Shown piece by piece: positions 1 through 64,000 of a stretch of DNA of 64,000 nucleotides. The translations under genes were made by a program, and so were the position numbers. The notes below the pieces were generated by a model. The model was given only the letters and a program-made list of their open reading frames with translations. It did not search any database and had not been told where the DNA came from. How positions within the stretch are numbered: the stretch's first letter is position 1; each line of letters begins with the position of its first letter. This DNA comes from Escherichia coli (GTDB taxonomy: Bacteria; Pseudomonadota; Gammaproteobacteria; Enterobacterales; Enterobacteriaceae), in the NCBI RefSeq assembly GCF_003334255.1, contig NZ_QOWU01000004.1; one strand, given 5' to 3'.

Positions 1-1065
<1,065 letters not shown>

Positions 1066-1107
1066 GTTTAGCCGGATAACGCGCCAGATCCGGCTTACAT
1101 CTCTGCA

Positions 1108-2127
<1,020 letters not shown>

Positions 2128-3354
2128 TTATCCTTTTACGCACACCACCTGACGCAGGGTATAGATAACTTCCACCAGATCGCTTTGTGCCGCCATCACC
2201 GCATCAATATCTTTATACGCCATCGGGATTTCGTCGATCACTTCGGCATCTTTACGGCATTCCACATGCGCGGTGGCACGAATTTGATCTTCCACGCTGA
2301 ACAGTTTTTTCGCTTTAGTTCGGCTCATTACCCGCCCGGCACCGTGGCTGCACGAACAGAACGACTCTTCATTTCCCAGCCCACGGACGATAAAGCTTTT
2401 TGCTCCCATCGAACCGGGAATAATTCCATATTGACCAGCACGCGCAGACACCGCGCCTTTACGCGTCACGTAGATCTCTTCACCAAAGTGCTGTTCTTTT
2501 TGCACATAGTTGTGGTGACAGTTGATCTCTTCCATCGCCAGCGTTTGTGGCTGTCTGACCGTTTTCTGCGTAATGCTCTGCAATGCCGTTACCACGTTTT
2601 CCATCATCGCATCGCGGTTAAGGCTGGCAAAAAGCTGCGCCCAGGCCACGGCTTTCAGGTAATCATCAAAGTATTCCGTACCTTCCATAAAGTACGCCAG
2701 ATCACGCGACGGCAACGTCTCAAGCGTTTCCTGCATCTCTTTTTGTGCCAGATCGATAAAGTAAGTCCCGATGGCGTTACCAATTCCGCGTGAACCGGAG
2801 TGCAGCATAATCCACACCTGGTCCGACTCATCAAGGCAGATTTCAATAAAGTGGTTACCGGTTCCCAGCGTTCCCAGGTGTTTATAGTTATTGGTATTCA
2901 GGAAACGGGGATATTTTTGCGTTAACCACTGATAACCGGCTTCAAGCTCAGCCCATTTAGCATCGACGTTAACAGGTGGATTTTCCCAGGCACCTTTATC
3001 ACGTTTACAACGGCCAGTGGTACGCCCGTGCGGCACGGCCGTTTCAATCGCCTGACGCAGCTCTGCCAGGTTTTCAGGCAGGTCTTCCGCCGTTAACGCG
3101 GTACGCAGCGCGTTCATTCCACAGCCAATATCCACGCCCACCGCCGCCGGAATAATCGCCCCTTTGGTCGGGATCACGCTACCAATGGTGGAACCTTTAC
3201 CCAGGTGTACATCAGGCATTACCGCAATATGTTTGAAAATAAACGGCATCTTCGCCGTATTAATAAGTTGCTGACGCGCATCGGCCTCTACCGGCACGCC
3301 TTTGGTCCACATTTTTACCGGGGCATTTTCAGTGGTCAGTAATTCGTAATTCAT
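2128..3354 (-). CDS. rtcB: RNA-splicing ligase RtcB
   Basis: 408-aa ORF; translation recognised as RtcB; sigma54 promoter immediately upstream. Confidence 0.95.
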   Translation of the reverse strand: MNYELLTTENAPVKMWTKGVPVEADARQQLINTAKMPFIFKHIAVMPDVHLGKGSTIGSVIPTKGAIIPAAVGVDIGCGMNALRTALTAEDLPENLAELRQAIETAVPHGRTTGRCKRDKGAWENPPVNVDAKWAELEAGYQWLTQKYPRFLNTNNYKHLGTLGTGNHFIEICLDESDQVWIMLHSGSRGIGNAIGTYFIDLAQKEMQETLETLPSRDLAYFMEGTEYFDDYLKAVAWAQLFASLNRDAMMENVVTALQSITQKTVRQPQTLAMEEINCHHNYVQKEQHFGEEIYVTRKGAVSARAGQYGIIPGSMGAKSFIVRGLGNEESFCSCSHGAGRVMSRTKAKKLFSVEDQIRATAHVECRKDAEVIDEIPMAYKDIDAVMAAQSDLVEVIYTLRQVVCVKG

Positions 3355-3391
3355 TTTGTTTTTCTCTTTTCGTTGTTTGCTGTCCTGATAA

Positions 3392-3408
3392 TTGCAACCG
3401 TCGTGCCA
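3392..3408 (-). promoter_or_regulatory. sigma54 (-24/-12) promoter of rtcBA
   Basis: Minus strand reads TGGCAC-GACGG-TTGCA, a perfect GG-N10-GC sigma54 element about 40 bp upstream of the rtcB start; divergent rtcR encodes the cognate enhancer-binding protein. Confidence 0.85.
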
Positions 3409-3542
3409 GAAAATTAAATAAGCAGCTTAATTTTTTAATTCATTGTTTTAAAAAAGATTATATCTTTACGTCCGTAACCGGAGATTTCCCGCAAAGCCAA
3501 TTTACCGATAATGAAATATCGTCTTTTATAAGGATATCTAAG

Positions 3543-5141
3543 ATGCGTAAAACAGTGGCTTTTGGCTTTGTCGGTACCGTACTGGATTATGCCGGGCGCG
3601 GCAGTCAGCGCTGGTCAAAATGGCGTCCGACACTCTGTTTATGCCAGCAAGAATCGTTGGTCATCGATCGACTGGAATTGTTGCACGACGCCCGCTCGCG
3701 CTCGCTATTTGAAACGCTTAAACGCGATATCGCCAGCGTTTCGCCAGAAACAGAAGTGGTGAGCGTTGAGATTGAACTGCATAACCCGTGGGATTTCGAA
3801 GAGGTCTACGCCTGCCTGCATGATTTCGCCCGTGGTTACGAGTTTCAGCCAGAAAAAGAAGACTATTTAATTCACATCACCACCGGTACCCACGTCGCGC
3901 AGATTTGCTGGTTTCTGCTGGCAGAAGCGCGTTACCTGCCCGCCCGGCTGATACAATCTTCACCTCCGCGCAAAAAAGAACAGCCGCGCGGCCCAGGTGA
4001 AGTAACGATTATCGATCTCGATTTAAGCCGTTATAACGCCATCGCCAGCCGCTTTGCCGAGGAACGCCAGCAAACGCTTGATTTTCTTAAGTCCGGCATT
4101 GCCACGCGTAACCCCCACTTCAACCGCATGATTGAGCAGATCGAAAAAGTGGCGATCAAATCCCGCGCGCCGATTCTGCTTAACGGTCCAACCGGCGCGG
4201 GCAAGTCATTTCTGGCGCGACGCATCTTCGAGTTAAAACAGGCGCGGCATCAGTTTAGCGGCGCGTTTGTGGAAGTGAACTGCGCCACCCTGCGCGGCGA
4301 TACCGCCATGTCGACGCTGTTTGGTCATGTAAAAGGCGCGTTTACCGGGGCGCGGGAATCTCGTGAAGGTTTATTACGCAGCGCCAACGGCGGAATGTTG
4401 TTTCTTGATGAGATTGGCGAACTGGGCGCAGACGAACAGGCAATGCTGCTGAAAGCCATTGAAGAGAAAACCTTTTACCCGTTTGGCAGCGATCGCCAGG
4501 TGAGCAGTGATTTTCAGCTTATCGCCGGAACGGTGCGCGATTTGCGCCAGCTGGTTGCCGAAGGCAAATTTCGCGAAGATCTGTACGCGCGGATCAATCT
4601 CTGGACCTTCACCCTGCCGGGTCTACGCCAGCGCCAGGAAGATATTGAACCGAACCTGGATTATGAAGTGGAGCGCCACGCCTCACTCACTGGCGACAGC
4701 GTGCGTTTTAACACCGAAGCGCGGCGCGCCTGGTTGGCTTTTGCGACCTCTCCCCAGGCAACATGGCGCGGTAACTTTCGCGAACTTTCTGCCAGCGTCA
4801 CGCGGATGGCCACCTTTGCCACTAGCGGACGCATCACTCTGGACGTGGTTGAAGATGAGATAAACCGTCTGCGCTATAACTGGCAGGAGAGCCGCCCCTC
4901 CGCGCTTACGGCGTTGCTGGGCGCAGAGGCAGAAAACATCGATCTCTTCGACCGTATGCAACTGGAACACGTTATCGCTATCTGCCGCCAGGCAAAGTCG
5001 CTTTCCGCAGCCGGACGCCAGCTTTTTGACGTTTCGCGCCAGGGCAAAGCCAGCGTCAATGACGCGGATCGGCTACGCAAATACCTGGCGCGTTTTGGTC
5101 TGACGTGGGAAGCCGTGCAGGATCAGCACAGCTCCAGTTGA
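3543..5141 (+). CDS. rtcR: sigma54-dependent transcriptional activator RtcR
   Basis: 532-aa ORF with AAA+ sigma54-interaction motifs ([22 protein letters not shown]). Confidence 0.95.
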
Positions 5142-5881
5142 ATATGGTGGTCCGTCAGCACCTGCATCACGCTTACTGGCGGCGGGGCGTCGGTGTAGAC
5201 GGCATCTACCATGCTGATGCTGCCCATATTGACCATCGCGTTACGGCCAAATTTCGAGTGATCGACAACCAGCATAACGTGGCGCGAGTTCTCAATAATG
5301 GCGCGTTTGGTGCGAACTTCGTGGTAATCGAACTCCAGCAGCGAGCCGTCGCTATCGATGCCGCTTATCCCCAGAATGCCGAAATCAAGGCGGAACTGGG
5401 AGATAAAATCGAGCGTCGCTTCGCCAATGATCCCGCCATCGCGGCTGCGTAATTCGCCACCGGCGAGAATGATGCGAAAATCTTCTTTTACCATCAACGT
5501 GTTAGCAACGTTGAGATTGTTGGTGACAATGCGCAAATTGCTGTGATTGAGCAGTGCGTGCGCTACCGCTTCCGGCGTGGTGCCGATATCGCTAAACAGC
5601 GTCGAGCCATTGGGGATTTGCTCCGCCACTTTGCGGGCGATGCGCTCTTTTTCTTCGGTCTGGGTGGCCTTGCGATCGTGCCACGGCGTGTTAACCGAAC
5701 TGGAAGGCAGCGCCGCACCGCCATGATGGCGCAGGATCAGGTTTTGCTCCGCCAGCTCATTGAGGTCGCGGCGAATAGTCTGCGGGCTGACGGAGAAATG
5801 CTCTACCAGCTCTTCGGTACTGACATAACCCTGCTGTTTAACCAGTTCGATAATACCGTTGTGACGTTGTGTTTGTTTCAT
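5123..5881 (-). CDS. glpR: DeoR-family glycerol-3-phosphate regulon repressor
   Basis: 252-aa ORF recognised as GlpR; its 3' end overlaps the rtcR 3' end by 19 bp. Confidence 0.95.
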   Translation of the reverse strand: MKQTQRHNGIIELVKQQGYVSTEELVEHFSVSPQTIRRDLNELAEQNLILRHHGGAALPSSSVNTPWHDRKATQTEEKERIARKVAEQIPNGSTLFSDIGTTPEAVAHALLNHSNLRIVTNNLNVANTLMVKEDFRIILAGGELRSRDGGIIGEATLDFISQFRLDFGILGISGIDSDGSLLEFDYHEVRTKRAIIENSRHVMLVVDHSKFGRNAMVNMGSISMVDAVYTDAPPPVSVMQVLTDHHIQLELC

Positions 5882-5897
5882 TTATAAATCCCTGGAA

Positions 5898-6740
<843 letters not shown>

Positions 6741-6772
6741 TTATTCCACACAAAAGGGGACAGTATAAAGCG

Positions 6773-7177
<405 letters not shown>

Positions 7178-7237
7178 TTATACATATCACTCTAAAATGT
7201 TTTTTCAATGTTACCTAAAGCGCGATTCTTTGCTAAT

Positions 7238-7255
7238 ATGTTCGATAACGAACAT
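7238..7255. promoter_or_regulatory. GlpR operator in the glpD / glpEGR divergent control region
   Basis: Perfect inverted repeat ATGTTCG-ATAA-CGAACAT, matching the GlpR operator half-site (TGTTCGATAACGAACA) and overlapping a TAATAT -10-like hexamer upstream of glpD. Confidence 0.75.
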
Positions 7256-7288
7256 TTATGAGCTTTAACGAAAGTGAATGAGGGCAGC

Positions 7289-8794
7289 ATGGAAACCAAA
7301 GATCTGATTGTGATAGGGGGCGGCATCAATGGTGCTGGTATCGCGGCAGACGCCGCTGGACGCGGTTTATCCGTGCTGATGCTGGAGGCGCAGGATCTCG
7401 CTTGCGCGACCTCTTCCGCCAGTTCAAAACTCATTCACGGTGGCCTGCGCTACCTTGAGCACTATGAATTCCGCCTGGTCAGCGAGGCGCTGGCTGAACG
7501 TGAAGTGCTGCTGAAAATGGCCCCGCATATCGCCTTCCCGATGCGTTTTCGCCTGCCACATCGTCCGCATCTGCGCCCGGCGTGGATGATTCGCATTGGT
7601 CTGTTTATGTACGATCATCTGGGTAAACGCACCAGCTTGCCGGGATCAACTGGTTTGCGTTTTGGCGCAAATTCAGTGTTAAAACCGGAAATTAAGCGCG
7701 GATTCGAATATTCTGACTGTTGGGTAGACGACGCCCGTCTGGTACTCGCCAACGCCCAGATGGTGGTGCGTAAAGGCGGCGAAGTGCTTACTCGGACTCG
7801 CGCCACCTCTGCTCGCCGCGAAAACGGCCTGTGGATTGTGGAAGCGGAAGATATCGATACCGGCAAAAAATATAGCTGGCAAGCGCGCGGCTTGGTTAAC
7901 GCCACCGGCCCGTGGGTGAAACAGTTCTTCGACGACGGGATGCATCTGCCTTCGCCTTATGGCATTCGCCTGATCAAAGGCAGCCATATTGTGGTGCCGC
8001 GCGTGCATACCCAGAAGCAAGCCTACATTCTGCAAAACGAAGATAAACGTATTGTGTTCGTGATCCCGTGGATGGACGAGTTTTCCATCATCGGCACTAC
8101 CGATGTCGAGTACAAAGGCGATCCGAAAGCGGTGAAGATTGAAGAGAGTGAAATCAATTACCTGCTGAATGTGTATAACACGCACTTTAAAAAGCAGTTA
8201 AGCCGTGACGATATCGTCTGGACCTACTCCGGTGTGCGTCCGCTGTGTGATGATGAGTCCGACTCGCCGCAGGCTATTACCCGTGATTACACCCTTGATA
8301 TTCATGATGAAAATGGCAAAGCACCGCTGCTGTCGGTATTCGGCGGTAAGCTGACCACCTACCGAAAACTGGCGGAACATGCGCTGGAAAAACTAACGCC
8401 GTATTATCAGGGTATTGGCCCGGCATGGACGAAAGAGAGTGTGCTACCGGGTGGCGCCATTGAAGGCGACCGCGACGATTATGCCGCTCGCCTGCGCCGC
8501 CGCTATCCGTTCCTGACTGAATCGCTGGCGCGTCATTACGCTCGCACTTACGGCAGCAACAGCGAGCTGCTGCTCGGCAATGCGGGAACGGTAAGCGATC
8601 TCGGGGAAGATTTCGGTCATGAGTTCTACGAAGCGGAGCTGAAATACCTGGTGGATCACGAATGGGTCCGCCGCGCCGACGACGCCCTGTGGCGTCGCAC
8701 AAAACAAGGCATGTGGCTAAATGCGGATCAACAATCTCGTGTGAGTCAGTGGCTGGTGGAGTATACGCAGCAGAGGTTATCGCTGGCGTCGTAA
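7289..8794 (+). CDS. glpD: aerobic glycerol-3-phosphate dehydrogenase (FAD)
   Basis: ORF track 7274..8794; start trimmed to METKDLIVIGGGINGAG (501 aa) with an FAD-binding GxGxxG motif. Confidence 0.95.
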   Translation: METKDLIVIGGGINGAGIAADAAGRGLSVLMLEAQDLACATSSASSKLIHGGLRYLEHYEFRLVSEALAEREVLLKMAPHIAFPMRFRLPHRPHLRPAWMIRIGLFMYDHLGKRTSLPGSTGLRFGANSVLKPEIKRGFEYSDCWVDDARLVLANAQMVVRKGGEVLTRTRATSARRENGLWIVEAEDIDTGKKYSWQARGLVNATGPWVKQFFDDGMHLPSPYGIRLIKGSHIVVPRVHTQKQAYILQNEDKRIVFVIPWMDEFSIIGTTDVEYKGDPKAVKIEESEINYLLNVYNTHFKKQLSRDDIVWTYSGVRPLCDDESDSPQAITRDYTLDIHDENGKAPLLSVFGGKLTTYRKLAEHALEKLTPYYQGIGPAWTKESVLPGGAIEGDRDDYAARLRRRYPFLTESLARHYARTYGSNSELLLGNAGTVSDLGEDFGHEFYEAELKYLVDHEWVRRADDALWRRTKQGMWLNADQQSRVSQWLVEYTQQRLSLAS

Positions 8795-8856
8795 ATTAAC
8801 GTAAGGTGATCAGGTCAGATTTCAATCTGGCCTGAGACTGATGACAAACACAAAAC

Positions 8857-8958
8857 TGCCTGATGCGCTACGCTTATCAGGCCTACGTGGTTTATGCAAT
8901 ATATTGAATTTGCATGGTCTTGTAGGCCAGATAAGACGTTCACGTCGCATCCGGCATG
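8857..8958. repeat. REP/BIME element (two inverted REP units)
   Basis: GCCTGATGCGCTACGCTTATCAGGCCTAC and inverted GTAGGCCAGATAAGACG...CATCCGGCATG units downstream of glpD. Confidence 0.8.
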
Positions 8959-8999
8959 AACAAAGCGCACTTTGTCAAAAATCTAACCTACTTTTTAAT

Positions 9000-9293
9000 T
9001 CAGGGAATTACCGCAAAGCCCACGCCATCATACCCAACGTAACAAAACTCAGGCACGTTCCCCACTCGCCCCGAGAAAAATAGCATTAATGCGCCCAGCG
9101 CCAGCATAAAAATTTTGAGCAGAAGGTAAATTGTTGGCGTGATAAGGATATTACAAACTTCAATAATACCGGCAAGTCCGACACCCAGCATGGCAATAAC
9201 CACCGCCAAAAATTGCGCCAGTATGGGGATGCCGAAAAAAGTCATTACCAGCGAGGTCAAAATCCATTTTCTGTTTTGCATTATTCTTTCCAT
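9000..9293 (-). CDS. hypothetical small hydrophobic protein (possibly the K-12 yzgL ORF; uncertain)
   Basis: 97-aa ORF, almost entirely hydrophobic, located downstream of the glgP terminator; not recognised as a known family. Confidence 0.35.
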   Translation of the reverse strand: MERIMQNRKWILTSLVMTFFGIPILAQFLAVVIAMLGVGLAGIIEVCNILITPTIYLLLKIFMLALGALMLFFSGRVGNVPEFCYVGYDGVGFAVIP

Positions 9294-9365
9294 TCTTTTT
9301 GAATGGTGAAATTATACTCCCCGAGTCCCCTTGCCCCTTCTGGACACTTTTCCGAAATGATGGCG

Positions 9366-9393
9366 GAAAAAAACGGGACCCTTTGGCCCCGTT
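9366..9393 (-). terminator. intrinsic terminator downstream of glgP
   Basis: Minus strand GC hairpin (AACGGGGCCAAAGGGTCCCGTT) followed by a T7 run, 17 bp after the glgP stop. Confidence 0.7.
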
Positions 9394-9409
9394 CTATTTA
9401 TTGGTGAAC

Positions 9410-11875
<2,466 letters not shown>

Positions 11876-13309
11876 CTATTTCAAGCGATAGTAAAGCTCA
11901 CGGTACGACTTCGCCGCGACCTGCCAGCTAAAATCCATTGCCATAGCCTGACGTTGCACAAACCGCCACAGTGAAGGACGGGACCACAGTACAAAAGCAC
12001 GTCGAATAGCCCGTAACAGCGACCAGGCATTACTATCTTCAAAGACAAACCCACTGGCGACGCCATCTGCAAGGTTCTCAAGAGAACAGTCAGAAACCGT
12101 ATCAGCAAGCCCACCGGTGCGCCGCACTAACGGCAGCGTACCGTACTTCAATCCATAAAGTTGCGTTAAGCCGCACGGTTCAAAACGGCTGGGCACCAGA
12201 ATGACGTCCGCGCCGCCCATAATGCGATGCGAAAATGCTTCGTGATAGCCAATCTGAACGCCCACCTGACCGGGGTATTCCGCTGCCGCCGCAAGGAAAC
12301 CTTCCTGCAGCACCGGATCGCCCGCGCCGAGTAGCGCCAGCTGCCCGCCCTGCTCCAGAAGACCCGGTAAGGCTTCCAGCACCAGGTCGAGACCTTTCTG
12401 GCTGGTCAGACGGCTCACCACTGCAAAAAGCGGCACTTTATCGTCAACCTTAAGCCCCATTGCGATTTGTAACTGGCGCTTATTTTCCGCTTTATCTTCC
12501 AACGTATCGCGGGTGTAACGCGAGGCCAACAGTAAGTCCGTCTCTGGACTCCAGATTTTCTCGTCCACGCCGTTCAGTACGCCGGAAAGACGCCCTTCAC
12601 GGTGACGCTGTTGCAACAGACCTTCCATACCGTAGGCAAACTGCGGTTCGGTGATCTCGCGAGCGTAGGTTGGACTGACCGCCGTAATGTGATCGGCATA
12701 GTACAGACCGGCCTTCAGGAAAGAGATTTGTCCGTTGAATTCCAGCCCATGAATATTAAAGAATGACCATGGCAATTGGATGTCATTCATGTGATGTGCA
12801 TAAAACATGCCTTGATAGGCCAGGTTGTGCACAGTAAACACCGACTTCGCCGGACGCCCGCGCGCCGCCAGATACGCAGGCGCAAGGCCTGCATGCCAGT
12901 CGTGCGCATGCACCACATCAGGACGCCAGAATGGGTCAAGCCCGCTGGCCATTTCTGCCCCAACCCACCCCAGCAGCGCAAAACGCAATACGTTGTCGGT
13001 ATAGGCAAATAAGTTGGTATCGTGATACGGGCTTCCCGGACGATCATAGAGATGCGGCGCGTCAATCAGGTAAATGCCAACCCCGTTGTAATGACCGAAC
13101 AACAGCGTGATATGTCCGGCGAAGGTATCACGACGGGATACTACCTGCGCATCGGTCACGCCACGGCGAATATCGGGAAATGCAGGCAACAGTACGCGAG
13201 CGTCAACGCCGTCTGCGATTTGTGCTGCGGGTAATGCCCCAATAACATCAGCCAGACCGCCGGTTTTAAGCAGCGGGAACATCTCTGAACATACATGTAA
13301 AACCTGCAT
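11876..13309 (-). CDS. glgA: glycogen synthase
   Basis: 477-aa ORF ([22 protein letters not shown]...). Confidence 0.97.
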
Positions 13310-14604
13310 TATCGCTCCTGTTTATGCCCTAACTTCCGTAGCATTTCGCGCGTTACCAGCACGATGCCTTCTTCTGAACGATAGAAACGACGTGCATCTT
13401 CCTCTGCGTTTTCACCAATCACCATGCCTTCCGGAATAACACAAGCACGATCGATGACGCAGCGGCGCAGACGGCACGAGCGACCTACCCATACTTCCGG
13501 TAACAATACGGCGGAATCAATGTTGCAGAATGAATTCACGCGAACGCGCGAGAACAGAACGGACTGCACCACCACCGAACCGGAGATCACACAACCGCCG
13601 GAAACCAGTGAGTTAAGGGTCATCCCGTGGCTACCGGAGCGATCCTGCACGAATTTCGCTGGCGGTAATGATTCATTGTAGGTGCGAATTGGCCAATTGC
13701 GATCGTACATATCCAGTTCCGGCACCACAGAGGCCAGATCGAGGTTCGCTTTCCAGTAAGCTTCCAGCGTACCCACATCGCGCCAGTACGGCTCGGCATC
13801 CGGGTCGGATTGTACGCAAGAGAGCGGGAACGGGTGCGCATAGGCCAGACCGGCTTCGGTGATCTTGGGAATCAAATCTTTGCCAAAGTCGTGGCTGGAG
13901 TTCTCATCGCGATCGTCTTCTTCCAGCAGTTCATACAGATAGTCGGCGTCAAAGACGTAGATACCCATACTCGCCAGAGATTTGCTCGGATCGTTCGGCA
14001 TTGACGGCGGGTTAGCAGGTTTTTCAACGAATTCGATAATTTTATCGTTCTCATCAACCGCCATAACGCCAAATGCGGAGGCTTCTTCAATCGGTACTGG
14101 CATACAAGCAACGGTGCAACGTGCGCCTTTTTCGACGTGATCGATAAGCATACGCGAGTAGTCTTGCTTGTAGATATGGTCGCCCGCCAGGATCACCACG
14201 TATTCCGCTTTATAACGGCGGATAATGTCGAGGTTTTGGGTGACCGCATCTGCGGTGCCGCGATACCAGTTTTCCCCTTTCATTCTCTGCTGTGCTGGCA
14301 GCAGATCGACAAACTCGTTCATTTCTTCATTGAAGAATGACCAGCCGCGCTGAATGTGCTGCACCAGAGTGTGGGACTGGTACTGGGTGATCACGCCCAT
14401 ACGACGGATCCCGGAGTTGATGCAGTTAGACAGCGCAAAGTCGATAATGCGGAACTTACCGCCGAAGTGTACGGCCGGTTTTGCTCGCTTATTGGTTAAA
14501 TCCTTCAGGCGGGTACCACGTCCTCCCGCCAGTATCAGGGCAACAGATTTCAATGGCAGCTGGCGCGCCAACATTAAGTGATCGTTCTTCTCTAAACTAA
14601 CCAT
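13309..14604 (-). CDS. glgC: glucose-1-phosphate adenylyltransferase
   Basis: ORF track 13309..14640; start trimmed to [15 protein letters not shown] (431 aa); stop overlaps the glgA ATG (TAATG). Confidence 0.93.
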
Positions 14605-14621
14605 GACTAACTCCTTTTTTA

Positions 14622-16595
14622 TCATCTCTGGAACACACACAATCCGTGTGCAGGTCCCTGCCAGACAGCCGTAATCACTGGGTTATCCTCTCCAGCGAAT
14701 GGGGGAATGGCGTGCCACTCCCCAGCAGGTAAAACAATCTCTGTTACCTCAAGCGTGGCGTTAATTGCGATCAAAAAGCGATCCGAGAGCAGAATTTGCA
14801 GCTGTTTCGGCCCGTTTTGCCACTCATCCGTGCTTAAAGGTTGAGCATATCGATTTAGCCAACGGACATTGCCGTCGCCTTCTTCCCACCAGCGATTCTC
14901 CACCAAAGCGGGAATGCGCTTGCGCAGATGGATTAACGCGGCGGTAAATGCGGTTAAACCACTGCTTGCCTGCGACCAGTCCAACCAGGTTAATTGGTTA
15001 TCCTGACAGTAGGCATTGTTATTGCCATGCTGGCTGTGACCATGTTCGTCACCGGCCAGTAACATCGGCGTACCCTGGGAGAGCAACAACGTTGTTAACA
15101 GGGCGTGAATGCTGTCGCGCCGCCGTTCAACCAGGTCAAGAGAACCGCCTAACCCTTCTTTACCATGATTGTTACTGTAATTGTTGTTGGTCCCGTCGCG
15201 ATTTTCTTCTCCGTTTGCTTCATTGTGTTTATGGTTGAAGCAAACGCAGTCGCGAAGCGTAAAACCGTCATGCGCGGTGACGAGATTAATCGCGGCACTC
15301 GGCAGACGACCATTACGTTTAAAAACATCGCTGGAGGCAGCAAAACGCCCGGCAAACGCCCCCAGAGGCAAATCATAATGTAGCCAGAAACGACGGGCAG
15401 CATCGCGGAAATGATCGTTCCACTCGGCAAACAGCGGCGGGAAATTTCCCACCTGATAACCACCAGGAGCGATATCCCACGGTTCAGCAATTAACTTCAC
15501 CTGCGAGAGCACCGGGCAGTTCTGGATAGCGGTAAACAACGGCGCATCCTGACGGAACTCTGGCGTACGGCCCATGACTGCCGCCAGATCAAAGCGGAAA
15601 CCATCGACGTGGCAGGTTTCTACCCAATAACGCAGGCAGGCGCTGGCATAATCCACCACCGCCGGATGACTCAAATTGAGCGTGTTGCCGCAACCGGTCC
15701 AGTTGTGATAATCGCCGTCTTCTCTTATCCAATAATAGCTACGGTTATCGATCCCACGCAGCGAGAATAACGGGCCGTCGAGGTCCAGTTCCGCACTATG
15801 GTTGAGCACGATATCAAGAATGACTTCGATACCCGCTTTATGCAGTGCTTTGATTGCATCGCGAAACTCATCCAGCGCCGTTTCTGGCGAGCAGGCATAC
15901 GCCGGATGCAGCGCAAACATCGCCACCGGGTTGTAACCCCAGTAGTTACTTAGCCCCATGCGTTGCAGACGTGGTTCACTGGCAAACTGCGCCACTGGCA
16001 GCAGTTCCAGCGCGGTAATGCCCAATTGTTTCAAATAGTTGATCATCACCGGATGCCCGAGGGCTTTATAAGTGCCACGGATCTCGACCGGGATCTCCGG
16101 GTGCAAGTACGTTAATCCTTTGACATGGGCTTCATAAATGATGGTGCTGCCCCACGGCGTGCGCGGCGGGGCATCATCTTCCCAGTCATAGTGATCAACC
16201 ACCACTACGCATTTCGGCGCAATGGCGGCGTTGTCGCGATAGTCAGGTTCATTATGACCGGCGTGCAGCAGCGGGTTATCTTTAAACTCCCCGTCAATTT
16301 GCCGCGCGCAAGGATCAATCAACAACTTCGCCGGGTTAAAGCGATGCCCCTCGGCGGGTTGCCAGGGGCCATGAACGCGATAACCATAACGCAAACCCGG
16401 GCGCGCATCCGGCAGATAACCGTGCCAAATGTCGCCACTGTGCCCTGGCAAGTCATAGCGATGTTCCTGGCCATTGGCGTCAAAGACACACAGTTCTACC
16501 CGCTCGGCATGAGCGGAGAAAAGTGTGAAGTTGACGCCCTGACCGTCGTAATGCGCGCCGAGGGGAGCGGGTTTGCCAATGGCGAGTTGTGTCAT
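14622..16595 (-). CDS. glgX: glycogen debranching enzyme
   Basis: 657-aa ORF recognised as GlgX. Confidence 0.97.
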
Positions 16596-18778
16596 TCTGC
16601 CTCCCGAACCAGCCAGATAGTGGCCAGCGGTGGTAGCGTCAGGCTTAGTGAATGCTGACGACCGTGGCTGGCAATCTCATCGCTGTGTACCGTGCCGCCA
16701 TTGCCTGCATTACTGCCGTGATAGTGCATGGAATCGGTATTGAGGATTTCACGCCATTTGCCCGGCTGGTTTATGCCGAAGCGATAATCATGACGCGGTA
16801 CCGGCGTAAAGTTACTGGCAACGATGATTTCGTTACCCTCTTTATCGCGACGCACAAAGATCAGCACCGAGCGTTCTTTGTCATCCACCACCAGCCATTC
16901 AAAGCCGTACGGGTCAAAATCCAGTTCATGCATTGCTTTATGGTGGCGGTAGGTGAGGTTCAGATCGCGCACCAGACGCTGGACACCGTGGTGCCAGTTA
17001 TCGCCGCCTTCCAACAGATGCCAGTCGAGGCTGGCGTCATGGTTCCACTCGCGGCCCTGGGCAAATTCGTTACCCATGAACAGTAGTTTCTTGCCCGGGA
17101 ATGCCCACATCCAGCCATAGTAGGCGCGCAGGTTCGCGAATTTCTGCCATGCGTCGCCCGGCATGCGGTCGAGAATCGATTTTTTACCGTGGACCACTTC
17201 ATCATGCGACAACGGCAGGACGAAGTTTTCAGTGTAGTTGTAGAGAATCCCGAAGGTCAGTTTATCGTGATGATACTGACGATAAACCGGGTCGAGCTTC
17301 ATGTAGTCCAGGGTGTCATGCATCCAGCCGAGGTTCCACTTGTACCAGAAGCCCAGACCGCCCATATCCTGCGGACGAGAAACGCCAGGGAAATCGGTAG
17401 ACTCCTCAGCCATTGTCACCGCACCGGAAACCTGCTCACCAAGAATACGGTTGGTATTACGCAAGAATTCAATCGCTTCAAGATTCTCGCGCCCGCCAAA
17501 TTCGTTCGGGATCCACTCCCCCTCTTTACGGCTGTAGTCGCGATAAATCATTGACGCCACCGCATCGACGCGCAGCGCATCAATACCAAAACGTTCAATC
17601 CAGTAAAGCGCGTTACCGACGAGGAAGTTACTGACTTCACGGCGACCATAGTTGTAGATCAGCGTGTTCCAGTCCTGATGATAGCCTTCACGCGGATCGC
17701 TGTGTTCATACAAGTTCGTGCCATCAAATTCGGCAAGCGCAAAGTCATCAGTCGGGAAGTGGCCTGGCACCCAGTCGAGAATCACGTTCAGACCAGCTGC
17801 GTATGCGGCATCAATGAAATAACGGAAGTCGTCGCGAGTACCAAAACGGCGGGTTGGCGCATACAGGCCGGTTGGCTGATAACCCCAACTGCCATCGAAG
17901 GGATGCTCGTTAATGGGCAGTAGTTCGAGGTGGGTAAAGCCCATCCATTTAGCATAAGGCACCAGTTGATCGGCCAGCTCGCGGTAGCTCAACCAGAAAT
18001 TGTTGTCGGTGTGGCGACGCCAGGAACCCAGGTGAACTTCATAAATAGAGATTGGCGCATCAAACTGATTCGCTTTTTTGCGCTCTTCAGTCTGTACAAC
18101 CTTTTCCGGCAGCCCGCAAATAAGAGACGCGGTTTCCGGGCGCATTTGCGCTTCAAAGGCATAAGGGTCGGACTTCAGACGCAAGTTGCCATTGGCATCA
18201 ATCATCTCGTATTTATAGAGCTGACCGTTATGCGCCCCAGGGATAAACAGTTCCCAGATGCCGCTCTCTTTACGCAGGCGCATCGGGTGACGGCGACCGT
18301 CCCAGTAGTTGAATTGCCCAACCACCGAGACCCGACGGGCGTTTGGAGCCCAGACAGAGAAACGCGTACCTGTGACGCCATCCATAGTATCTGCATGCGC
18401 GCCTAAGGTTTCATACGGGCGCAGGTGAGTACCTTCAGATAATAGCCAGGCATCCATTTCCTGGATTAGCGGACCAAAACGGTAAGGATCATCAATCAGG
18501 TTTTGCTGACCATGCCAGACAACAGCCAACTGATAGCGGAAAAAATTCTTACGTCGCGGAATGACGCCGCTAAAGAATCCCCGTGAGTCGAGACACTCCA
18601 GTTTTGCGAGTTTGCGCCCGGTTTTCGGTTCAATCACCCACACATCGGTAGCGTCGGGTAAAAGGGCACGGACTTCCAGTCCCGCGGTGGTTTTATGCAT
18701 TCCCAGTACGGAAAAAGGATCCGCAAAATGGCCTGCAATTAGCGCGTTAATCACGTCTCTATCGATACGATCGGACAT
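16592..18778 (-). CDS. glgB: 1,4-alpha-glucan branching enzyme
   Basis: 728-aa ORF recognised as GlgB; stop overlaps the glgX start (ATGA). Confidence 0.97.
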
Positions 18779-19050
18779 GCTTGTCTTCCTGTTTTATTGT
18801 GTCACCCCATCCAATTGGATTTTTGACTTCTGGTTGTGACATTTTTTTGACCTGAACGGCGCAGCACTCTGTGCATCCTCTCTGCGTCGTCCTCACTTCA
18901 GGTAAGGCTGTGAATACTCATGTATTCAGCCACCCTTAAAGAATAGCCAATGCTCTATTTAACTCCCGGTAAATCATGAAACATCTGCGCTTACTCCTGT
19001 ATTACGCACTAACAGGGGCGGCATCGCGCCCCAGATTTAATGAATAAAGA

Positions 19051-20154
19051 TTACGCCAGTTGACGAAGCATCCGACGCAGCGGCTCCGCGGCCCCCCACA
19101 GCAGCTGGTCGCCCACGGTAAAGGCTGACAGGAACTCTGGTCCCATATTCAGCTTACGCAGGCGGCCTACCGGCGTGGTCAGCGTGCCGGTAACGGCAGC
19201 TGGGGTTAGCTCACGCATAGTGATTTCCCGATCGTTCGGAACGACTTTCGCCCACGGATTGTGCGCAGCCAGCAGTTCTTCCACGGTCGGAATAGACACA
19301 TCTTTTTTCAATTTAATAGTGAATGCCTGGCTGTGGCAGCGCAATGCCCCGACACGCACACATAAACCATCTACCGGAATTACGGAAGATGTGTTGAGGA
19401 TCTTGTTGGTTTCCGCCTGCCCTTTCCACTCTTCGCGGCTCTGACCGTTATCGAGCTGTTTGTCGATCCACGGAATCAGGCTACCCGCCAGCGGCACGCC
19501 AAAGTTATCCACCGGCAGCTCACCGCTACGGGTTAAGGTTGTGACTTTGCGTTCGATATCGAGAATAGCAGAGGACGGGGTCGCGAGTTCATCTGCCACA
19601 TGGCCATACAGATGGCCCATCTGGGTTAATAACTCACGCATATGTCGCGCACCACCGCCGGAAGCGGCCTGGTAGGTTGCAACGGACACCCAATCAACAA
19701 GATCATTGGCGAATAAACCACCCAACGACATCAACATCAGGCTTACGGTACAGTTACCGCCAACAAAAGTCCTGATGCCATTATTTAATCCGTCGGTAAT
19801 GACGTCCTGATTGACGGGGTCAAGAATGATGATGGCGTCATCTTTCATGCGCAGAGACGATGCTGCGTCAATCCAGTAACCTTGCCATCCGCTTTCACGA
19901 AGCTTTGGATAGATTTCGTTGGTATAATCGCCGCCCTGACAGGTCACAATGATATCGAGGGCCTTTAGCGCCTCCAGATCAAAGGCATCCTGAAGTGTGC
20001 CAGTGGTTCCGCCAAAAGACGGCGCAGCCTGGCCAAGCTGAGAAGTAGAAAAGAAGACAGGGCGAATGGCGTCGAAGTCGCGCTCTTCAACCATGCGTTG
20101 CATGAGAACGGAGCCGACCATACCGCGCCAGCCGATAAAACCAACATTTTTCAT
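19051..20154 (-). CDS. asd: aspartate-semialdehyde dehydrogenase
   Basis: ORF track 19051..20277; start trimmed to [16 protein letters not shown] (367 aa). Confidence 0.95.
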
Positions 20155-20346
20155 AAGCGTTTTTTTCCTGCAAAGATGTGTGCTGTATAAATGTGCCGGT
20201 CTCCTCTTGGCACATCTTTCACCATACAAAAAGCAGCCAAAGTCGCAAGTGAAATTAATCAATGATAGCGAAGCCATCAGTAATGCGACTTATCCTGCTT
20301 TGTTAGCACGCAGAAAGTCCGCGGCAATTATCAGGGAATTTGAGTT

Positions 20347-20940
20347 ATGAATGAAATCATTTCTGCAGCAGTTTTATTGATCCTGATTATGGATCCGCTC
20401 GGAAACCTACCTATTTTCATGTCCGTACTGAAACATACTGAACCGAAAAGACGGCGGGCAATCATGGTGCGAGAGTTGCTTATTGCTCTCCTGGTGATGC
20501 TGGTGTTCCTGTTTGCGGGTGAGAAAATTCTGGCATTTCTTAGCCTACGAGCAGAAACCGTCTCCATTTCTGGCGGCATCATTCTGTTTCTGATCGCCAT
20601 TAAAATGATTTTCCCCAGCGCTTCAGGAAATAGCAGCGGGCTTCCGGCAGGTGAAGAGCCATTTATCGTGCCGTTGGCAATTCCGTTAGTCGCCGGGCCG
20701 ACTATTCTCGCCACGCTGATGTTGTTGTCTCATCAGTACCCGAATCAGATGGGGCATCTGGTGATTGCTCTGCTGCTGGCCTGGGGCGGCACCTTTGTCA
20801 TCCTGCTACAGTCTTCGCTATTTTTACGTCTGCTGGGCGAGAAAGGGGTGAACGCACTTGAACGCCTGATGGGATTGATTCTGGTGATGATGGCAACCCA
20901 GATGTTCCTCGACGGCATTCGAATGTGGATGAAGGGGTAA
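20347..20940 (+). CDS. yhgN: MarC-family inner membrane protein
   Basis: 197-aa hydrophobic ORF between asd and gntU; recognised from memory as YhgN. Confidence 0.85.
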   Translation: MNEIISAAVLLILIMDPLGNLPIFMSVLKHTEPKRRRAIMVRELLIALLVMLVFLFAGEKILAFLSLRAETVSISGGIILFLIAIKMIFPSASGNSSGLPAGEEPFIVPLAIPLVAGPTILATLMLLSHQYPNQMGHLVIALLLAWGGTFVILLQSSLFLRLLGEKGVNALERLMGLILVMMATQMFLDGIRMWMKG

Positions 20941-20954
20941 CGAGGAGAGTTTTT

Positions 20955-20987
20955 CGAAAAGAACCCGGTAGCGTCACAACTACCGGG
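20955..20987 (-). terminator. intrinsic terminator downstream of gntU
   Basis: Minus strand hairpin CCCGGTAG-N8-CTACCGGG followed by TTCTTTTCG. Confidence 0.65.
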
Positions 20988-20996
20988 CGAACAAAC

Positions 20997-22337
20997 TTAA
21001 CTCAACAGCTGGAACGCAATCATCCCAACGATGGCACCGACAGTGCCGAGGATGGTTTCCATCATGGTCCAGGTTTTCAGCGTTTCGGCTTCGGTCGCGC
21101 CGGTAAATTTACCGAACAACCAGAAACCGGCGTCGTTAACGTGGCTGACAACAATCGAACCACCAGCGATACAAATCGACAGCGCCGCCATTTGCGCACC
21201 GGAGTAGTTCAGTTGTTCAATAACCGGCATCACCAGTCCTACCGCCGTTAAACAGGCTACGGTGGCAGAACCCTGAATGATGCGCACTGCAGCTGCCAGC
21301 ACGAAGCAGGTGATAGCAATCGGCAGGCCCATGCCGGTTAACGCTTCGCCCAGTGCCGGACCTACGCCAGAGTCAACCAGCACCTGTTTGAACACGCCGC
21401 CCGCACCAATCACCAGCAGAATGATCCCCGCCGGTTGCAGCGCGTGACCGCAAATCTCCATCACTTTGTCTTTTGGCATGCCCTGACGCATTGCCAGACC
21501 GTAAATCGCCACCAGACAAGCAACCAGAATCGCGGTAAACGGATGACCGATAAACTCAAACCATTCGTAAGCAGTTGATCCTTCCGGCACAAAACGCGCG
21601 GCAATGGTTTTCAGCCCTACCAGCACCAGCGGCAGCAGGATCAGCGACAGGCTGAATCCGAAAGATGGCATTTTGCCTTCGCCGAGATGCGGTTCGCTGA
21701 TGTCGTCAGGAATATGCAGCTCAACGTAACGGCTGATGAAGTTACCCCACAGCGGCCCGGCAATAATCATTCCCGGAATTGCCGCACACAGGCCAATCAG
21801 GATCATCCAGCCAAAGTCGGCATTCATCTGCGATGCCAGCAGCATCGGCGCTGGTCCAGGCACCAGAAATGCCGCCGCTGCCGCCACGCCTGCAAATAAT
21901 GGGATTACCAGCTTCACCAGGTTCGTACCGGTGTGGCGCGCCATTGAGAAAGCAACGCTAATCAGCAGAACTATCGCCACTTCAAAGAACAGCGGTAGCG
22001 CACAGACCAGCCCCGCAAGGCCGATGGCATAATGCGCGCGGCTGTGACCGAAGGATTTGAGCATTTTGACGGCAATCTGATCGACTGCGCCGGTTTCATG
22101 TAAGATCTTGCCAAACATAGCTCCCAGGGCGACAACCACCGCCAGGAAGCCGAGGGTGCCTCCCATCCCTTTTTCCATCGTCGCTGCGATTTTATCGAGC
22201 GGCATACCAGAAAAAAGGCCAGCCCCCATGGACACCACCATTAAAGCCAGGAAAGCGTGCATACGCGCCTTCATGACTAAAAACAGCAGCAGTAAAACAG
22301 ACCCTACTGCTGTTAAAACAAGCGTTAATGTAGTCAC
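20997..22337 (-). CDS. gntU: low-affinity gluconate:H+ transporter
   Basis: 446-aa polytopic ORF recognised as GntU. Confidence 0.95.
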   Translation of the reverse strand: MTTLTLVLTAVGSVLLLLFLVMKARMHAFLALMVVSMGAGLFSGMPLDKIAATMEKGMGGTLGFLAVVVALGAMFGKILHETGAVDQIAVKMLKSFGHSRAHYAIGLAGLVCALPLFFEVAIVLLISVAFSMARHTGTNLVKLVIPLFAGVAAAAAFLVPGPAPMLLASQMNADFGWMILIGLCAAIPGMIIAGPLWGNFISRYVELHIPDDISEPHLGEGKMPSFGFSLSLILLPLVLVGLKTIAARFVPEGSTAYEWFEFIGHPFTAILVACLVAIYGLAMRQGMPKDKVMEICGHALQPAGIILLVIGAGGVFKQVLVDSGVGPALGEALTGMGLPIAITCFVLAAAVRIIQGSATVACLTAVGLVMPVIEQLNYSGAQMAALSICIAGGSIVVSHVNDAGFWLFGKFTGATEAETLKTWTMMETILGTVGAIVGMIAFQLLS

Positions 22338-22340
22338 TAC

Positions 22341-22868
22341 TTATTTGCCTTTTTTAATAACCTCAATGGTGCTTGCCACAACACCTTCCAGCGGTTGATC
22401 GATATCCACCACCAGTACATCGGTTTCGTCCGCACCCGGCTCCTGCAGCGTTTCAAACTGCGTCACCAACATTTGGGTTTTAAAGAAATGGCCTTTGCGC
22501 GCTTTCAGGCGGCTTTCAATCACATCAAAATCGCCTTTCAAATAGATGAAAGAGAGATTCGGATTACCTTCACGCAGCAAGTCGCGATAGTGTTTTTTCA
22601 ATGCAGAACAGACGATCAGCGACACTTTATTAGTGCGCTGCATAGCAAACGCGGCGTCGTTCAGCGCCTGCAACCACGGTTTGCGATCGTCGTCATTCAG
22701 TGGTTCGCCAGACGCCATTTTTTCGATATTGCGCCGTGGATGGAGGAAATCGCCATCAAGAAACGCGGCATGAAGTTGATGCGCCACTTCACTGGCGACC
22801 GCAGATTTGCCGCTGCCCGATACGCCCATCAAGACGTAAATGTGGTGATCATGGTTAGTCGTGCTCAA
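22341..22868 (-). CDS. gntK: gluconokinase (thermoresistant)
   Basis: ORF track 22341..22889; N-terminus of GntK as I recall it (MSTTNHDHH...) corresponds to a TTG codon at 22868-22866; P-loop GVSGSGKS present; start codon choice uncertain. Confidence 0.85.
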   Translation of the reverse strand: MSTTNHDHHIYVLMGVSGSGKSAVASEVAHQLHAAFLDGDFLHPRRNIEKMASGEPLNDDDRKPWLQALNDAAFAMQRTNKVSLIVCSALKKHYRDLLREGNPNLSFIYLKGDFDVIESRLKARKGHFFKTQMLVTQFETLQEPGADETDVLVVDIDQPLEGVVASTIEVIKKGK

Positions 22869-22898
22869 AGTGGTGCCCCCACAATACAAGAATTAAAA

Positions 22899-22927
22899 AT
22901 GTTACGGGTAACTGTTATCGGTAACAT
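22899..22927. promoter_or_regulatory. GntR operator pair upstream of gntK
   Basis: ATGTTACGGGTAAC and TGTTATCGGTAACAT, two overlapping ATGTTA-N4-TAACAT-type near-palindromes about 30 bp upstream of gntK. Confidence 0.7.
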
Positions 22928-23006
22928 TGTCCAGCCGGACAATATCAGAAGCAATATCCATCCATGCCTTAAGTGTATAAGTGTGAGCTACTTCAAATTT
23001 GTGGGC

Positions 23007-24002
23007 TTAAATAGATCCGCCCGGTGACAAGGTGAAACCTAAATCTAACATTTTCGGTGTCACAGATTCGCCACGAATACGCGCCAGCAGGCGTTCAGCG
23101 CCAATACTGCCCATCCGCTCACGCGGCGTCAGCACGCTCGCAAGTCGTGGCTCCATCACCTGACCAATGTCATGACCGTGGAAACCGGCAATCGCCATAT
23201 CGTCAGGAACTTTTAACCCCAGACGCTGACATTCAAACGCCGCGCCGACCGCCAGGTCATCATTCGTACAGAACACGCCATCCAGCTGCGGATATTCCCG
23301 CCGCGCCTGGCGAATCAGTTCAATACCGGAAGAGTAAGAAGAAGATTGCTCAACCATCACGCTATATGGCACCAGGCCTGCATCCAGCATCGCCTGTTCG
23401 TATCCCTTCTGTTTGATGATAGTACGTTCGTCGAGACGTGCGCCGAGATAGGCAATGTGGCGATGCCCGCGAGCAATAATGGCAGTGGTCATCTGGCGTG
23501 CTGCTTCAAAGTTATCAAAACCGACGGCGATATCAAGGCATGGCGACTTGCTGTCCATCAGTTCCACCACGGGAATACCCGCCACTTCAATCATCTTTAA
23601 GGTGCGCGGCGTGTGGGTACGTTCGGTGAGGATCAGGCCGTCGATATTCCAGGAGAGCATGGATTCGAGGCGTTCTTGCTCCATTTCCGGTTTATAACCG
23701 TAGTGCGCCAGCATGGTCTGATAACCGTGCGCGTCGGTGACGCTTTCGATTCCGCGTAATACTTCCGCGAAAACCTGGTTGGTGAGAGAAGGTAACAGGA
23801 CGCCAATCGCCCGGCTGGTGGCGTTAGAGAGGATATCGGGCGCACGATTGGGAATATAGCCCAGTTCATCAAGAGCCGCGGCAATCTTGCCGCGTAGAGC
23901 GACGGAAACCTGCTCCGGGTTGCGTAAAAAACGGCTGACCGTCATTTTGGTCACGCCTACACGGTCAGCCACATCCTGAAGTACGGGTCTTTTCTTTTTC
24001 AT
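23007..24002 (-). CDS. gntR: LacI-family gluconate repressor
   Basis: 331-aa ORF with an N-terminal HTH (LQDVADRVGVTKMTVSRFL). Confidence 0.95.
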   Translation of the reverse strand: MKKKRPVLQDVADRVGVTKMTVSRFLRNPEQVSVALRGKIAAALDELGYIPNRAPDILSNATSRAIGVLLPSLTNQVFAEVLRGIESVTDAHGYQTMLAHYGYKPEMEQERLESMLSWNIDGLILTERTHTPRTLKMIEVAGIPVVELMDSKSPCLDIAVGFDNFEAARQMTTAIIARGHRHIAYLGARLDERTIIKQKGYEQAMLDAGLVPYSVMVEQSSSYSSGIELIRQARREYPQLDGVFCTNDDLAVGAAFECQRLGLKVPDDMAIAGFHGHDIGQVMEPRLASVLTPRERMGSIGAERLLARIRGESVTPKMLDLGFTLSPGGSI

Positions 24003-24225
24003 CGTCCTGAAGGTACAAAAGAGATAGATTCTCTTAGTTTAACACGGACACATCAGAACCTTCCCGGGGAAAACAGTGCTTGTTTACAATTATTAGATAT
24101 ACACTAAATCAATTGCATCGCATTGTGCTAACGACGCGGCAAAACCCCGGAAGCGTACATCAGCACGCGACCGGAGCGAGCGAGGAAGCCTGCAAAAAGG
24201 CAGGCTTCAAAGATGCCGTTGAGTT

Positions 24226-24921
24226 TTAAACCGGCGGCAGATCGAACAGTAACACTTCGCTGTCGCTATCCGCATGGATGGAGATTGCCTGCTCATCCCA
24301 GATTGCCAGACCATCGCTGGTCGAGGCTTTCACGCCGTTAATGGTGACATTGCCTTTCACCACCTGGATCCAGACGCGGCGTTCAGCGGCAATCTGATGC
24401 ACCGACTGCTCATCTTTCAGCAACGCCCAGCGGTACAGTTCCATATCCTGATGCACTTTCAATGAACCATCTCGCGCATCCGGCGAGAGCACCAGCTGTT
24501 TGCCCTGTACGGCATCGAAGCGACGCTGTTCATAACGCGGCGTAATACCGTTTTCTTCAGGCATGATCCAGATCTGATACAGATGCAGACGCTCGGTGCT
24601 GCTTGGGTTGTACTCTGAGTGACGAATACCCGTACCAGCACTCATAATCTGGAACTCACCCGCCGGAACCTGCTCTTTATTGCCCATGCTGTCCTGATGC
24701 TCAACAGTACCTTCCAGCACGTAGGTCAAAATTTCCATATCTTTATGCGGGTGAGTGCCGAAGCCCTGCCCTGCTTCAATCACGTCGTCGTTAATCACGC
24801 GCAGCGCGGAGAAGCCCATAAAGTTCGGATCGTAATAGTTGGCAAAAGAGAAAGTATGCCAGGAGTCCAGCCAGCCATGATTTGCATGACCACGTTCATT
24901 TGCTTTGCGTAAGTAGATCAT
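24226..24921 (-). CDS. yhhW: pirin-like cupin (quercetin 2,3-dioxygenase)
   Basis: 231-aa ORF recognised as YhhW. Confidence 0.9.
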   Translation of the reverse strand: MIYLRKANERGHANHGWLDSWHTFSFANYYDPNFMGFSALRVINDDVIEAGQGFGTHPHKDMEILTYVLEGTVEHQDSMGNKEQVPAGEFQIMSAGTGIRHSEYNPSSTERLHLYQIWIMPEENGITPRYEQRRFDAVQGKQLVLSPDARDGSLKVHQDMELYRWALLKDEQSVHQIAAERRVWIQVVKGNVTINGVKASTSDGLAIWDEQAISIHADSDSEVLLFDLPPV

Positions 24922-25043
24922 TTGTATTCGCCCCCTGAATGATTTCGATGGGCTTAGTGTGGACCCGATCTGCCTGGGATGATAGAGGGTGAAAATTGAC
25001 CCCTCTGTTCAAAAAAATTGAACTATTCGAGGGGCCATCAAAC

Positions 25044-26081
25044 TTACTTAGCGAGAGTTACTGTGGAGGGAGAGGCTTGCTCAAATCCGCGTTCAAGGAT
25101 TTCCAGATTGGTAAGAACTTCAGATTCCTTGACGTAATTTGGCGCACCGTGGGTGATGGTTTGATACAACGCATCATAAACGCGCCCGTAATCGCCCATC
25201 TCCGGCTTCATCTCTTCTCTGACCGTCACGCCCTCGTCATTGACATACTCCAGCACACCGACCGAATCATCCGCTGCGAATCCCGGTTCGCCCGGCATAA
25301 TATTAGCCTTCAGGCTGGTTTCCTGCTGGTCGATACCGTATTTAATAAACGAACCTTTCTTACCGTGAACGATAAATTTCGGATAATCGATTTTCACCAG
25401 ATGGCTGGTTTTGACGATGGCTTTCAGGTCGCCATAAAACAGTTGCGCTTCAAAGGTGTCGTCAGGATTGGCTTTATTACGCAGGCTGCGGATGTCATAA
25501 GCGACGTGATCCGGGCGACCGAACAGAGAAATAATCTGGTCCATCGTATGCACACCAAGGCCATAAAACGCGCCATCCTGCGGCAGCCCAGGTTTGGTTT
25601 CTGCCACCGGGCGGTAATAGTCAAAATGGCTTTCCACTTCAACAATCTCTCCCAACTTGCCACTTTCAATCGCTTTTTTCGCTGTCAGGAAGCAGGAGTC
25701 AAAGCGACGATTCTGATACGGCGTGACGGTCAGCCCTTTGCTTTTCGCCAACGCAAACAGCTCTTTCGCCTGCGCAAGTGTCGGAGTGAACGGTTTTTCG
25801 ACCAGCACATTTTTCCCGGCTTCCAGCGCGCGTTTCGCGTACTCGAAATGGCTGTCCGCGTGGGTGCAGACAACAACCAGCTTAACATCGGGATCGTTTA
25901 GTACTTCGTCGAGATCGCTGGTGAAATGGATATGGGAATAAATGGGAGCCTGTTCTTCCGGCTTCGCATGGCGACGAAAAATATGCGCGACATGCCAGCT
26001 ATCCTTGCGGTTAAGTACATACGGCAGATGGTAACGGGTGGTGCTTTTGCCGAAGCCAATAAAGGCGCAGTTGATGACCAT
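25044..26081 (-). CDS. yhhX: Gfo/Idh/MocA-family NAD(P)-dependent oxidoreductase
   Basis: 345-aa ORF with an N-terminal Rossmann motif (CAFIGFGKS). Confidence 0.9.
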   Translation of the reverse strand: MVINCAFIGFGKSTTRYHLPYVLNRKDSWHVAHIFRRHAKPEEQAPIYSHIHFTSDLDEVLNDPDVKLVVVCTHADSHFEYAKRALEAGKNVLVEKPFTPTLAQAKELFALAKSKGLTVTPYQNRRFDSCFLTAKKAIESGKLGEIVEVESHFDYYRPVAETKPGLPQDGAFYGLGVHTMDQIISLFGRPDHVAYDIRSLRNKANPDDTFEAQLFYGDLKAIVKTSHLVKIDYPKFIVHGKKGSFIKYGIDQQETSLKANIMPGEPGFAADDSVGVLEYVNDEGVTVREEMKPEMGDYGRVYDALYQTITHGAPNYVKESEVLTNLEILERGFEQASPSTVTLAK

Positions 26082-26202
26082 GATTTCGTCCTTTTTAAGG
26101 TGGTTATTTACACCTTAGCGCAAAGCGGACGTGGTTCCTACTGGAGTGCGCATAACGAACACAAGCACTCCCGTGGATAAATTGAGAACGAAAGATCAAA
26201 AA

Positions 26203-26292
26203 AAAAGCCAGCACCCGGCTGGCTAAGTAATACTGGAAGCAATGTGAGCAATGTCGTGCTTTCAGGTTCTCCGCGAGGGTCTTCCTGATCGC
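26203..26292 (-). ncRNA. ryhB: RyhB iron-responsive small RNA
   Basis: Minus strand reads GCGATCAGGAAGACCCTCGCGGAGAACCTGAAAGCACGACATTGCTCACATTGCTTCCAGTATTACTTAGCCAGCCGGGTGCTGGCTTTTTTTT, the RyhB sequence with its terminator hairpin and U-tract. Confidence 0.92.
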
Positions 26293-26293
26293 G

Positions 26294-26320
26294 AGACAAT
26301 AATAATCATTCTCATTCGCA
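26294..26320 (-). promoter_or_regulatory. Fur box at the ryhB promoter
   Basis: AT-rich hexamer repeats (AATGAGAATGATTATTATTGTC on minus strand) resembling GATAATGATAATCATTATC, immediately upstream of the ryhB 5' end. Confidence 0.65.
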
Positions 26321-26413
26321 CTTGTCCAACACTTTTTGCAAAAAAATGCATTTGACTCGCATTTGAAAGTCAATGATGTTGAAAGGGACATTTACCCCAA
26401 AGAGGACAAAGGA

Positions 26414-26902
26414 ATGAGTGAGATAGTAATACGCCACGCAGAAACACGGGATTACGAGGCCATCAGGCAGATTCACGCCCAGCCGGAGGTGTATTGCAAC
26501 ACACTACAGGTGCCTCATCCTTCCGATCATATGTGGCAGGAGCGACTCGCCGATCGTCCCGGCATCAAGCAACTCGTCGCCTGTATTGATGGAGACGTCG
26601 TGGGCCATCTCACCATTGACGTGCAACAGCGCCCACGCCGCAGTCATGTTGCCGATTTTGGTATCTGTGTCGACTCTCGTTGGAAGAACCGCGGCGTCGC
26701 CAGCGCCCTGATGCGAGAGATGATTGAAATGTGCGACAACTGGTTGCGGGTAGATCGCATTGAACTAACCGTGTTTGTCGATAACGCCCCGGCAATTAAG
26801 GTCTATAAAAAATACGGCTTTGAAATTGAAGGGACTGGTAAGAAGTACGCATTGCGTAATGGTGAATATGTCGATGCATATTATATGGCGCGGGTGAAGT
26901 AA
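26414..26902 (+). CDS. yhhY: GNAT-family N-acetyltransferase
   Basis: ORF track 26336..26902; start trimmed to MSEIVIRHAETRDYEAIRQIH (162 aa). Confidence 0.88.
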   Translation: MSEIVIRHAETRDYEAIRQIHAQPEVYCNTLQVPHPSDHMWQERLADRPGIKQLVACIDGDVVGHLTIDVQQRPRRSHVADFGICVDSRWKNRGVASALMREMIEMCDNWLRVDRIELTVFVDNAPAIKVYKKYGFEIEGTGKKYALRNGEYVDAYYMARVK

Positions 26903-27138
26903 GATAGTGCCCTTTTTCTGAGATGGAAAAAGGGTGTCATTCAAAATCGACATACCTTCCTTTAAGGTATTTATTTGCCCAATACATATATTGAGATTTA
27001 ACTCATAATTACTTCCTAAAGTGTAATATTTTATTTTTTAATATATACGCCTACAATTTCCTGGAGTAAATAAATAACAATTAACAAGCATAATATTGCC
27101 ATTGATAAAATAGCATGCCATAAAAGGACTTTTCAGGG

Positions 27139-49763: not shown

Positions 49764-50123
49764 TTATTGTTCGCCTACAAAGCTGACAAAGCGCGTTCCT
49801 TTATAGCTCAGCGTACCTTTATCGCCCACTGTCAGGGCGTGGTACTGCTGGGCGTCGAGGCGAAACGTCTGCTCCATTCCTCCGCTTTGCGGTTTGAAGC
49901 TTGCCCCATAGCGTATACTGGTGCCTGCCGGAGTCACTTCCTGCTGGCGCGAACGGCGATCGTTAATCGGTTTTTCCCGCTTGTTGCTCACCACCACCAG
50001 CTTTTGCTGGAGCGGAGCCATATCATTATCAGCTTTTTCCCGTCGCTGTTGCATAAAACGAAACGATGCGGCGACGACAATTAAGCCAATGATAACAATA
50101 AAGAAAAGAGGTGGTTTGCTCAT
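49764..50123 (-). CDS. yhhM: small membrane-anchored protein of unknown function
   Basis: 119-aa ORF with an N-terminal TM helix. Confidence 0.8.
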   Translation of the reverse strand: MSKPPLFFIVIIGLIVVAASFRFMQQRREKADNDMAPLQQKLVVVSNKREKPINDRRSRQQEVTPAGTSIRYGASFKPQSGGMEQTFRLDAQQYHALTVGDKGTLSYKGTRFVSFVGEQ

Positions 50124-50263
50124 CTTTATCCCTCATCGGAAAATGCGGAAATAAGCATACCCTGCCAGTTATGGTGTTGTCATCCGTCCACCCTCGCCAC
50201 TAAACTGGAAGCAAGACCGTAGGCATTCCGCTTACGAAAAAATAACGAATTCAAGGAACTAAG

Positions 50264-50890
50264 ATGCTTTGGTCGTTTATCGCTGTCTGTCTTTCCGCAT
50301 GGCTATCTGTGGATGCATCGTATCGTGGGCCAACCTGGCAACGCTGGGTGTTTAAACCGTTAACCCTTCTTCTCCTGCTGTTACTGGCCTGGCAAGCGCC
50401 GATGTTCGACGCCATTAGCTATCTGGTGCTGGCAGGGCTGTGCGCCTCACTGCTGGGCGATGCGCTAACCCTGTTGCCACGTCAACGTCTGATGTACGCC
50501 ATCGGCGCGTTTTTCCTCTCGCACCTGCTGTACACCATCTATTTCGCCAGTCAGATGACGCTCTCTTTCTTCTGGCCTCTACCACTGGTGCTGCTGGTTC
50601 TGGGTGCGCTGTTACTGGCGATTATCTGGACGCGCCTGGAAGAGTACCGTTGGCCTATCTGCACGTTTATCGGCATGACGCTGGTGATGGTGTGGCTGGC
50701 AGGTGAACTGTGGTTCTTCCGTCCGACCGCTCCGGCGCTCTCTGCGTTTGTTGGCGCTTCGTTGCTGTTTATCAGTAACTTTGTCTGGCTGGGGAGCCAC
50801 TATCGCCGACGCTTCCGTGCGGATAACGCGATTGCTGCGGCCTGCTACTTTGCCGGTCACTTCCTGATCGTCCGCTCGCTGTATCTCTGA
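50264..50890 (+). CDS. yhhN: YhhN-family polytopic membrane protein
   Basis: 208-aa hydrophobic ORF directly upstream of zntA. Confidence 0.85.
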
Positions 50891-50895
50891 TAAAA

Positions 50896-50928
50896 CTTGA
50901 CTCTGGAGTCGACTCCAGAGTGTATCCT
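50896..50928 (+). promoter_or_regulatory. ZntR (MerR-type) regulated zntA promoter
   Basis: -35 TTGACT and -10 TATCCT separated by 20 bp, spanning a perfect 22-bp palindrome ACTCTGGAGTCGACTCCAGAGT. Confidence 0.8.
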
Positions 50929-50963
50929 TCGGTTAATGAGAAAAAACTTAACCGGAGGATGCC

Positions 50964-53162
50964 ATGTCGACTCCTGACAATCACGGCAAGAAAGCCCCTC
51001 AATTTGCTGCGTTCAAACCGCTAACCACGGTACAGAACGCCAACGACTGTTGCTGCGACGGCGCATGTTCCAGCACGCCAACTCTCTCTGAAAACGTCTC
51101 CGGCACCCGCTATAGCTGGAAAGTCAGCGGCATGGACTGCGCCGCCTGTGCGCGCAAGGTAGAAAATGCCGTGCGCCAGCTTGCAGGCGTGAATCAGGTG
51201 CAGGTGTTGTTCGCCACCGAAAAACTGGTGGTCGATGCCGACAATGACATTCGTGCACAAGTTGAATCTGCGCTGCAAAAAGCAGGCTATTCCCTGCGCG
51301 ATGAACAGGCCGCCGAAGAACCGCAAGCATCACGCCTGAAAGAGAATCTGCCGCTGATTACGCTAATCGTGATGATGGCAATCAGCTGGGGTCTGGAGCA
51401 GTTCAATCATCCGTTCGGGCAACTGGCGTTTATCGCGACCACGCTGGTTGGGCTGTACCCGATTGCTCGTCAGGCATTACGGTTGATCAAATCCGGCAGC
51501 TACTTCGCCATTGAAACCTTAATGAGCGTAGCCGCTATTGGTGCACTGTTTATTGGCGCAACGGCTGAAGCTGCGATGGTGTTGCTGCTGTTTTTGATTG
51601 GTGAACGACTGGAAGGCTGGGCCGCCAGCCGCGCGCGTCAGGGCGTTAGCGCGTTAATGGCGCTGAAACCAGAAACCGCCACGCGCCTGCGTAAGGGTGA
51701 GCGGGAAGAGGTGGCGATTAACAGCCTGCGCCCTGGCGATGTGATTGAAGTCGCCGCAGGTGGGCGTTTGCCTGCCGACGGTAAACTGCTCTCACCGTTT
51801 GCCAGTTTTGATGAAAGCGCCCTGACCGGCGAATCCATTCCGGTGGAGCGCGCAACGGGCGATAAAGTCCCTGCTGGTGCCACCAGCGTAGACCGTCTGG
51901 TGACGTTGGAAGTGCTGTCAGAACCGGGAGCCAGCGCCATTGACCGGATTCTGAAACTGATCGAAGAAGCCGAAGAGCGTCGCGCTCCCATTGAGCGGTT
52001 TATCGACCGTTTCAGCCGTATCTATACGCCCGCGATTATGGCCGTCGCTCTGCTGGTGACGCTGGTGCCACCGCTGCTGTTTGCCGCCAGCTGGCAGGAG
52101 TGGATTTATAAAGGGCTGACGCTGCTGCTGATTGGCTGCCCGTGTGCGTTAGTTATCTCAACGCCTGCGGCGATTACCTCCGGGCTGGCGGCGGCAGCGC
52201 GTCGTGGGGCGTTGATTAAAGGCGGAGCGGCGCTGGAACAGCTGGGTCGTGTTACTCAGGTGGCGTTTGATAAAACCGGTACGCTGACCGTCGGTAAACC
52301 GCGCGTTACCGCGATTCATCCGGCAACGGGTATTAGTGAATCTGAACTGCTGACACTGGCGGCGGCGGTCGAGCAAGGCGCGACGCATCCACTGGCGCAA
52401 GCCATCGTACGCGAAGCACAGGTTGCTGAACTCGCCATTCCCACCGCCGAATCACAGCGGGCGCTGGTCGGGTCTGGCATTGAAGCGCAGGTTAACGGTG
52501 AGCGCGTATTGATTTGCGCTGCCGGGAAACATCCCGCTGATGCATTTACTGGTTTAATTAACGAACTGGAAAGCGCCGGGCAAACGGTAGTGCTGGTAGT
52601 ACGTAACGATGACGTGCTTGGTGTCATTGCGTTACAGGATACCCTGCGCGCCGATGCTGCAACTGCCATCAGTGAACTGAACGCGCTGGGCGTCAAAGGG
52701 GTGATCCTCACCGGCGATAATCCACGCGCAGCGGCGGCAATTGCCGGGGAGCTGGGGCTGGAGTTTAAAGCGGGCCTGTTGCCGGAAGATAAAGTCAAAG
52801 CGGTGACCGAGCTGAATCAACATGCGCCGCTGGCGATGGTCGGTGACGGTATTAACGACGCGCCAGCGATGAAAGCTGCCGCCATCGGGATTGCAATGGG
52901 TAGCGGCACAGACGTGGCGCTGGAAACCGCCGACGCAGCATTAACCCATAACCACCTGCGCGGCCTGGTGCAAATGATTGAACTGGCACGCGCCACTCAC
53001 GCCAATATCCGCCAGAACATCACTATTGCGCTGGGGCTGAAAGGGATCTTCCTCGTCACCACGCTGTTAGGGATGACCGGGTTGTGGCTGGCAGTGCTGG
53101 CAGATACGGGGGCGACGGTGCTGGTGACAGCGAATGCGTTAAGATTGTTGCGCAGGAGATAA
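50964..53162 (+). CDS. zntA: Zn(II)/Cd(II)/Pb(II)-translocating P-type ATPase
   Basis: 732-aa ORF with CCCDGAC and GMDCAAC metal-binding motifs, CPC motif and DKTGTLT phosphorylation site. Confidence 0.97.
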   Translation: MSTPDNHGKKAPQFAAFKPLTTVQNANDCCCDGACSSTPTLSENVSGTRYSWKVSGMDCAACARKVENAVRQLAGVNQVQVLFATEKLVVDADNDIRAQVESALQKAGYSLRDEQAAEEPQASRLKENLPLITLIVMMAISWGLEQFNHPFGQLAFIATTLVGLYPIARQALRLIKSGSYFAIETLMSVAAIGALFIGATAEAAMVLLLFLIGERLEGWAASRARQGVSALMALKPETATRLRKGEREEVAINSLRPGDVIEVAAGGRLPADGKLLSPFASFDESALTGESIPVERATGDKVPAGATSVDRLVTLEVLSEPGASAIDRILKLIEEAEERRAPIERFIDRFSRIYTPAIMAVALLVTLVPPLLFAASWQEWIYKGLTLLLIGCPCALVISTPAAITSGLAAAARRGALIKGGAALEQLGRVTQVAFDKTGTLTVGKPRVTAIHPATGISESELLTLAAAVEQGATHPLAQAIVREAQVAELAIPTAESQRALVGSGIEAQVNGERVLICAAGKHPADAFTGLINELESAGQTVVLVVRNDDVLGVIALQDTLRADAATAISELNALGVKGVILTGDNPRAAAAIAGELGLEFKAGLLPEDKVKAVTELNQHAPLAMVGDGINDAPAMKAAAIGIAMGSGTDVALETADAALTHNHLRGLVQMIELARATHANIRQNITIALGLKGIFLVTTLLGMTGLWLAVLADTGATVLVTANALRLLRRR

Positions 53163-53262
53163 GGCAAACCGATCGCAACATTGAGCGCGATCGGTCCCCT
53201 CGCCCCTCTGGGGAGAGGGTTAGGGTGAGGGGAAAAGGCGGCATCGAAGCCAATCAGCCCCT
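53163..53262. repeat. GC-rich intergenic palindromic repeat (box C-like; family name uncertain)
   Basis: CCGATCGC-N8-GCGATCGG hairpin then CCCCTCTGGGGAGAGGGTTAGGGTGAGGGG; lies between convergent zntA and tusA. Confidence 0.4.
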
Positions 53263-53263
53263 A

Positions 53264-53509
53264 TCAACCGCCTTTACGAATCAAATAACGATAAGGCAGT
53301 CCATCCGTCTCTTTAGCAACCAGTTCGTGTTCCATAAAGGTACAAAACCCAGGAATATCGCGGGTAGTGGCCGGATCGTCGGCGATAATCAGCAACGTTT
53401 CGCCAGGCTGCATATTGCGCACGGTTTTGCGCACCATCATCACCGGTTCCGGGCAGCGCAGGCCAAGCGCGTCGAGTGTGTGGTCAGGGCTGGAAAAGAG
53501 ATCGGTCAT
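53264..53509 (-). CDS. tusA: sulfur carrier protein TusA
   Basis: 81-aa ORF with the conserved [11 protein letters not shown] motif. Confidence 0.93.
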
Positions 53510-53729
53510 TTTCTTCTCATCACTTAAAAAAACGGCGCTAGTTTACGCCCTGTGAGTCCGTAAGCAAACTAGGTTAACGATTGCGTGAAAATTAACCATT
53601 GCATTGTCAACGTAAAGCAGTATCATGCGGCGGCTCGAAAAAAGGGTAAGCACGTTATTATGTTAAGGTAACAGACGTGTCGTACGTATTGGGTTCCCTC
53701 ACCCCAATGGTTAATCAAAAAGGTACAAT

Positions 53730-54395
53730 ATGAACGTTTTCTCGCAAACTCAACGCTATAAGGCGTTGTTCTGGTTATCGTTATTTCATCTGCTGGTGAT
53801 CACCTCCAGTAACTATCTGGTTCAGCTTCCCGTCTCCATTTTGGGTTTCCATACCACCTGGGGCGCGTTTAGCTTTCCGTTTATTTTTCTTGCTACCGAC
53901 CTGACCGTGCGTATTTTTGGCGCACCGCTGGCCCGACGCATTATCTTCGCGGTAATGATCCCTGCGTTATTAATCTCCTACGTCATCTCGTCGCTATTCT
54001 ATATGGGTTCCTGGCAGGGATTCGGCGCACTCGCCCACTTCAACCTGTTTGTCGCCCGTATCGCCACCGCCAGTTTCATGGCCTACGCGCTGGGGCAAAT
54101 CCTCGACGTGCACGTTTTTAACCGCCTGCGTCAGAGTCGCCGCTGGTGGCTGGCACCGACAGCGTCCACACTGTTCGGTAACGTCAGCGACACGCTGGCC
54201 TTTTTCTTCATTGCCTTCTGGCGTAGCCCGGATGCCTTTATGGCTGAACACTGGATGGAAATCGCGCTGGTCGATTACTGTTTCAAAGTGTTAATCAGTA
54301 TCGTTTTCTTCCTGCCAATGTATGGCGTATTACTCAATATGCTGTTGAAAAGACTGGCAGATAAATCCGAAATCAACGCTTTGCAGGCGAGTTAA
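53730..54395 (+). CDS. yhhQ: queuosine precursor transporter
   Basis: 221-aa membrane ORF recognised as YhhQ. Confidence 0.9.
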   Translation: MNVFSQTQRYKALFWLSLFHLLVITSSNYLVQLPVSILGFHTTWGAFSFPFIFLATDLTVRIFGAPLARRIIFAVMIPALLISYVISSLFYMGSWQGFGALAHFNLFVARIATASFMAYALGQILDVHVFNRLRQSRRWWLAPTASTLFGNVSDTLAFFFIAFWRSPDAFMAEHWMEIALVDYCFKVLISIVFFLPMYGVLLNMLLKRLADKSEINALQAS

Positions 54396-54467
54396 AGGTT
54401 CGTTATCAGAGTTGTGATAAGATGGATGAATGAGCCGTTATGGCCGTTTATCGAAAGGAAGAAGTCA

Positions 54468-55025
54468 ATGCGCAATCTGGTTAAATATGTCGGAATTGGC
54501 CTGCTGGTTATGGGGCTTGCGGCCTGTGATGATAAAGACACTAACGCTACGGCGCAGGGTTCGGTCGCGGAAAGTAACGCTACCGGGAATCCCGTCAACC
54601 TGCTTGATGGCAAGTTAAGTTTCTCGCTGCCAGCGGATATGACCGACCAGAGCGGTAAGCTGGGAACGCAGGCCAATAACATGCATGTCTGGTCCGACGC
54701 CACCGGGCAGAAAGCAGTCATCGTCATCATGGGCGATGATCCGAAAGAAGATCTGGCGGTGCTGGCGAAGCGTCTGGAAGATCAGCAACGTAGCCGCGAT
54801 CCGCAGCTGCAAGTGGTAACCAATAAAGCCATTGAGCTGAAAGGTCACAAAATGCAGCAGTTAGACAGTATTATCTCCGCGAAAGGCCAGACGGCGTACT
54901 CTTCCGTTATTCTGGGTAACGTGGGTAATCAACTGCTGACCATGCAAATTACGCTGCCCGCTGACGATCAGCAAAAAGCGCAGACCACCGCAGAAAACAT
55001 CATTAATACGCTGGTTATTCAGTAA
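54468..55025 (+). CDS. dcrB: periplasmic lipoprotein DcrB
   Basis: ORF track 54414..55025; start trimmed to [20 protein letters not shown] (185 aa, lipobox LAAC). Confidence 0.9.
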
Positions 55026-55028
55026 GTT

Positions 55029-56246
55029 TTAAGATGATGAGGCGGCCTCAGGGACGTGTTCCGGAGGCCGTTTTTTTAATCGCCACGTCAGTAATAACGC
55101 GATTGCGACCAGTCCCGCCGCCGCCAGATAAATCACCGGTACGCCCGCCCAGCTCATCACCAGCCCAGCCAGTGGTCCAGTCACGCCAAGCGATAAATCC
55201 ATAAATACGGTGTAAGTTGCCAGCGCCGCCCCCTGATTTTGCTGCGGAACCGCTTTTACCGCCACTACACCCAATGCCGGGAACACCAGCGAAAACCCGG
55301 CCCCCGCCAGTAAGACGCCGATTTTCGCCATCCACGGCATAGTCGCCACGCCAACCAGTAGCAGGCCGATTATCTCAACGCTAAAGCAAATCATCGCTAC
55401 GTTTAAGCCACCGATACGGTTAATGCCGTTAGGGAATAACAAACGCGTACCGACAAACGCACAGCTAAACAGCGTCAGCGCGAAAGCCGCACCGTCCCAA
55501 CCTTTAGCGTCATAAAACAGCGTGATAAAGGTGGCGATGACGCCAAATCCGGCGGAAGCCAGTGCCAGCGCCATACCGTACAGCCAGACGCGCCCAAGCA
55601 CCGCGCGAAACGGCAGCGGTTTGCCTTTACTGGCTTTTACCGTCGGACGCGGGATCGCCAACAAAATGGCCACCAGCGCCACGCCCATAATGATTAACGC
55701 TAACGCCTGCAAGCCGCCCCAGTGATAAAACACGACGCCTAACGGCGCACCCATCGCCATCGCCCCGTAAGTGACAATGCCGTTCCACGAAATCACCCGC
55801 CCGATATGCAGCGAGCCAACCACGCCAACGCCCCATAGGGTCGATCCCGTTCCGGCAAAACTTTGCCCAATCCCAAGGATGACGCGCCCCAGGCAAAGTA
55901 ATAACAGGCTGATGACAGGCAGACTGGCGGTTAATCCTGCCGTCAGATACCCCAGACCGCTCAAAAAGCAGCCGCATAAACCGAAGACGACAATCTTTTT
56001 GGGTCCCAGCGAATCGGCGTAACGTCCGGCATGAGGGCGGCTCAGCAAGGTGGCGAAATATTGCAGGCTGATAACCAATCCTGCCCAGAAGGCGCTAAAG
56101 CCCATCACATCATGGACATAGCCCGGTAATACAGCGAGCGGCAACCCGATGGTGAGGTAGCTGGCGAAGTTAAACATGACTATAGAGACAATGCGCAAAT
56201 TCAGGCGCAATCCGTTTAGCGCGGGTTCGGCTACGGGTTCGGGCAT
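55029..56246 (-). CDS. yhhS: MFS transporter
   Basis: ORF track 55029..56288; start trimmed to MPEPVAEPALNGLRLNL (405 aa). Confidence 0.9.
   Translation of the reverse strand: MPEPVAEPALNGLRLNLRIVSIVMFNFASYLTIGLPLAVLPGYVHDVMGFSAFWAGLVISLQYFATLLSRPHAGRYADSLGPKKIVVFGLCGCFLSGLGYLTAGLTASLPVISLLLLCLGRVILGIGQSFAGTGSTLWGVGVVGSLHIGRVISWNGIVTYGAMAMGAPLGVVFYHWGGLQALALIIMGVALVAILLAIPRPTVKASKGKPLPFRAVLGRVWLYGMALALASAGFGVIATFITLFYDAKGWDGAAFALTLFSCAFVGTRLLFPNGINRIGGLNVAMICFSVEIIGLLLVGVATMPWMAKIGVLLAGAGFSLVFPALGVVAVKAVPQQNQGAALATYTVFMDLSLGVTGPLAGLVMSWAGVPVIYLAAAGLVAIALLLTWRLKKRPPEHVPEAASSS
55043..55077 (+). terminator. intrinsic terminator of dcrB, lying inside the 3' end of convergent yhhS
   Basis: Hairpin CGGCCTCAGG-N8-CCGGAGGCCG followed by TTTTTTT, 18 bp after the dcrB stop. 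Confidence 0.7.
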
Positions 56247-56377
56247 GAGGATCACCACATTTTTACAACAGTGTTTCATTTTTACCACGTGCTGACGTGA
56301 AAATCAGCAGTAAGAATCAGAATATTGCTGGCGTGACTCCCGCTACACTTAATACAAAAAGTCACAAGGAAGCCCCA

Positions 56378-57427
56378 ATGGAAACCCCTCAACCCGATAA
56401 AACGGGCATGCACATTCTGCTCAAGCTGGTCTCGCTGGTAGTGATCCTCGCGGGCATTCACGCAGCGGCAGATATCATTGTGCAGCTGTTACTGGCGCTG
56501 TTTTTTGCCATCGTCCTCAACCCGCTCGTCACCTGGTTTATTCGTCGGGGAGTACAACGCCCCGTTGCCATTACGATTGTAGTGGTGGTGATGCTGATCG
56601 CACTAACCGCGCTGGTCGGCGTACTGGCGGCATCGTTTAACGAATTTATCTCTATGCTGCCGAAGTTTAATAAGGAGCTGACGCGCAAACTTTTTAAATT
56701 GCAGGAGATGTTGCCTTTTCTTAATTTGCATATGTCGCCGGAGCGAATGCTGCAGCGGATGGACTCGGAAAAAGTGGTTACCTTCACCACAGCGCTAATG
56801 ACCGGGCTTTCCGGGGCAATGGCGAGCGTGCTTTTGCTGGTGATGACCGTAGTTTTTATGCTGTTTGAAGTGCGCCACGTCCCTTACAAAATGCGTTTTG
56901 CGCTGAATAATCCACAGATTCACATCGCGGGATTACACCGCGCACTTAAAGGCGTTTCGCACTATCTTGCATTGAAGACGCTACTCAGTTTATGGACAGG
57001 TGTCATCGTCTGGCTGGGGCTGGAGCTGATGGGGGTGCAGTTTGCGCTGATGTGGGCAGTACTGGCGTTTTTGCTCAACTACGTGCCCAATATCGGCGCG
57101 GTAATTTCCGCCGTACCGCCAATGATTCAGGTGCTGCTGTTTAATGGTGTTTACGAATGTATTCTGGTCGGCGCATTGTTTTTAGTGGTCCATATGGTCA
57201 TCGGCAATATTTTAGAACCACGGATGATGGGCCATCGCCTGGGGATGTCCACCATGGTGGTATTTCTTTCATTGTTAATTTGGGGATGGCTGCTCGGCCC
57301 GGTAGGGATGCTACTTTCGGTGCCATTAACCAGCGTGTGTAAAATCTGGATGGAAACCACCAAAGGCGGTAGCAAACTGGCGATTTTACTGGGGCCGGGC
57401 AGACCGAAAAGTCGGTTACCGGGATGA
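56378..57427 (+). CDS. yhhT: AI-2E/PerM-family membrane transporter
   Basis: ORF track 56297..57427; start trimmed to METPQPDKTGMHILL (349 aa). Confidence 0.88.
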   Translation: METPQPDKTGMHILLKLVSLVVILAGIHAAADIIVQLLLALFFAIVLNPLVTWFIRRGVQRPVAITIVVVVMLIALTALVGVLAASFNEFISMLPKFNKELTRKLFKLQEMLPFLNLHMSPERMLQRMDSEKVVTFTTALMTGLSGAMASVLLLVMTVVFMLFEVRHVPYKMRFALNNPQIHIAGLHRALKGVSHYLALKTLLSLWTGVIVWLGLELMGVQFALMWAVLAFLLNYVPNIGAVISAVPPMIQVLLFNGVYECILVGALFLVVHMVIGNILEPRMMGHRLGMSTMVVFLSLLIWGWLLGPVGMLLSVPLTSVCKIWMETTKGGSKLAILLGPGRPKSRLPG

Positions 57428-57481
57428 GGCGACAAGTGATACGATACGCACTTTCATTTTCCATTAAACGTTGGCCCTGAT

Positions 57482-58069
57482 ATGTATCGGATAGTTCTGG
57501 GGAAAGTTTCGACCTTAAGCGCAGCTCCACTGCCACCGGGTTTACGCGAGCAAGCACCGCAAGGTCCACGACGCGAACGCTGGCTGGCGGGGCGTGCATT
57601 GCTTTCGCACACGCTTTCCCCGCTACCGGAGATCATCTATGGCGAACAAGGCAAACCTGCATTTGCGCCGGAAATGCCGCTATGGTTCAACTTAAGCCAT
57701 AGCGGTGACGATATCGCCCTGCTGTTGAGTGATGAAGGCGAAGTCGGCTGCGATATCGAAGTGATTCGCCCGCGCGCCAACTGGCGCTGGCTGGCGAACG
57801 CCGTATTCAGCCTCGGGGAACACGCTGAGATGGACGCCGTGCATCCTGATCAGCAACTGGAAATGTTCTGGCGCATCTGGACGCGCAAAGAAGCCATCGT
57901 TAAACAGCGTGGCGGCAGCGCCTGGCAAATCGTCAGCGTAGACAGCACCTATCACTCCTCGCTGTCAGTCAGCCATTGTCAGCTTGAAAATTTAAGCCTT
58001 GCGATCTGCACCCCTACTCCCTTTACGCTCACCGCCGACAGTGTGCAATGGATCGATTCAGTTAACTGA
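57482..58069 (+). CDS. acpT: 4'-phosphopantetheinyl transferase
   Basis: 195-aa ORF recognised as AcpT. Confidence 0.9.
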   Translation: MYRIVLGKVSTLSAAPLPPGLREQAPQGPRRERWLAGRALLSHTLSPLPEIIYGEQGKPAFAPEMPLWFNLSHSGDDIALLLSDEGEVGCDIEVIRPRANWRWLANAVFSLGEHAEMDAVHPDQQLEMFWRIWTRKEAIVKQRGGSAWQIVSVDSTYHSSLSVSHCQLENLSLAICTPTPFTLTADSVQWIDSVN

Positions 58070-58114
58070 TCCGCCCACCCGACTGCCCATCTATTGATCC
58101 AGAACAGGTAATCA

Positions 58115-58142
58115 GTATGACGAATACTTAAAATCGTCATAC
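58115..58142. promoter_or_regulatory. NikR operator at the nikA promoter
   Basis: GTATGA-N16-TCATAC dyad, about 40 bp upstream of the nikA start. Confidence 0.85.
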
Positions 58143-58179
58143 TTATTTCCGCCATCTATTTTAATCCATTGGGGTTACC

Positions 58180-59754
58180 ATGCTCTCCACACTCCGCCGC
58201 ACTCTATTTGCGCTGCTGGCTTGTGCGTCTTTTATCGTCCATGCCGCTGCACCAGATGAAATCACCACCGCCTGGCCGGTGAATGTCGGGCCACTAAACC
58301 CGCACCTTTACACGCCTAACCAGATGTTCGCCCAGAGCATGGTTTATGAACCATTGGTGAAATATCAGGCAGACGGTTCGGTGATCCCGTGGCTGGCAAA
58401 AAGCTGGACTCATTCAGAAGATGGTAAAACCTGGACCTTCACCCTGCGTGATGACGTGAAATTCTCCAACGGTGAACCGTTCGATGCCGAGGCGGCGGCA
58501 GAAAACTTCCGCGCAGTGCTCGATAACCGTCAACGTCACGCCTGGCTGGAGCTGGCAAACCAGATTGTTGATGTTAAAGCACTCAGTAAAACAGAGCTGC
58601 AAATTACCCTGAAAAGCGCCTACTATCCTTTCCTGCAAGAACTGGCCCTGCCCCGTCCTTTCCGTTTTATCGCTCCCTCGCAGTTTAAAAACCATGAAAC
58701 CATGAACGGAATTAAAGCGCCGATTGGCACCGGACCGTGGATTTTGCAGGAATCGAAACTGAATCAGTACGATGTCTTCGTCCGTAACGAAAACTACTGG
58801 GGCGAAAAGCCAGCGATTAAAAAGATCACCTTTAACGTCATCCCGGACCCGACTACCCGCGCGGTGGCGTTTGAAACTGGCGATATCGACCTGCTGTACG
58901 GAAACGAAGGGTTATTACCGCTCGATACCTTCGCCCGCTTTAGCCAGAATCCGTCTTACCACACCCAACTGTCACAGCCGATCGAAACCGTGATGCTGGC
59001 GCTCAATACCGCCAAAGCCCCCACCAACGAGCTGGCAGTACGTGAAGCTCTTAATTACGCGGTAAACAAAAAATCGCTGATTGATAACGCGTTGTATGGC
59101 ACCCAGCAGGTCGCCGACACCCTGTTTGCCCCTTCTGTGCCCTACGCCAACCTCGGCCTGAAACCGAGCCAGTACGATCCGCAAAAAGCGAAAGCGTTGC
59201 TGGAAAAAGCCGGTTGGACGCTGCCTGCGGGCAAAGACATCCGCGAGAAAAATGGTCAGCCGCTGCGCATTGAACTTTCGTTCATCGGCACCGATGCGTT
59301 AAGCAAATCGATGGCGGAAATCATTCAGGCTGATATGCGCCAGATTGGCGCAGATGTCTCGCTGATTGGCGAAGAAGAGAGCAGTATCTATGCTCGTCAG
59401 CGCGACGGTCGTTTTGGCATGATTTTCCACCGCACCTGGGGCGCGCCATATGATCCACACGCCTTCCTCAGTTCAATGCGCGTACCGTCACACGCTGACT
59501 TCCAGGCACAGCAAGGATTAGCCGACAAACCGCTGATTGATAAAGAGATCGGCGAAGTGCTGGCGACCCATGACGAAACGCAACGTCAGGCGCTGTATCG
59601 CGACATTCTGACCCGTCTGCATGACGAGGCGGTTTATCTGCCTATCAGTTACATCTCAATGATGGTGGTATCAAAACCGGAGCTGGGTAACATCCCCTAC
59701 GCGCCGATCGCCACCGAAATTCCGTTCGAACAGATTAAACCGGTGAAACCTTAA
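58180..59754 (+). CDS. nikA: periplasmic nickel-binding protein
   Basis: 524-aa ORF with signal peptide. Confidence 0.95.

Positions 59755-64000: not shown

Follow-up and report, generated by a model that had tools for sequence, protein, structure and literature searches.

Where in the 188 bp between rtcR and the divergent rtcBA operon does RtcR bind, and how might it act from there on the sigma54 promoter of the operon? The Rtc system is studied for ribosome-targeting antibiotic tolerance and for damaged-tRNA sensing, and a defined enhancer would permit clean promoter mutants, searches for more RtcR targets, and tests of RtcR self-limitation. A 2016 review gives the RtcR enhancer as 'NK', not known (PMC4987338), and the authors of SigmoID describe RtcR as a regulator 'with unknown binding sites' (Nikolaichik and Damienikan 2016, PMC4888284). 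Our own targeted literature searches for the sequence of an RtcR site returned mentions of a 'UAS' without a sequence, the entry 'NK', and one profile in image form only.

We addressed this question in a 64-kb stretch of Escherichia coli DNA, referred to here as the window, and in related loci of beta- and gamma-proteobacteria. Our main reading, to which we assign a probability of roughly 0.8, is that these 188 bp form a sigma54 control region of the standard enhancer-dependent kind, which would operate according to the full model given below.

The rtc genes and the known sigma54 promoter

The gene order along the window is malT' - rtcA - rtcB - intergenic region - rtcR - glpR. The rtcB-rtcR intergenic region occupies 3355-3542 (188 bp), and the stretch from the promoter to rtcR occupies 3409-3542 (134 bp). 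The features referred to in the text are the following, in window coordinates.

1108..2127, minus strand: rtcA, RNA 3'-terminal phosphate cyclase, second gene of the operon (RefSeq rtcA)
2128..3354, minus strand: rtcB, RNA ligase, first gene of the operon (ORF of 408 aa; RefSeq 'RNA-splicing ligase RtcB')
3355..3382, minus strand: rtcB leader, 28 nt, with the predicted start at C3382, 12 nt downstream of C3394
3393..3408, minus strand: sigma54 promoter core TGGCACGACGGTTGCA, with GG 3407/3406 at -25/-24 and GC 3395/3394 at -13/-12
~3422-3430 (approximate), no strand: insertion of ~9 bp found only in E. coli and E. albertii; the remaining six enterics of the alignment have a gap here
3436..3448, minus strand: IHF-like site AAACAATGAATTA, matching WATCAANNNNTTR at 12 of 13 positions, center near -60
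3449..3505, no strand: non-conserved spacer, presumed looped DNA, variable among enterics, with the E. coli polymorphisms clustered here
3506..3521, no strand: candidate RtcR site A, perfect palindrome CGATA-ATGAAA-TATCG, center near -131
3526..3541, no strand: candidate RtcR site B, TTATA-AGGATA-TCTAA, a degenerate TTATC-N6-GATAA at array positions 19-34
3543..5141, plus strand: rtcR, sigma54-dependent activator, divergent from rtcBA

The gene names and divergent layout given in an initial annotation of the window hold up well. RtcR matches the NCBIfam equivalog model NF038308 (RNA_repair_RtcR) with 852 bits against a cutoff of 650, RtcA matches NF003247 with 780 bits against a cutoff of 333, and the region is annotated rtcB|rtcR in 4,857 of the 5,426 complete E. 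coli genomes in RefSeq. RtcB matches RtcB-family models, yet below the cutoffs of the listed NCBIfam models; its orthologues carry PF01139. RtcR, encoded next to the promoter, has the AAA+ domain with a GAFTGA loop that characterizes sigma54 activators, placed between a CARF-like N-terminal domain and a C-terminal DNA-binding region, and its homologues carry the Pfam domains PF06956, PF00158, and PF25601. Among 16 RtcR sequences of 70 to 97% identity, GAFTGA (G265-A270) and many residues in 488-520 are invariant. At its 3' end, rtcR (plus strand) converges on glpR (minus strand) with an overlap of 19 bp (window 5123-5141), and the corresponding overlap in related enteric loci ranges from 4 to 38 bp.

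Several RefSeq E. coli genomes match the 388 bases around the promoter with 100% identity, and the control region has zero matches in 569 of the 5,426 complete genomes of this species. In locus L095 (E. coli AMSCJX03), an IS1 at locus positions 1772-2995 takes the place of the 5' part of rtcB and of nearly all the intergenic region, sigma54 promoter included, so that rtcR alone is left intact. Together, these observations mean that a sizeable minority of strains have lost the operon or carry it in disabled form.

For comparison between species, a profile search with an RtcR alignment yielded at least 80 loci from beta- and gamma-proteobacteria. Escherichia and Salmonella were absent among the matches listed, and close relatives were added by exact-protein look-up: seven proteins led to nine further loci, in E. 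albertii, Salmonella, Enterobacter, Phytobacter, Intestinirhabdus, and an additional enteric contig.

The promoter core reads TGGCAC-N5-TTGCA on the minus strand, with GG and GC doublets at the canonical -24/-12 spacing, one helical turn apart, in agreement with the sigma54 consensus. Motif and strand are those of the initial annotation; its end coordinate, 3392, took in one extra A, and the true span is 3408-3393. This is the sole exact match to the motif on either strand of the 64 kb (0.05 expected), and at least one exact match was present in 4 of 100 shuffles. The initial annotation had also proposed a scan with a sigma54 position-weight matrix, for which we took 37 other ChIP-seq sites of E. 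coli as the training set (training-site scores 9.0 to 19.0 bits). The rtcBA promoter scored 17.2 bits and ranked second in the window, surpassed only by the known rpoH promoter at 17.3 bits. That promoter, CTGGCACAGTTGTTGCT at 45334-45350 on the minus strand, lies 41 nt upstream of the rpoH ORF (44439-45293, minus strand) and corresponds to peak OS36 of Bonocora 2015, where it is flagged as confirmed (PMC4591121). The third-ranking match, TTGGCAGGCTACTTGCT at 27674-27690 on the plus strand (15.8 bits), falls within an ORF (27139-28317, plus strand) encoding a 392-aa protein with an Hcp/TssD domain. This sequence is absent from the text and tables of Bonocora 2015, and the match may be due to chance.

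The core is invariant among E. coli strains and enterics in our alignments, and a divergent -24/-12 element precedes rtcR by 119-199 nt in 77 of the 79 scannable related loci among the matches listed. Genschik, Drabikowski and Filipowicz (1998, J Biol Chem 273:25516) reportedly mapped the start and named the -12/-24 elements. ChIP-seq places sigma54 at the same sequence: peak OS35 upstream of rtcB, with motif CTGGCACGACGGTTGCA and occupancy 17-fold above threshold, belongs to a promoter flagged as experimentally confirmed in EcoCyc (rtcBp), which bears out the sigma54 promoter of the initial annotation (Bonocora 2015, PMC4591121). Expression of rtcBA depends on both sigma54 and RtcR (PMC9650030; PMC5175333, with Genschik et al. 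1998 cited). The initial annotation had called the promoter perfect, which is true of its consensus match and not of its strength, given that the native promoter is 'very weak in vitro' despite that match (Kotta-Loizou 2022, PMC9650030). The rtcBA sigma54 promoter is already known, a textbook case, and nothing new comes from the promoter itself.

The short rtcB leader anticipated for this promoter measures 28 nt, given a start at C3382, and the published predicted start lies 28 bp from rtcB (Bonocora 2015, PMC4591121). In vitro, ApC at -1/+1 served as the primer on the native promoter, with ATP for extension (Kotta-Loizou 2022, PMC9650030); priming of this kind is compatible with A3383-C3382-A3381. 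Published work argues against a start away from ~3382 and against rpoN-independent induction of rtcBA. We also considered explanations at the RNA level and rejected them: the leader is A-rich and unfolded (0 kcal/mol), Rfam families gave zero matches in 3200-3700, and the only ORFs overlapping the intergenic region are three of 21-31 aa. Comparison of window positions 3355-3382 with the homologous parts of loci L084, L086, L087, and L088 shows that the promoter and 5' leader, with the operon-strand core AACGGAAATGG (AACGAAAAGAG in E. coli), are kept among enterics with either rtcB or rsr as the first gene.

A conserved array beside rtcR

Alignment of eight syntenic enterics revealed only three conserved intergenic blocks: the -24/-12 element plus leader; the AT-rich TTAATnnATTGATTTT; and aCGATAATgAAATATCGTCTTTTATAAGGAnATCTAAG, immediately before the rtcR ATG. 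Over the wider sample, 81 of 88 loci among the matches listed and the added enterics have, right next to the start of rtcR, a 35-bp array of the form KATA-N6-KATCG-N3-TTTATC-N6-GATAA, which in E. coli occupies 3507-3541. The array carries 33 bits over 43 aligned columns, distributed over four short blocks with centers ~9-11 bp apart and uninformative positions between them. Conservation ends sharply at the array edges, with no information content upstream. The array was first chosen with a pattern derived by eye; we therefore ran a leave-relatives-out scan as a control, in which the matrix for each locus was built from sites <70% identical to its own site and the entire locus was scanned on both strands. 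The array was the top match of the entire locus in 80 of 81 loci (among the matches listed and the added enterics). With a matrix of this kind, the 64-kb window gave 23.6 bits at 3507-3541, and the runner-up scored 9.9 bits.

In E. coli, this element contains two candidate RtcR sites, with TCTT between them and a single G between site B and the rtcR ATG. The half-sites of site A are invariant in eight enteric sequences and in six Escherichia sequences. Array positions 19-34, which correspond to site B, form the strongest block in other lineages; the right half in enterics is TCTAA. The rtcR Shine-Dalgarno sequence, AAGGA at 3530-3534, overlaps site B, which stops 1 nt short of the ATG. In enterics site B is degenerate and has the Shine-Dalgarno sequence in its spacer, and translation may therefore account for part of its conservation. 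Divergent E. coli strains and E. albertii have zero polymorphism at 3505-3542 and in the promoter hexamers, while the spacer varies. By our own estimate, ~0.1 palindromes with two 5-bp arms and a 6-nt spacer are expected in 134 bp; the palindrome is not significant in E. coli alone, so the case for an enhancer rests on the comparison between species. A generic repeat finder applied to 3340-3560 reported AT-rich chance pairs only and missed the 5-bp half-sites.

The arrangement is the one expected of an enhancer, namely repeated or palindromic sites ~80-150 bp upstream that are conserved with the activator. Published reporter data bear on the same DNA: the 175 nt upstream of the rtcB ATG suffice for RtcR-dependent expression (Engl et al. 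2016, PMC5175333). This fragment corresponds to 3355-3529 and contains site A whole, with site B cut after TTAT. A plasmid carrying the 175 nt reduces chromosomal rtcBA mRNA, from which its authors infer titration of RtcR (Kotta-Loizou 2022, PMC9650030). Both the reporter activity of 3355-3529 and the drop in rtcBA mRNA fit site A as the main site in E. coli. The initial annotation had placed the RtcR sites in the ~130 bp upstream of the promoter, and the conserved, phased element at 3506-3541, together with the sufficiency of 175 nt (PMC5175333), supports that placement. The literature has thus shown sigma54 occupancy, dependence on RtcR and sigma54, and sufficiency of 3355-3529; from the sequence comparisons we infer that RtcR would be the protein bound at 3506-3541.

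Between the array and the promoter, in an AT-rich context, lies the IHF-like site, a close match to the IHF consensus. Its Salmonella homologue is the perfect AATCAATATATTA, and many other loci have a perfect match at the homologous place. Counting matches with at most one mismatch, in operon orientation and at a fixed offset from TGGCAC, we found the site in 68 of 86 loci among the matches listed and the added enterics. The offset is 40-43 nt in most lineages (41-43 nt in most non-enterics) and 30-31 nt in Salmonella-like enterics; the 9-bp insertion shifts the site from 30-31 to 40 nt upstream of TGGCAC. In locus L094 (E. coli O157:H7 Z1815), the T-run of the site has a 1-nt deletion (CATTG-TTTT, window 3446-3449), which brings the enhancer 1 bp closer to the promoter (98 bp, as against 99 bp). 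'The rtc IHF binding site' is mentioned without a sequence by Kotta-Loizou 2022 (PMC9650030), and we infer that IHF would bind at 3436-3448. Since Fis is needed for rtc activation in Salmonella, IHF may not be the sole architectural protein.

Distances between the array and TGGCAC group at 78, 88, 97-103 (~99), and 109-114 (~111) bp, with E. coli at 99 bp. A Rayleigh-type periodicity test on these distances, not corrected for relatedness among the genomes, gave a broad optimum at ~11-12 bp, which is suggestive only of helical phasing of the enhancer-promoter distance. What our analysis shows directly is the sequence anatomy of the region, its conservation, and its spacing. We regard it as likely that the array is the RtcR enhancer in beta- and gamma-proteobacteria, that it would activate the RNA-repair operon through an IHF-bent loop of quantized length, and that it would also repress rtcR.

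Alternative readings of the conserved block

The alternative that survives best is that the 35-bp block consists of the expression signals of rtcR itself, namely a sigma70 -10 element, a 5' UTR, and a ribosome-binding site, and is no enhancer at all. Several features of the block are compatible with this: in most loci among the matches listed and the added enterics, 1-12 nt separate its end from the rtcR start codon; its left block, kATAnT, resembles a -10 hexamer and could double as one (GATAAT at 3507-3512 in E. coli); its right block (GGATAA/GAGATAA, with AAGGA in enterics) is purine-rich at Shine-Dalgarno distance; and the literature places a sigma70-type rtcR promoter facing away from the operon promoter. 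However, -35-like conservation is absent upstream of the array, and our scan of 3300-3600 for sigma70 promoters and terminators found zero. Four fixed blocks at a pitch of ~10.5 bp, containing the two palindromes TTATC-N6-GATAA and CGATA-N6-TATCG, are the signature of dimeric protein binding, as opposed to a promoter or a ribosome-binding site, and the sequence is kept across beta- and gamma-proteobacteria of very different base composition, at a quantized distance from the sigma54 promoter. Moreover, the two roles are not exclusive, given that autoregulation of rtcR would itself predict their overlap. We therefore consider it unlikely that the block serves rtcR expression only.

It is more improbable still that another regulator, such as a repressor of rtcR or a nucleoid protein, binds the block and that RtcR binds elsewhere or acts independently of a site. 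Such a reading gains from the fact that the link between RtcR and the block is drawn from sequence comparison, from the Fis requirement in Salmonella, and from the ability of some sigma54 activators, if overproduced, to act from solution, an example being the promiscuous DctD250 at the rtc promoter of Salmonella (PMC3844500). Yet the block accompanies rtcR in many genera (81 of 88 loci among the matches listed and the added enterics), and nowhere else in each 6.5-kb locus or in the 64-kb window is there a comparable score. The C-terminal region of RtcR is equally conserved, the block keeps to discrete distance classes of 78-114 bp from the -24 element, which is known enhancer geometry, and the cloned 175-nt fragment lowers chromosomal rtcBA mRNA, an effect that its authors ascribe to titration of RtcR (PMC9650030).

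Finally, two palindromes in the spacer, TTACG-TC-CGTAA (3467-3478) and CTTTACG-N19-CGCAAAG (3465-3497), are present 60-90 bp upstream of the -24 element, but we rejected them as RtcR sites, a role that is very improbable for sequences that are lost already in E. albertii (TTACG to CCAGT), are absent from Salmonella, Enterobacter, Phytobacter, and Intestinirhabdus, and lie in the most polymorphic intergenic stretch within E. coli.

Proposed mechanism and related systems

According to the enhancer-dependent model that we favor, sigma54-RNA polymerase would form a closed complex on TGGCAC-N5-TTGCA at 3408-3393, and transcription would begin at C3382, placing a 28-nt unstructured leader ahead of rtcB-rtcA. 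RtcR dimers would occupy four half-sites of the GATA/TATC type, ~10-11 bp apart, at 3506-3541; in E. coli, site A would be the strong site and site B a degenerate one, in an array 99 bp upstream of the -24 element. A bend at the IHF site (3436-3448) would loop the poorly conserved spacer, so that RtcR, activated by its signal and oligomerized, could contact sigma54 through its GAFTGA loop and use ATP to open the promoter. Array-bound RtcR would also dampen transcription of rtcR. Because the array spans the DNA of the rtcR ribosome-binding site and abuts the ATG, RtcR probably limits its own transcription, and autoregulation of rtcR is therefore a probable part of the system.

What is added here is one modest prediction, a likely position and consensus for the RtcR sites. 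As a by-product of the analysis, the predicted sites have a concrete location and consensus, for an enhancer that reviews call unknown.

In 27 of 88 loci (among the matches listed and the added enterics), the operon strand carries one or two tRNA-like genes whose distance from the divergent sigma54 promoter is fixed: a gene that stands alone begins ~185-190 nt after TGGCAC, and two in tandem begin at ~134 and 206 nt. Examples, all on the minus strand, are found in loci L013 (2064-2207), L036 (2090-2162), L018 (2080-2154), and L025 (2063-2207); the loci belong to Burkholderia, Dechloromonas/Azonexus, Thiobacillus, and the Pseudomonas nitroreducens group. Many of these genes have abnormal anticodon loops, their 'anticodons' vary, and Rfam classes them as tRNA, not YrlA. 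In L013, an SPFH/Band 7 protein comes next. RtcR is reported to be a sensor of damaged tRNA halves, which makes a tRNA-like leader in its operon noteworthy.

The closest known system is the E. coli rtcBA promoter itself as described in the literature (Genschik 1998; EcoCyc rtcBp; OS35), with the identical locus, the sequence CTGGCACGACGGTTGCA, the divergent rtcR, the 28-bp distance, and dependence on RtcR and sigma54. As to the promoter there is no difference, and the published descriptions give the RtcR enhancer and the IHF site without a sequence. The SigmoID RtcR profile for Pectobacterium (PMC4888284) is likewise a computational proposal for RtcR binding. It may represent the same motif as the 35-bp array.

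The rsr-yrlBA-rtcBA promoter of Salmonella Typhimurium (rsrp), with a divergent rtcR, has the orthologous -24/-12 element TGGCACGCTGGTTGCAAT, which is bound by sigma54 and drives rpoN-dependent reporter activity (PMC3844500). Also orthologous are the leader, the IHF-like site, and, beside rtcR, the block made up of CGATA-N6-T(A/C)TCG and TTTTAnAAGG. Unlike E. coli, Salmonella has rsr first and then Y RNAs, and its IHF-like site lies 30 nt from TGGCAC compared with 40 nt in E. coli. Induction of rtc in Salmonella requires Fis and Gifsy-1 prophage genes. Across enterics with either first gene, the control module appears to have kept its position through the gain or loss of rsr and the Y RNAs behind it.

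The pspF-pspABCDE system of E. coli, which uses PspF, sigma54, and IHF, resembles the rtc locus in having a divergent activator gene, a sigma54 promoter, and an IHF site between enhancer and promoter. At pspF, the enhancer sites overlap the expression signals of the activator gene, which results in negative autoregulation. PspF, which is under the control of PspA, has no regulatory domain, whereas RtcR has a CARF-like sensor domain. The recognition sequences of the two activators are unrelated, and autoregulation, established for pspF, is a prediction for rtcR.

Follow-up and report, generated by a model that had tools for sequence, protein, structure and literature searches.

Two regulatory genes of Escherichia coli meet tail to tail within the window, by which we mean the whole 64,000-nucleotide stretch of DNA that was analyzed. 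The first, rtcR, occupies 3543-5141 on the + strand and encodes the 532-aa sigma-54 activator of the rtcBA RNA-repair operon, an identification that draws on the open reading frame, on Pfam matches to RtcR (PF06956, 1.4e-85) and Sigma54_activat (9.4e-51), and on RefSeq. The second, glpR, occupies 5123-5881 on the - strand, is intact in the window, and encodes the 252-aa DeoR-family repressor of the glycerol-3-phosphate regulon, as judged from the open reading frame, matches to the Pfam models HTH_DeoR and DeoRC, and RefSeq. The genes glpG and glpE lie 5' of glpR on the same strand (5898-7099; open reading frames, RefSeq), with transcription running into the overlap described below. The three genes glpE, glpG, and glpR are established as one operon, glpEGR (Yang and Larson 1998).

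The two coding regions share exactly 19 bp at 5123-5141, which read TCAGCACAGCTCCAGTTGA. The rtcR stop, TGA at 5139-5141, lies inside glpR, and the glpR stop, which is TCA at 5123-5125 on the + strand and TGA on the - strand, lies inside rtcR. Read on the + strand, the shared segment contains the last base of D527, the codons for Q528 to S532 of RtcR, and the rtcR stop; read on the - strand, it contains the last base of I247, the codons for Q248 to C252 of GlpR, and the glpR stop. Within the 19 bp, rtcR and glpR have their third codon positions at the same bases (5123, 5126, and onward in steps of three to 5141), which is the least constraining antiparallel phase and lets each of them still change synonymously.

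The sequence, the open reading frames, Pfam, and RefSeq all agree that the preliminary description of this locus had the gene names, the coordinates, the convergent geometry, and the 19-bp overlap right, and the placement of each stop codon inside the opposing gene can be read directly from the sequence. The RefSeq annotation of strain 300709 gives the same rtcR/glpR pair with an identical 19-bp overlap, and that of MG1655 places rtcR at 3558268-3559866 and glpR at 3559848-3560605, again with the same 19 bp shared. The overlap is therefore already known, being part of the E. coli K-12 reference annotation. Both partners are real protein-coding genes, with thousands of GlpR homologues, RtcR homologues in 20 loci, Pfam matches, and RefSeq entries behind them. 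The first 28.7 kb of the window is 99.98% identical to K-12 MG1655, and a window coordinate equals the MG1655 coordinate minus 3554725 up to an indel in glpR, which allows published MG1655 data to be placed on the window.

Constraint on the shared bases and variation of the junction

The C-terminal end of GlpR is nearly invariant. Nearly all homologues 245-260 aa in length, down to 78% identity, end in [Q/H]LELC, which in the window is QLELC, encoded at 5126-5140 on the - strand. The same ending is kept across Enterobacterales, including species that have no rtc locus, which indicates that the end of GlpR is constrained independently of its adjacency to rtcR. In these rtc-less species, a spacer of 18-285 bp follows glpR on its 3' side before malT, nfuA, or malP is reached. 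The neighbor is malT in some of them, convergent at a spacer of 18-165 bp, and in others either nfuA, convergent at 48 bp, or malP, which points the same way as glpR at 285 bp; because the neighbor varies, the region downstream of glpR is a rearrangement-prone boundary.

RtcR presents the opposite picture at its own end. In an alignment of 15 taxa, conservation of the protein extends as far as ...L(T/D)WExV, near residue 525, past which the homologues of the 14 other taxa carry 2-10 unrelated residues. In the window, the last conserved residues (...LTWEAV) are followed by a DQHSSS tail, whose codons occupy 5121-5138 on the + strand; residues 527-532, encoded within the overlap, fall outside the conserved part. 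Judged by this alignment, the rtcR part of the overlap is a free, non-conserved tail. Three polymorphisms fall inside the 19 bp (5132, 5135, and 5138), all at shared third positions and all synonymous in both genes.

A search of genome contigs with RtcR returned 21 loci, Salmonella not being among them, and in the loci fetched, rtcR and glpR are adjacent only in Escherichia, Klebsiella oxytoca, Intestinirhabdus, and Superficieibacter, so the arrangement is sampled in only three genera outside Escherichia. The Escherichia species, E. albertii included, and K. oxytoca share the 19-bp overlap and the RtcR tail DQHSSS. Superficieibacter electus has an overlap of 4 bp (CTAA), with RtcR ending ...KEMAN, and Intestinirhabdus alba has one of 35 bp in a different frame, with the RtcR tail ISTAPAEYGDR. 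In I. alba, the frame is shifted by the loss of 7 nt where rtcR ends, immediately ahead of the glpR stop (positions 5560-5608 of the fetched locus L009), a natural case which demonstrates that the RtcR tail is dispensable. The end of GlpR is unchanged at every junction compared, whatever the length of the overlap. Neither the length nor the frame of the overlap is conserved between relatives (4, 19, and 35 bp). None of the 12 more distant full-length RtcR loci that were checked (Pseudomonas, Iodobacter, Accumulibacter, Desulfovibrio, and others) has glpR near rtcR.

The junction also persists in E. coli genomes that have lost most of rtcR. An 80-nt probe finds the junction in 5422 of 5426 complete E. 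coli genomes, and the body of rtcR (4100-4700) is present in 4859 of the same 5426; it is missing in about 570 of them (∼10%), nearly all of which keep the junction. About a tenth of the species is consequently without a convergent rtcR transcription unit. The sequences that we fetched contain at least four independent deletions at the rtc locus. One removes window positions 1525-4757 and leaves a 384-nt stub of rtcR, and a second removes 1248-5048 and leaves a stub of 93 nt; glpR is intact in both of these rtcR-deleted strains. A third is an in-frame deletion of ∼300 nt inside rtcR, at about 3738-4040, and the fourth, in NCTC11023, runs from malP into glpR, up to 5416, so that the C-terminal 97 codons of glpR are also gone. 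By this comparison, the rtc locus has been eroded repeatedly in E. coli by independent deletions.

The size of the overlap is what chance would give. For a + strand reading frame that enters the glpR antisense, the first stop comes after 19, 95, or 330 nt in the three possible frames, and the median length of a stretch antisense to glpR without a stop is 12 codons. Overlap between convergent genes is also seen elsewhere in the same region: two of the seven convergent pairs in the first 50 kb of the window overlap, according to the MG1655 annotation, the second being yhhA (31442-31882, + strand) and ugpQ (31869-32612, - strand), which share 14 bp at 31869-31882. Published counts of convergent overlapping pairs in E. 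coli are 58 (Lillo and Krakauer 2007, PMC2174442) and 75 (Huvet and Stumpf 2014, PMC4161906).

Transcript ends and RNA structure near the junction

The preliminary description had stated that the transcripts must overlap, and this holds by geometry, since full-length rtcR and glpR mRNAs are complementary over at least 19 nt. It had also allowed that the 3' ends might fall before the overlap; the sole recorded termination region lies beyond 5123-5141. In the bicyclomycin map of MG1655, a - strand region of Rho termination peaks at 3559514 (Adams et al. 2021, PMC7815308), which corresponds to window position 4789, ∼334 nt past the glpR stop and antisense to rtcR. The region has a Rho score of 8.9 (p 2.7e-27) and is classed as antisense to rtcR; reads upstream and downstream of the position number 154 and 29 without the drug and 153 and 256 with bicyclomycin (PMC7815308). 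The position of the Rho score is coarse, as it is derived from 800-nt windows (PMC7815308), and the data come from LB-grown MG1655, whose glpR is frameshifted, so that translation there protects the transcript differently from the way it does in a glpR+ strain such as that of the window. With a Rho region ∼334 nt inside rtcR, the RNA overlap is probably far longer than 19 nt, and a putative glpEGR read-through antisense to rtcR can be placed at 4789-5122 on the - strand, with the coarse Rho-score peak (PMC7815308) as its distal limit. Over MG1655 3559400-3560599, neither a curated Term-seq 3' end nor a Rho region on the + strand is listed, and the SMRT-Cappable-seq supplements (PMC6131387) have no entry for glpR, rtcR, glpG, or glpE.

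An intrinsic terminator was not found at the junction. No G+C-rich stem-loop with a T run occurs just 3' of either stop, and a consensus promoter and terminator scan of 3300-7400 gave no terminator-like site at the junction; it gave seven such sites in all, against 5.8 expected from shuffles, the closest consensus matches being at 5494-5514 on the + strand and 4954-4940 on the - strand. An Rfam scan at E <= 1 had no match in 3000-7500, and the C/G composition shows no clear C-rich, G-poor rut-like bubble downstream of either stop. Local folding is unremarkable, with z-scores of -1.0 to -2.1.

One element upstream of the rtcR stop was considered separately. A perfect 9-bp GC-rich inverted repeat, CGCGCCAGG ... 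CCTGGCGCG, its arms 40 nt apart, lies at 5033-5098, inside rtcR and 45 nt before its stop, and is followed by TTTT on the + strand. A strong, extended stem-loop (5033-5090) folds on either strand in Escherichia, and in the - strand RNA it would lie ∼33-90 nt past the glpR stop. Weighed as a possible glpR 3' stabilizer or terminator, it was rejected as a selected structure, as Klebsiella, Intestinirhabdus, and Superficieibacter have disrupted pairs with no compensating change. Its covariation term is +1.67, and the region encodes the conserved C-terminal segment of RtcR.

Origin of the overlap and competing readings

Taken with the conservation pattern above, the anatomy of the junction suggests to us that the overlap is very probably passive, an incidental tail-to-tail contact between two genes. 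The rtcR-rtcBA module occupies the interval from glpR to malT and abuts the glpR 3' end. Having no stop of its own before the junction, the rtcR frame runs into the glpR antisense and ends at the first in-frame stop, six codons in. This run-on would have added the dispensable DQHSSS tail to RtcR, with the C-terminus of GlpR as the constrained partner. Neither gene has room for an intrinsic terminator, and on the simplest reading the glpEGR transcript would pass its stop into the rtcR antisense and continue for a few hundred nucleotides before Rho ends it. Inside the glpR antisense, Rho would presumably end the rtcR transcript likewise. Such an overlap would carry no regulatory consequence.

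The pair agrees with the class of short convergent overlaps formed by displacement of a stop codon (PMC2174442, PMC4161906). As in that class, both partners are genuine genes, they face each other from opposite strands with a few terminal codons in common, each open reading frame contains the stop of the other, and the shared bases fall in the poorly conserved tail of one partner, here a shifting, non-conserved extension of RtcR, with a length that varies between relatives. The junction of Superficieibacter is the classic 4-bp CTAA form, and the rtcR-glpR pair differs from the class in nothing material. An intrinsic terminator is present in 20% of the 116 E. coli genes in convergent overlapping pairs, and rtcR and glpR, which have none, resemble most of the genes in such overlaps (PMC2174442). 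As one of the 58-75 cases of a well-described class in E. coli, the overlap matters little in itself, and its value lies in being a clean textbook illustration of a conserved GlpR end set against an RtcR tail that is re-written whenever the junction shifts (4, 19, or 35 bp).

The Rho region also has a general counterpart. The ending by Rho of transcription that has passed a stop into the antisense of a neighbor is general behavior in E. coli. The rtcR entry is one of many "antisense" rows in the published table (PMC7815308), and nothing in this respect is specific to the rtcR-glpR locus.

Some considerations weigh against an incidental origin. A modest interference effect is possible, the expression evidence being one published table, and the 19-bp form, fixed in Escherichia, also occurs in K. 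oxytoca, a pattern that could in principle be due to selection and not to descent.

The preliminary description had seen in the overlap scope for antisense or transcriptional-interference coupling between the RNA-repair regulator and the glp repressor. Here, convergent transcription or an RNA duplex would let glpEGR lower RtcR, or rtcR lower GlpR. Full-length mRNAs are necessarily complementary over their shared 19 nt or more, - strand transcription appears to reach ∼334 nt into the rtcR antisense before Rho acts, and E. coli offers a precedent in which an overlapping 3' UTR and 3' coding region mediate antisense control with RNase III (PMC10070815). That precedent, mscL-arfA (Morra et al. 2023, PMC10070815), is likewise a convergent pair with overlapping 3' coding ends and transcripts that could form a duplex. 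Its co-location is common across Gammaproteobacteria, however, and its regulation and RNase III processing were shown experimentally (PMC10070815), whereas rtcR and glpR are adjacent in some Enterobacteriaceae only, their overlap varies, and one partner is often deleted; conservation of the arrangement or of the overlap beyond shared descent was not found. The same observations, namely an overlap that changes in length and frame, an RtcR tail that is not conserved, an adjacency limited to some Enterobacteriaceae and absent at the 12 distant RtcR loci, a junction kept by the ∼10% of complete E. coli genomes without the rtcR body, and no conserved structure at the junction, argue against coupling and leave the proposal without support. 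The papers found that name both rtcR and glpR list the two genes and, by their titles and abstracts, give no functional link. RtcR and GlpR are both low-abundance regulators, so that encounters between polymerases should be rare, which also counts against coupling. We therefore regard this reading as improbable. If it were true, the locus would be one more cis-antisense pair and would tie glycerol regulation to RNA repair in an unexpected way.

A narrower form of the idea, which we consider a little less probable again, assigns the effect to read-through: the Rho-limited glpEGR transcript, several hundred nucleotides of it antisense to the 3' part of rtcR, might tune RtcR synthesis via polymerase collision or cleavage of the duplex by RNase III. 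How readily RtcBA RNA repair responds would then depend on glycerol or carbon status, or on Rho activity, and the 19-bp coding overlap would show no more than a small part of the arrangement.

Slightly less likely still is a bidirectional, collision-driven terminator, in which a hairpin in the overlap would pause both polymerases and give sharp, overlapping 3' ends. The two genes converge without any intergenic space, and a model of this kind has been described for convergent E. coli genes (bioRxiv 10.1101/2022.10.23.513370). The E. coli sequence allows a - strand hairpin of 10 bp that spans the glpR stop, within a 141-nt context that has z = -2.1 on that strand and z = -1.1 on the + strand. 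Its arms, however, are not kept in other Escherichia species or in other genera: the rtcR-side arm varies, none of the 12 predicted pairs shows a compensating change, and the covariation term is +0.34, so that we rejected it as a pausing or terminator element. Bidirectional terminators (Ju et al. 2019), as they are summarized in bioRxiv 10.1101/2022.10.23.513370, resemble the rtcR-glpR junction in being convergent, in having no canonical intrinsic terminator, and probably in overlapping transcription. In that summary they are Rho-independent, with a pausing hairpin and uniform 3' ends, whereas termination on the - strand of rtcR-glpR is Rho-dependent and lies hundreds of nucleotides downstream, with no conserved hairpin. 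In MG1655 in LB, Rho-independent sharp 3' ends are not found at the overlap, and the curated Term-seq data give no discrete 3' end close to the junction.

Finally, an annotation artifact, in which one stop or frame was mis-called and the genes do not overlap, can be set aside almost entirely, even though the preliminary description had named mis-called stops as a possible weakness, because both stops are read directly from the sequence, both frames are homologous over their full length to RtcR or GlpR up to the last conserved residues, and the RefSeq ends agree.

The glpR allele and the background of the window

The glpR gene of the window differs from that of the reference strain. In MG1655, a 1-bp deletion at window position 5731 makes glpR a pseudogene, and the window does not carry this deletion. 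At 5592, the window has C, as opposed to A in MG1655 and other genomes, which changes I97 of GlpR to S (FSDIGTT vs FIDIGTT) in the DeoRC sensor domain. A 66-nt probe for this variant has no exact match in the 5426 complete E. coli genomes, with a best identity of 98.5% in 1705 of them. The substitution may be another laboratory or lineage-specific glpR lesion.

Farther along, at ∼28703, the window is without 777 bp of MG1655 that make up IS1E with the yrhA target duplication. The window is 99.98% identical to MG1655 before this point and 99.24% after it, a drop that suggests a K-12-like but mosaic background.

Follow-up and report, generated by a model that had tools for sequence, protein, structure and literature searches.

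The TTG initiation codon and overlapping GntR operators of the Escherichia coli gntKU operon

In the GntI system of E. coli, gluconate releases the repressor GntR, letting gntKU be expressed. The closest described counterpart of the DNA analysed here is the gntRKU (GntI) locus of E. coli K-12, which is also the worked example for LacI-family double sites with a 13-bp offset: Ravcheev et al., 2014 (PMC4052901) state, with reference to Tsunedomi, 2003a, that function has been demonstrated for overlapping sites about 13 bp apart upstream of gntKU, report this arrangement as conserved in over half of the GntR-regulated operons of the gamma-proteobacteria, and note that the structural mode of double-site binding is unclear. 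In addition, gntK is a known CRP target, recovered by Genomic SELEX as well. A close counterpart within the regulon is the promoter of gntT, which encodes the high-affinity gluconate transporter; it shares the 16-bp GntR motif ATGTTACCCGTATCAT, carries a second, weaker site, and is a CRP target. Its two GntR sites lie about 140 bp apart (positions 3384-3399 and 3525-3540 of locus L083), whereas those of gntK overlap at a 13-bp offset. A further point of comparison is the set of E. coli genes that start with UUG, around 81 of which had been annotated in K-12 by 2006; such starts are uncommon yet unremarkable.

The gntRKU locus

The window, by which we mean the whole 64,000-nucleotide stretch of DNA that was analysed, is E. 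coli K-12-like, and a window coordinate equals the MG1655 coordinate minus 3,554,724. The gntK gene thus corresponds to 3577065-3577592 on the minus strand of K-12 MG1655 (b3437). In sequence, gene order, start codon, operators and CRP site alike, nothing sets this locus apart from its K-12 counterpart. A query of 801 bp around the gntK start matched several complete E. coli genomes, some of them K-12-derived, at 100% identity, and was found in 5425 of 5426 complete genomes, where the annotation always reads gntR, gntK, gntU. The substance of what we describe for the gntK start and the GntR operators is already in curated annotation and the literature. The genes run in the following order on the minus strand, with a spacer of 138 bp between gntR and gntK.

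23007 to 24002, minus strand: gntR, LacI-family gluconate repressor (NF011563 and RefSeq)
22341 to 22868, minus strand: gntK coding sequence, thermoresistant gluconokinase, 175 amino acids plus stop (RefSeq; identity with 1KNQ; NF008583)
20997 to 22337, minus strand: gntU, low-affinity gluconate transporter, with a GTG start (open reading frame list and RefSeq annotation)

The identity of the first two genes is given by NCBIfam equivalog models. The gene directly upstream of gntK scores 776.4 bits against the GntR model NF011563 (cut-off 433), and GntK scores 373.6 bits against the gluconokinase model NF008583 (cut-off 265); against the GntK/IdnK subfamily model TIGR01313 GntK reaches 241.7 bits (cut-off 113.75) and covers profile positions 1-164. 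The 175-residue sequence is identical to residues 1-175 of chain A of PDB entry 1KNQ, and the P-loop GxxGxGK[ST] with its preceding beta-strand, IYVLMGVSGSGKS, as read from the translation, is identical in this solved structure.

Several observations concern the neighboring reading frames. The GTG start of gntU (22337) lies only 4 nt past the gntK stop codon TAA (22343-22341, minus strand), and its Shine-Dalgarno sequence, at -3.2 kcal/mol, is one of the weakest in the set of 35 local genes; given the short gap and the weak Shine-Dalgarno, this suggests that gntU is translationally coupled to gntK. Both genes of the gntKU operon have non-ATG starts. On the opposite strand, a mechanical open reading frame of 210 amino acids (22395-23027, plus strand) spans gntK and the whole promoter-operator region; RefSeq annotates nothing there, and it is most likely a shadow of the gntK frame. 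The open reading frame listed for asd (408 amino acids, 19051-20277, minus strand) adds 41 codons 5' of the annotated start (MG1655 3574878, window 20154), and this extension (20155-20277, minus strand) is another over-call of a start by the longest-frame rule.

The start codon of gntK

Three start forms of gntK have been deposited for the same DNA. The 175-residue form, named GNTK_ECOLI, is found on at least 1000 contigs; the 162-residue form, named 'ORF_f162 [E. coli K-12 MG1655]', on 998; and the 182-residue form, which comes from O157:H7 annotations, on 25. Deposited variants of 176 and 177 residues also begin MSTTNHDHH and differ at the C-terminus only. The codons and the ribosome-binding sequence that bear on the choice between these forms are the following.

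22866 to 22868, minus strand: TTG, supported as the gntK initiation codon (80 orthologous loci; codon periodicity; fixed Shine-Dalgarno distance)
22876 to 22880, minus strand: Shine-Dalgarno sequence GGGGG, with a 7-nt spacer to TTG 22868 (anti-Shine-Dalgarno duplex energy; conservation in 80 loci)
22887 to 22889, minus strand: upstream in-frame TTG, the mechanical reading-frame start of the 182-residue form; not the start (no Shine-Dalgarno, no conserved frame)
22827 to 22829, minus strand: downstream in-frame ATG (Met14), the start of the original K-12 'ORF_f162'; not the start (no Shine-Dalgarno, clipped profile)

The preliminary description of this DNA had placed the GntK N-terminus MSTTNHDHH at the TTG at 22868-22866, and database records and our comparison of genera agree with it. 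The codons that follow this TTG (AGC ACG ACT AAC CAT GAT CAC CAC) encode (M)STTNHDHH, both RefSeq and the K-12 annotation begin the coding sequence exactly at 22868, and the 175-residue GntK named in UniProt and PDB chain 1KNQ both start MSTTNH. The 1KNQ construct was presumably designed from the annotation, and the structure is therefore not independent proof of the start.

An identification of the start that does not depend on annotation comes from the comparison of 80 orthologous loci in about 25 enterobacterial genera, including Escherichia, Salmonella, Citrobacter, Klebsiella, Raoultella, Enterobacter, Kosakonia, Kluyvera, Leclercia, Lelliottia and Buttiauxella. The position orthologous to TTG 22868 is TTG in 77 of the 80 loci and ATG in the remaining three (Yokenella, Trabulsiella and Buttiauxella). 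The coding signature directly after this codon is clean, with entropies of 0.09, 0.04 and 0.80 bits at the three codon positions, and periodicity is absent from the preceding 24 nt, where the values are 1.5, 1.3 and 1.2. Between the operator core and the start lie 18 to 87 nt, depending on the locus, and all three classes modulo 3 are represented (41, 23 and 17 sequences). This comparison strongly supports the translation of gntK from TTG 22868.

The Shine-Dalgarno sequences point to the same codon. The preliminary description held that neither the TTG at 22868 nor the one at 22889 has a strong Shine-Dalgarno, which is right for the latter and wrong for the former. The GGGGG upstream of TTG 22868 forms a duplex of -8.4 kcal/mol with the 3' end of 16S rRNA, through four G-C pairs and one G-U pair; among the 35 annotated starts in the 45 kb around it this is the sixth strongest, an energy attained at just 1.5% of random positions (null P = 0.015). 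Every one of the 80 loci has a purine-rich equivalent (GGGAGG, AGGAGG, GAGGGA) at the same distance from its start, the duplex energies ranging from -5.6 to -11.8 kcal/mol. The other in-frame start codons have no Shine-Dalgarno: the energies are +0.6 kcal/mol for TTG 22889, +0.4 for ATT 22841, +0.6 for TTG 22832 and +1.2 for ATG 22829.

Initiation mostly at TTG 22868 with a minor isoform from TTG 22889 or ATG 22829 is the alternative that survives best, and we nevertheless regard it as very improbable. Dual start sites are reported by TetRP for a number of E. coli genes, and nothing that we retrieved measures gntK initiation directly: a search for literature on the gntK start codon or N-terminal evidence gave nothing relevant, and gntK has no entry in the Nakahigashi TetRP supplements or in the Romero 2014 supplement, the gene probably being repressed in the media of these studies. 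Against a second isoform, both candidate codons are without a Shine-Dalgarno, the upstream one is without a conserved frame, and no sequence feature calls for such a product.

Initiation solely at ATG 22829, which would give the 162-residue 'ORF_f162', would follow from a preference for a canonical ATG over a TTG. Besides its canonical codon and its 998 contigs, it has behind it an older published regulatory table, in which the gntKU CRP site is placed at -171, the distance from the first base of the site (23000) to ATG 22829. We consider this start highly improbable. Codons 2-13 of gntK are under strong purifying selection, with mainly synonymous variation; the 162-residue form covers TIGR01313 only from position 4, losing the first three positions that the 175-residue form retains; and it loses the strand before the P-loop, although the distant gluconokinases of known structure 3T61 and 4EUN align from residues upstream of Met14. 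The current K-12 protein record, NP_417894.2, is the 175-residue form, and the -171 listing together with the version number.2 leads us to infer that the K-12 entry was revised from 162 to 175 residues. A large share of deposited annotations is still truncated to 162 residues.

The 182-residue reading is as poorly placed. It follows the longest-frame rule, as in some O157:H7 annotations, and gives a protein beginning MYCGGTTL. The preliminary description was correct in its coordinates for this frame: the mechanical reading frame 22341-22889 opens at the TTG at 22889-22887, seven codons upstream of TTG 22868, and stop codons at 22895 and 22904 stand just before it. The open frame offers no start codon before TTG 22889, and this codon would lie within the transcript under both promoter models discussed below. 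Yet the seven extra codons show neither coding periodicity nor conservation, indels of every length class occur upstream of TTG 22868, in 36 of 81 sequences the frame, followed upstream, meets a stop before any start codon, and the curated databases reject this form; it has hardly any probability of being the native start.

With TTG 22868 as the preferred start, gntK resembles other E. coli UUG-start genes in pairing a rare start codon with an above-average Shine-Dalgarno; it is the only TTG start among the 35 genes in the neighborhood. Conservation of this codon is no stronger than that of neutral four-fold sites. We considered whether TTG is kept by selection for weak gntK initiation and found no support for this: the non-TTG fraction is 3.7%, and 11 of 48 four-fold degenerate gntK sites show as few or fewer transversions, a result that is not significant.

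GntR operators and the putative promoter

The 138-bp spacer between gntR and gntK holds two overlapping GntR operators, together with conserved sequences that we take as a putative sigma-70 promoter and a site for cAMP-CRP.

22899 to 22914, minus strand: GntR operator O2, promoter-proximal, CAGTTACCCGTAACAT (2 mismatches to consensus; core conserved)
22912 to 22927, minus strand: GntR operator O1, distal, ATGTTACCGATAACAG, overlapping the putative -10 hexamer (3 mismatches to consensus; nearly invariant in 80 loci)
22926 to 22931, minus strand: putative -10 hexamer GACAAT (same offset in 90% or more of 77 distinct sequences)
22949 to 22954, minus strand: putative -35 hexamer TTGCTT, with a 17-bp spacer to GACAAT (ATTGCTT at a fixed offset)
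22979 to 23000, minus strand: cAMP-CRP site AAATTTGAAGTAGCTCACACTT (identical to the published 22-mer; conserved)

The two 16-bp operators overlap by 3 bp, with their centers 13 bp apart; the plus-strand strings quoted in the preliminary description, ATGTTACGGGTAAC and TGTTATCGGTAACAT, lie at 22899-22912 and 22913-22927. The two operators combine into a 29-mer, a 12-of-14 palindrome whose 15-nt arms are 87% complementary. The end of the proximal operator (22899) is separated from TTG 22868 by 30 nt, in keeping with the initial account of near-palindromic operators about 30 bp upstream.

Assignment of these palindromes to GntR, also made in that account, is borne out by several lines of evidence. 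With up to three mismatches allowed, the window contains four matches to ATGTTACCCGTAACAT where 0.33 would be expected; no shuffled sequence out of 100 reached four. The published E. coli GntR operator ATGTTACCCGTATCAT, one base off the consensus, occurs as an exact copy upstream of gntT, and GntR-type motifs are present in the nfuA-gntT, zwf-edd and idnD-idnK intergenic regions. Conservation is concentrated on the operators: mean entropy is 0.069 bits within the 29-bp block but 0.65 for the 40 bp on its upstream side and 1.43 on its downstream side. Only eight variants of the block occur in the 80 loci, with changes almost all at the symmetry center (A or T) and the last base, and the GTTACCCGTAAC core of O2 is invariant in 78 of the 80. 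The motif, its conservation and the cited experiments support the identification of the block as two GntR operators, and the near-invariance in our loci fits the 13-bp arrangement for which gntKU serves as the worked example.

The motif has other matches. The site in the zwf-edd spacer lies at 4800-4815 of locus L084, and a second GntR-like site with three mismatches, TTGTTACGCGTAACAA, falls in the first codons of edd, at 4578-4593 of the same locus (MG1655 1934577-1934592). The fourth match in the window, ATTTTACCCGAATCAT (three mismatches, 29025-29040, plus strand), lies inside the IS1E element that interrupts yrhA; we take it as a chance match and reject it as a GntR site.

An alternative function for the 29-bp palindrome, as a hairpin in the leader RNA or as the site of some other regulator rather than primarily a GntR operator, can be given scarcely any weight. 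The palindrome would be partly transcribed under the promoter model set out below, and the paralogous regulator IdnR/GntH is reported to act on GntI genes too. Binding by IdnR/GntH would add to that of GntR and not replace it, the motif is the published GntR operator and recurs at other promoters of the regulon, a gntR equivalog adjoins the palindrome, and the cited experiments support GntR function. As to RNA structure, the E. coli leader folds less well than shuffled sequence (z = +1.56), showing no significant secondary structure, and an Rfam search of this leader returned no family; on these two results we rejected the idea that this leader contains a regulatory hairpin or an RNA of a known kind.

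In the Klebsiella/Raoultella clade the leaders are organized differently: about 50 nt that E. coli lacks are inserted between the GntR operators and the Shine-Dalgarno. The insert is present in loci L024, L025, L028, L029, L032, L033, L039, L045, L046, L055 and L063, at about 1925-1985 in each (alignment A1). For this insert RNAalifold predicts an approximately 11-bp stem, five pairs of which have changed at both positions (CG to UA and GC to AU, for instance). The Rfam search with the leader of this type from L025 gave no match.

A strict scan for the sigma-70 consensus called no promoter on the minus strand at gntK, and our assignment of the promoter rests on conservation for this reason. 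In an alignment anchored on the operators, ATTGCTT and GGACAAT are conserved at fixed offsets, with a 17-bp spacer of variable sequence between the hexamers; the missed call fits a weak, activator-dependent -35 element. On this assignment gntK transcription would start near 22919, giving a leader of 51 nt and placing the operators at roughly -8 to +21. An alternative promoter, TTGTCC-17-GATAAC, with a start about 12 bp further downstream, is less likely, as its -35 element is not conserved outside Escherichia.

The CRP 22-mer AAATTTGAAGTAGCTCACACTT is listed as the gntKU site in the literature, with identical sequence and a weight-matrix score of 13.1, and is conserved at 90% or more across genera. 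Its center at 22989.5 lies at -70.5 or -71.5 from a start at 22919 or 22918, respectively, and at about -82.5 from that of the alternative promoter. Taking class I positions as those in which the 22-mer is centered near -61.5, -71.5 or -82.5 of the transcription start, these distances would be compatible with class I geometry at gntK. Between the gntR stop codon (23007) and the gntK promoter (22932-23006, minus strand) we found nothing resembling an intrinsic terminator, and read-through from gntR into gntKU is therefore possible as far as the sequence goes.

A model for gntKU expression and its meaning

Taken together, our data are best accounted for by a model in which this locus holds the promoter and operators of the E. 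coli gntKU operon together with its translation-initiation region, and we assign this reading a probability of about 0.93. In this model a weak sigma-70 promoter, TTGCTT-17-GACAAT, with its start near 22919, would depend on cAMP-CRP bound about 70 bp upstream (22979-23000) in class I geometry, both of these elements being suggested by conservation. GntR, a LacI-family protein encoded immediately upstream, would bind the two 16-bp pseudo-palindromes at 22927-22899, with centers 13 bp apart. The resulting 29-bp near-palindrome would cover the -10 hexamer and the start site and reach about 20 bases into the transcribed sequence; as these sites would cover the core promoter, bound GntR would block RNA polymerase. 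In the transcript, a leader without significant structure would recruit the ribosome through the G-rich Shine-Dalgarno GGGGG (22880-22876), seven nt upstream of TTG 22868, and this codon would be read as fMet to initiate gntK.

The value of these results lies mainly in annotation hygiene. Here a rare TTG start with a good Shine-Dalgarno has led gene finders astray both upstream and downstream, and a simple comparison across genera settles the gntK start without experiments.

A scientific point already raised in the literature is how two LacI-family dimers occupy sites only 13 bp apart. One answer, which we offer tentatively and think unlikely, is that O1 and O2, which have their outer bases in common, act as a single symmetric unit of 29 bp, near-invariant across enterobacterial genera. 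In a weaker variant of this idea, the TTG start may be kept by selection to hold GntK translation low, although the selection test described above was not significant. If the 29-bp block does act as one unit, its occupancy would have to be non-canonical, either through two dimers bound on different faces of the DNA with distortion of the helix, or through mutually exclusive binding.

Follow-up and report, generated by a model that had tools for sequence, protein, structure and literature searches.

The 64-kb stretch of Escherichia coli DNA analyzed here, referred to as the window, carries the small RNA gene ryhB on its minus strand. The gene is flanked by yhhX (25044..26081, minus) and yhhY (26414..26902, plus), which is the same order as in K-12, and the 4 kb surrounding it, including both neighbors, was base-identical between the window and MG1655. 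The original prediction had placed a RyhB RNA with an exactly matching 5′ end in the interval 26190..26335. This interval does contain the RNA, the −10 and −35 elements, and a Fur box, and the identity covers the full annotated 95 nt, with 95 of 95 bases of the MG1655 ncRNA gene ryhB (b4451; NC_000913.3 3580922..3581016) agreeing with minus-strand positions 26292 (5′) to 26198 (3′) of the window. The minus-strand sequence of the region is GCGATCAGGAAGACCCTCGCGGAGAACCTGAAAGCACGACATTGCTCACATTGCTTCCAGTATTACTTAGCCAGCCGGGTGCTGGCTTTTTTTTT. The RNA starts with the G at 26292, and its annotated 95 nt take in the entire T run; mature RyhB is commonly given as around 90 nt, with a 3′ end inside the T run.

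A covariance-model search, which had been named as a check of the original prediction, was carried out with Rfam 15 over the whole window. It returned RyhB (RF00057) on the minus strand (26263..26199), where model positions 1–67 of 67 were covered and the score of 83.1 bits exceeded the gathering score of 55, and this was the sole Rfam family that reached its gathering threshold in the 64 kb. Since the match had an E-value of 3.6e-14 and the identity to the curated gene was 100%, a RyhB match by chance is excluded. RyhB of E. coli K-12 (b4451; Rfam family RF00057) also bears the name SraI. All of the sequence-level defining features of the RyhB family that were examined are present at this locus. 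The gene found here is the well-studied RyhB proper, neither a relative nor a mere analogue. Among complete E. coli genomes, the 321-bp ryhB locus was found in 5425 of 5426, chromosomal every time, and it was at least 99% identical in 4825 complete genomes. The features of the locus are collected in Table 1.

Table 1. Features at the ryhB locus of the window, with coordinates in the window
Feature	Coordinates	Strand	Relative position or extent	Basis or remark
ryhB small RNA gene	26198..26292	minus		95/95 identity to MG1655 b4451; Rfam RF00057
Sigma-70 promoter TGGACA-18-TATTAT	26299..26328	minus		Promoter scan, 10/12
Fur box (predicted operator) GAGAATGATTATTATTGTC	26295..26313		−21..−3	16/19 to consensus
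Conserved core/target-pairing region GCACGACAUUGCUCACAUUGCUUCCAG	26233..26259	minus	RNA nt 34–60	27-mer
Rho-independent terminator	26198..26224	minus		Terminator scan and minimum-free-energy fold
12-bp palindrome TTTTTGCAAAAA	26333..26344		−52..−41 of ryhB start	Perfect, unique in window
Candidate mini-ORF RyhP (ATT start, MAHIASSIT, TAG stop)	26223..26252	minus	RNA nt 41–70	PMC5331693
Chance 95-aa ORF (as read here)	26104..26391	minus	Overlies promoter, RNA, and terminator	Judged not to be a gene

The locus was compared across species by means of its conserved core. The exact 27-mer was searched in one genome per species, which gave at least 120 loci in Enterobacterales, Aeromonas, Vibrionaceae, and Zobellella. 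The genera listed as bearing the core include Citrobacter, Enterobacter, Klebsiella, Yersinia, Serratia, Pantoea, and Photorhabdus, as well as Aeromonas, Photobacterium, Aliivibrio, and Salinivibrio. Of these loci, 102 had enough flanking sequence for the analyses of flanking features described below.

Promoter, Fur box, and terminator

The RNA had been described as preceded by a Fur-box-like promoter, and this description was borne out. The −35 hexamer TGGACA lies at 26328..26323 and the −10 hexamer TATTAT at 26304..26299 on the minus strand, separated by an 18-nt spacer, and no other promoter-like site was found in 25900..26700. Read from the sequence, the 3′ edge of the −10 hexamer is at −7 relative to the annotated start. 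For the Fur box, all 19-mers of the window were scored against the 19-bp consensus GATAATGATAATCATTATC (PMC3423075). The 19-mer at 26313..26295, which matched the consensus at 16/19 positions when read on the plus strand (15/19 when read on the minus strand), was the best-scoring site in the 64 kb, and it overlaps the −10 hexamer. When the window was shuffled 30 times with its local composition, the best Fur score was 13 to 15 and never reached 16. A further, overlapping Fur-box register with 14/19 matches was present at 26319..26301. A Fur operator lying across the −10 element is the standard layout for Fur repression.

The operator recurs in other genera, as 99 of the 102 RyhB loci among the matches listed have a Fur box of at least 14/19 on the upstream side of their core. 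In two of the copies, L100 of Brenneria roseae and L064 of Pectobacterium zantedeschiae, the best Fur scores were 9/19 and 11/19, respectively, and no Fur box of at least 12/19 was found within 110 nt upstream of the RyhB core. These two copies may either have a longer 5′ domain or be paralogues outside Fur control.

The terminator hairpin of the original prediction was confirmed by the scan as a GC-rich stem of 7 bp (AGCCAGC/GCUGGCU, with five G-C pairs) and a 5-nt loop. The T run that follows it (26206..26198) had been given as a U8 tract, but nine T residues were counted in the window DNA; a tract of eight is found in E. albertii and in another E. coli of the comparison set. The hairpin sequence GCCAGCCGGGTGCTGGC has a single occurrence in the window (minus strand, 26223..26207), and the scan called the 7-pair stem at 26224..26206. 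We infer that the terminator forms an Hfq-binding 3′ module together with the AU-rich linker upstream of it.

Across species, a T run followed the core in 99 of the 102 RyhB loci among the matches listed, and in most of the loci listed the hairpin and T run were located 24–30 nt past the core, a near-constant offset. Compensatory changes were observed at three of the five terminator stem pairs in the 121 sequences among the matches listed, with A-U replaced by G-C 14 times and A-U replaced by C-G or G-C 12 times. The RNAalifold consensus of these 121 diverse sequences among the matches listed contained only the terminator and a 4-bp hairpin in the core. Between genera, the 5′ stem-loop varies too much, in its sequence as well as in its length, to be aligned, and no covariation is claimed for it. 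The single-sequence fold of this short RNA was not more stable than its shuffles (z = −0.67); this is commonly the case with short Hfq sRNAs and speaks neither for nor against RyhB.

Another terminator-like hairpin was noticed at 26175..26160 on the minus strand, between ryhB and yhhX. It was rejected as a terminator, having no real T run and a chance expectation of 0.9 per region, and it is probably non-functional. Since ryhB and yhhX are co-oriented and only 117 nt apart, read-through from ryhB into yhhX is conceivable.

Conserved core and the iron-sparing circuit

The E. coli gene is described as lying in the interval of yhhX and yhhY and as a direct target of repression by Fur-Fe(II) (PMC3423075). 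A transcript of around 90 nt that is induced by iron limitation or fur deletion has been published for K-12 ryhB, whose sequence is identical (cited in PMC3423075 and PMC4666370). The latter source presents the repression of many non-essential iron-protein genes by RyhB as an iron-sparing response, in which the RNA affects translation initiation, mRNA stability, or the two together, and it names shiA and cirA as activated targets (PMC4666370). Hfq is described there as binding the U-rich 3′ end of sRNAs and recruiting RNase E, whereby an sRNA and its target are degraded together (PMC4666370).

The pairing capacity of the core was examined with sodB, using the MG1655 sequence as a proxy for that of the window's strain. 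RyhB nt 38–46 (window 26255..26247) form a perfect Watson–Crick block of 9 bp with positions −4..+5 of the sodB mRNA, across the AUG. A block of this length was equalled by 40 of 2000 shuffled targets (2%), so that taken alone it is only moderately unlikely by chance. A duplex prediction between full-length RyhB and the sodB leader, in which intramolecular structure was ignored, yielded an unrealistic duplex of 86 nt, and the longest-perfect-block test was used instead.

The mechanism proposed for the window's ryhB is as follows. With sufficient iron, Fe2+-Fur would occupy the operator at 26313..26295 over the −10 element and block the sigma-70 promoter. With scarce iron, Fur would leave the operator, and an RNA of around 90 nt would be transcribed from 26292 and ended at the hairpin and T run (26224..26198). 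Its single-stranded core (nt 34–60) would then pair with mRNAs that encode non-essential iron proteins, at their translation-initiation regions; sodB, sdhCDAB, acnB, bfr, and isc are examples of the expected targets. Pairing would block ribosome binding and trigger the RNase E-dependent decay of both RyhB and the mRNA, by which iron would be spared, while a few targets (shiA, cirA) would be activated rather than repressed. The dependence on iron and Fur, the binding of Hfq, and the decay coupled to RNase E are carried over from the literature on the identical sequence and are expected to apply here.

Other readings of the locus

The palindrome TTTTTGCAAAAA, at −52..−41 of the ryhB promoter, recurs unaltered and with constant spacing in 20 of 118 RyhB loci among the matches listed, all of them in Enterobacteriaceae. 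Its position and A/T tracts would fit an UP element. The palindrome might alternatively be the operator of a second regulator, or else the ryhB RNA might also be translated into the peptide RyhP; that one or the other holds seems unlikely to us, and the positive support in these data consists of the conservation of the palindrome within Enterobacteriaceae. If the palindrome were indeed the operator of a second regulator, ryhB would integrate another signal besides iron.

The peptide was proposed by Neuhaus et al. (2017), according to whom ryhB of the EHEC strain EDL933 encodes the nonapeptide RyhP from an ATT start codon behind a weak GGAGAA Shine-Dalgarno sequence (PMC5331693). On this reading ryhB has a dual function, acting by base pairing and also through RyhP, which would confer a growth advantage at low iron. 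In its favor, ribosome footprints were reported on ryhB, and plasmid-expressed RyhP had an effect over stop-codon controls in competitive growth (PMC5331693). The window carries the identical mini-ORF, which begins and ends within the RNA, spans the core and the linker, and is read in frame +1 if the frame of the 95-aa ORF is taken as 0. However, the ATT start is non-canonical and the RNA is without an ATG, the mini-ORF sits in the pairing core, which would be base-paired or Hfq-bound when the RNA is active, and the MG1655 record has no RyhP CDS. Moreover, the phenotype is known from overexpression alone (PMC5331693).

The comparison of loci likewise spoke against the peptide. Among the matches listed, MAHIASSIT was found exact in just 10 of 117 RyhB loci and the length of nine codons in 33 of 117, while over these 117 loci the frame ended at anything from 7 to >50 codons. 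This length varies because changes of 1 nt in the linker shift the TAG, which itself belongs to the conserved stem base of the terminator. The first seven residues of RyhP provide no independent evidence, since the RNA core used as the query dictates them. As far as these sequences tell, the RyhP stop codon is not conserved, and no conservation of the peptide was seen beyond the constraint on the RNA. We consider a dual function of ryhB very unlikely.

The 95-aa minus-strand ORF from which the original prediction started is present in the ORF list. It is an ATG-to-stop frame open for 95 codons, with the ATG 99 nt upstream of the transcription start. The RyhB RNA itself has no ATG, and the frame of the ORF (frame 0) passes straight through it, crosses the terminator, and reaches its stop codon 94 nt beyond. 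At the 102 loci listed, this frame was open for a median of 53.5 aa, versus 36.5 and 47.5 in the other sense frames, and at least 90 open codons were found in only 15 of the 102 loci among the matches listed. The boundaries of the ORF shift already in E. albertii and Citrobacter. In close relatives, the identity to the window was 0.80–1.00 from the −35 element to the end of the T run and about 0.4 from 26197 on. Conservation thus ends with the terminator, while the stop codon of the ORF lies another 94 nt on; this supports a spurious ORF.

Searches with the 95-aa product pointed in the same direction. There were no matches in NCBIfam and nothing significant in Pfam (best E = 1.5), and the exact product was not found among around 15 billion proteins predicted from public assemblies. 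As its DNA is present in thousands of E. coli genomes, the absence of the product from this collection indicates that gene callers skip the ORF. No CDS is annotated over ryhB in the curated K-12 MG1655 record, nor in one PGAP-annotated E. coli, and the composition of the product includes 8.4% Cys.

That the ORF is truly protein-coding and the likeness to RyhB secondary has next to no probability in our judgment: its 95 codons are open from an ATG that is preceded by a GGGG, though spaced only 3 nt, but this ATG lies 99 nt upstream of the start point of the sole promoter-like site, translation to the end would need read-through of a strong intrinsic terminator, the nucleotide conservation falls away within the ORF directly past that terminator, the frame is rarely long and its boundaries vary, and neither the annotation, the family and protein collections, nor the cysteine-rich composition speaks for a protein. 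Judged on these sequence comparisons, we regard the ORF as open by chance and without any role in coding. The statement of the original prediction that the locus is an RNA gene and not a protein therefore stands for the 95-aa ORF, which has no annotation, no homology, and no conserved frame; the RyhP proposal (PMC5331693) is the caveat to be attached to it. Taken as a whole, the locus is almost certainly ryhB, the Fur-repressed, Hfq-dependent sRNA of E. coli, overlain by a chance frame of 95 codons.

The case also has a bearing on annotation. The PGAP-annotated E. coli record had neither a CDS nor an ncRNA at the position of ryhB, which means that the gene is easily missed outside curated K-12. 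ORF tracks, in turn, show a frame of 95 codons on top of a functional RNA gene. A covariance-model scan combined with the anatomy of promoter, operator, and terminator and with a cross-species test of the frame resolves such cases fast.

Strain background and known relatives of RyhB

The window is colinear with MG1655 and identical to it around ryhB, yet it comes from another E. coli strain. The gene yrhA (28314..28808) is an uninterrupted ORF of 164 aa in the window, whereas the MG1655 copy is interrupted by IS1E at a site corresponding to about 28700; the 768-bp insertion and a 9-bp duplication account for an offset of 777 bp. Since the window carries an intact yrhA without IS1E, it belongs to a non-K-12 E. 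coli. Similarly, glpR (5123..5881, minus) is an intact ORF of 252 aa in the window and is annotated as a pseudogene in MG1655, the two sequences differing by a 1-base offset within this gene. Positions 26000–50000 of the window were 100% identical to the strains G1/2, G6/7, G8, and JP538. The livK-panZ-livJ stretch at 41000..45000 had no exact 250-bp match to MG1655, the divergence extending over about 41–45 kb, and the offset between the two sequences shifts by 11 bp there. This is a locally divergent and possibly recombined segment in an otherwise near-identical region.

A low-GC islet at 27000..29500, with 31–36% GC versus around 50% in its surroundings, adjoins yhhY and holds yhhZ and yrhA. 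The yhhZ gene is annotated as a putative endonuclease in K-12 and as an Hcp1-family type VI secretion effector (TssD) by PGAP. The islet looks like a horizontally acquired orphan module of the Hcp-toxin/immunity type.

Compared with RyhB of E. coli K-12, no difference was found at the locus, as the RNA, the promoter, the Fur box, the terminator, and the yhhX and yhhY neighbors are all the same. With the RyhB RNAs of other gammaproteobacteria, the window's gene shares the 27-nt core and the upstream Fur box, and most of them also have a terminator of the GCCAGC/GCUGGC type. In contrast, neither the sequence nor the length of the 5′ stem-loop and the linker is shared, and the RNA of Photobacterium, Aliivibrio, and Salinivibrio extends beyond the position of the E. 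coli terminator. The neighbors differ as well; in K. pneumoniae, for example, one flank carries an ORF with a bactofilin domain instead of yhhX.

Two unlinked RyhB copies with differing 5′ domains were observed in many genomes of Yersinia, Photorhabdus, Serratia, Pantoea, Pectobacterium, Hafnia, Erwinia, and Mixta (locus pairs L008/L009, L014/L015, L029/L030, L040/L041, L063/L064, L076/L077, and others). In Salinivibrio costicola and S. sharmensis, tandem RyhB cores lie around 307 nt apart, each with a Fur-box-like site (L084, 10920..11253; L088, about 11695..12030).

The tandem cores of Salinivibrio resemble the tandem PrrF1/PrrF2 of Pseudomonas. PrrF1/PrrF2 and FsrA of Bacillus subtilis are functional analogues that are not known to be homologous to RyhB in sequence and are classed in other Rfam families. 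FsrA acts together with small basic proteins and is not strictly Hfq-dependent. Like RyhB, PrrF1/PrrF2 and FsrA are Fur-repressed sRNAs that spare iron through the repression of mRNAs for iron proteins.

Follow-up and report, generated by a model that had tools for sequence, protein, structure and literature searches.

A 73-bp intergenic region of Escherichia coli that is almost certainly PzntA, the MerR-type promoter of zntA, with a perfect 22-bp palindrome as the ZntR operator

The 73 bp which separate the genes yhhN and zntA in a 64,000-nucleotide stretch of Escherichia coli chromosomal DNA (hereafter the window) almost certainly correspond to PzntA, the sigma-70 promoter of zntA, and the 22-bp palindrome ACTCTGGAGTCGACTCCAGAGT which they contain to the operator of the regulator ZntR. 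The anatomy of the promoter, the nature of the downstream gene, the exact match to the published promoter, the agreement with the transcription start site (TSS), the conservation and the symmetry of the half-sites were all computed here, and the binding of ZntR, its metal dependence and the distortion mechanism are taken from the literature; nothing in the sequence argues against this assignment. As a promoter feature, PzntA is already known in every respect. Since 1999, it has served as a model of the allosteric activation of transcription by DNA distortion, and as a standard part of zinc/cadmium/lead biosensors. The main finding only confirms that a textbook MerR-type promoter is precisely recognisable from sequence alone. 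The sole element which may be new is a hairpin specific to read-through RNA, in which the -10 region pairs with the Shine-Dalgarno region.

The intergenic region extends exactly from position 50891 to position 50963 of the window, reads ataaaacTTGACTctggagtcgactccagagtgTATCCTtcggttaatgagaaaaaacttaaccggaggatgcc, and is followed by the ATG start codon at position 50964. On the plus strand, it comprises a -35 hexamer TTGACT (50897-50902) with five of the six consensus bases, a spacer CTGGAGTCGACTCCAGAGTG of 20 bp (50903-50922), the optimum being 17 bp, a -10 hexamer TATCCT (50923-50928) with four of the six consensus bases, located 35 bp ahead of the zntA open reading frame, and a Shine-Dalgarno sequence GGAGGA (50954-50959) lying 4 nt before the ATG. 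Direct reading and a script both returned exactly the two hexamers and the 20-bp spacing claimed in a preliminary description of this DNA, and the perfect palindrome announced there was recovered by the script and by a repeat search, in which the 11-nt arms of the operator displayed 100% complementarity. The palindrome (50900-50921) is its own reverse complement, made of 11+11 nt with no gap, and a G/G pair at the next outward position ends the symmetry. The statement that it lies across the 20-bp spacer holds, with one nuance: it covers 19 of the 20 spacer base pairs, takes in the last three base pairs of the -35 hexamer (ACT) and leaves 1 bp free ahead of the -10 hexamer, so that the spacer is not filled exactly.

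With a near-consensus -35 hexamer paired to a weak -10 hexamer, a combination stated as a rule for MerR-type promoters in bioRxiv 10.64898/2025.12.02.691827, with a spacer falling in the over-long 19-20 bp range, and with a dyad operator located within the spacer and overlapping the -35 hexamer, the region displays the traits of a MerR-type promoter. An extended -10 motif is absent from the sequence, the TG dinucleotide occurring at -14/-13 instead of -15/-14. A generic sigma-70 scanner, which considers spacers of 16-18 bp only, called no promoter at 50891-50963, an outcome to be expected from the over-long spacer.

The published TSS agrees with this anatomy. A distance of 29 nt between the zntA start codon and the TSS is given for strain MG1655 by RegulonDB v10.5 and, independently, for strain EDL933 by Cappable-seq (PMC10469882 Table S5, sheet 3). 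Mapped onto the window, the published distance places the TSS at an A in position 50935 of the plus strand, 7 nt after the -10 hexamer; therefore, TTGACT occupies positions -38 to -33, TATCCT occupies positions -12 to -7, and the dyad is centred at -24.5. A TSS inconsistent with the hexamers had been named in the preliminary description as an observation that would speak against its reading, and the published TSS fits both of them.

The open reading frame located downstream (zntA, 50964-53162, plus strand) encodes, in agreement with the E. coli annotation, a Zn(II)/Cd(II)/Pb(II)-translocating P-type ATPase of 732 aa, which matches NF033775 over its full length with 1449 bits, for a cutoff of 1240. 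The metal-exporting ATPase, which was initially said to lie directly downstream of the promoter, is thus ZntA, the Zn/Cd/Pb P1B-2 ATPase that PzntA is known to regulate. Upstream, the co-directional gene yhhN (50264-50890, plus strand) ends with a stop codon 6 nt before the -35 hexamer. The genes found around zntA are rsmD, yhhN, tusA and yhhQ, and the locus matches the yhhN-zntA-tusA order of MG1655. Comparison of the window with MG1655 3604000-3610000 revealed 7 mismatches in 6001 nt, i.e., 99.88% identity over 6 kb, and none of them affects the promoter, which is identical at 82 of 82 nt to MG1655 3606372-3606453 (the MG1655 position being the window position + 3555487). The -35 hexamer, the spacer, the dyad, the TSS and the downstream gene are all those of the PzntA/ZntR system of E. 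coli K-12 (Brocklehurst 1999; Outten 1999), and the MerR-family (ZntR) architecture attributed to the region at the outset is supported by this base-for-base identity with the published PzntA. The RefSeq annotation places no feature on the zntA promoter, and a full-text search of the literature with the promoter sequence returned irrelevant matches only.

The region intervening between yhhN and zntA was found in all of the complete E. coli genomes (5426/5426). The 40-nt core promoter is identical in 5400 of these 5426 genomes and the 82-nt promoter region in 5363, while a segment of 401 nt including the coding flanks reaches at least 99% identity in only 1892 of them. Among the 26 core variants, strain 2022H048 (locus L202, NZ_AP029609.1 303659-303818) exhibits one mismatch at the equivalent of window position 50916, where a C-to-T change converts the right half-site ACTCCAGAGT into ACTCTAGAGT and therefore breaks the perfect palindrome.

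Outside E. coli, a protein-anchored genome scan collected 79 loci with ZntA homologues, 10 of which associate TTGAC, a spacing of 19/20 bp, TAnnnT and a dyad, two cyanobacterial loci with another half-site being included in this number. The operators of Citrobacter werkmanii and of an Enterobacter are identical to ACTCTGGAGTCGACTCCAGAGT. Photorhabdus and Vibrio retain TTGAC[TC], the 20-bp spacing and TAnnnT, and their two half-sites have changed in a matching manner, ACCTTGGAG ... CTCCAAGGT. In the two cyanobacteria (Microcoleus and Synechococcales; L033 2630-2670 and L063 2853-2893), the promoter with a 20-bp spacer occurs upstream of P1B-ATPase homologues and its dyad differs, AC[AT]TTGACAT..ATGTCAAGGT; another sensor of the MerR type presumably binds this dyad. 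Half-sites resembling those of PbrR/CadR (CTCTAGAG or CTATAG types) were also found upstream of P1B ATPase homologues.

Environmental sequences were searched with the pattern TTGACYYTGGAG-N4-CTCCARRGT, in which only the -35 hexamer and the dyad are specified, and the spacing was sampled in 77 distinct environmental promoters taken from the first 80 loci. At exactly 20 bp, nAnnnT occurs in 71 of the 77 promoters and TAnnnT in 60 of them; at the other spacings between 16 and 25 bp, the count of nAnnnT is 0-3 of 77, and the 23 occurrences at 15 bp are produced by the search pattern itself. Environmental bacteria, however diverse, show next to no departure from the 20-bp spacing in promoters with this class of operator. 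In addition, at the two degenerate positions of the dyad, the base co-varies with the one at the symmetric position (Fisher p = 3.5e-10 and 2.3e-10, for 114 distinct environmental sequences with phylogeny uncorrected), as predicted for the operator of a homodimer. A ZntR homologue (24-44% identity) adjoins the site in 53 of the 77 environmental loci, a linked regulator being the commonest arrangement among loci with this operator, in contrast to E. coli, whose unlinked regulator corresponds to the less frequent arrangement in this environmental sample. Usually, the environmental regulator lies directly downstream, with a leader of very small size and a gene start ~51-90 nt after the -35 hexamer, and it is sometimes divergent. 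The architecture made of the -35 hexamer, the dyad, the 20-bp spacing and the -10 hexamer is widespread in soil and water metagenomes (L082-L201, e.g., L145, L085, L108 and L146). Taken for what they bring, these comparative data offer a modest context, consisting of the invariant 20-bp spacing and the minority status of an unlinked regulator.

These data bear on the question of whether the palindrome, which contains a SalI site GTCGAC, could be a chance or neutral sequence lying amid hexamer-like sequences. The 22-mer ACTCTGGAGTCGACTCCAGAGT occurs once in the window even with up to three mismatches allowed, for an expected number of 0, and no other perfect palindrome without a gap reaches an arm length of 8 nt in the 64 kb. 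Since an arm length of 11 was reached in 2 of 100 first-order Markov shuffles of the window, so that a perfect 11+11 palindrome appears in ~2% of random 64-kb sequences, the palindrome alone is moderately improbable (~0.02 per 64 kb), which speaks to some extent for chance. In contrast, chance falls far short of explaining both its conservation and its exact placement between the two hexamers ahead of zntA: the core promoter is the same in all but 26 of the E. coli genomes and the operator recurs unchanged in other genera, whereas the coding DNA on either side is divergent, the 20-bp relation to the -10 hexamer holds in 71 of 77 independent loci, and the hexamers fit the published TSS. A chance origin, effectively refuted by the conservation data, retains practically no probability.

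A further reading would make the palindrome chiefly a hairpin of the yhhN RNA, which would terminate or stabilise the transcript at its 3' end, instead of a protein operator. As RNA, it does fold into a 9-bp stem with a 4-nt loop, right behind the stop codon of yhhN, and a consensus scanner flags the operator as terminator-like on the minus strand (50900-50930); this flag, which arises because CAAGTTTTAT follows the palindrome, is probably incidental. The plus strand, however, is devoid of any U-tract after the palindrome, and the Term-seq data contain no 3' end between yhhN and zntA (PMC7815308). Moreover, the dyad and its fixed 20-bp hexamer relation recur in loci without any co-directional gene upstream, often before merR-type genes, the half-site positions co-vary as expected for the site of a dimer, and a footprint of ZntR has been published (PMC3431237). 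Taken together, these observations render a predominant role as RNA hairpin very improbable, and the palindrome is best regarded as the operator of ZntR.

The studies published from 1999 onward comprise DNase I and KMnO4 footprints of ZntR, zinc-inducible fusions in the wild type and in a zntR deletion, and spacer-length mutants. The protection of the PzntA dyad from DNase I by ZntR is mentioned in a passage of PMC3431237, which cites Brocklehurst 1999 and Outten 1999 and describes PzntA by its -35 hexamer TTGACT and a spacer of 20 bp, as compared to 19 bp in other members of the family. A 20-bp spacer is similarly given for PzntA in PMC7911910, along with an identical operator in Enterobacter sp. 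YSU. In PMC9189660 the spacer is given as 19 bp, in contrast to these two sources and to the count made on the sequence, which both amount to 20 bp. The zinc-dependent switch of ZntR from repressor to activator has been measured (PMC9189660), the DNA-distortion mechanism has been reviewed (PMC9909328), and zntA is, per the literature, the sole known target of ZntR (PMC9189660, PMC3431237, PMC9909328).

The literature also helps to decide whether the site could be the operator of another MerR paralogue, e.g., CueR, SoxR or MlrA, or be shared among several regulators of the family, and not be specific to ZntR. Such an assignment draws on the fact that the architecture is common to MerR-family promoters, the -35 hexamer TTGACT being also found in PmerT and PpbrA (PMC3431237), and on the related half-sites, of the same two types as mentioned above, which occur in PbrR/CadR-like sites. 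Nevertheless, passages of PMC9189660, PMC3431237 and PMC9909328 assign this exact site to ZntR on the basis of footprint and genetics, and the 20-bp spacer is restricted to this class in the passage of PMC3431237 which opposes it to the 19 bp of the other family members. The probability that the operator belongs to a paralogue appears extremely small, and ZntR is retained as its cognate regulator.

In the MerR family, the regulator dimer sits on the dyad in both of its states, and a metal-driven distortion of the spacer activates transcription. By this scheme, a ZntR dimer would occupy the dyad centred at -24.5, between the near-consensus -35 hexamer and the weak -10 hexamer, and the 20 bp which separate the hexamers would keep them too distant and out of phase for the RNA polymerase. 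In the metal-free state the promoter would be weak, and apo-ZntR would repress it slightly. Upon binding of Zn(II), Cd(II) or Pb(II), ZntR would remain on the DNA and would under-wind and kink the spacer; the under-wound spacer would realign the hexamers, allowing sigma-70 to engage both of them and transcription to start from position 50935. A search of the PDB by sequence returned no ZntR-DNA complex and, for ZntR, only the C-terminal fragment 1Q08, the closest complexes present being those formed by CadR and CueR; for this reason, the geometry of the distortion by ZntR is deduced from footprinting and from the related regulators CueR, CadR and BmrR, taken as analogues. No zntR gene or MerR homologue was detected in the 64-kb window (best tblastn E = 0.2). 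In MG1655, zntR is located at 3438705-3439130, ~167 kb from zntA, to which it is unlinked, and because the gene falls outside the window, its presence in the strain under study is presumed from the species.

Among the known systems which PzntA resembles, PmerT/MerR from Tn501 and Tn21 is the founding example and possesses the same -35 hexamer TTGACT and a dyad operator in an over-long spacer. Like ZntR, MerR occupies its operator in either state and activates transcription through a distortion of the DNA. PmerT differs from PzntA by a 19-bp spacer, another half-site sequence and Hg(II) as the inducer. A further difference concerns the regulator gene: merR is divergent and transcribed from that very region, and zntR lies at a distance from its target in MG1655. 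Similarly, PcopA/CueR from E. coli consists of a chromosomal MerR-type metal sensor controlling a P1B-type efflux ATPase, and differs by a 19-bp spacer, another operator and a +1 ion (Cu/Ag/Au). CueR offers the best structural model of the distortion, with the CueR-DNA structures 4WLW/4WLS and the transcription activation complexes 6LDI/6XH7. The closest relatives of the regulator with solved structures belong to the CadR/PcadA system of Pseudomonas putida and the PbrR/PpbrA system of Cupriavidus metallidurans; compared to ZntR, CadR gives E = 1e-24 and the PDB entry 5GPE, deposited as 'MerR-family transcriptional regulator', gives E = 2e-23. PpbrA shares the -35 hexamer TTGACT with PzntA, but its dyad is imperfect and its spacer 19 bp long, and pbrR is divergent from the pbrA promoter region (PMC3431237), in contrast to the unlinked zntR of E. 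coli.

Besides the operator, the region contains an inverted repeat, GTATCCTTCGGTTAA (50922-50936) and TTAACCGGAGGATGC (50948-50962), whose arms are separated by a loop of 11 nt (50922-50962 as a whole, plus strand). The 5' arm holds the -10 hexamer and the 3' arm the Shine-Dalgarno sequence. As RNA, the hairpin consists of 15 bp including two G-U pairs; a 63-nt piece which contains it folds with -21.9 kcal/mol (z = -4.3), and folding the repeat as DNA gives a significant result as well. The transcript initiated at PzntA folds with -7.3 kcal/mol (z = 0) and is devoid of the stem. As the TSS at 50935 corresponds to the end of the 5' arm, the full stem occurs only in RNA reading through from yhhN. 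All of the 15 distinct Enterobacteriaceae variants keep the hairpin, with energies from -14 to -28 kcal/mol and loops that vary in length and sequence, and the GGAG of the Shine-Dalgarno sequence is similarly conserved in 15/15. In an alignment of 13 sequences, which is a small and related sample, 88.6% of the cells are paired as compared to at most 57% with the partners slid, three pairs exhibit double changes, and the covariation score exceeds that of all 500 shuffles. The conserved outer arms lie at distances which differ from one genus to another, a variation which speaks for a nucleic-acid hairpin rather than for a dyad bound by protein. The complementarity between the -10 and downstream regions is not general to this promoter class (z = 1.3 vs permuted partners). 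In Rfam, no family was found above threshold for the hairpin, with one spurious miRNA match at E = 0.23, and no description of it was encountered in the literature searched.

A Fur/Zur box in the 5' UTR, suggested by the AATGA-N8-TCATT of other enterobacteria, was rejected on account of an arm spacing of 6 instead of 1 and of the variable outer-arm distance. A study on Y. pestis treats yhhN-zntA as one unit and groups it with a Fur-like motif.

With respect to its function, the hairpin is tentatively, and with some reserve, considered a candidate translational insulator protecting zntA against read-through RNA from yhhN. In zinc-independent read-through RNA, the ribosome-binding site would be sequestered, and the RNA would remain untranslated and be cleared by Rho; in RNA started at PzntA, the ribosome-binding site would be free. 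The context is circumstantial: between yhhN and zntA, the scanner called no terminator on the plus strand. In Photorhabdus, an intrinsic terminator after yhhN, which would be another means of insulation, was looked for and not found, a result which carries no information either way. A region of Rho termination has been located in LB at MG1655 3606645 (plus strand; window ~51158), ~195 nt into zntA (PMC7815308, Supplementary file 2), with a Rho score of 3.48 and p = 7.9e-11 (Adams et al. 2021, PMC7815308). Two other possible roles of the hairpin are that of a stem-loop at the 5' terminus of the PzntA mRNA, which fits most genera but neither E. coli nor Citrobacter, and that of a structure at the 3' end of the yhhN mRNA. 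If true, the role of insulator would show how a tightly metal-gated gene located behind a terminator-less neighbour is protected from leaky expression, and would be of interest for operon architecture and for the design of biosensors.

Finally, the segment GTCGACTCCTGA (50966-50977), which makes up codons 2-5 of zntA, is a near-copy of GTCGACTCCAGA, the operator's right half, with 11 identical positions out of 12. In several other genera, the counterpart is ATGTCGACTCCAGA(G), which matches the operator at 12-13 of 13 positions, in an N-terminal protein region that is otherwise poorly conserved. As far as the sequence permits a prediction, this copy could pair with the left half of the operator in read-through RNA and so add to the occlusion, or it could be a coincidence, for which a rough post-hoc estimate gives a chance of 1e-3 to 5e-3.

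Follow-up and report, generated by a model that had tools for sequence, protein, structure and literature searches.

GC-rich imperfect palindromes that lie between genes and are dispersed in Escherichia coli K-12 have been described under several names. BoxC was catalogued by Bachellier, Clement and Hofnung in 1999; a length of 56 bp and a number of 32 copies are cited for it in E. coli. According to Holder et al. (PMC4666352), the BoxC of the 1990s is the PIT element of Hoyne et al. 2000 and also their own TMECO motif, of which they counted 3,610 copies in 262 proteobacterial genomes and none in Salmonella; for Enterobacter asburiae LF7a they give 143 copies. The same authors cite Hoyne and Maher 2002 for the statement that PIT elements have neither promoter nor terminator activity. 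For the group named HPG1, Kaplan et al. raised a role as terminator, as a possibility only (PMC5100583). REP sequences and BIMEs fill the same niche, as palindromes rich in GC that lie in 3' UTRs where genes converge, but have no sequence similarity to BoxC. REP stems protect the upstream mRNA from 3' exonucleases.

Here we consider the spacer between zntA and tusA. Positions are those of the window, the 64-kb stretch of E. coli DNA that was analysed, and equal NC_000913.3 positions minus 3,555,487, a conversion taken from the RefSeq MG1655 gene positions; MG1655 records are 100% identical to the window over 501 nt around the spacer repeat (BLAST). In the ORF list, zntA (50964-53162, + strand; NC_000913.3 3,606,451-3,608,649), with its stop codon TAA at 53160-53162, and tusA (53264-53509, - strand; RefSeq MG1655 3,608,751-3,608,996) converge on a 101-nt spacer, 53163-53263, in which the RefSeq MG1655 annotation has no feature. 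The 36-mer CCCTCGCCCCTCTGGGGAGAGGGTTAGGGTGAGGGG within it (53197-53232, + strand) is an exact match to the motif CCCTCNCCC-N3-6-GGGNGAGGG-N3-GGGNGAGGG[G/T/C/-] of Holder et al. 2015, and the only one in the 64-kb window, against none in 100 shuffles. It consists of block 1, CCCTCGCCC (53197-53205), a loop CTCTG (53206-53210), block 2, GGGAGAGGG (53211-53219), a loop TTA (53220-53222), and block 3, GGGTGAGGG (53223-53231), with a final G at 53232, all on the + strand. Folded as DNA with Watson-Crick pairs only, this core reaches -12.1 kcal/mol. The 30-mer CCCCTCTGGGGAGAGGGTTAGGGTGAGGGG singled out in the original prediction occurs once in the window, at 53203-53232, and had no match in 100 dinucleotide shuffles.

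This copy is BoxC, and it is already in the literature and hence known, so that the earlier guess of the box C family was right. In Table 1 of Holder et al. 2015 it is TMECO no. 16 ('A mm', that is type A with one mismatch, sense +), at 3,608,684-3,608,719, which is 53197-53232 exactly, and the sequences are identical (PMC4666352). Kaplan et al. 2016 enter it in their Table 1 as HPGQ no. 40 (group HPG1), with its midpoint at 3,608,708, zntA 48 nt away and tusA 32 nt away (PMC5100583); site and 21-mer (GGGAGAGGGTTAGGGTGAGGG) are the same, and only the structural reading differs (G-quadruplex as against triplex or plain hairpin). In the core there is no difference from BoxC. What the present analysis adds is the anatomy of an adjoining hairpin, made of the repeat end and a local arm in K-12-type alleles only, the coincidence of this hairpin with a mapped tusA 3' end, and the spread of the exact core over more taxa. 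The PIT and TMECO papers, by contrast, are confined to a 34-37-nt core, and make no mention of a hairpin at the tusA 3' end in which the flank of this copy takes part.

Two open reading frames run across the spacer. One, of 65 aa (53056-53253, - strand), contains the peptide PLTLTLSPEGRGD, which is encoded by the C-rich strand of BoxC, and overlaps the end of zntA; the other, of 147 aa (53084-53527, + strand), overlaps both zntA and tusA. Given these overlaps with the coding sequences, both are spurious, as the original prediction had held in pointing to the BoxC-type peptide, and they should be disregarded.

The repeat extends beyond its core. When ten MG1655 type-A copies were aligned on their cores, about 21 nt proved to be conserved on the left (consensus cAAaAacG.GC.CGgaCGGTC, with CGGTC in 10/10 copies), and on the right a GAA followed by weak conservation to about +14, with G at +1 in all ten. 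The zntA-tusA copy fits this consensus, reading GCGATCGGTC before the core and GAAAAGG after it. We thus place the extended repeat at approximately 53176-53246 (+ strand), composed of the left flank CAACATTGAGCGCGATCGGTC, the core and the right flank GAAAAGGCGGCATCG. At about 70 bp with conserved flanks it would be longer than the 56 bp cited for BoxC.

The left flank is also most of a hairpin. This hairpin (53168-53195, both strands) has 9-nt arms, ACCGATCGC at 53168-53176 and GCGATCGGT at 53187-53195, and a loop of 10 nt, and its RNA fold reaches -14.8 kcal/mol (z = -4.7) on the + strand and -17 kcal/mol (z = -3.9) on the - strand. The original prediction had the inverted repeat right and its loop, given as 8 nt, too short. 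It had also treated the hairpin as a separate part of a composite element; that view does not hold, because the loop and right arm (53176-53196) fit the ten-copy flank consensus, and the hairpin is therefore the left end of BoxC joined to 9 nt of local DNA. Only the left arm is locus-specific, and it is present only in K-12-type alleles. A 46-nt hairpin query is single-copy per genome (median 1 place in E. coli genomes, BLAST). The K-12-type alleles examined are invariant here, so there is no covariation that would point to selection. A GCGATCG within the hairpin was considered as a cyanobacterial HIP1-type palindrome and rejected, as it belongs to the BoxC flank consensus.

An inverted-repeat search found three pairs in the spacer. 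Besides the hairpin arms, these are TCCCCTCGCCC with GGGTGAGGGGA, within the G/C-rich block, and AAAGGCGG (53234-53241, in the BoxC right flank) with CCGCCTTT (53268-53275, in the last tusA codons), which spans the tusA stop codon and folds as - strand RNA to -20.5 kcal/mol (z = -3.7). RNA of the tusA strand offers three adjacent stems (z = -3.7) and ends with the hairpin, after which comes UUGCCUUAU. RNA of the zntA strand forms the hairpin and the stem of BoxC, and neither is followed by a U tract. A 9-nt direct repeat, GATAAGGCA, also occurs at 53158-53166, across the zntA stop codon, and at 53290-53298 in tusA, 132 nt apart, and is probably due to chance.

Published transcript ends bear on what these stems do. 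In the TRS study (PMC10687069), the tusA mRNA has its 3' terminus at 53155-53166 on the - strand (peak 3,608,642-3,608,653), with the dominant position at 3,608,646, or 53159. According to Supplementary Data 3, this terminus was found by RNAtag-seq in LB in three libraries (adjusted p 7e-32, 5e-60 and 3e-24), and Supplementary Data 3 and 4 give a tusA 3' UTR of 106 nt; we checked the coordinate convention of the table on its thrL row, and the end comes from this one data set. Counted from the closing pair of the hairpin, position 53159 is 8 nt further on, and it is also past the entire BoxC. Therefore, as far as these tables go, BoxC is read through by polymerase coming from tusA. For zntA, neither the TRS tables nor those of Adams et al. 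2021 (PMC7815308) record a 3' end, so the 3'-end mapping that had been proposed as a check can be answered from published data for tusA and gives an end beyond BoxC, with none recorded for zntA. Adams et al. also have no curated Term-seq 3' end in 3,608,500-3,608,999, which is possibly a matter of low expression. Their Supplementary file 2 does list a Rho-dependent (bicyclomycin-sensitive) termination region at 3,607,955 on the - strand, about 52468 and antisense to zntA (Rho score 2.9, p = 2.8e-5). This region is 700 nt downstream, and could belong to a different antisense transcript. On the + strand, zntA itself contains a second Rho termination region, at 3,606,645 (51158).

Supplementary Data 4 of the TRS study further lists a 'nearby TSS' of Thomason et al. 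2015 at 3,608,702 on the - strand, which is 53215, in block 2 of BoxC, and which would give a 57-nt RNA up to the tusA 3' terminus. The promoter scan found no sigma-70-like promoter upstream of it, and the site may be the structured, exonuclease-resistant 5' end of a processed RNA.

Taken together, the spacer holds one copy of BoxC (about 70 bp with a 36-nt core), and we consider the following reading as a whole to be very probable: this copy most likely has no function here and is read through as part of the 106-nt tusA 3' UTR, with the stable 3' end at the hairpin. In this scenario, BoxC would be the relic of a repeat that once spread, most likely without a dedicated role at zntA-tusA, and would now merely be transcribed as part of the UTR. 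The core by itself acts neither as promoter nor as terminator. RNA polymerase coming from tusA passes BoxC, and the stable 3' end, placed by the published mapping, forms 8 nt after the hairpin built from the left segment of BoxC and the local 9-mer. Some transcription on the tusA strand would continue downstream until Rho stops it, and the hairpin would then serve as a barrier to the 3' exonucleases that follow this Rho-dependent termination, which we favour over a weak intrinsic terminator. We think that the hairpin may thus work for tusA as REP stems do for their own transcripts, by protecting the mRNA. The suggestion of an RNA stabiliser in the original prediction survives in this reduced form: for tusA only, the published end 8 nt after a hairpin that uses the left end of BoxC fits a protective or 3'-end-defining stem.

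The alternative that fares best is that the tusA 3' end at 53159 reflects genuine intrinsic termination at the hairpin 53168-53195, and not exonuclease trimming of Rho-terminated transcripts. A stem of 9-11 bp at -17 kcal/mol, with the reported 3' end 8 nt after it, which is the usual distance, speaks for this possibility, as does the alignment of the terminator stem of Rfam Hrs13, CCGACCGC...GCGGUCGGUUUUUUU, to the hairpin. The tail after the stem is UUGCCUUAU, however, with at most 3 consecutive U, and fails the scan rule of 5 T in 8; the 10-nt loop is also larger than the scan allows, and the hairpin on the - strand therefore fails the terminator scan, in keeping with the consensus scan as a whole, which found no terminator or promoter in the spacer. 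The Rho region further downstream on the same strand (PMC7815308) also speaks against this possibility. The likeness to Hrs13 (Hfq-regulated sRNA 13, RF02631) lies in its two stems, the last of them terminator-like, over 53162-53245 on the tusA strand; the first stem, though, aligns loosely, and at 19.7 bits, far below the gathering score of 52, we rejected the spacer as a member of the family. Among the 4,227 Rfam models searched at permissive thresholds, none matched the spacer at its gathering score, and the sub-threshold matches (Hrs13, Pab91 and Antizyme_FSE only) were at chance level. We regard intrinsic termination as a tentative reading that is rather unlikely, and support for the hairpin as a terminator is only indirect and concerns tusA alone.

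The preferred reading, of a largely passive BoxC copy beside a protective hairpin, should also be seen against the variation of the locus. In about 16% of E. coli genomes, a BIME with two REPs lies between zntA and BoxC, and the left arm of the hairpin is missing; strains MS20645 and GmF046 are of this BIME type. This estimate comes from the hairpin query, which was covered to at least 80% in 4,571 of 5,425 genomes; the others match from query position 21, or 53175. The BIME-type alleles have ACCGGTTTCAAGCAGC in place of the left arm ACCGATCGC, read ...ACCGGTTTCAAGCAGCAACATTGAGCGCGATCGGTC after the BIME and before BoxC, and share their sequence with K-12 from 53175 onward. The REP consensus, such as GCCGGATGCGGCGTGAACGCCTTATCCGGCCTAC in inverted pairs, is absent from the spacer of the window, as the K-12 spacer is without REP, and occurs only in loci L001, L003, L005, L141, L143 and L145.

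There are at least four types of allele at zntA-tusA. The first is the K-12 type, often with C>T in block 1. The second has the BIME and a BoxC with point substitutions in block 1 (L001, L141), and the third has the BIME and a BoxC that lacks one G block (L003, L005, L143, L145). The fourth is divergent, with a 102-aa hypothetical ORF, a BIME and the left flank of BoxC without its core (L002). In that strain, 2017C-4173W12, the 102-aa ORF is WP_000385056.1, at 433-741 on the - strand, and TusA ends in KSG as against KGG. Because the 21-nt left flank of BoxC is kept, the fourth type is more likely to represent a partial deletion than an empty site, judging from sequence.

Similar changes are seen at other copies. 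At aaeR-tldD in strain NQ3, 12 nt are lost, which is exactly one block, so that loss of one G block (8 or 12 nt) is found at two loci, zntA-tusA and aaeR-tldD, and turns the three-block element into a plain hairpin. These losses look like slippage between the direct GGGNGAGGG repeats, and the two tandem G blocks would make the DNA element prone to such deletions, giving rise to strain-to-strain polymorphism at the locus. At tauD-hemB, about one third of E. coli genomes have a non-homologous spacer that is free of BoxC and carries a conventional GCCGGGTT...AACCCGGC hairpin (LF82, L146, compared with L127). The LF82 allele is not a precise excision, as the whole spacer is different, and no clean empty site that would define the ends of BoxC was found at zntA-tusA (L002), tauD-hemB or aaeR-tldD. 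In one strain, O9:H10 Res13 (L147), 51 nt are inserted at tauD-hemB immediately to the left of the core, and they include a second stretch resembling the BoxC left flank (GCGAGCACGGACAGTC). As for spacers beyond E. coli, contigs encoding the exact K-12 TusA gave E. coli-type alleles only. The categories 'TMECO mutated or missing' of Holder et al. describe the same pattern genome-wide, and TMECO loci vary more than control spacers (PMC4666352).

This excess of variation is one of the reasons to consider that non-B DNA, either a triplex (Holder, Hoyne) or a switch between G-quadruplex and hairpin (Kaplan), stalls replication or transcription at BoxC, and so regulates the neighbours or raises local variation. 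By CD and NMR, a triplex is formed in vitro by oligonucleotides that have exactly the sequence type of this copy, 'type A mm' (Holder et al., PMC4666352), HPG1 oligonucleotides show CD signatures of G4 or hairpin (Kaplan et al., PMC5100583), and zntA-tusA is itself polymorphic, through presence or absence of the BIME, block deletions and loss of the core. Yet in duplex DNA Holder et al. did not see the triplex, their in vivo DMS footprinting gave no protection, and they found no link to gene class, distance or orientation (PMC4666352). Slippage between two direct G blocks explains the variability without any structure-specific function, and the polymorphism of the neighbouring BIME is not obviously due to BoxC. 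We therefore see a regulatory or mutagenic non-B structure as unlikely.

That the spacer holds a dispersed multi-copy repeat, and not a single-copy element as would have contradicted the original prediction, is clear from its copy number. With the 101-nt spacer as the query, BLAST found 83,855 places in 5,426 complete E. coli genomes. The median number for a genome is 17, one MG1655 record has 19, and BoxC was multi-copy in every genome searched. Nine other MG1655 copies were fetched, and 9/9 are intergenic; with the present one included, 6/10 lie between convergent genes.

The spread is also much wider than the enterobacteria to which the repeat had been assigned, an assignment that fails on the exact core in many other phyla and on its absence from Salmonella as given by Holder et al. 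(PMC4666352). In a scan that took a single genome for each species, the exact 22-mer GGGAGAGGGTTAGGGTGAGGGG was found at 120 loci or more, which is a lower bound on its spread. Among the matches listed are Alphaproteobacteria (Bradyrhizobium, Boseaceae, Mesorhizobium, Asticcacaulis, Methylovirgula), Betaproteobacteria (Mitsuaria, Sideroxyarcus), Gammaproteobacteria (Pseudomonas, with at least 30 copies in one strain, Methylophaga, Methylomonas), and, from other groups, Archangium, Geobacteraceae, Thermodesulfobacteriota, a Desulfotomaculum, Chloroflexi, Elusimicrobia and one archaeal MAG. Many of these genomes are MAGs, in which single matches could be contamination; several taxa, however, have multiple copies with flanks of their own. 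In nearly all of the matches listed, the 22-mer is preceded by CCCCTC[G/T]CCCC and a loop of 3-7 nt, and flanks are common within a lineage only. For instance, and again among the matches listed, Pseudomonas sp. dw_612 has about 25 copies with the left flank cgatgtagctc.aagaacacctcggtcag, and the Boseaceae copies have the right flank tc[g/t]cgcgacg. Non-proteobacterial assemblies are thus matched here in addition to the proteobacterial genomes of the earlier survey.

Among plasmid records, 494 also contain BoxC-like matches, and among phage records almost none do. One match of 37 nt (87% identity) is identical on plasmids of 30-120 kb from Aeromonas, Klebsiella, Pseudomonas aeruginosa and E. 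coli, which suggests that a BoxC copy is carried along by a mobile module that these plasmids share; Holder et al. reported no association of the motif with plasmids (PMC4666352). The records of the Campylobacter phages A18a (MG065686.1) and A11a (MG065691.1) have three BoxC places each, the best of them 100% identical over 45 nt, including flanks of the E. coli zntA-tusA type. These places look more like E. coli DNA that is present in the assemblies than like a repeat carried by the phages.

That the core is identical in distant phyla points to some constraint on it, and counts against the absence of function that we propose for BoxC at zntA-tusA, which is a conclusion drawn from negative results. 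It could be that the exact 22-mer with its matching C block is the recognition site of a putative sequence-specific factor, such as a transposase of single-stranded DNA or a binding protein, by which BoxC would be spread or maintained, given that it occurs, with flanks particular to each lineage, in Alpha-, Beta-, Gamma- and Deltaproteobacteria, Myxococcota, Thermodesulfobacteriota, Desulfotomaculum, Chloroflexi, Elusimicrobia and plasmids, and that in the BIME-less K-12-type lineage the end of one copy was co-opted, with the 9-nt local arm, as the tusA 3'-end hairpin. We hold this combined scenario to be doubtful, with a low probability as a whole.

The weakest alternative is the one first proposed, that BoxC and the hairpin together act as an intrinsic terminator in both directions, for zntA and for tusA. 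It could draw on the position between convergent genes, as for the MG1655 copies above and for 6/16 HPG1 copies (Kaplan et al., PMC5100583), on strong stems on both strands, and on an outer repeat, AAAAGGCGG...CCGCCTTTT/A, with an A tract and a short T tract at its sides, but it is very improbable, as on both strands the BoxC stem lacks a U run behind it (AAAAGG on the +, within ...GAGGGGAAAAGG, and ACCGAU on the -, within ...GAGGGGACCGAU), the scan has no match in the spacer, the tusA 3' end given in the TRS tables lies beyond BoxC, PIT elements are cited as lacking terminator activity (Hoyne and Maher 2002), a signal of Rho-dependent read-through lies downstream on the tusA strand (PMC7815308), and the Adams 2021 and TRS tables record no zntA 3' end.

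From the perspective of annotation, any 'terminator' assigned to this spacer should rest on the hairpin 53168-53195 and not on the BoxC core. The end of a dispersed repeat and 9 nt of local DNA together form the stem at which a housekeeping mRNA, that of tusA, ends, an example of how repeats provide raw material for 3'-end structures.

Follow-up and report, generated by a model that had tools for sequence, protein, structure and literature searches.

Several described systems come close to the arrangement at the end of Escherichia coli dcrB. In the canonical intrinsic terminators of enterobacteria, a GC-rich stem-loop is directly followed by a U-tract, in which the RNA 3' end is located. For convergent genes, bidirectional terminators lying between the two genes are described by Ju et al. 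2019, as summarised in bioRxiv 10.1101/2022.10.23.513370. A further class is the convergent excludon, of which 165 were identified in E. coli with ExcludonFinder (NAR 2025, PMC12288877), the dcrB-yhhS pair being among them. [quoted passage not shown] Both the terminator element of dcrB and its overlap with yhhS are already contained in published data sets, and the locus is an example of a common arrangement.

The locus was analysed in a window of 64,000 nucleotides, which is the whole stretch of E. coli DNA under study. Here, dcrB is the last plus-strand gene, located after yhhQ, and is convergent with yhhS, whose stop codon lies at 55029-55031 on the minus strand, leaving 3 bp between the two coding sequences. 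The region of about 1.1 kb around the junction was found in all 5426 complete E. coli genomes, in many of them with 100% identity. The junction contains the following features:

54468-55025, plus strand: dcrB coding sequence, 185 amino acids, TAA at 55023-55025 (RefSeq annotation of an identical E. coli genome and the list of open reading frames).
55029-56246, minus strand: yhhS coding sequence, MFS transporter of 405 amino acids (RefSeq annotation; PF07690 on homologues).
55029-55079, minus strand: last 16 codons of yhhS and stop (L KKRPPEHVPEAASSS *), the antisense reading of T-run, hairpin and spacer.
55026-55042, plus strand: spacer of 17 nt from the dcrB stop to the hairpin; on the minus strand, the yhhS stop and the codons for SSS-A.
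55043-55070, plus strand: terminator hairpin, 28 nt and GC-rich, CGGCCTC-A-GGGA[CGTG]TTCC-G-GAGGCCG.
55071-55077, plus strand: U-tract (T7), directly abutting the closing C-G pair of the hairpin.

The original prediction had placed a hairpin and a run of seven T just past the dcrB stop, within the last 15 codons of yhhS. Hairpin and T7 were confirmed at this place, and so was the overlap, with the refinement that the last T falls into the 16th codon: the 15 codons KKRPPEHVPEAASSS together with the stop occupy 55029-55076, and the Leu codon before them takes its third base from T 55077. Since the stops are separated by 3 bp only, the DNA of the terminator also constitutes the last 16 codons of yhhS. 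The minus-strand translation of yhhS ends in ...TWRLKKRPPEHVPEAASSS*, with the 3' end codons UUA AAA AAA CGG CCU CCG GAA CAC GUC CCU GAG GCC GCC UCA UCA UCU UAA, so that the U-tract is read on this strand as the A of the Leu UUA codon and AAA AAA (Lys-Lys).

The outer stem of the hairpin (55043-55049 with 55064-55070) consists of 7 bp, six G-C and one U-A, and the inner stem (55051-55054 with 55059-55062) of 4 bp, two G-C, one G-U and one A-U, enclosing a loop of 4 nt (55055-55058). Both stems are separated in E. coli by a mismatch of A55050 and G55063, which is missing from most relatives. In the released RNA, the four leading U of the U-tract are potential pairing partners of the spacer sequence GAGG (55039-55042). 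A dG of -17.0 kcal/mol was calculated for the hairpin alone; the plus-strand context of 57 nt folds at -24.3, far below shuffled sequences (z = -4.16), which bears out the predicted hairpin on the side of folding energy. The minus-strand complement folds less well (-16.8, z = -2.5), and CCUCAUCAUC follows the hairpin on this strand, without a U-run. A bidirectional terminator was rejected, with GATGATGAGG as the upstream bases, CCUCAUCAUCUUAA in the minus-strand RNA after the hairpin and a U-tract on one side only. The locus resembles the bidirectional terminators summarised from Ju et al. 2019 in that two convergent genes meet at a stem-loop. It is unlike them in that the dcrB hairpin is preceded by GAUGAUGAGG and no A-tract, and in that yhhS is apparently terminated by Rho about 450 nt further on.

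A custom scan of both strands of the 64-kb window for a T run of at least 6 directly after a closed hairpin with dG of -14 or lower identified the dcrB terminator as the sole match. In first-order Markov simulations, a mean of 0.4 such sites was obtained per 128 kb; the expectation for a match no further than about 60 nt from a particular stop is therefore about 2e-4. The site was not listed by a scan of the window for terminators with a contiguous stem (loop of up to 8 nt), because of the internal mismatch. An Rfam search at a permissive threshold revealed no family at the dcrB terminator; the only match reported was a sub-threshold one to Hrs13 at 53162-53245. Searched against 5063 E. coli genomes, an 81-nt query covering the element matched at one place in the median genome and at 2 at most. 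A REP or other dispersed palindromic repeat was ruled out, the element being single-copy.

Read on the yhhS strand, A AAA AAA and the complementary hairpin might also be taken for a site of programmed -1 frameshifting in the yhhS mRNA, and UUA AAA AAA is formally a slippery heptamer of the type X XXY YYZ which is followed by a hairpin of -16.8 kcal/mol. Known -1 frameshift sites have a spacer of about 5-9 nt. In yhhS, however, the hairpin follows the heptamer with a spacer of 0 nt, and a stop closes the -1 frame after 9 codons (KKTASGTRP*, ending at 55048), so that one short tail would be exchanged for another. With the heptamer fully accounted for by the U-tract, the probability of such a site is close to negligible.

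The 3' end of the dcrB transcript has been mapped by others. [quoted passage not shown] 2023 (TRS; PMC10687069, Suppl. Data 2-4), a 3' terminus designated 'Primary dcrB' is located at MG1655 3610564, with a peak at 3610559-3610571, a signal of 0.93-0.97 and adjusted p values of 4e-60 to 4e-197 in triplicate libraries. The 3' UTR has a length of 53 nt, and the table displays the same hairpin and seven U (PMC10687069). With the last base of dcrB at MG1655 3610513 set to window position 55025, the published end corresponds to 55077 +/-1, the distal end of the U-tract, as was to be expected from the original prediction. The curated Term-seq tables of Adams et al. 2021 (PMC7815308) contain no end at the hairpin and only a dcrB-internal one, at +37. 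A small RNA derived from the 3' UTR was considered and rejected: dcrB is no outlier in the TRS analysis of 3'UTR/CDS (PMC10687069), and an Rfam match was not obtained.

Conservation of the element was analysed by a DcrB-based scan with one genome per species, resulting in 80 loci. The stop of yhhS lies 0-14 bp from that of dcrB in Escherichia, Citrobacter, most Enterobacter, Lelliottia, Leclercia and Klebsiella, and also in Trabulsiella, Phytobacter, Pluralibacter, Franconibacter, Superficieibacter and Buttiauxella. In these genera, a homologous hairpin (consensus CGGCCTCC....GGRGGCCG) with T7 is located inside the yhhS tail LKKRPPxxxxxEAxSSS. In a gapless alignment of 42 distinct Enterobacteriaceae sequences of hairpin and T7, 93.8% of the cells of the 12-bp stem are paired, and compensatory changes affecting both partners occur in 7 of the 12 stem pairs (55 cells). 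In 500 shuffles, none of the observed measures of pairing or covariation was reached, and only 36-53% were paired when the registers were slid by 1-3 columns. T7 or T8 is present in almost all loci with the hairpin, including those without yhhS; one locus (L046) has T6.

Within E. coli, two alleles of the loop were identified, GACGTGTT in 3857 genomes and the TATTTCCA/TGCTTCCA type in 1119 genomes, with differences at 5-6 positions out of 8 consecutive ones. Double changes (G-U to U-A and A-U to G-C) preserve the inner stem of the TGCTTCCA variant (L004), and in the TATTTCCA variant one inner pair is lost (A/C). The length of the hairpin is reduced from 28 to 19 nt, an in-frame loss of 9, in Leclercia/Silvania, Phytobacter and Pseudescherichia. 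Lengths of 27, 26, 23 and 21 nt were also found in lineages without yhhS.

A number of lineages have lost yhhS and retained the hairpin with T7 or T8, namely the E. cloacae clade, Yokenella, Cedecea and RIT693, as well as Buttiauxella warmboldiae, a Pluralibacter MAG and 'Citrobacter sp. 18056'. The loss was demonstrated by alignment of the flanks for the E. cloacae clade, B. warmboldiae, Cedecea and the Pluralibacter MAG, and by gene content for Yokenella and L075; in most yhhS-less lineages, yhhT is the next gene after dcrB. Between E. cloacae and the yhhS-containing E. wuhouensis, homology breaks off precisely at the final T of the run and is regained after 1235 bp. B. warmboldiae retains 51 nt of the yhhS 3' sequence, which proves a deletion and not a non-insertion. 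The conservation across species expected for a terminator was thus observed, with a hairpin that covaries and stays even where yhhS is deleted. In outgroups with DcrB of 51-64% identity, the tusA-yhhQ-dcrB context is kept and other genes lie downstream. In every outgroup, a distinct, unrelated hairpin begins about 8-21 nt past the dcrB stop and leads into a run of U or a U-rich segment, so that a terminator directly after dcrB is an old and constant feature. The version of the terminator that is shared with yhhS belongs to the lineages in which yhhS is, or was, the convergent neighbour. The YhhS tail may be a coding sequence made by reading an existing terminator backwards, or the terminator may have evolved inside an existing tail.

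The effect of the overlap on codon usage was assessed as pairwise identity at third positions in 50 yhhS genes of the overlapping type. In the body of the gene, 296 codons with a conserved degenerate amino acid gave a mean of 0.55, with 2% of them at 0.95 or above. The corresponding positions of the tail are:

Leu392: third-position identity 0.96, UUA/CUA in 49 of 50.
Lys393: third-position identity 1.0, AAA in 50 of 50.
Lys394: third-position identity 1.0, AAA in 50 of 50.
Arg395: third-position identity 1.0, CGG.
Pro396: third-position identity 0.47, CCY.
Pro397: third-position identity 0.78, mostly CCG.
Glu402: third-position identity 0.95, GAG.
Ala403: third-position identity 0.95, GCC.

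The free CCY site of Pro396 corresponds to stem pair 6-23, where U-A and U-G interchange neutrally. In the reading frame of yhhS, a third position of one arm lies opposite a second position of the other, and first positions face each other; every compensatory double change consequently alters the YhhS sequence. The variable inner stem and loop correspond to variable residues of YhhS (EHVP, VEAP, AALQ and others).

The conservation could also be due to a functional C-terminal peptide of YhhS, the potential to form a hairpin being incidental. A tail of the pattern LKKRPP....EA.SSS is encountered in genera ranging from Escherichia and Salmonella to Klebsiella and Buttiauxella, and among the YhhS homologues in the matches listed, all of at least 84% identity, the same tail is present in Salmonella, E. 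fergusonii and K. oxytoca. Length changes of the hairpin in overlapping loci are, in addition, mostly in frame, like the shortening from 28 to 19 nt in several genera. However, the stem covaries although every double change alters an amino acid, a function of the protein cannot explain the frozen synonymous sites, and hairpin and T-run are retained after deletion of yhhS. The tail itself is lost or altered in proteins that are otherwise intact: in Kluyvera, with a hairpin longer by 2, YhhS is truncated inside the loop (KKRPLA*); in Enterobacter sp. R1 (L056), a -1 change results in the frameshifted tail KKSPRLNNRRP*; and in Kosakonia and Atlantibacter, YhhS ends about 10 residues earlier, without the tail. 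In the latter two genera, a spacer of 60-100 bp between dcrB and yhhS contains an unrelated terminator composed of A-run, hairpin and T-run, which is of the bidirectional type, unlike the dcrB terminator of E. coli. A peptide function as the origin of the conservation is consequently judged highly improbable. The dual constraint claimed in the original prediction holds strongly in one direction, from the RNA on the synonymous sites of yhhS, and weakly in the other, from coding on the RNA, with a tail that varies, is truncated or is absent. Judged from the alignments, the tail is largely a by-product of the RNA element and the peptide evolutionarily dispensable. Only the in-frame length changes, which are few and non-independent events, hint that coding limits the RNA in turn.

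Beyond the hairpin, Rho has been implicated on both strands. In the DirectRNA-seq data of Adams et al. 2021 (PMC7815308), obtained with and without bicyclomycin (BCM), two Rho termination regions were identified near dcrB and yhhS. The coverage was determined in windows of 800 nt, which are too coarse to resolve the hairpin itself. The two stretches concerned are:

55078-55427, plus strand: C-rich, G-poor RNA antisense to yhhS, C/G 1.65-1.8 over about 350 nt, containing a Rho region.
54529-55028, minus strand: 3' untranslated read-through of yhhS, antisense to dcrB, without intrinsic terminator, with a Rho region at about 54578.

The plus-strand region, at MG1655 3610794 and antisense to yhhS, has a coverage of 171 upstream and 16 downstream without BCM and of 183 and 124 with BCM (PMC7815308); its Rho score is 7.2 (p 1e-15; PMC7815308 Suppl. 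file 2). It lies at about window position 55306, some 230 nt past the hairpin, and with BCM the downstream coverage rises to 68% of the upstream coverage. The C-rich plus-strand RNA past the T-run suits Rho loading. Termination at the hairpin may thus be incomplete, and the Rho-sensitive RNA downstream could represent substantial read-through or an unrelated antisense RNA; the Rho region is likely a back-up for either. Read-through of dcrB transcripts, the observation that would count against the original prediction, is to some extent hinted at by this region; the mapped 3' end is not contradicted by it. The minus-strand region, at MG1655 3610066 and antisense to dcrB, has coverages of 73/23, against 119/121 with BCM (PMC7815308), and a Rho score of 3.2 (p 9e-6; PMC7815308 Suppl. 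file 2). It corresponds to about 54578, some 450 nt past the end of yhhS. In the direction of yhhS, only a weak 5-bp hairpin was found, at 54992-54979, and no yhhS 3' terminus at the hairpin is present in the 3'-end tables of Adams et al. or among the TRS rows listed. These published data point to Rho as the factor that terminates yhhS within antisense dcrB and that also removes any plus-strand RNA passing or arising beyond the hairpin.

The plus-strand region raises the question of whether Rho also terminates dcrB itself, about 200-300 nt beyond the hairpin, with 3'-to-5' exonucleases trimming the RNA back to the hairpin. The Rho region at MG1655 3610794 (+) with its score of 7.2 (PMC7815308) and the C-rich, G-poor RNA downstream would fit this, and hairpin-protected ends of Rho-dependent transcripts are described by Dar & Sorek 2018. 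However, the protective hairpins described there are without U-rich sequence after them, whereas dcrB has U7, and the dcrB 3' end is located at the distal end of a perfect U7 abutting the stem (PMC10687069). Furthermore, T7 or T8 is kept in almost all lineages, even where it no longer codes for Lys-Lys, and the synonymous sites over the U-tract are frozen, which a mere block to exonucleases would not need. Trimming is therefore regarded as quite unlikely. Formation of the mapped dcrB 3' end by termination instead of trimming is an inference, and so is the efficiency of this termination.

The short distance between the genes is not peculiar to this pair. Within the window, 4 of 9 convergent pairs have 3 bp or less between their coding sequences:

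rtcR/glpR: convergent, overlap of 19 bp.
yhhA/ugpQ: convergent, overlap of 14 bp.
yhhL/yhhM: convergent, gap of 2 bp.
dcrB/yhhS: convergent, gap of 3 bp.

For yhhM, a 3' end was published at MG1655 3605156-3605158, about 94 nt inside the yhhL coding sequence (PMC7815308, PMC10687069). The yhhL/yhhM pair is like dcrB/yhhS in being convergent, with a 2-bp gap and one 3' end inside the coding sequence of the neighbour. The yhhM hairpin (49713-49684, minus strand) is unlike that of dcrB in having no U-tract, and resembles a protected or Rho-type end.

The dcrB 3' end at 55077 lies 49 nt beyond the outer edge of the yhhS stop (55029), and the transcripts overlap. As in the convergent excludons (PMC12288877), the dcrB terminator is located inside the transcription unit of its neighbour yhhS, with necessarily overlapping transcripts; unlike in a typical excludon, dcrB overlaps with the coding sequence of yhhS and not only with its 3' UTR, and mutual exclusion is putative. 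The near-zero spacing might itself have been selected, with dcrB and yhhS acting antagonistically through an RNA duplex of about 50 nt that RNase III would cleave, and through head-on encounters of polymerases at the hairpin. The pair is on the published list (PMC12288877), a spacing of 0-6 bp is retained in most genera with the hairpin, and in one study yhhS mRNA was lower upon overexpression of dcrB. However, this overexpression lowered all five genes tested, and yhhS is not among the changes of about two-fold or more. In addition, yhhS was lost repeatedly while the terminator was retained, the two genes are 70-100 bp apart in Kosakonia, and tight convergent spacing is common, as the 4 of 9 pairs in the window show. 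Selection for antagonism is thus considered unlikely; if true, it would link an envelope lipoprotein factor (dcrB) to an MFS exporter (yhhS), for which glyphosate/arabinose efflux phenotypes are reported.

The element is most probably a canonical, unidirectional Rho-independent terminator of dcrB, which is embedded in the 3' end of yhhS. This reading of the original prediction is supported by the 3' end (PMC10687069), the covariation of the stem, the retention after loss of yhhS and the frozen synonymous sites. The element is like the canonical enterobacterial intrinsic terminators in its GC-rich stem-loop with an abutting U7, located 17 nt past the stop, in the RNA 3' end within the U-tract and in a stem that is maintained by compensatory changes. 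Unlike these, it lies wholly in a convergent coding sequence and has an A/G mismatch in E. coli; the mechanism would be the same. After the dcrB stop, RNA polymerase would continue for 17 nt, the GC-rich hairpin of 28 nt abutting U7 would form in the nascent RNA, and the transcript would be released at the end of the U-tract. The YhhS tail L-KK-RPP-xxxx-EA-x-SSS would then represent, in this order, the antisense of U-tract, 3' arm, loop, 5' arm and spacer. Selection would act mainly on the RNA, freezing synonymous sites of yhhS and forcing AAA-AAA and the rare YUA Leu codons, with a peptide tail that probably tolerates change. Without an intrinsic terminator of its own, yhhS would be ended by Rho in antisense dcrB, and Rho would clear plus-strand RNA as well.

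Several consequences follow for work on this locus. Recoding or tagging of the yhhS 3' end, or a complete deletion of yhhS, will damage the dcrB terminator, and reads from the dcrB 3' UTR will be miscounted as yhhS antisense. Methods based on conservation may mis-score the YhhS tail as functionally constrained. The finding is of little importance beyond the dcrB/yhhS locus; it provides a worked example of how a terminator that overlaps a convergent coding sequence dictates its codons (AAA-AAA, UUA/CUA, CGG, GAG and GCC), and of how the tail of a protein can be the by-product of an RNA element.

Several convergent gene pairs besides dcrB and yhhS, which encodes an MFS transporter, are present in the window.

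1959-1977, convergent: rtcR and glpR (DeoR family), coding sequences overlapping by 19 bp.
31875-31888, convergent: yhhA and ugpQ, coding sequences overlapping by 14 bp.
49670-49766, convergent, yhhM-side features on the minus strand: yhhL and yhhM, separated by a 2-bp gap.

For the last pair, the 3' end of yhhM has been published at MG1655 3605156-3605158 (approximately window position 49670), about 94 nt within the yhhL coding sequence. Just upstream of this end is a hairpin, GCCGAAAAGG…CCTTTTCGGC (49713-49684, minus strand), which is not followed by a U-tract. Within the dcrB open reading frame itself, a reproducible RNA 3' end has been mapped 37 nt into the gene (MG1655 3609992, approximately window position 54504, plus strand), which was present in all three growth conditions and has a Rho score of 0.5 (Adams et al. 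2021, PMC7815308). Premature termination within the signal-peptide region, or processing there, could account for this end. Spanning the 3' end of zntA and the spacer between zntA and tusA, a weak, sub-threshold Rfam match to Hrs13 was obtained (53162-53245, minus strand; E = 0.17, 19.7 bits where the gathering score is 52), which is probably due to chance.

In E. coli, the loop and inner stem of the dcrB hairpin (window 55053-55060; positions 135-150 of compared locus L085) occur as two sharply different alleles, with GACGTGTT carried by 3857 genomes and TATTTCCA/TGCTTCCA by 1119. They differ by 5-6 changes in 8 adjacent bases on an otherwise near-identical surrounding background, and with the second allele the tail of YhhS reads VEIP or VEAP instead of EHVP. 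In E. coli strain MS 200-1, dcrB is annotated as frameshifted.

In Kosakonia and Atlantibacter, the overlapping dcrB terminator is replaced by an unrelated one, and the YhhS C-terminus is located about 10 residues earlier.

About 20-45 nt past the dcrB stop, inside a 60-100 bp spacer: bidirectional-type terminator, AAAAA-GGGAACC…GGTTCCC-TTTTTT (Kosakonia loci L044, L054, L055, L057, L062 and L065; Atlantibacter locus L071).

For Salmonella enterica subsp. arizonae CCUG 6322T (L043:3059-3340), yhhS is a pseudogene split into several frames, and the dcrB hairpin contains two mismatches in the outer stem (dG about -7.6) with the T7 run retained; the YhhS proteins of other Salmonella carry the normal tail.

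In E. coli strain E07 (NZ_CM143880.1; L084:330-420), the dcrB hairpin's 3' arm is followed immediately by the start of an IS1 element, with the junction …CCACCGGGGGCCG|GGTGATGCTGCCAACTTACTG…, and the same element disrupts yhhS. Since IS1 takes the place of the T-run, E07 represents a natural strain with a dcrB terminator devoid of its U-tract.

Follow-up and report, generated by a model that had tools for sequence, protein, structure and literature searches.

How is the expression of the nickel-uptake operon nikABCDE-nikR controlled from the short stretch that separates it from acpT? The window considered here is a 64,000-nucleotide stretch of Escherichia coli DNA, in which the acpT-nikA intergenic region takes up 110 bp at positions 58070..58179 of the plus strand, as shown by the list of open reading frames and by the identical MG1655 locus as annotated in RefSeq. 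Its borders are the acpT stop codon, ending at 58069, and the nikA ATG at 58180, and they coincide exactly with the span given in the preliminary description of this DNA. Almost certainly, this region serves as both promoter and operator for the nikABCDE-nikR operon of E. coli K-12, combining FNR and NikR signals. The control region is already known and well studied, and there is nothing new in its identification.

The locus itself can be identified from its neighbourhood. Across yhhT-acpT-nikABCDE-nikR-rhsB, the window does not differ from MG1655 (E. coli K-12; 100% identity), and the nikA start at 58180 corresponds to position 3,613,667 of NC_000913.3. A stretch of 1.3 kb around the operator, likewise 100% identical to MG1655, was matched in 5,426 of 5,426 complete E. 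coli genomes. The gene order annotated in RefSeq for the identical MG1655 locus is zntA-tusA-yhhQ-dcrB-yhhS-yhhT-acpT-nikA-nikB-nikC-nikD-nikE-nikR-rhsB.

All genes discussed below are on the plus strand. The products of acpT, nikA and nikR were identified with NCBIfam equivalog models. The upstream neighbour acpT (57482..58069; NF007676, 395 bits) lies outside the system. The first gene under the control region is nikA (58180..59754; TIGR02294, 840 bits, and annotation), which encodes the periplasmic nickel-binding protein. It is followed by nikB, nikC, nikD and nikE (59754..63095), encoding the permeases and ATPases of the ABC transporter; their reading frames, at 59754-60698, 60695-61528, 61528-62292 and 62289-63095, agree with the annotation of the identical locus. 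The last gene, nikR (63101..63502; NF002815, 235 bits; TIGR02793, 225 bits), encodes the operator-binding repressor, a nickel-responsive ribbon-helix-helix protein. Its product matches the PDB chains 1Q5V, 2HZA, 2HZV and 3OD2 over residues 1-133 of 133 (286.6 bits, E 2e-85). The flanks named in the preliminary description, with acpT upstream, nikA downstream and nikR at the far end of the operon, are correct by the reading frames, the RefSeq annotation and the NCBIfam models alike. A minus-strand frame coding for 58 aa at 57979-58155, overlapping both the operator and the 3' end of acpT, was treated as spurious; it is not annotated in RefSeq.

The most conspicuous element of the region is a dyad at 58115..58142 (plus strand), GTATGA-CGAATACTTAAAATCG-TCATAC, with half-sites at 58115-58120 and 58137-58142 and a spacer (58121-58136) of exactly 16 bp. 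It occupies the positions from 38 to 65 bp upstream of nikA, and the cognate nikR is present in the same genome. The inverted repeat reaches past the hexamers: the arms 58114-58123 and 58134-58143 are perfect over 10 nt, and longer arms of 17 nt (58107-58150) retain 88% complementarity. A pattern search for GTATGA-N16-TCATAC on both strands of the 64-kb window returned this single match, and the exact dyad appeared in none of 100 dinucleotide-preserving shuffles of the window. When up to three mismatches were allowed, 18 matches were observed in the window against 16.7 expected; the other 17 all have at least two mismatches, and no second credible NikR site was found in the window at this threshold. 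Hence the perfect two-hexamer dyad with 16-bp spacing that had been noticed from the letters alone is exact, unique and absent from shuffled sequence.

The reading of this dyad as the NikR operator also proved right, as it is letter for letter the published nikABCDE operator and stands in a locus 100% identical to that of MG1655. The same sequence at the same locus means identity, and not mere membership in a family of sites. According to the reviews PMC7055735 and PMC4486848, both citing Chivers & Sauer 2000/2002, the E. coli NikR operator in the nikABCDE promoter was defined experimentally as GTATGA-N16-TCATAC. As summarised in the same two reviews, whose sources are Chivers & Sauer 2000/2002, Bloom & Zamble 2004 and Schreiter et al. 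2003/2006, Ni(II)-NikR binds this sequence at nanomolar affinity, the ribbon-helix-helix domains of the NikR tetramer enter the major groove at each half-site, and the crystal structure of the complex with the operator is 2HZV (Schreiter et al. 2006). The regulation of nikA in vivo is nickel-dependent (PMC9434800). The site in the window does not differ from the E. coli K-12 operator (Chivers & Sauer 2000; 2HZV): it is the type example itself.

Comparison with other NikR sites places this operator among the enterobacterial ones. The enterobacterial signal GTATGAT-N13/14-ATCATAC of Rodionov and co-workers, as quoted in PMC545781, matches the consensus GTATGAtGAAT..tTAaAATCgTCATAC that we derived from 75 loci. 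The E. coli site has C at position 7 of the left arm (GTATGAC), whereas the enterobacterial signal has T. The NikR boxes of Delta-proteobacteria, as given in PMC545781, have another half-site, GTGTTAC. The NikR protein of Helicobacter pylori, acting on ureA, nixA and other genes, resembles that of E. coli in its family and in nickel-dependent DNA binding by ribbon-helix-helix domains. However, it acts pleiotropically, as an activator as well as a repressor, and lacks a clear consensus operator (PMC4486848), whereas E. coli NikR has a single well-defined one.

Upstream of the dyad lies a candidate FNR box, TTGATCCAGAACAG, at 58094..58107 (plus strand). It agrees with the consensus TTGAT-N4-ATCAA at 8 of the 10 specified positions. 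Both mismatches are in the right half, AACAG instead of ATCAA (58103-58107), and the left half TTGAT (58094-58098) is intact. The preliminary description had suggested that a TTGAT-containing stretch near 58095 could be a degenerate FNR half-site. The position and the role of FNR hold, the latter by published ChIP-seq (PMC3688515), with the refinement that it is the other half that is degenerate. This is the only FNR-like site with at most two mismatches within the intergenic region. In the whole window, however, there are 37 such sites against 29.8 expected, which is not above chance. Thus the motif alone cannot support the assignment to FNR, and the support comes from the published ChIP-seq and from conservation.

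The published ChIP peaks were transferred to the window using a coordinate offset of 1,977 between U00096.2 and U00096.3, which we assume to be correct; with this offset, the FNR peak falls at about 58095, and the anaerobic sigma-70 peak at about 58141. In the original coordinates (U00096.2), the FNR ChIP-seq peak at nikABCDE is centred at 3,611,605, with a single site at -40.5 (PMC3688515), and the sigma-70 signal at 3,611,651 is 68.7 in aerobic and 1,896.9 in anaerobic cells (PMC3688515 supplements). Expression of nikABCDE is raised anaerobically, and the ratio of RNA in the fnr mutant to that in the wild type is 0.03-0.06 for nikA-E, a loss of about 30-fold, and 0.35 for nikR (PMC3688515). 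Myers et al. 2013 listed nikABCDE among the operons directly activated by FNR (PMC3688515).

One could suppose that the TTGAT box serves another regulator, of the CRP/FNR family or unrelated to it, and that anaerobic induction by FNR is indirect. Indeed, the right half-site is degenerate in all species examined, with 1-3 mismatches to the full consensus, and, for previous in vitro evidence that FNR binds at nikA, Myers et al. have the entry 'None' (PMC3688515). Nevertheless, expression depends on FNR, sigma-70 occupancy is anaerobic, and the box stands at the canonical class II distance. It bears no resemblance to the CRP consensus TGTGA-N6-TCACA. The FNR ChIP-seq peak, as mapped with the assumed offset, is within a few bp of the box. 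We therefore consider another regulator highly improbable, and treat the box as a class II activator site of FNR.

The two signals were then compared across species. A scan of 100,044 species genomes for NikA yielded 80 nikA loci. The dyad, with at most two mismatches and 16-bp spacing, was found upstream of nikA in 75 of these 80 loci from other species, and in most of them it is exact. Beyond Enterobacterales it occurs in Consotaella, Rhizobium, Fulvimarina, Halomonas and one metagenome-assembled genome of an unclassified member of Proteobacteria. The enterobacterial-type promoters (70 loci and the window itself, 71 in total) were anchored on the dyad and compared without gaps. In 69 of these promoters TTGAT stands at a fixed offset of -21 (21 bp) relative to the dyad, and all 71 have a -10 box of the form TAnAAT. 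The right half of the FNR box is degenerate throughout this set, again with 1-3 mismatches to the full consensus; strong conservation is limited to the A of box position 13, and position 12 is usually C or T. The columns flanking the FNR half-site, the dyad and the -10 box carry almost no information, so that these elements stand out as a phylogenetic footprint. Dickeya and Pectobacterium, which use hoxN instead of nik (PMC3349551), are uninformative for the comparison of FNR and nik across genera.

These data also bear on the objection that the dyad and TTGAT match by chance and regulate nothing. The objection has some basis where FNR-like 14-mers with at most two mismatches are concerned, as they occur in the window at the chance rate given above (37 against 29.8). 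However, the exact dyad is absent from all 100 shuffles, it recurs in 75 of the 80 species, the offset of TTGAT is fixed in 69 promoters out of 71, and published ChIP-seq, expression and binding data point to function. Conservation and the published data already refute this objection, and its probability is negligible.

The palindrome could also be read as an RNA element, namely, as a hairpin acting mainly as the intrinsic terminator of acpT and not as a protein operator. In acpT read-through RNA, positions 58105-58155 may fold into a perfect 10-bp stem with additional outer pairs (-15.6 kcal/mol; z-score -5.9; none of 200 shuffles folds as well), followed by UUAUUUCC, at a distance of 46 bp from the acpT stop codon. 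However, the half-sites are preserved in 75 species as sequences, GTATGA and TCATAC, and not just as pairing, they are conserved where the surrounding intergenic sequence varies, and binding of NikR to exactly this DNA has been published and crystallised. Furthermore, a scan for Rho-independent terminators in 57900-58300 found none: it makes no call here because the loop is 10 nt long and the T-run is short and interrupted, the 10-bp stem having 4 G-C pairs and the tail reading TTATTTCC. Rfam covariance models gave no match at E <=1 on either strand of 57800-58400. Thus a terminator is very unlikely to be the main role of the palindrome, which is a protein operator; it may terminate acpT read-through weakly, but this would be at most secondary and incidental.

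The positions of the two sites allow one to reconstruct the promoter. Given the published FNR position of -40.5 (PMC3688515), the centre of the FNR box at 58100.5 places the transcription start of nikABCDE-nikR near 58141 (plus strand, accurate to a few nt), and the -10 hexamer would then be TAAAAT at 58129..58134 (plus strand), within the operator spacer. The anaerobic sigma-70 peak, transferred to the window as described, points to the same start, and TAAAAT falls on the TAnAAT found in 71 of 71 promoters. This conserved TAnAAT is located 28-33 bp downstream of the centre of the FNR box, which is consistent with class II spacing. The -35 position, 17 bp upstream of TAAAAT, is occupied by AGGTAA, which agrees with the consensus at 2 of 6 positions. 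A consensus scan of 57900-58300 found no sigma-70 promoter, a result that is uninformative for an activator-dependent promoter; the poor -35 and the lack of a consensus match fit activator dependence, as expected.

In these respects nikA is similar to other class II FNR promoters, in which the site is near -41.5 (narG, dmsA, yfiD, pykA, ynfE): it has TTGAT-N4-xxCAx at -40.5, a poor -35 and a good -10, and it shares with them anaerobic, FNR-dependent occupancy by sigma-70. Unlike them, it has a right half, AACAG, that is degenerate across Enterobacterales, and a metal-dependent repressor overlaid on the promoter. The end of the FNR box and the start of the operator are 7 bp apart. Judging from the published -40.5 and from conservation, the NikR operator would span approximately -26 to +2, covering the -10 box and the start. 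With this geometry, repression is most simply explained by occlusion of RNA polymerase.

The regulation may be envisaged as follows. Under anaerobiosis, dimeric [4Fe-4S]-FNR binds TTGATCCAGAACAG, whose centre is about 40.5 bp ahead of the start, and from this class II position it recruits RNA polymerase to a promoter with a good -10 and essentially no -35. Once cytoplasmic Ni(II) has occupied the high-affinity sites of tetrameric NikR, the two ribbon-helix-helix dimers of the protein bind the GTATGA half-sites. The centres of these half-sites are 22 bp apart, or about two helical turns, and thus both should be on the same face of the DNA. Bound NikR would block either polymerase binding or open-complex formation, and nickel import would be switched off. 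As nikR closes the operon, the repressor is made partly from the promoter it represses. NikR binding to the operator, its nickel dependence, and both the occupancy by FNR and the dependence on it have been demonstrated in published work, and no observation speaks against this scheme.

A separate promoter of nikR is said to have been reported by De Pina et al. in 1999. The gap between the nikE stop codon and the nikR ATG is no more than 5 bp (63096-63100), and thus such a promoter would sit inside nikE. The difference between nikR RNA (0.35) and nikA-E RNA (0.03-0.06) in the fnr mutant (PMC3688515) fits a separate, FNR-independent promoter of nikR. Another observation concerns the 7-nt perfect inverted repeat TTAAAAT / ATTTTAA (58128-58134 / 58158-58164), which connects the -10 region with the nikA leader; in such AT-rich sequence it probably arose by chance.

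The control region ties nickel import to the nickel supply and to the anaerobic demand for [NiFe]-hydrogenases. The nik system is the reference for structural studies of NikR, for work on metal selectivity and for nickel biosensors, and all of this is established. Finding the operator again shows only that the first-stage reader recognises a textbook operator from raw sequence. The analysis makes two modest additions. One is the fixed register of the footprint, in which the FNR half-site, the -10 box and the dyad are locked together in 71 enterobacterial-type promoters. The other, described below, is a TTGAC -35 element that in four non-enterobacterial nikA promoters takes the place of the enterobacterial FNR box.

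The promoter also contains a candidate NarL site. The heptamer TACTTAT at 58140..58146 (plus strand) matches the NarL consensus TACYYMT perfectly, and TACTTAA at 58125-58131, overlapping the beginning of the -10 box, has one mismatch. Repression of nikA by nitrate and NarL was reported by Rowe et al. 2005, as cited in PMC2718512; a NarL site was not detected in the published work. The two heptamers may be the site through which nitrate and NarL repress nikABCDE, but this is a weak lead and a rather doubtful one. The 7-2-7 arrangement is absent at these two heptamers of the nikA promoter. TACTTAT overlaps the right NikR half-site, which supplies its TAC, and the probable start, and just 23 of the 71 orthologous promoters retain a heptamer match at this position. 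If the candidate were real, about 55 bp would serve three regulators, FNR, NikR and NarL, of which the last two would either compete for the same bases or occupy them jointly.

Within E. coli the control region varies little. It is present at no less than 95% identity in all 5,426 complete genomes; for the 100-bp region 58080-58179, 5,210 genomes reach at least 99% identity and the remaining 216 have 95-99%, and 5,157 of the 5,426 share an identical core of 57 bp (58090-58146). We aligned the two most divergent E. coli matches among those listed, one variant strain, the GTDB representative of E. coli, E. albertii and E. whittamii. All substitutions among these Escherichia sequences are outside the FNR 14-mer and the NikR 28-mer.

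Two Escherichia loci have insertions between the operator and nikA. In Escherichia sp. MOD1-EC7003 (L004:1369-1478), a highly self-complementary element of 110 bp (RNA fold -30.3 kcal/mol) is located between the NikR operator and the nikA ATG and shifts the dyad from -65 to -177. In appearance it resembles an ERIC/IRU-type repeat. In Escherichia sp. E1V33 (L002:1031-1458), an insertion of 428 bp with three tandem REP-like units directly follows the NikR operator, which is thus about 500 bp upstream of nikA; beside nikA there is a second copy of a part of the right operator arm (AATCGTCGCCATAC). The repeat unit of this insertion matches positions 53185-53244 of the window.

Outside the enterobacterial-type set, the FNR half-site was found in none of the six non-enterobacterial loci that have the dyad. 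In four of these six (L066, L068, L069 and L070: Consotaella, the unclassified Proteobacteria metagenome assembly and two Rhizobium), TTGAC is seen at the -35 position, approximately 10-25 bp upstream of the dyad; it was not seen in the remaining two, from Fulvimarina (L073) and Halomonas (L075). This suggests that the enterobacterial lineage either acquired FNR dependence or lost the -35 element. Finally, the region upstream of nikA in Stappia sp. WLB 29 (L071, approximately 1415-1441) contains GTATGA-TGTTATTGAAATAAC-TCACAC. It looks like a putative NikR-type dyad with a spacer of 15 bp instead of 16, which the scan with fixed spacing missed.
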